Source: a virus
Lineage: Duplodnaviria; Heunggongvirae; Uroviricota; Caudoviricetes
Strand: one strand, 5' to 3'
Length of the DNA stretch: 11,126 nucleotides
Virus record (IMG/VR): IMGVR_UViG_2695420564_000012
Positions 1 to 11,126 of the stretch are shown one piece after another. The translations under genes were made by a program, and so were the position numbers. The notes beneath the pieces were generated by a model. That model was not told the DNA's origin. It saw nothing but the letters and a program-made list of their open reading frames with translations, and did not search any database. Position 1 is the stretch's first letter, and each line of letters starts with the position of its first letter.

Positions 1-384
1 TTATGAATGTACAGTTGGTGAGTTTTGCAGTTGTTCTATTTCCCGCATGATATTTCGTACGCCATCAATTTGTGCGGACCAGCTATCTTGCCGGGCAAGC
101 CACTCAGCTTCGTGCTGGCGCTTTTCTTCACGGCAACACTCAAGCGCCCTGTGGCTCTCTTCTATCCGGGTACGCCACTCTTCCTCAAGACTGGCGATCA
201 GTTCCAGCTCAATTTCTGGCAATATATCGGCGAGCGCTTCACGTGCCCGGTGCCGGATTTCAGGGAAGACTTTCTCCAATAAGTTTTGCTTAACAAGTTC
301 TCGCTTACGTTCTTCCGGATCGGAAAAAAACTTAATAAAACAGACGCTCTGAATGTATCCGTAGGGCGGCACGCCCACCAGCAA
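1..384 (-). CDS. Hypothetical protein, charged and helical in character; sits where a P2-like immunity repressor would be expected but has no recognisable HTH
   Basis: Uninterrupted 127-codon frame on the - strand with stop TAA at 3..1. No in-frame ATG near the 5' end, only TTG at 384 or GTG at 378/372, and no clear SD. Composition is protein-like, unlike the S/R/P/C-rich + strand shadow ORFs at 25-352. Function not recognised. Confidence 0.4.
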   Translation of the reverse strand: MLVGVPPYGYIQSVCFIKFFSDPEERKRELVKQNLLEKVFPEIRHRAREALADILPEIELELIASLEEEWRTRIEESHRALECCREEKRQHEAEWLARQDSWSAQIDGVRNIMREIEQLQNSPTVHS

Positions 385-443
385 CTATAGACAGATTCGG
401 AGATTTAAGACAGGCAGTTAAGCGAACTCATTCGGCTCTTGGT

Positions 444-701
444 ATGGATGAGGAAGCGAGAGGGTACTTCAGGCGTNNTNGNGANAAAGTATCTGANCNN
501 ANAAAAAGTAAAAAATGTGACATCAAACTTGCAGCCGCACCGTCGGATTTGCTCTCGAAAGAGGGATTTGCTCTTTACATCGGTAAGACGCCTCGTGCTG
601 TTGCTGAAATGGCGAAAGCAGGCAAGTTACCAGCCTTTTATATGACGGACCCATTAAAGCCGGGCGGTCATGCTGAGTTATGGATTAATCGCCGTGAGTA
701 G
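444..701 (+). CDS. cox: Cox-like excisionase / early transcriptional regulator; start uncertain; in-frame TAG at 699-701 with the same frame staying open to TAA at 801-803
   Basis: Segment FALYIGKTPRAVAEMAKAGKLPAFYMTDP resembles my recollection of the P2 Cox HTH region (FAKLIGKSTGAVRRMIDKGKLPVIDMTDP). Position is immediately upstream of B in the early operon. Start is obscured by the n-run, and ATG 444 has no SD. Confidence 0.5.
   Translation: MDEEARGYFRRXXXKVSXXXKSKKCDIKLAAAPSDLLSKEGFALYIGKTPRAVAEMAKAGKLPAFYMTDPLKPGGHAELWINRRE
478..502. other. Run of ambiguous bases (n) in the assembly
   Basis: Literal n characters interspersed at 478-502, inside the 5' part of the Cox-like frame. Indicates a low-quality stretch. 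Confidence 0.95.
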
Positions 702-813
702 GACAAGTACGCAGCCCAACTAGTTGATGAAGCTCCGACAGAATGGCATGACTGGAAAAATCGCATTAGTTACAGCAAATCAAGACATGGCCGTGCGGCT
801 TAAGGTGGAAAGG

Positions 814-984
814 ATGAACGAGCCTCGTTGTATTGCTCAGTTATTGCGTAACGAAAGCCCAAGGGCGATTGACTTCACCATTACCCACGGTAAGGGGCGT
901 AAGGGAATCATTATCCGCACCAAAAAACAGAGTCCGTTAAAAAAGGCTCTGACCTTTCTGAAAAGCCGGAGGGTATGGAAATGA
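814..984 (+). CDS. Small hypothetical early protein (P2 orf78-position), 56 aa
   Basis: ATG 814 is preceded by a strong SD (GGTGGAAAGG, 804-813) directly after the TAA at 801-803. Stop TGA at 982-984 overlaps the B start. The ORF-track extension back to 724 lacks an RBS. Confidence 0.45.
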   Translation: MNEPRCIAQLLRNESPRAIDFTITHGKGRKGIIIRTKKQSPLKKALTFLKSRRVWK

Positions 985-1481
985 CAGTGATGACGCTCAA
1001 TCTCGTCGAAAAACAGCCAGCAGCTATGCGCCGGATAATTGGTAAGCATCTTGCCGTCCCTCGCTGGCAGGATACATGTGATTATTATAATCAGATGATG
1101 GAGCGCGAACGGCTAACAGTTTGCTTTCATGCGCAGTTAAAACAACGTCACGCAACGATGTGTTTTGAAGAAATGAACGACGTCGAACGTGAACGACTGG
1201 TATGTGCAATTGATGAATTGCGTGGGGCATTCTCAAAACGCCGTCAGGTTGGCGCAAGTGAGTATGCATATATTAGTTTTTTAACAGTCAGTCAGCGTCG
1301 TACTTTATTTATGCATGCCGGATTGACTGAAAAAGAATTCAACCAGCCATACTGGCGAATTAATGAAGAATCATGTTACTGGCGTGATGCTTTATTCCGT
1401 GCATTACGTGAATTATTCAGCCTGTTTGAGTATGCACCGACAATTCTGACGTCGGTAAAACCAGAGCAATATCTGCATTAA
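975..1481 (+). CDS. B: P2 gpB-like replication protein (DnaB helicase loader-type)
   Basis: 168-aa ORF with GGAGG SD at 968-972. Sequence (MTLNLVEKQPAAMRRIIGKHLAVPRWQDT...) matches my recollection of P2 B nearly throughout. Lies upstream of A in the same operon. Confidence 0.85.
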   Translation: MEMTVMTLNLVEKQPAAMRRIIGKHLAVPRWQDTCDYYNQMMERERLTVCFHAQLKQRHATMCFEEMNDVERERLVCAIDELRGAFSKRRQVGASEYAYISFLTVSQRRTLFMHAGLTEKEFNQPYWRINEESCYWRDALFRALRELFSLFEYAPTILTSVKPEQYLH

Positions 1482-1544
1482 GTAATTAACCAGAGTTTTT
1501 AACGCACTTAATCGTGCGGGGCTTCTTTTTGCCTGGAGAAAGTC

Positions 1545-1769
1545 ATGCATACAGTTTCTGAAAATCAGTGCGGTAAATACGCATTACTGCTGCAACAGGC
1601 CAGAACCGAAGCACAGGCCGACGCTGCGACGCGCTTTTCTTCTCATCTTGACGCCATGATTCGCCACATCACAAAGGCGGAGTTATCCCGCGTGGAGATA
1701 GTCGAGCTGCTCAGTCAGGAGTCGGAAAAATTTCACAATATCGGATTGTCTCGCGGGGAGGTACTTTGA
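1545..1769 (+). CDS. Hypothetical protein, P2 orf80-like
   Basis: 74-aa ORF with GGAG SD at 1535-1538. Conserved position between B and A in P2-like early operons. Confidence 0.6.
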
Positions 1770-2068
1770 TGTCCTGTTCTCATTCAGTTGTATTACTGAA
1801 TAACGCCTTAAAAATCGCCGTTATGGAAAATGGTGATTTGTCTCTTATTCAACTTTGTCTTGATAAAGAAAAACGCGACATAACTGAATCTGTTATCGCG
1901 ATTTATCAGAATGAATTAAACCTCCTGTCTGAGGTGGTCAATTTACTTGTTAAACGCGCTGTATTCCACAAGCAAATCTCCTCCGTGGATGAACTGACGA
2001 AATTAATGACAGAAATCGCCAGCTATTGCGCTGATGAATTTAAGAAACTGAACGATAAAAGGAGCTGA
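1769..2068 (+). CDS. Hypothetical protein, P2 orf81-like
   Basis: ATG 1769 overlaps the upstream stop (TGATG). SD GGGGAGG at 1754-1760. 99 aa from this ATG; the ORF-track start at 1766 is a TTG. Confidence 0.6.
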   Translation: MSCSHSVVLLNNALKIAVMENGDLSLIQLCLDKEKRDITESVIAIYQNELNLLSEVVNLLVKRAVFHKQISSVDELTKLMTEIASYCADEFKKLNDKRS

Positions 2069-2070
2069 TA

Positions 2071-2295
2071 ATGCCGGACAACGTAGATTTTATTCAGGAA
2101 CAACAGGCTGAATTACTGGAGCGCCAGATTAACGCGGCAAGGGTAAAACATTGCGGTGCTTCTGCGCTGGTTTGCGAAGAGTGTGACGCGCCAATACCTG
2201 CTGCCCGTCGTGCGGCTTACCCGTCAGCCACGCGTTGTGTTTCCTGTCAGTCAGTCTTTGAAGCAAAAAACAAACATTACCGGAGAACGGCATGA
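2071..2295 (+). CDS. TraR/DksA-type C4 zinc-finger protein, P2 orf82-like
   Basis: CEEC...CVSC four-cysteine motif in a 74-aa protein. SD AAAGGAG at 2058-2064. Confidence 0.65.
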   Translation: MPDNVDFIQEQQAELLERQINAARVKHCGASALVCEECDAPIPAARRAAYPSATRCVSCQSVFEAKNKHYRRTA

Positions 2296-2441
2296 GTATT
2301 CGTATTGAAATTGGCGAACGTTATGTCGTTACCAGTGACAGCTTTCAGTTTATTCTCCACGAGAAAAAGAGAGCGGAAAGCGGTAAAAACGCCGGTCAGG
2401 AATGGCTGGCGGTGGTTGGTTATTACCCGAAATTAAGCTAG
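2292..2441 (+). CDS. Small hypothetical protein (49 aa), P2 orf83-like
   Basis: ATG 2292 overlaps the orf82 stop (ATGA). Open frame to TAG at 2439-2441. Not in the ORF track because of its short length. Confidence 0.45.
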   Translation: MSIRIEIGERYVVTSDSFQFILHEKKRAESGKNAGQEWLAVVGYYPKLS

Positions 2442-2556
2442 CTCGTTTCCGGCCTGATGCATCACGATATTCTGACCGGAAGCGCAAAGTCTTTTGCTGA
2501 TTTAAACGCGCAGGTTGAGCAACTCAGCAAGCGTTGTTCAGAGGCTTTTGGCTCAT

Positions 2557-4869
2557 ATGGCCGTTAAAGCCTCCGGGCGTTTTGTCCCTCCGTCAGCATT
2601 TGCCGCAGGCACCGGTAAGACGTTTACCGGTGCTTATGCATGGAACGCGCCACGCGAGGCTGTCGGGCGCGAAAGACCCCTTACACGTGACGAGATGCGT
2701 CAGGTGCAAGGTGTTTTATCCACGATTAACCGCCTGCCTTACTTTTTGCGCTCGCTGTTTACTTCACGCTATGACTACATCCGGCGCAATAAAAGCCCGG
2801 TGCACGGGTTTTATTTCCTCACATCCACTTTTCAGCGTCGTTTATGGCCGCGCATTGAGCGTGTGAATCAGCGCCATGAAATGAACACCGACGCGTCGTT
2901 GCTGTTTCTGGCAGAGCGTGACCACTATGCGCGCCTGCCGGGAATGAATGACAAGGAGCTGAAAAAGTTTGCTGCCCGTATCTCATCGCAGCTTTTCATG
3001 ATGTATGAGGAACTCTGCGATGCCTGGGTGGATGCGCATGGCGAAAAAGAATCGCTGTTTACGGATGAGGCGCAGGCACATCTGTATGGTCATGTTGCTG
3101 GCGCTGCACGTGCTTTCAATATTTCCCCGCTTTACTGGCAAAAATACCGTAAAGGGCAGATGACCATGAGGCAGGCATATTCTGCCATTGCCCGCCTGTT
3201 TAACGATGAGTGGTGGACTCATCAGCTTAAAGGCCAGCGTATGCGCTGGCATGAGGCGTTACTGATTGCTGTCGGGGAGGTCAATAAAGACCGTTCTCCT
3301 TATGCCAGTAAACATGCCATTCGTGATGTGCGTGCGCGCCGCCAGGCAAATCTGGAATTTCTTAAATCGTGTGACCTTGAAAACAAGGAAACCGGCGAGC
3401 GCATCGACCTTATCAGTAAGGTGATGGGCAGTATTTCTAATCCAGAAATTCGCCGGATGGAGCTGATGAACACCATCGCCGGTATTGAGCGTTACGCCGC
3501 CGCAGAGGGTGATGTGGGGATGTTTATCACGCTGACCACGCCGTCAAAGTATCACCCGACACGTCAGGTCGGAAAAGGAGAAAGTAAAACCGTCCAGCTT
3601 AATCACGGCTGGAACGATGAGGCATTTAATCCAAAGGATGCGCAGCGTTATCTCTGCCGTATCTGGAGCCTGATGCGCACGGCATTCAAGGATAATGATT
3701 TACAGGTCTACGGTTTGCGTGTTGTTGAACCACACCACGACGGAACGCCGCACTGGCATATGATGCTTTTTTGTAATCCACGCCAGCGTAACCAGATTAT
3801 TGAAATCATGCGTCGCTATGCGCTCAAAGAGGATGGCGACGAAAGAGGAGCCGCGCGAAACCGTTTTCAGGCAAAACACCTTAACCGGGGCGGTGCTGCG
3901 GGATATATCGCGAAATACATCTCAAAAAACATCGACGGCTATGCACTGGATGGTCAGCTCGATAATGATACCGGCAGGCCGCTGAAAGACACAGCTGCTG
4001 CTGTTACCGCATGGGCGTCAACGTGGCGCATTCCGCAATTTAAAACGGTTGGTCTGCCGACAATGGGGGCTTACCGTGAACTACGCAAATTGCCTCGCGG
4101 CGTCAGCATTGCTGATGAGTTTGACGAACGCGTTGAGGCTGCACGTGCCGCCGCAGACAGTGGTGATTTTGCGTTGTATATCAGCGCGCAGGGTGGGGCA
4201 AATGTTCCGCGTGATTGCCAGACTGTCAGAGTCGCCCGTAGCCCGTCGGATGAAGTTAACGAGTACGAGGAAGAAGTCGAGAGAGTGGTCGGCATTTACG
4301 CGCCGCATCTCGGCGCGCGTCATATTCATATCACCAGAACGACGGACTGGCGCATTGTTCCGAAAGTGCCGGTCGTTGAGCCTTTGACGTTAAAAAGCGG
4401 CATCGCCGCGCCTCGGAGTCCTGTCAATAACTGTGGAAAACTCACCGGTGGTGATACTTCGTTACCGGCTCCCACACCTTCTGAGCACGCCGCAGCAGTG
4501 CTTAATCTGGTTGATGACGGTGTTATCGAATGGAGTGACCCGGAGGTCGTGAGGGCGCTCAGAGGTGCATTAAAACACGGTCGGAGAACGCCAAGTCGTC
4601 AGCAAAGAAACGGAAGCCCGTTAAAACCACATGAAATTGCACCATCGGCCAGACTGACCCGGTCGGAAAGAATGCAAATTACCCGTATCCGCATTGACCT
4701 TGCTCAGAACGGTATCAGGCCTCAGCGATGGGAGCTTGAGGCGCTGGCGCGTGGAGCGAGAGTAAATTATGGTGATATGTCATTCAAATTTCCAATTGAT
4801 GATCGATTTTATGATGATGTTAACTCTTTGAATTTATGGAGTATTGAGTCTCGTGTGAACTTCACATAA
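2557..4869 (+). CDS. A: P2 gpA-like rolling-circle replication initiator (HUH endonuclease family)
   Basis: Long ORF with an HUH-type motif (GTPHWHMMLF) and a tandem-tyrosine motif (YIAKYISKNIDGY) typical of phiX174/P2 A-type initiators. Extensive match to my recollection of P2 A. The ORF-track start at 2515 is a TTG; ATG 2557 (MAVKASGRF) is the likely start. Confidence 0.92.
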   Translation: MAVKASGRFVPPSAFAAGTGKTFTGAYAWNAPREAVGRERPLTRDEMRQVQGVLSTINRLPYFLRSLFTSRYDYIRRNKSPVHGFYFLTSTFQRRLWPRIERVNQRHEMNTDASLLFLAERDHYARLPGMNDKELKKFAARISSQLFMMYEELCDAWVDAHGEKESLFTDEAQAHLYGHVAGAARAFNISPLYWQKYRKGQMTMRQAYSAIARLFNDEWWTHQLKGQRMRWHEALLIAVGEVNKDRSPYASKHAIRDVRARRQANLEFLKSCDLENKETGERIDLISKVMGSISNPEIRRMELMNTIAGIERYAAAEGDVGMFITLTTPSKYHPTRQVGKGESKTVQLNHGWNDEAFNPKDAQRYLCRIWSLMRTAFKDNDLQVYGLRVVEPHHDGTPHWHMMLFCNPRQRNQIIEIMRRYALKEDGDERGAARNRFQAKHLNRGGAAGYIAKYISKNIDGYALDGQLDNDTGRPLKDTAAAVTAWASTWRIPQFKTVGLPTMGAYRELRKLPRGVSIADEFDERVEAARAAADSGDFALYISAQGGANVPRDCQTVRVARSPSDEVNEYEEEVERVVGIYAPHLGARHIHITRTTDWRIVPKVPVVEPLTLKSGIAAPRSPVNNCGKLTGGDTSLPAPTPSEHAAAVLNLVDDGVIEWSDPEVVRALRGALKHGRRTPSRQQRNGSPLKPHEIAPSARLTRSERMQITRIRIDLAQNGIRPQRWELEALARGARVNYGDMSFKFPIDDRFYDDVNSLNLWSIESRVNFT

Positions 4870-4872
4870 TAT
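4844..4872 (+). promoter_or_regulatory. Candidate sigma70-type promoter for the cargo genes (TTGAGT - 17 nt - TAATAT), overlapping the 3' end of A
   Basis: Hexamers read directly at 4844-4849 and 4867-4872 with a 17-nt spacer, about 50 nt upstream of the SIR2 ATG. Pattern match only. Confidence 0.25.
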
Positions 4873-4923
4873 GGGGCCGTTGTAGGTGTTTGAACAATCA
4901 GACTTCAATTCAAAGGGATAATT

Positions 4924-6171
4924 ATGGTTATTTATCAAGGTGGTAAGATAATATCTGAAGATGATTTTTATTCTCATCTTTATTCGTTATGTCAGTTGGA
5001 TAATGTAGGGGTTCTTTTAGGCGCGGGAGCATCGGTCGGATGTGGCGGCCAAACTATGAAGCAGGTATGGCAGTCTTTTAAATATGAACATCCTGACCTG
5101 TTGAATTTGTTACTAGAAAAATACTTATTGGTTGACAAAACTGAATCTGAAAAAGATATAGTTAATGTTGAGCTTCTAATTGATGAAGTAACTAAATTCT
5201 TGTCTGTGGCGAAAACAAGACGTAATGAAGACGAACAAAAAGAAATTAGTTTAATATTAAGTGCTTTGTATAAACAAGTAACAAGGGCTGCATTGTTAAC
5301 TGGAGAAGAGTTTGGCTGTAAAAATCAAGGGAAGAAAAAACAGTTTAAGTTTCATAAAGAATTAATTTCAAAATTGATTTCAAATAGGCAGCCGGGACAA
5401 TCGGCTCCGGCACTTTTTACTACCAACTATGATTTGGCATTAGAGTGGGCAGCTGAAGATTTAGGAATTCAGCTATTTAATGGTTTTTCAGGGTTGCATA
5501 CAAGACAATTTTATCCTCAAAATTTTGATTTGGCATTTAGAAATGTCAATGCAAAAGGGGAGGCTAGATTTGGTCATTATCACGCTTATCTATATAAATT
5601 GCATGGCTCTCTTACATGGTATCAGGATGATTTTTTAATGGTTAATGAGATAAGTGCATCTCAGGCATATGACAATTACATTAAAAATATTATTAATGGT
5701 GACGGTTTTTACTATGGTCAACATTTGATTTATCCGGGAGCTAATAAATATAGCCATACAATTGGTTTTGTTTACGGTGAAATGTTTAGGCGTTTTGGCG
5801 AGTTTTTGTCAAAACCTCAAACCGCTTTGTTTATTAATGGGTTTGGATTTGGTGATTATCATATAAACAGAATAGTTTTTGGTGCTTTGTTAAATCCGTC
5901 ATTTCATGTTGTTATTTATTACCCTGAACTGAAGAATGCTTTAGATAAAGTTAGTAGAGGCGTTGCTTCTGAAGGTGAAAAAGCAATTGATGCTTTAAAA
6001 AATATGCAATTCAATCAAGTGACTATCGTGGGTGGAGGTTCAGATGCTTACTTTGATAGTTTTGTGAAACATCTTCCTTATCCGGTGTTGTTCCCAAGAG
6101 AAAATACTGTTGATGACTTGGTTGAAGCTATTTCTAAATTGTCTAAAGGGGAAGGGAATGTCGCATTTTAA
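4924..6171 (+). CDS. sir2: SIR2-family (SIR2_2-like) protein, predicted NAD+-consuming effector
   Basis: GAGAS glycine-rich motif near residue 35, TTNYD motif near residue 168 and LHGS near residue 227, the characteristic triad of prokaryotic defence SIR2 domains. AGGGA RBS at 4913-4917. AT-rich relative to flanking phage genes. Confidence 0.85.
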   Translation: MVIYQGGKIISEDDFYSHLYSLCQLDNVGVLLGAGASVGCGGQTMKQVWQSFKYEHPDLLNLLLEKYLLVDKTESEKDIVNVELLIDEVTKFLSVAKTRRNEDEQKEISLILSALYKQVTRAALLTGEEFGCKNQGKKKQFKFHKELISKLISNRQPGQSAPALFTTNYDLALEWAAEDLGIQLFNGFSGLHTRQFYPQNFDLAFRNVNAKGEARFGHYHAYLYKLHGSLTWYQDDFLMVNEISASQAYDNYIKNIINGDGFYYGQHLIYPGANKYSHTIGFVYGEMFRRFGEFLSKPQTALFINGFGFGDYHINRIVFGALLNPSFHVVIYYPELKNALDKVSRGVASEGEKAIDALKNMQFNQVTIVGGGSDAYFDSFVKHLPYPVLFPRENTVDDLVEAISKLSKGEGNVAF

Positions 6172-7978
6172 ACTATCTGAATTATCTGCTATTGGGTATG
6201 TCGTTGGTCTGGAGGGCGAAAAAATAAGGATAAATCTTCATGAAGGATTGCAAGGTAGACTCGCCTCTCATAGGGATGGCGTTAGTTCTGTTACTCAGCC
6301 TGGAGATTTGATCGGTTTTGATGCCGGAAATATTCTGGTTGTGGCTCGAGTTACAGATATGGCATTTGTCGAGGCTGATAAAGCACATAAGGCAAAAATA
6401 GGTACATCAGATATAGCAGATATGCCGTTAAGGCAAATAATAGCCTATGCAATAGGTTTTATTAGACGAGATATAGATGGATGTGTTTTTGTTTCGGAAG
6501 ACTGGAGATTACCTGCTCTGGGAGCATCCGCTGTCCCGTTAACATCTGATTTTTTAAACATCGTATATAGTATTGATAAAAATGATCTGGATAAAGCAAT
6601 TGAGTTAGGAATAGATTCGAGGACTAAATCAGTTAAAGTTTTAGCTAGCATTGATAAATTACTAACTAGGCATATGGCTGTTTTGGGCAGTACTGGATAT
6701 GGTAAATCTAATTTTAATGCTTTACTTACACGCCGAATTTCAGAACAGTACCCTAATGCAAGAATAGTAATTTTTGATATTAATGGCGAGTATTCTCAGG
6801 CTTTTGAAGGTGTTGCTAATGTTAAACATACTATTTTAGGTGAGTTACCAAAAGGAGAGATTCCAAAACCACCTCTACAGAAAGGAGATATATTTTCTGA
6901 GAGTGAACATTACTACTATAGAAAAATACCTTATCAAGCATTGGGATTTGCTGGGTTGATAAAATTACTACGCCCTAGTGATAAGACACAATTACCTGCA
7001 TTAAGAAATGCGCTTAATGCTATAAATAGTGTTCATTTTTCCGATGATTCATTCTTTCTTAAGAATGAAGTAGGGGGCGTATTTAATATTTTTGATGATT
7101 GTAGAGATGAAGGGCAAGAGCTTTTATCTGCGTGGTTGAGCTTCTTAAGAAAAGGGACGCTGTGTAAGGCAAATAAATGGCCGCCGTTTAAAAGTATTGC
7201 TAACTTGGTTGCGGAGTTTGGTTGCGTGGCGGCGGATTCGCGAAAAGCTGGATCTAGTAAACGAGATGCTTTTAGCTATGGTAATGTTCTGCCATTGATT
7301 AAGATAATTCAACAGTTATCAGAGGATTCTAGATTCAAGTATGTTGTTGATTTAAATGGAGGTGGTGAATTATTAGGTGATGGCAAACATTGGGAATTAG
7401 CTATGAAACAGGAAGTTGATTATTTCTTTGGTAAAGAAAAGGGAGAGGAGAATGACTGGAATATTCATATTGTTAATTTTAAGCATCTTTCACAAGATCA
7501 TGCTCCAATGCTGTTAAGTGCATTATTAGAAATGTTTGCTGAAGTTCTCTTTCTTAGAGGTCAAAACAAAGCTTTTCCAACCGTGTTACTTCTTGAAGAG
7601 GCGCACCATTATTTAAGAGATCCTTATTCTGAAGTTGATGCTCAAATTAAAGCTTATGAAAGACTTGCCAAAGAAGGGCGTAAATTTAAATGTTCACTTA
7701 TTGTGAGCACACAACGACCATCAGAGCTTTCATCAACAGTATTAGCAATGTGTGCAAATTGGTTTTCGTTGCGCTTGACAAATGAGCGTGATTTGCAGAC
7801 TTTACGGTATGCGATGGAAAGTGGAAATGAGTTAATGATTCGGCAGATTTCTGGGCTTCCCAGAGGAGATGCAATAGCGTTTGGTGCTGCTTTTAATATA
7901 CCCGTAAGAATTTCAATTCACCCTGCTGTACCCGGTCCGAGATCGTCTGACGCAAGTTATTCTCAAGAATGGCGATAA
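6158..7978 (+). CDS. herA: HerA-family ATPase (FtsK/HerA superfamily)
   Basis: Walker A LGSTGYGKS (~res 177-184), Walker B VLLLEEAHH (~res 476-484) and HerA-typical STQRPS motif (~res 517-522), with a ~300-aa insertion between the Walker motifs and an N-terminal domain of ~170 aa. ATG 6158 has a strong SD (AAGGGGAAGGG) and overlaps the SIR2 3' end by 14 nt. The ORF-track start at 6110 is a TTG. Confidence 0.85.
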   Translation: MSHFKLSELSAIGYVVGLEGEKIRINLHEGLQGRLASHRDGVSSVTQPGDLIGFDAGNILVVARVTDMAFVEADKAHKAKIGTSDIADMPLRQIIAYAIGFIRRDIDGCVFVSEDWRLPALGASAVPLTSDFLNIVYSIDKNDLDKAIELGIDSRTKSVKVLASIDKLLTRHMAVLGSTGYGKSNFNALLTRRISEQYPNARIVIFDINGEYSQAFEGVANVKHTILGELPKGEIPKPPLQKGDIFSESEHYYYRKIPYQALGFAGLIKLLRPSDKTQLPALRNALNAINSVHFSDDSFFLKNEVGGVFNIFDDCRDEGQELLSAWLSFLRKGTLCKANKWPPFKSIANLVAEFGCVAADSRKAGSSKRDAFSYGNVLPLIKIIQQLSEDSRFKYVVDLNGGGELLGDGKHWELAMKQEVDYFFGKEKGEENDWNIHIVNFKHLSQDHAPMLLSALLEMFAEVLFLRGQNKAFPTVLLLEEAHHYLRDPYSEVDAQIKAYERLAKEGRKFKCSLIVSTQRPSELSSTVLAMCANWFSLRLTNERDLQTLRYAMESGNELMIRQISGLPRGDAIAFGAAFNIPVRISIHPAVPGPRSSDASYSQEWR

Positions 7979-8132
7979 TCTTGTGGGAGAATGTAATAGG
8001 ATAACGATAAATGCATCTATCTGCATTAATTCGAATAAGGTTGAGAGGAGTTCAAAAACAAATTTAGACCGGCATTAGAGTGGTTCAGATAGACATATGC
8101 AACTGCATTAAAACCGCCCCGTGAAGCGGGCG

Positions 8133-8151
8133 GGCGAGGCGGGGAAAGCAC
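8133..8151. other. P2-type cos cohesive-end sequence (GGCGAGGCGGGGAAAGCAC), joined as in a prophage
   Basis: 19-nt string matches the P2 cohesive end as I recall it. Lies in a GC-rich non-coding stretch just downstream of the portal gene, the expected position relative to Q. Adjacent inverted repeat CCGCCC/GGGCGG at 8114-8133. Confidence 0.65.
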
Positions 8152-8293
8152 TGCGCGCTGGCGGTGGTGCTGATTTTATTTTTTCAGCGTCTGAGCGCGT
8201 CGTGATGGCGTTTAGATTGTGCGCCGGGGCGTTGGTGTGTCTGCGGGCTGTTTTGTGCGGTGTTGAGCGTGTGAGGGCGTGATGACGGGGTGT

Positions 8294-8315
8294 AAAAAAG
8301 CCGCCCGCAGGCGGC
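8294..8315 (-). terminator. Rho-independent terminator of the P-Q (terminase-portal) operon
   Basis: Perfect 6-bp GC stem GCCGCC/GGCGGC (8300-8305 / 8310-8315) with a 4-nt loop, followed on the - strand by a U6 run (A6 at 8294-8299 on +). Located 5 nt downstream of the portal stop. Confidence 0.7.
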
Positions 8316-8320
8316 GATGT

Positions 8321-9310
8321 TCAGCCGTTGTCAGTGTCCAGTGAGTAGTTTTTAAAGCGGATGACCTCCTGACCGAGCCAGCCGTTTATCTCGCGGATCC
8401 TGTCCTGTAGCGGGATAAGCTCATTGCGGACAAAGACCTTTGCCACTTTCTCAATATCACCCAGCGACCCGACGTTCTCCGGCTTGCCGCCCATCAACTG
8501 AAAGGGGATGCGGTGCGCGTCCAGCAGGTCAGTGGCGCTGGCTTTTTTGATATTAAAAAAATCGTCCTTCGTTGCCACTTCACTGAGCGGGATAATTTTA
8601 ATGCCGTCGGCTTTCCCCTGCGGGGCATAGAGAAACAGATTTTTAAAGTTGTTGCGGCCTTTCGACTTCACCATGTTTTCGCGAAGCATTTCGATATCGT
8701 TGCGATCCTGCACGGCATCGGTGACGTACATGATGTATCCGGCATGTGCGCCGTTTTCGTAATACTTGCGGCGGAACAGCGTGGCCGATTCATTCAGCCA
8801 GGCAGAGTTAAGGGCGCTGAGATATTCCGGCAGGCCGTACAGCTCCTGATTAATATCGGGCTCCAGCAGGTGAAACACGGAGCCGGGCGTGAAAGGTGTC
8901 GGCTCGTTGAAGGACGGCACCCACCAGTAAACATCCTCCTCCACCCCACGGCGGGTATATTTTGCCGGTGAGGTTTCCAGTCTGATGACCTTACCGGTGG
9001 TGCTGTAACGCTTTTCCAGAAACGCATTACCGAACACCAGAAAATCCAGCACAAAGCGGCTGAAATCCTGCTGGGAAAGCCACGGATGCGGGATAAATGT
9101 CGACGCCAGAATATTGCGTTTGACGTAAATCGGGGAGCTGTGATGTACGGCAGCACGCAGGCTTTTTTCCAGACCGGTAAAGCTGACCGGTGGCTCATAC
9201 CATCTGCCGTTACTGATGCACTCGACGTAATCCAGAATGTCACGGCGGTCGAGTACCGGCACCGGCTCACCAAAGGTGAATGCCTCCATTTTCGGGGCGC
9301 TGGCGGTCAT
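8321..9310 (-). CDS. Q: P2 gpQ-like portal protein; native start appears to be ATG at 9354 but is out of frame because of an A7/T7 homopolymer
   Basis: 329-aa ORF matching my recollection of the P2 portal (MTASAPKMEAFTFGEPVPVLDRRDILDY...). An ATG at 9354 with GGAG SD overlaps the terminase stop and encodes MSKKKGKTPQPAAKK before hitting TGA. One extra A would fuse the frames to 344 aa. Confidence 0.9.
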   Translation of the reverse strand: MTASAPKMEAFTFGEPVPVLDRRDILDYVECISNGRWYEPPVSFTGLEKSLRAAVHHSSPIYVKRNILASTFIPHPWLSQQDFSRFVLDFLVFGNAFLEKRYSTTGKVIRLETSPAKYTRRGVEEDVYWWVPSFNEPTPFTPGSVFHLLEPDINQELYGLPEYLSALNSAWLNESATLFRRKYYENGAHAGYIMYVTDAVQDRNDIEMLRENMVKSKGRNNFKNLFLYAPQGKADGIKIIPLSEVATKDDFFNIKKASATDLLDAHRIPFQLMGGKPENVGSLGDIEKVAKVFVRNELIPLQDRIREINGWLGQEVIRFKNYSLDTDNG

Positions 9311-9353
9311 TTTTTTGCCGCAGGTTGCGGTGTTTTCCCTTTTTTCTTGCTCA

Positions 9354-11126
9354 TCAGTAAAACTCCAGAATGGTGGATGTCAGCGGGGTGCTGATACCGG
9401 CGGTGAGTGGCTCATTTAACAGGGCGTGCATGGTCGCCCAGGCGAGGTCGGCGTGGCTGGCTTCCTCGCTGCGGCTGGCCTCATAGGTGGCGCTGCGTCC
9501 GCTGCTGGTCATGGTCTTGCGGATAGCCATAAACGAGCTGGTGATGTCGGTGGCGCTGACGTCATATTCCAGACAGCCACGGCGGATAACGTCTTTTGCC
9601 TTGAGCACCATTGCGGTTTTCATTTCCGGCGTGTAGCGGATATCGCGCGCGGCGGGATAGAACGAGCGCACGAGCTGGAACACACCGACACCGAGGCCGG
9701 TGGCATCAATCCCTATGTATTCAACGTTATATTTTTCGGTGAGTTTGCGGATGGATTCTGCCTGGGTGGCAAAGTCCATGCCTTTCCACTGGTGACGCTC
9801 AAGGATCCTGAATTTGCCACCGGCCACCACCGGCGGTGCCAGCACCACGCATCCGGCGCTGTCGCCACGGTGTGACGGGTCGTAACCAATCCATACCGGG
9901 CGGGAGCCGAACGGATTTGCGGCAAACGGTGCATAGTCTTCCCATTCTTCCAGCGTATCGACCATGCAGCGTTGCAGCTCCTCGAACGGGAACACCGACG
10001 CCTTGTCGTCAACAAATTCACACATGAACAGGTTTTTAAAATCGTCGGCGCTGTTTTCGCGTTTAAGCTGCTCAATGTCGAACAGCGTGCAGCCACCTTT
10101 CAGGGCGTCCTCAATGGTGACAATCTGCCGCCACTGGCCGTCCGCACAGAGAAGACCTCCGGCAAGGGCGTTATGACTGACGTCGATTTCCACGCGTTCG
10201 GCGGCGCTGGCGCGTCCCCGGTTGAACAGTTCACCCGACCAGAACGGGTAGGCGTCGTGCGCCAGCGTGGACGGGGTGGAGAAATAGGTCGAGCGCAGGT
10301 GACTCTGTGAGGCCATACCTGATGCCACCTTACGCAGTACCTGAAAATTCGGGATCCAGAAAATCTCATCGACGTACAGGTCGCCGTTATGGCTCTGTGT
10401 GGTGTTGGAGTTGGTGCCGAGAAAAATCAGTTTTGCGCCGTTATTGCCCAGGACAATCGGGTCACCGGTCAGGTCAACGTCAACCAGCCGGGCAAAGGCG
10501 ATGATGTATTCGCGGAACACATACGCCTGTGTTTTACTGGCCGACAGAAAAATCTGGTTATGACCGGTTTTCAGGGCGCGCAGCAGCGCCTCGCGGGAAA
10601 AATAAAACGTCGCGCCAATCTGGCGGGATTTCAGGATATCGCGGATGCGGTGCTCAAGCCCGGCGCGATACCAGTGCAACTGATATTCGAAAGACTGCTC
10701 AAAGAAAATCTGCTCCAGCTTTTCGATGGCCTCGTCACTGAAAAAATTCTTTTTCGGTTTGCGGCGCCCGCCTTTGTTGCGGTTAGCGACGTTCGGATTA
10801 AGGTCTGCCTCGTTGCCGGTCTGACTGTAGCGGTTTACCCGTGCCAGTCGTTCAATCTGACGTCCCAGCAGGTCAATTTCCTTGAAGTCACCGCCGGTTT
10901 TCTGCGGTTTGATGATGAGCTGGGTCAGCCGCGCTTCCAGACTCATTTCGACACGGCTGATGGGGGCAACGCTGTCCCAGCCGTCGCGCTGTTTCCAGCT
11001 CTGCACCGTCGGGCGTTTCATCTGCAACATGGCGGCAATCTGCGGCACGGAAAACCCCTGCCAGTACAGCAGCGCCGCCTGACGACGCGGGTCGTGTAAA
11101 AGAGTGGTGTCTGTGGTGATGGTCAT
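9354..11126 (-). CDS. P: P2 gpP-like terminase large (ATPase/nuclease) subunit
   Basis: 590-aa ORF with ATG exactly at the window edge (11126-11124) and stop TGA at 9356-9354. Matches my recollection of P2 P in length and sequence. Immediately upstream of the portal on the same strand, as in P2. Confidence 0.92.
   Translation of the reverse strand: MTITTDTTLLHDPRRQAALLYWQGFSVPQIAAMLQMKRPTVQSWKQRDGWDSVAPISRVEMSLEARLTQLIIKPQKTGGDFKEIDLLGRQIERLARVNRYSQTGNEADLNPNVANRNKGGRRKPKKNFFSDEAIEKLEQIFFEQSFEYQLHWYRAGLEHRIRDILKSRQIGATFYFSREALLRALKTGHNQIFLSASKTQAYVFREYIIAFARLVDVDLTGDPIVLGNNGAKLIFLGTNSNTTQSHNGDLYVDEIFWIPNFQVLRKVASGMASQSHLRSTYFSTPSTLAHDAYPFWSGELFNRGRASAAERVEIDVSHNALAGGLLCADGQWRQIVTIEDALKGGCTLFDIEQLKRENSADDFKNLFMCEFVDDKASVFPFEELQRCMVDTLEEWEDYAPFAANPFGSRPVWIGYDPSHRGDSAGCVVLAPPVVAGGKFRILERHQWKGMDFATQAESIRKLTEKYNVEYIGIDATGLGVGVFQLVRSFYPAARDIRYTPEMKTAMVLKAKDVIRRGCLEYDVSATDITSSFMAIRKTMTSSGRSATYEASRSEEASHADLAWATMHALLNEPLTAGISTPLTSTILEFY

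What the first reader, a model, noticed from the sequence alone, without database searches (positions are those of the whole stretch)
4770..8112. Sharp compositional island: AT-rich cargo begins inside the 3' end of gene A and ends just before cos
Flanking phage genes are GC-balanced to GC-rich, whereas from about 4770 to about 8112 the sequence is visibly AT-rich (roughly one-third GC by eye). The switch occurs inside the last ~30 codons of A, so the C-terminal tail of this replication initiator appears to be encoded by cargo-derived DNA. This would mark the left recombination junction of the hotspot within A, with the right junction just left of the cos hairpin. No tin- or old-like ORF is present.
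Basis: partly seen in the sequence, partly recalled or inferred. Interest (0 to 1): 0.55.

Follow-up and report, generated by a model that had tools for sequence, protein, structure and literature searches.

The report
SIR2–HerA defence cargo in P2 hotspot
The AT-rich island is real, but it is a known two-gene anti-phage defence system (SIR2–HerA, "Nezha" type) sitting in the well-known swap-in slot of P2-like phages between replication gene A and the cos site; the one less ordinary detail is that the slot's left edge lies inside gene A, whose last 32 codons travel with the cargo.

Summary
Observation confirmed. GC falls from 0.53 (A core) to 0.36 and rises again to 0.54–0.61. Maximum-likelihood change-points are at 4762 (4751–4774) and 8113 (8097–8117). 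Homology to P2 and most peduoviruses breaks at 4771 and resumes at 8098–8104, 29–35 nt left of the 19-nt cos overhang (8133–8151).

The island encodes SIR2 (4924–6171) and HerA (6158–7978). Both align full-length to the solved E. coli SIR2–HerA/Nezha complex (PDB 8J4U; 82% and 77% aa identity). Rousset et al. 2022 already list this cargo in this gpA–gpQ hotspot (188 loci), so the cargo and its location are known.

The junction is inside A (last 32 codons; GC3 0.28 against 0.53 upstream), and tail plus cargo move as one unit between different A backgrounds. The tail is not simply cargo DNA. Its first 13 codons keep the gpA tail motif (F-x-[YF]-P-x-x-D-x-[WF]) in register (27 of 100,000 shuffles score as well). 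Across 24 cargo types every gpA has such a tail, and its ending tracks the adjacent cargo. The distal "DDVNSLNLW" part occurs only with P2-borne SIR2–HerA: 7 of 7 collection hits and 15 of 15 E. coli genomes.

Ordinary overall, with a modest new detail about the hotspot boundary.

The parts
2557..4752 (+). gpA replication initiator, conserved core (P2-type)
   Evidence: Pfam Phage_GPA, 7e-123. 96.4% nt identity to P2 A across 2557-4771. The CDS start follows the RefSeq annotation of the same-cargo locus L001.
4395..4435 (+). P2-type ori inside A (projected nick at about 4415)
   Evidence: The 41 nt are identical to P2 around its annotated nick site at 29892. This stretch is 91-93% identical even to the distant L101. 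It lies upstream of every junction seen: 4771, 4706, 4658 and 4552.
4753..4818 (+). Hypervariable but homologous part of the gpA C-terminal tail (transition zone)
   Evidence: Among 24 cargo types, nt pairwise identity drops from at least 0.85 to 0.5-0.8 here, while F(codon +4) is kept in 24/24, Y(+6) in 22/24 and W(+12) in 22/24. The window has F, F, P, D, F at these positions. Profile test.
4810..4869 (+). Distal gpA tail specific to the SIR2-HerA module (YDDVNSLNLWSIESRVNFT plus stop codon 4867-4869)
   Evidence: No similarity among different cargo types from codon +16 onward. The F-x-DD-x-NSLN-x-W block is conserved in four divergent SIR2-HerA-carrying peduovirus lineages, with synonymous changes at the N and S codons. 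A pattern scan found it 6/6 (IMG/VR) and 1/1 (metagenomes) times next to gpA and SIR2.
4865..4870 (+). Invariant CATAAT hexamer overlapping the A stop codon; candidate -10 element for the cargo (not validated)
   Evidence: Invariant in five lineages that are about 25% diverged. The consensus scan called no + strand sigma-70 promoter of at least 9/12 anywhere in 4500-8400.
4870..4923 (+). Leader with ribosome-binding site AAAGGG (4912-4917)
   Evidence: AAAGGG followed by ATG is invariant in five lineages. This stretch is 100% identical to L001 and L042.
4924..6171 (+). SIR2 NADase subunit (415 aa), Nezha cluster
   Evidence: PADLOC SIR2 PDLC02186, 6.9e-189, full length. NCBIfam SIR2_antiphage 500.9 bits against a cutoff of 500. 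PDB 8J4U_A, 1.7e-233, residues 1-415 to 1-415; 81.7% identity. GAGAS at 33, TTNYD at 166, KLHGS at 225.
6158..7978 (+). HerA ATPase/helicase subunit (606 aa); its start overlaps the SIR2 end by 14 nt
   Evidence: PADLOC HerA PDLC02185, 2.7e-272. PDB 8J4U_M, E = 0, 1069.7 bits, full length; 76.6% identity. Walker A GSTGYGKS at 177 and Walker B LLLEEAH at 477. NCBIfam HerA_antiphage 703 bits, below its 800 cutoff.
7979..8097 (+). AT-rich 3' spacer of the cargo
   Evidence: GC 0.36. 97-98% identical to same-cargo loci and unrelated to other cargo types.
8098..8151 (.). cos: conserved left arm with hairpin (8114-8133) and the 19-nt cohesive end GGCGAGGCGGGGAAAGCAC (8133-8151)
   Evidence: 8104-8151 is 100% identical to the right end of P2, which is annotated cosR. 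Identity among 32 cargo types jumps at 8097/8098. Hairpin.
8321..9310 (-). Portal gene Q (right flank of the hotspot)
   Evidence: Pfam Phage_portal. Annotated as portal protein in L001.

Best explanation
The island (4771 to about 8097) is a SIR2-HerA ('Nezha'-type) abortive-infection defence operon. It is carried as exchangeable accessory cargo in the known hotspot of P2-like phages between replication gene A and cos/Q.

How the cargo works (from the literature on its 77-82%-identical solved relative, not tested here): SIR2 and HerA assemble into one large complex. On infection the complex depletes NAD+ and shows ATPase, helicase and nuclease activities, which arrests the infected cell.

How the island got its shape (inferred from comparative data): cassettes in this slot are swapped between P2-like phages by recombination. 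The right crossover is pinned at the conserved cos arm (8098 onward). The left crossover falls in the conserved 3' part of A, downstream of ori (about 4415). The last 23-32 codons of A therefore lie within the exchanged segment and are inherited with the adjacent cargo. In this window the gpA tail is a strongly diverged allele: its first 13 codons are still gpA-like, and its distal part is found only with P2-borne SIR2-HerA. This allele was recombined, together with SIR2-HerA, into an otherwise P2-type A gene at about 4752-4771.

The low GC of the operon matches that of its nearest non-phage relatives in marine gammaproteobacteria with about 40% GC genomes, which are a plausible ultimate source (inference).
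For: Cargo identity. Hotspot identity: the window has P2 early genes, A, cos, Q and P. The flanks are 96-100% identical to P2 while the insert is unrelated. 32 cargo clusters were found in 51 loci. Rousset 2022 (PMC9122126) describes this gpA-gpQ hotspot and its Table S5 lists 'SIR2 | DUF87 = SIR2 + HerA' with 188 occurrences.

Tail linked to cargo: the same tail occurs in all same-cargo loci, and each proximal cargo cluster has its own tail ending. There are no mismatches over 4753-5074 against same-cargo loci whose A at 4401-4752 differs by 7-9%. The E. coli backbones of three SIR2-HerA variants are 96-99% identical while their modules are only 72-78% identical. In the divergent phages L086 and L070, backbone (73-78%) and module (about 77%) have diverged in parallel. 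The tail element sits next to gpA and SIR2 in 7/7 collection hits. In 5,426 E. coli genomes the tail DNA is found only with SIR2 (15 genomes).

Tail is gpA-derived. Source composition: Vibrio, Photobacterium, Shewanella, Marinomonas and Paraferrimonas loci with 55-62% aa identity have no gpA or gpQ, and their flank GC (0.36-0.44) is about the same as their gene GC (0.37-0.40). V. cholerae Nezha lies on a genomic island (PMC11559045). Mechanism from the literature: PMC13434337 and PMC11514289.
Against: No activity was measured, and the proteins are 18-23% diverged from the characterised Nezha. HerA is below the NCBIfam equivalog cutoff (703 against 800). No convincing + strand promoter was found for expression from a repressed prophage. 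The tail is AT-rich in every SIR2-HerA lineage, including those where backbone and cargo co-diverged (tail GC 0.37-0.39 in L070 and L086). Plain hitch-hiking of a donor phage's A end does not by itself explain that composition. The direct donor lineage was not found. The recombination pathway is inferred from mosaic patterns only.
Confidence: 0.8

Rival explanations
1. One reading: an illegitimate recombination event fused foreign (cargo-donor) DNA in frame to A at about 4771, so the 32-codon tail is cargo DNA with no ancestry in gpA.
For: Tail GC (0.31) and GC3 (0.28) match the cargo and not A. By hand count from the alignment, only about 42% nt identity to P2 remains in codons 0-15. Codons 16 onward have no counterpart in other cargo types. 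The NSLN-x-W block is found only with SIR2-HerA.
Against: The proximal 13 codons fit the gpA-tail profile in a fixed register (27 of 100,000 shuffles; better than all 3,110 island-derived 13-mers). Tails of other cargo types form a continuum from canonical to strongly diverged. Non-phage SIR2-HerA loci have unrelated upstream DNA. L083 retains a decayed stretch of about 200 nt of A 3' sequence between its truncated A and SIR2, which shows that A-derived DNA travels with the module.
Confidence: 0.12
2. Dual-use sequence: the 3' end of A is AT-rich and co-inherited with the cargo because it contains the cargo's promoter or regulatory region, which is needed to express SIR2-HerA from a prophage whose early operon is repressed. 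This is compatible with the best explanation and adds a selective reason for the linkage.
For: The cargo is co-oriented with A and starts only 54 nt after the A stop, so any private promoter must overlap the A tail. The CATAAT hexamer overlapping the A stop is invariant in five lineages that are about 25% diverged. The tail is AT-rich in all SIR2-HerA lineages.
Against: No + strand sigma-70 match of at least 9/12 in 4500-8400, and total promoter-like hits (10) do not exceed the shuffle expectation (11.9). No conserved -35 sits 16-18 nt upstream of CATAAT; the invariant TTGAAT is 31 nt away and is explained by the conserved L-N codons. A 6-mer in AT-rich DNA is weak evidence.
Confidence: 0.3
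3. Functional co-adaptation: the gpA tail allele is tuned to the defence cargo, for example so that the prophage's own nicking and rolling-circle replication does not set off its resident SIR2-HerA. Selection, and not mere adjacency, would then keep tail and cargo together.
For: The module-specific tail block is conserved at the amino-acid level through synonymous changes (aac/aat; tct/tca/tcc) in lineages about 25% diverged. A different Sir2-HerA subtype is reported to be triggered by phage replication proteins and stimulated by nicked or end-exposed DNA (PMC13434337).
Against: Adjacency alone predicts the same linkage. In the L083 and L084 variants A is truncated 55-90 codons early and the tail is untranslated or absent, yet these are the majority (31 of 46) of E. 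coli loci. There is no evidence of any gpA-SIR2-HerA contact.
Confidence: 0.05
4. The compositional island is not horizontally acquired but reflects local mutational or selective bias within an ordinary phage region.
For: None beyond the fact that accessory regions of phages are often AT-rich.
Against: Both edges are discrete steps with delta-lnL of about 53. Both coincide to within a few bases with homology breaks against dozens of relatives that carry other cargo.
Confidence: 0.01

Closest known systems
E. coli SIR2-HerA / Nezha (PDB 8J4U, 8SU9, 8SUB, 8SUW, 8SXX, 8UAE, 8UAF)
   Same: Same two-gene order with overlapping genes. Both proteins align over their full length (SIR2 1-415 to 1-415; HerA 1-605 to 1-602). 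The catalytic N/H blocks and the Walker A/B motifs are conserved. It falls in the same 70%-identity cluster that Zhang et al. 2026 call Nezha. The PDB SIR2 is 100% identical to locus L084, which is itself cargo of the same gpA-gpQ hotspot in an E. coli P2-like prophage.
   Different: SIR2 is 18% and HerA 23% diverged at the aa level, and the genes 22-28% at the nt level. In the L084-type locus A is truncated (homology ends at window 4552; annotated as a pseudogene) and the NSLN-x-W tail element is absent. Here A is intact, with a 32-codon alternative tail.
P2 old/tin region: the gpA-gpQ hotspot of P2-like phages (Rousset et al. 2022, PMC9122126)
   Same: Same slot with the same conserved flanks (A on the left, cos and Q on the right). 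The insert is AT-rich (P2 cargo GC 0.35). Defence function. SIR2+HerA is already listed there as system 14 with 188 loci.
   Different: P2 carries orf91, tin and old, with tin and old on the opposite strand and the canonical 23-codon A tail. Here the operon is co-oriented with A and the break lies 32 codons before the A stop. The published descriptions I could read define the hotspot by whole genes and do not mention a boundary inside A.
Nezha of Vibrio cholerae classical biotype (PMC11559045) and related marine gammaproteobacterial SIR2-HerA
   Same: Homologous SIR2-HerA pair (55-62% aa identity). NAD+-depleting anti-phage function has been shown for the V. cholerae system. Similar GC of about 0.37-0.41.
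   Different: Located on chromosomal islands without gpA, gpQ or cos. The composition matches the host genome, so there is no GC step. Upstream DNA is unrelated to the window's tail and leader.

Membership tests
SIR2-HerA (Nezha-type) anti-phage system | Adjacent, co-oriented SIR2 and HerA genes forming one operon | tested here: met
   SIR2 4924-6171 and HerA 6158-7978 on the + strand with a 14-nt overlap. Same annotation in RefSeq locus L001.
SIR2-HerA (Nezha-type) anti-phage system | SIR2 subunit of the defence-associated family, full length, with the catalytic Asn/His dyad | tested here: met
   PADLOC PDLC02186, 626 bits, residues 1-412 to 3-408 of 412. NCBIfam SIR2_antiphage 500.9 against a cutoff of 500, so barely above. 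8J4U_A full-length alignment. TTNYD 166-170 and KLHGS 225-229 are present. The role of the dyad is taken from PMC11514289.
SIR2-HerA (Nezha-type) anti-phage system | HerA-family ATPase partner with Walker A/B motifs | tested here: met
   Pfam DUF87/HerA, 7e-22. PADLOC HerA PDLC02185, 902.7 bits, nearly full length. 8J4U_M, 1069.7 bits. GSTGYGKS at 177 and LLLEEAH at 477.
SIR2-HerA (Nezha-type) anti-phage system | HerA reaches the NCBIfam equivalog cutoff (HerA_antiphage NF042943, 800 bits) | tested here: not met
   703 bits against a cutoff of 800. The model alignment is still end-to-end (13-605 to 1-566), so this reflects divergence (76.6% to the Nezha HerA) and not a different architecture.
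SIR2-HerA (Nezha-type) anti-phage system | Falls within the Nezha cluster as defined by Zhang et al. 2026 (SIR2 clustered at 70% identity) | tested here: met
   81.7% ungapped identity to 8J4U_A. Cluster definition from PMC13434337.
SIR2-HerA (Nezha-type) anti-phage system | Confers phage resistance through NAD+ depletion / abortive infection; forms a SIR2 dodecamer-HerA hexamer complex | not testable with these tools
   Known for the 8J4U-type system from the literature.
Cargo of the P2-like phage gpA-gpQ (old/tin) hotspot | Lies between replication gene A and cos plus portal gene Q of a P2-like phage | tested here: met
   gpA (Pfam Phage_GPA, 7e-123). The cos 19-mer is identical to P2 cosR. 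Portal and terminase on the - strand. Cox, DUF2732, DUF5405 and the TraR-type zinc-finger early genes lie upstream.
Cargo of the P2-like phage gpA-gpQ (old/tin) hotspot | Flanks conserved, insert replaced by unrelated genes in close relatives | tested here: met
   88 phage records and 2,197 E. coli genomes match the flanks, but only 24 genomes match the whole region. 32 cargo clusters among 51 loci.
P2 old or tin exclusion genes | Sequence similarity to P2 Old (AAA ATPase / exonuclease) or Tin | tested here: not met
   tblastn of P2 Tin, Old and Orf91 against the window: best E-values 1.4, 0.79 and 7.6.
Phage 'moron' (autonomous accessory transcription unit) | Own promoter upstream and terminator downstream, with composition distinct from the phage | tested here: inconclusive
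   The distinct composition is met. No + strand sigma-70 match of at least 9/12 was found; there is only an invariant CATAAT. No terminator-like site lies between the HerA stop and cos; the nearest + strand site is at 8155-8170, beyond cos.

The most novel reading that the evidence does not exclude
In P2-like phages the defence hotspot does not stop at the gene boundary. Each cassette would bring its own C-terminal peptide for the essential replication initiator gpA, and that tail would be functionally matched to the cargo. It might carry the cargo's promoter inside coding sequence, or it might tune gpA so that the prophage's own nick-dependent replication does not trigger its resident SIR2-HerA. 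On this reading, swapping a defence system also edits the replication protein.
Probability: 0.07. Interest if true: 0.6.

Novelty: already known. Interest (0 to 1): 0.22.

Why it matters
The main result is a clean negative for novelty. The island is a textbook example of the P2 A-cos defence hotspot carrying a catalogued and structurally solved type of system (SIR2-HerA/Nezha).

Two by-products may be useful to specialists. First, the hotspot's left boundary lies inside gene A, downstream of ori. The last 23-32 codons of gpA form a hypervariable segment that still holds its motif, and its ending is inherited with the neighbouring cargo. Gene-based definitions of the hotspot ("between gpA and gpQ") miss this. 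It gives a nucleotide-level marker for tracing cassette exchange, and it shows that an essential replication protein is routinely made chimeric by cargo swapping.

Second, the Nezha system used for the published structures is itself P2-hotspot cargo, from prophages whose A gene is truncated. That bears on how the system is expressed natively and on whether its carrier prophages are still viable.

Tried and rejected
(1) Sigma-70 promoter scan of 4500-8400. It found no + strand site of at least 9/12, and the total count was below the shuffle mean. My hand-picked TTGAGT(4845)-17-TAATAT(4868) scores only 8/12, so I do not claim it.

(2) The invariant TTGAAT (4828-4833) as a -35 for the invariant CATAAT. 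Rejected: the spacing is 31 nt, and TTGAAT is explained by the conserved Leu-Asn codons.

(3) Looking for the tail and leader DNA upstream of non-phage SIR2-HerA (L088-L096). Nothing related was found. At 55-62% aa identity non-coding DNA would not be expected to survive, so this is weak evidence against a cargo origin.

(4) Using L101 (gpA C-terminal region 56%, SIR2 87% identical) to map the module edge in a foreign backbone. It turned out to belong to the L070 lineage, and identity is 0.5-0.8 throughout with no sharp switch.

(5) Older P2 literature (Odegrip 2006 by DOI; Nilsson 2004). Neither is held in the library, so I cannot exclude that the boundary within A was noted there.

(6) tblastn of P2 Tin, Old and Orf91 against the window: no similarity.

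(7) The direct donor lineage of the window's tail was not found. L070 and L086 are about 25% diverged everywhere.

(8) Structure prediction, fold search and the large protein-database searches were not used. Full-length matches to solved structures made them unnecessary.

Full report

Yes. In a 300-nt sliding window, GC is 0.50-0.57 to the left of about 4750 and to the right of about 8100, and 0.30-0.42 in between. A binomial change-point analysis puts the left step at 4762 (2-lnL support 4751-4774) and the right step at 8113 (8097-8117). Each improves the log-likelihood by about 53 units. Segment GC values are:

| Segment | GC |
|---|---|
| A core 2557-4752 | 0.534 |
| A tail 4771-4869 | 0.313 |
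| SIR2 | 0.344 |
| HerA | 0.378 |
| 3' spacer 7979-8103 | 0.360 |
| cos region 8104-8320 | 0.613 |
| Q | 0.538 |
| P | 0.572 |

Third-codon-position GC is 0.53 in the A core, 0.28 in the last 32 codons of A, and 0.25 in both cargo genes.

**2. What is the window?**

It is a P2-like (Peduovirus) phage or prophage segment. It carries Cox, DUF2732, DUF5405, a TraR/DksA-type zinc-finger gene and gpA on the + strand, and the portal Q and terminase P on the - strand. The gene order is the same as in annotated E. coli prophages and in P2 itself. The 19-nt cohesive end GGCGAGGCGGGGAAAGCAC lies at 8133-8151, and 8104-8151 is identical to the annotated cosR end of P2. The P2 ori is also present. Window 4395-4435 is identical to the 41 nt around P2's annotated nick site, which places the nick at about 4415, 356 nt upstream of the left junction.

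**3. What is the cargo?**

There are two co-oriented ORFs that overlap by 14 nt.

- ORF 4924-6171 (415 aa) matches the PADLOC SIR2 model of the SIR2-HerA system end to end (6.9e-189). It also matches NCBIfam SIR2_antiphage (500.9 bits against a cutoff of 500) and chain A of PDB 8J4U over residues 1-415 (1.7e-233), with 81.7% identity.
- ORF 6158-7978 (606 aa) matches PADLOC HerA (2.7e-272), Pfam HerA/DUF87 and 8J4U chain M (1069.7 bits), with 76.6% identity. It is below the NCBIfam equivalog cutoff (703 against 800).

The Sir2 Asn/His blocks (TTNYD 166-170, KLHGS 225-229) and the HerA Walker A/B motifs (GSTGYGKS 177-184, LLLEEAH 477-483) are intact.

8J4U is the "Nezha" system. Zhang et al. 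2026 define it as one cluster at 70% SIR2 identity, so this cargo belongs to that cluster. [quoted passage not shown] None of this was tested here.

There is no similarity to P2 Tin, Old or Orf91.

**4. Is this already known?**

Yes. Rousset et al. 2022 (PMC9122126) describe the region between gpA and gpQ as a defence hotspot, with 18,150 loci and 1,650 gene arrangements. Their Table S5, the table of P2-encoded loci, lists system 14 as "SIR2 | DUF87", 188 occurrences, "SIR2 + HerA (Gao et al., 2020)". Its HerA N-terminus is almost identical to the one here. In the complete RefSeq E. coli genomes, 24 of 5,426 carry the whole 4000-8500 segment, with a best identity of 97.8% and the expected annotation. 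An IMG/VR contig (L098) encodes proteins that are 99.9-100% identical.

**5. The junctions**

Right side. Among representatives of 32 cargo clusters, pairwise identity is at random level up to 8096, at least 0.7 from 8098 and about 1.0 from 8105. This is a sharp edge, 35 nt left of the cos nick and just left of the hairpin at 8114-8133.

Left side. Identity to P2 and to most of 88 phage records and about 2,200 E. coli genomes ends at 4771. A few extend to 4802 and a few stop earlier.

The left edge is not a clean break, however. I used 80 IMG/VR loci plus P2 and E. coli loci, with one representative for each of 24 proximal-cargo clusters.

- Up to codon -7 (window 4750), nt pairwise identity is at least 0.85.
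- From codon -6 to +15 (4753-4818) it is 0.5-0.8.
- From codon +16 (4819) it is at random level.

In the middle zone the amino-acid pattern persists: F at +4 in 24/24, Y at +6 in 22/24, P at +7 in 19/24, D at +10 in 17/24, W at +12 in 22/24. Many tails have a second W near +21.

The window's tail GDMSFKFPIDDRF... has F, F, P, D, F at those positions. Scored with a profile built from 47 distinct tails of other cargo types, it exceeds all 3,110 13-mers from six-frame translation of the island, and only 27 of 100,000 of its own shuffles reach it. The first 13 codons after the break are therefore a diverged gpA tail and not arbitrary foreign DNA.

**6. The tail travels with the cargo**

All same-cargo loci share the identical 32-aa tail. 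Every proximal cargo cluster has its own tail ending, for example ...STVMEW[TK] with orf91-type cargo...LLPI/SLPI with another cluster, and ...EDITDIKW with a third.

Against three independent same-cargo loci, the window differs at 31 of 352 positions in A 4401-4752, at none of 322 positions in 4753-5074, and at 1.2-1.9% of positions in the cargo genes. The unit that moved thus begins at about 4753-4771.

The distal tail block F-x-DD-x-N-S-L-N-x-W recurs in four divergent SIR2-HerA-carrying peduovirus lineages:

- this window and L085;
- L070 and L101;
- L086 and L100 (Scandinavium type);
- L083, where it is a decayed remnant lying untranslated behind a premature stop codon.

The N and S codons differ synonymously between these lineages. 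A degenerate 32-nt pattern for this block found 6 stretches in 2.9 million viral contigs and 1 in the metagenome collection. All seven have gpA upstream and SIR2 downstream. In E. coli the tail DNA occurs only in the 15 genomes that have this SIR2 type.

**7. History**

The three E. coli SIR2-HerA variants (this one, the L083 type, and the L084/Nezha-PDB type) sit in backbones that are 96-99% identical in A and Q. Their modules are only 72-78% identical, and their left junctions differ: 4771, 4658 and 4552. In the divergent phages L086 and L070, backbone (73-78%) and module (about 77%) have diverged in parallel.

I read this as long residence of SIR2-HerA in peduoviruses, with occasional recombination of diverged alleles into the E. 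coli P2-type backbone. The left crossovers would fall in the 3' part of A, always downstream of ori, and the right crossover at cos.

The nearest non-phage relatives (55-62% aa identity) are in Vibrio, Photobacterium, Shewanella, Marinomonas and Paraferrimonas. They have no gpA or gpQ nearby, and their genome GC (0.36-0.44) equals the gene GC. V. cholerae Nezha is on a genomic island. This makes genomes with about 40% GC a plausible ultimate source of the low GC, but that is an inference.

**8. What stays unexplained**

The tail is AT-rich in all SIR2-HerA lineages (0.31-0.39), even where the rest of A is 0.54-0.57. Hitch-hiking explains the linkage but not the composition.

One possibility is that the tail doubles as the cargo's promoter region. 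The operon starts 54 nt after the A stop and is co-oriented with the early operon, which is repressed in a P2 lysogen (the repression is from my own knowledge of P2 biology, not tested here). A CATAAT overlapping the A stop is invariant in five lineages. Against this, no convincing sigma-70 promoter was found. Relaxed constraint with AT-biased mutation is another possibility, and so is a true foreign origin of codons 13-32. I could not discriminate between these.

**9. Verdict**

The feature is a known system in a known hotspot, so overall interest is low. The within-A boundary and the cargo-linked gpA tail are a modest refinement. I did not find them described in the papers available to me.

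Noticed in passing
window 9310-9316 (- strand: 5' end of portal gene Q): The window has a run of 7 T where L001 and L085 have 8. On the - strand this 1-nt difference puts a stop codon after the first 15 codons of the annotated 344-aa portal ORF, so the longest Q ORF here starts at the internal ATG (9310; 329 aa, MTASAPKMEAF...). It could be a real frameshift or a homopolymer sequencing error.
   Followed up: partly
L084 (NZ_LR134222, E. coli NCTC11129) 3768-9079; L083 (NZ_CP019245) 3720-9091: The SIR2 of PDB 8J4U (Nezha) is 100% identical to the L084 SIR2, and the first 102 aa of HerA are also identical. L084 is cargo of the same P2 gpA-gpQ hotspot. In these variants A is truncated: in L084 it is annotated as a pseudogene with homology ending at window-equivalent 4552, and in L083 it is 706 aa with homology ending at 4658, followed by a decayed A 3' remnant. 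Both retain ori. 31 of the 46 E. coli genomes with this SIR2 family are of these two types. Whether such prophages can still replicate is unknown.
   Followed up: partly
L053, L054, L055 (IMG/VR), A 3' end: Three loci with another cargo of about 2.15 kb have A ending early (...HIRVVLAQHGI*), with nucleotide homology to the window's A ending at window-equivalent position 4706. This is another case of the hotspot eroding into A.
   Followed up: no
window 4381-4455: There is a peak of conservation inside A: 91-93% nt identity even to the distant L101, whose surrounding A sequence is 50-75% identical. It coincides with the P2 ori nick region.
   Followed up: partly
L087 (JAEYGZ010000011.1, 'MAG: Bacillota bacterium'): This 7-kb contig is labelled as Bacillota, but it carries a truncated gpA (94% aa identity to the window over the 93 residues that remain), a Nezha-type SIR2-HerA and a gpQ 98% identical to the window's. 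It is almost certainly an enterobacterial P2-like prophage fragment that was mis-binned into the MAG.
   Followed up: no
window 1201-1500 and 1801-2100: There are minor GC dips (0.40 and 0.38) within the early-gene region, over the 168-aa ORF 975-1481 (no Pfam hit) and the DUF5405 gene. They are much weaker than the main island.
   Followed up: no
L070 2300-2313 and L086 (equivalent position), leader upstream of SIR2: In the two divergent lineages the invariant CATAAT sits inside a small inverted repeat TGAAT-CATA-ATTCA. This repeat is not present in the window or in L083, and its significance is unknown (seen by eye in the alignment).
   Followed up: no
L098 (IMGVR_UViG_2684622669_000023): This IMG/VR contig encodes gpA at 99.9% and SIR2, HerA and the covered part of gpQ at 100% identity to the window. 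It is probably the same phage or the source of the window.
   Followed up: no

Follow-up and report, generated by a model that had tools for sequence, protein, structure and literature searches.

The closest described relative of the locus analysed here is Nezha, the Sir2-HerA system of E. coli on which Gao et al. 2020, Tang et al. 2023 and Shen et al. 2023 have reportedly worked. What we state about the mechanism of E. coli Nezha rests on later papers which summarise these three reports. The name Nezha is given to PDB entry 8J4U, and Nezha constitutes cluster 1, defined at 70% identity; the E. coli Sir2-HerA types I-III are 13-22% identical to Nezha (PMC13434337). ATP-gated NADase, helicase and nuclease activities combined with abortive infection are described for Sir2-HerA (PMC13434337). 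The systems from Paenibacillus sp. 453MF and S. aureus form a 12:6 supramolecular complex in which the NADase is activated in a HerA-dependent manner (PMC11472057, PMC11514289). For the S. aureus homologue a 12:6 Sir2:HerA stoichiometry is stated and the activation of Sir2-HerA is described as assembly-mediated (PMC11514289). This ratio is in line with the chain letters of 8J4U (Sir2, e.g., chain A; HerA, e.g., chain M) and with the number of chains in each entry. In the Vibrio cholerae homologue each of the mutations N168A and H227A abolishes defence (PMC11559045). As to genomic residence, the gpA-gpQ hotspot of P2-like prophages is a known site of defence cargo (Rousset et al. 2022, PMC9122126), and Table S5B of that report counts 188 occurrences at the hotspot of a SIR2, DUF87 arrangement equated with SIR2 + HerA (Gao et al., 2020).

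The window, i.e., the whole stretch of 11,126 nucleotides which was analysed, carries a gene pair of this kind:

4924..6171, + strand: sir2, 415 aa, predicted SIR2-family NADase effector of a Nezha-type Sir2-HerA system (ORF, profiles, alignment)
6158..7978, + strand: herA, 606 aa, predicted HerA/FtsK-type ATPase partner (ORF, profiles, alignment)
6158..6171, + strand: 14-nt overlap in which sir2 ends and herA begins (sequence and translations)

An earlier note on this DNA had described two overlapping + strand genes for a 415-aa SIR2 protein and a HerA ATPase of about 606 aa, and all motifs which it quoted are present. In Sir2 these are GAGAS (33-37), TTNYD (166-170, with N168 and D170) and LHGS (226-229, with H227), in HerA GSTGYGKS (Walker A, 177-184, with K183), LLLEEAHH (477-484, with E480 and E481) and STQRPS (517-522). 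Even the residue numbers guessed in the note, approximately 168 and 227 in Sir2 and 183 in HerA, turned out to be exact, i.e., N168, H227 and K183. The NADase residues N168 and H227 are conserved and identical in the alignment to chain A of 8J4U (8j4u_A). Walker A and Walker B (L477-E481, LLLEE) of HerA are intact and identical in chain M (8j4u_M).

The long + strand open reading frame which holds herA spans 6110..7978 and has a TTG at its start. Read from the ATG at 6158 the protein has 606 aa, and because its N-terminus MSHFKL pairs with residue 1 of 8j4u_M (MSLFKL) we place the start of herA at 6158, i.e., herA covers 6158..7978. The genes sir2 and herA are adjacent, on the same strand and overlapping, as expected of a Sir2-HerA or Nezha operon. 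The 14-nt overlap, which is annotated across all three E. coli lineages, suggests that both genes form one operon with translational coupling. Shine-Dalgarno-like runs are located 5' of both starts, AAAGGGA at 4912-4918 ahead of sir2 and AGGGG at 6147-6151 ahead of herA. The ORF list for the interval from gene A to cos holds no further frame of at least 70 aa.

The assignment to the Sir2-HerA class, an NADase-type SIR2 protein combined with a HerA ATPase, had been put forward in the earlier note, and PADLOC, NCBIfam, Pfam and the alignment to 8J4U are in agreement with it. The profile searches which the note had proposed for both proteins returned Sir2-HerA families (PADLOC, 7e-189 and 3e-272). 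The PADLOC SIR2 profile PDLC02186 matches Sir2 over residues 1-412 (profile positions 3-408 of 412), the HerA profile PDLC02185 matches HerA over residues 7-606 (2.7e-272). Pfam detects SIR2_2 in Sir2 (3e-09, 37.6 bits vs 24.5) and DUF87 (DUF87/HerA) in HerA (7e-22). With NCBIfam, Sir2 scores 500.9 bits against SIR2_antiphage (NF042942), barely above the equivalog cutoff of 500, and HerA 703 bits against HerA_antiphage (NF042943), below the equivalog cutoff of 800. Both proteins match profiles which are specific for Sir2-HerA systems, in the case of HerA_antiphage with a score under its cutoff.

In RefSeq the Sir2 of the window lineage is labelled 'SIR2 family protein' and the HerA merely 'ATP-binding protein'. 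This lineage is under-annotated because its scores are at or below the equivalog cutoffs. Censuses of defence systems which rely on RefSeq names would miss it.

The surroundings of the gene pair are those of a P2-like element:

2557..4869, + strand: gene A, P2-type replication endonuclease, 770 aa from ATG 2557 (Pfam Phage_GPA, 7e-123); left border of the hotspot
4751..8102, no strand: low-GC cargo block, from the GC profile and the conservation edges; it holds the cassette
4844..4872, + strand: candidate cassette promoter, -35 TTGAGT at 4844-4849, 17-nt spacer, -10 TAATAT at 4867-4872
8133..8151, + strand: presumed P2 cos cohesive-end sequence GGCGAGGCGGGGAAAGCAC, exact 19-nt match; right landmark of the hotspot
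8321..9353, - strand: portal gene Q (Pfam Phage_portal, 3e-14), frameshifted near its 5' end
9354..11126, - strand: large terminase gene P, 590 aa (ORF; annotation and Pfam terminase families of the identical gene)

The stretch 8133-8151 is taken to be the P2 cos by comparison with the P2 reference sequence; zero such matches are expected by chance, and the sequence is invariant among all four aligned loci. Gene A is likewise called with 770 aa in near-identical loci. The cassette lies between the end of gene A at 4869 and cos, which is the A-to-cos slot of P2 where tin and old reside, in accordance with the location given in the earlier note. The GC content is 0.33-0.40 across the cassette compared with 0.51-0.58 in the flanks (about 35% vs about 53%). 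The drop begins at about 4751, and sequence conserved in all lineages returns at about 8103. The cargo block reaches back over the final ~40 codons of gene A and ends on the right 31 nt short of cos. The flanks are ~97-98% identical to prophages which bear other alleles. Here, then, is variable cargo between gene A and cos/Q of a P2-like element, i.e., the gpA-gpQ hotspot.

A sigma-70 scan upstream of sir2 returned no + strand site at threshold. The candidate promoter at 4844-4872, below the threshold of that scan, was found in a relaxed search and matches 8 of 12 consensus positions. Its -10 element overlaps the stop codon of gene A, and the TAAT core is invariant in the three-lineage alignment. 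We list it as an unproven candidate. Scans of the whole window for Rfam families (at gathering thresholds) and for tRNAs found nothing.

Of 5426 complete E. coli genomes, 46 bear the Sir2-HerA family at the P2 slot. These copies belong to three old lineages, one of them Nezha, which among each other have 75-84% amino-acid identity at saturated dS. Between the window and the other two lineages dN/dS is 0.055-0.07, i.e., purifying selection on sir2 and herA is strong. In a sliding-window analysis at saturated dS no window exceeded a dN/dS of ~0.2 except the non-homologous C-terminal tail; because dS is saturated this test for positive selection is of low power. Identity in the catalytic cores is 93-97%. 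Segments of low identity are HerA 201-400, with 50-65% in several windows of 40 residues, and Sir2 41-80 with 53%.

For both E. coli and E. albertii the databases contain many entries with identical proteins. The identical cassette is present in seven otherwise complete-looking P2-like prophages, from the integrase through the capsid genes. In one intact-looking prophage (L005) the DNA corresponding to 4751-8102 is 100% identical except for a single base, 4877, in the spacer between A and sir2. A search of the phage genome collection at the DNA level gave no match to the cassette, and at the protein level two distant hits, an annotated large terminase and an unannotated record, neither of them a cassette carrier. 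For those RefSeq accessions of the proteins of L001 (the 98% allele of the window lineage), L002 and L003 which were searched, no citing paper was found in the literature collection used.

From sequence comparison, the cassette is very probably a Nezha-type Sir2-HerA abortive-infection system, one of the cargoes which P2-like prophages bear at their gpA-cos-gpQ hotspot. The genes probably use a weak promoter of the cassette's own at the end of gene A, the unproven candidate described above, so that expression in the lysogen is expected. If the homologues are a guide, twelve Sir2 subunits would be stacked on a HerA hexamer, and binding of HerA would relieve an autoinhibition of Sir2. The trigger would be phage infection, which may act by lowering ATP or otherwise. 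NAD+ would then be depleted and the infected cell would halt growth ahead of phage progeny. By this route the lysogen population, and with it the prophage, would be shielded from competing phages.

A variation of this reading retains the family but assigns to the window pair a functionally distinct lineage which answers to other phage cues, or is gated in another manner, than Nezha. We consider this possible, though rather unlikely. It has a precedent for distinct gating, as for E. coli type III the sensing of a trigger protein combined with a HerA nickase is reported, and spectrum and gating vary among the E. coli Sir2-HerA subtypes (PMC13434337). Further, one hotspot is common to three deep lineages with saturated dS and just 75-84% amino-acid identity, and the differences are clustered in HerA 201-400 and Sir2 41-80. 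Yet the subtypes which supply the precedent, types I-III, have only 13-22% identity to Nezha compared with 76-82% for the window pair; the catalytic cores are almost unchanged, the overall dN/dS is ~0.06, and a non-synonymous excess appears in no window. Tentatively, and with well under even confidence, one may suppose that the three lineages which alternate at the hotspot are maintained by differing phage recognition or by escape from counter-defence, that specificity resides in HerA ~201-400, probably a helical-bundle insertion, together with Sir2 41-80, and that the spectrum or the gating of the window system is distinct from that of Nezha.

A cassette in decay, the non-functional relic of a dead prophage, is very improbable as a reading, even though this particular copy has visible defects. 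Compared with intact relatives, gene Q lacks 1 nt of an A-run at ~9309-9311 and is thereby frameshifted near its 5' end, hence the portal ORF has 329 instead of 344 aa. In a small DUF5405 gene, codon 2439 (window position) is a nonsense codon. The phage segment of the source contig (CCBU01000076.1 of GCA_000940615.1) abuts unrelated DNA at either side, and the contig ends look chimeric; the junctions at ~338, ~480 and beyond gene P may be real or errors of assembly. The portal frameshift and these contig ends call for caution about carriage of the window copy by a functional phage. However, both gene defects are located in phage genes outside of the cassette, and they may be sequencing errors in a draft which contains Ns. 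Within the cassette both ORFs are full length, the catalytic motifs are intact at a dN/dS of ~0.06, and the DNA of 4751-8102 is, apart from base 4877, that of the intact-looking prophage. Even lower, close to negligible, is the probability that the pair has no part in defence and instead serves phage replication, with HerA acting in DNA repair, translocation or packaging and Sir2 as a sirtuin deacetylase. HerA-family ATPases do act in archaeal double-strand-break repair and DNA translocation, NCBIfam returned weak matches of 87-93 bits to such families, and the large terminase found by tblastn is a distant match of 24.5% identity. But the defence-specific profiles score 700-900 bits and those of repair-type HerA <95, the closest homologue is a defence complex validated by experiment, the locus is a hotspot of defence cargo, and the phage possesses a separate terminase.

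The Nezha-type reading is not a claim of discovery. The system class, its structure and mechanism as well as residence at P2 gpA-gpQ are all published, so the cassette is already known; as a discovery it carries little weight, and public databases already include identical proteins. A modest point besides: three old lineages in otherwise near-identical prophages are natural allele swaps with which the phage specificity of Sir2-HerA can be mapped.

Several other SIR2-containing systems were considered and rejected. Thoeris (TIR ThsB with SIR2-SLOG ThsA) does not apply, with no further ORF of at least 70 aa and neither SLOG nor TIR detected by Pfam; the 415-aa protein contains SIR2_2 only and no extra ORF is present, and here the earlier note, which had seen no TIR, SLOG or other partner, was right. 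It also holds that Sir2 is too small for a DSR-type system: DSR1 and DSR2 are single proteins of ~1000 aa with an N-terminal SIR2 and a C-terminal sensor, whereas the present Sir2, with its 415 aa, has HerA as a partner. SPARSA (SIR2-APAZ with short pAgo) is dismissed on the basis of 51-57 bits for Aga_SIR2 vs 626 bits for Sir2-HerA and of the lack of an Argonaute ORF. The E. coli types I-III were rejected by an indirect test, via identity to Nezha: the window pair cannot belong to them because it is 76-82% identical to Nezha and they only 13-22%.

With tin/old of P2 the cassette has in common the A-to-cos slot and the role in prophage-encoded phage exclusion; the proteins and mechanisms are unrelated. 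The Sir2-HerA systems of Paenibacillus sp. 453MF (8W9L/8WIV) and S. aureus (8YHX/8YHO) belong to the same class (PMC11472057, PMC11514289) yet are distant, with partial alignments and phmmer values from 3e-10 to 1e-15 for Sir2 and from 1e-34 to 4e-26 for HerA; the Paenibacillus HerA (696 aa) has an added C-terminal arm. Nezha of classical-biotype V. cholerae shares the Sir2-HerA pair and the active-site numbering N168/H227 (PMC11559045); a locus of V. cholerae ATCC 14035 was recovered as a relative. The Sir2 identity is only ~56%, and the genomic context differs, i.e., it is not in the P2 hotspot. System #14 of Rousset et al. 2022 (Table S5B) has the same domain arrangement and likewise resides at gpA-gpQ in P2-like prophages of E. 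coli. Its representative, from the third lineage, shares 99.5% identity with the L002 allele and 82% with the HerA of the window.

The differences from Nezha of E. coli NCTC 11129 (WP_021577683.1 / WP_021577682.1; PDB 8J4U, 8SU9 and others) amount to 76 of 415 residues in Sir2 and 144 of 606 in HerA, at a nucleotide identity of ~74% and saturated dS, and are concentrated in Sir2 41-80 and HerA 201-400. Because of the 144 differences in HerA and their concentration at 201-400, trigger range and regulation could differ from Nezha. Upstream of sir2 only ~110 nt align between the lineages, and weakly; beyond, no alignment is possible. In the window gene A is full length, beside the Nezha allele it is truncated or a pseudogene. 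On the other hand, gene order and the 14-nt overlap are alike, both loci occupy the P2 gpA-gpQ slot, and the catalytic residues N168, H227 and K183 stand in identical motifs at equal residue numbers. The proteins are colinear over their full length, with a Sir2 of 415 aa in both and a window HerA of 606 aa compared with a solved chain of 610 residues. Sir2 is 81.7% identical to 8j4u_A in a global alignment without gaps over all 415 residues (1.7e-233 over 1-415), HerA 76.2% to 8j4u_M (global; E=0 over residues 1-605), and both are above the 70% by which cluster 1 is delimited (PMC13434337). The novelty of the pair, left open in the earlier note, is settled by this comparison: judged by its sequence, it is a relative of the characterised Nezha and already known.

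The two defence genes of the window overlap and form an intact operon, located between a P2-type replication gene and the cohesive end. The features of the segment are:

2557-4869, gene A, P2-type replication endonuclease, upstream of the cassette; start ATG at 2557, 770 aa (Pfam Phage_GPA, 7e-123)
4924-6171, + strand, sir2, open reading frame of 415 aa
6158-7978, + strand, herA, 606 aa from the ATG at 6158; the listed open reading frame begins with TTG at 6110
8133-8151, cos, the 19-nt P2 cohesive-end sequence, downstream of the cassette; exact match, none expected by chance
8321-9353, - strand, portal gene Q, downstream of cos
downstream, together with portal gene Q, - strand, large terminase gene P

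The start of herA was set at 6158 because the N-terminus MSHFKL lines up with the first residue of HerA chain 8j4u_M in the solved structure, a chain that begins MSLFKL; sir2 and herA then overlap by 14 nt. Purine-rich, Shine-Dalgarno-like runs are present upstream of both starts. The Sir2 protein carries GAGAS (33-37), TTNYD (166-170, with N168 and D170) and LHGS (226-229, with H227), the HerA protein GSTGYGKS (177-184, with K183), LLLEEAHH (477-484) and STQRPS (517-522). The coordinates, lengths, motifs and catalytic residue numbers which an earlier note had read from the DNA were all correct.

The same note had read the pair as a candidate member of the Sir2-HerA class and had named profile searches as a check. 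These confirm both families. Pfam reports SIR2_2 (3e-09) and the DUF87/HerA central domain (7e-22); the PADLOC models PDLC02186 (SIR2, 7e-189) and PDLC02185 (HerA, 2.7e-272) match over nearly the full length, and every other PADLOC SIR2 or HerA model, including the Argonaute-associated SIR2, scores much lower. The NCBIfam equivalog SIR2_antiphage gives 500.9 bits on the Sir2 protein (cutoff 500), HerA_antiphage 703 bits on HerA, which is under its cutoff of 800. In the PDB, Sir2 matches 8j4u_A over residues 1-415 (1.7e-233) and HerA matches 8j4u_M over residues 1-605 (E=0); these chain sequences are also present in 8SU9 and related entries. Global identities are 81.7% without gaps for Sir2 and 76.2% for HerA. 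The complex in 8J4U, E. coli Sir2-HerA, is the one named Nezha and corresponds to cluster 1 when E. coli Sir2 proteins are clustered at 70% identity (PMC13434337). By this 70% measure the window pair therefore lies within the Nezha cluster. A new Sir2-HerA subtype was considered and rejected on the same ground; types I-III share only 13-22% identity with Nezha (PMC13434337). A HerA engaged in repair or packaging would be another reading of the ATPase. It is contradicted by the profiles, the defence-specific ones scoring roughly tenfold higher.

The genomic position was also claimed properly, i.e., the variable locus of P2 between A and cos, with gene A upstream and an exact cos, Q and P downstream. 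Cos was identified with a 19-nt sequence which we take to be the P2 cohesive-end reference. The GC content is 0.33-0.40 across the cassette versus 0.51-0.58 in the flanks. The drop begins at about 4751, and the 3'-terminal ~40 codons of gene A fall within the low-GC cargo DNA. Beside the other two lineages of the system, gene A (L002 3678-5798; L003 3750-5768) is shorter, at 706 aa, or is annotated as a pseudogene without the C-terminus; this puts the cargo's left recombination junction within gene A, at a point that varies by lineage. Sequence common to all lineages restarts at about 8103, 31 nt ahead of cos. A GC-rich hairpin (8114-8133), conserved in all lineages, abuts cos and is scored as a terminator on the minus strand. 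Another minus-strand terminator, a strong one, lies past the portal stop (8300-8315), and a weak + strand terminator-like site at 8155-8170. Rousset et al. 2022 (PMC9122126) reported this gpA-gpQ hotspot, occupied by old and tin in P2, as a defence-system reservoir, a finding confirmed by Vassallo et al. 2022 (PMC9519451). Table S5B of the former lists 188 occurrences of system #14, 'SIR2 | DUF87', annotated 'SIR2 + HerA (Gao et al., 2020)' (PMC9122126).

The family is present in 46 of 5426 complete E. coli genomes, always as one chromosomal copy. By nucleotide identity to the window three lineages segregate: the window's own (96-98.5%, 15 genomes), one at ~77.7% and one at ~73.8%. One representative of each (L001, L002 and L003) was inspected, and all three lie in a P2-like prophage with gene A on one side and the portal gene on the other. 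The proteins of the 73.8% lineage are nearly identical to 8J4U; to it belongs strain NCTC 11129, whose EcSir2-HerA has been tested by experiment (PMC11514289). The printed representative of Rousset's system #14 is a member of the 77.7% lineage and shares 99.5% identity with L002. Synonymous divergence between lineages is saturated (dS ~1.8), and dN/dS is 0.055-0.07. The catalytic cores are 93-97% identical; amino acid differences gather in residues 41-80 of Sir2 and 201-400 of HerA, and the Nezha-lineage copy in L003 has a C-terminal tail longer by ~14 residues. These comparisons indicate that the three lineages are old, still functional, and swapped as cassettes among prophage backbones of ~97% identity. 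More remote relatives, at 55-62% Sir2 identity, come from Vibrio, Photobacterium, Shewanella and Marinomonas; V. cholerae ATCC 14035 is one of them, and a V. cholerae Nezha system has already been studied (PMC11559045). DNA and protein searches of the phage genome collection found the cassette in none of its records.

Is this particular copy a dead remnant? The phage genes around it do carry defects. The window is 100% identical to L011 53-11178, at the start of contig CCBU01000076.1 (GCA_000940615.1); its closest intact relative is the prophage L005 (99.9% identity). Compared with intact relatives, L005 included, portal gene Q has a 1-nt deletion in an A-run near its 5' end (9305-9315, minus strand), so that its reading frame starts at an internal ATG and encodes 329 aa rather than 344 aa; genuine decay of the prophage or a sequencing error in the homopolymer may account for it. 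Compared with L005, the small DUF5405 gene directly upstream of gene A (2292-2567) is cut from 91 aa to 49 aa by a nonsense change, CAG to TAG, at 2439, and nine Ns are scattered over 477-502. The left end is not P2: 1-338 matches a plasmid-borne dynamin-family gene at its 3' end and 338-476 an internal segment of a PerC-family regulator gene that lies elsewhere on E. coli chromosomes, both with 100% identity; P2-like sequence begins at ~483. From these matches, 1-502 has the appearance of a chimeric assembly or of a junction with heavy rearrangement. On the other side, ~80 nt past the start of gene P, the contig (L011 11179-14223) runs directly into the final ~100 nt of lepA, with lepB-rnc-era behind it, and the P2 capsid, tail and lysis genes are all missing. 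At lepA-lepB the identity to E. coli is just 94.8%, a hint of E. albertii or another Escherichia, or else of a chimeric contig. The phage segment may be a rearranged remnant in an Escherichia other than E. coli, or the contig may be a chimera of the assembly. Yet the defects of this copy are in phage genes, and the cargo block equals that of the intact-looking L005 except for one base, 4877, in the A-sir2 spacer. A dead cassette is thus unlikely.

The operon is fully colinear with the solved defence complex, keeps the NADase and ATPase catalytic residues and is under purifying selection. By analogy with its homologues, Sir2 and HerA would form a 12:6 complex in which HerA binding would switch on an otherwise autoinhibited Sir2 NADase (PMC11514289, PMC11472057). 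Infection would lower ATP and a checkpoint would be released; NAD+ would then collapse and the infected cell would arrest (PMC13434337). In the V. cholerae homologue defence is abolished by mutation of N168 or H227, or by deletion of herA (PMC11559045). In the lysogen the genes are probably expressed from a candidate cassette-borne promoter. A promoter scan at normal threshold found no + strand promoter for the cassette; the sole candidate is TTGAGT-17-TAATAT (4844-4872, 8/12 consensus positions). Its -10 box overlaps the gene A stop codon, and the TAAT core is invariant in the three-lineage alignment.

That the window allele represents a functionally distinct lineage, with another defence spectrum or gating, is possible but rather doubtful; even so, it would still belong to the known Sir2-HerA kind. 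The earlier note was right in observation and in interpretation. Proteins identical to those of the window are present in at least 49 blocks of public E. coli and E. albertii assemblies, under the names 'SIR2 family protein' or 'SIR2 family anti-phage-associated protein' for the one and 'ATP-binding protein' for the other. RefSeq names the window lineage (L001 9125-12179, equivalent to 4924-7978) only 'SIR2 family protein' and 'ATP-binding protein'; for the Nezha lineage it uses 'SIR2 family anti-phage-associated protein'. System class, structure, mechanism, presence at the gpA-gpQ hotspot and the exact sequences are all already public.
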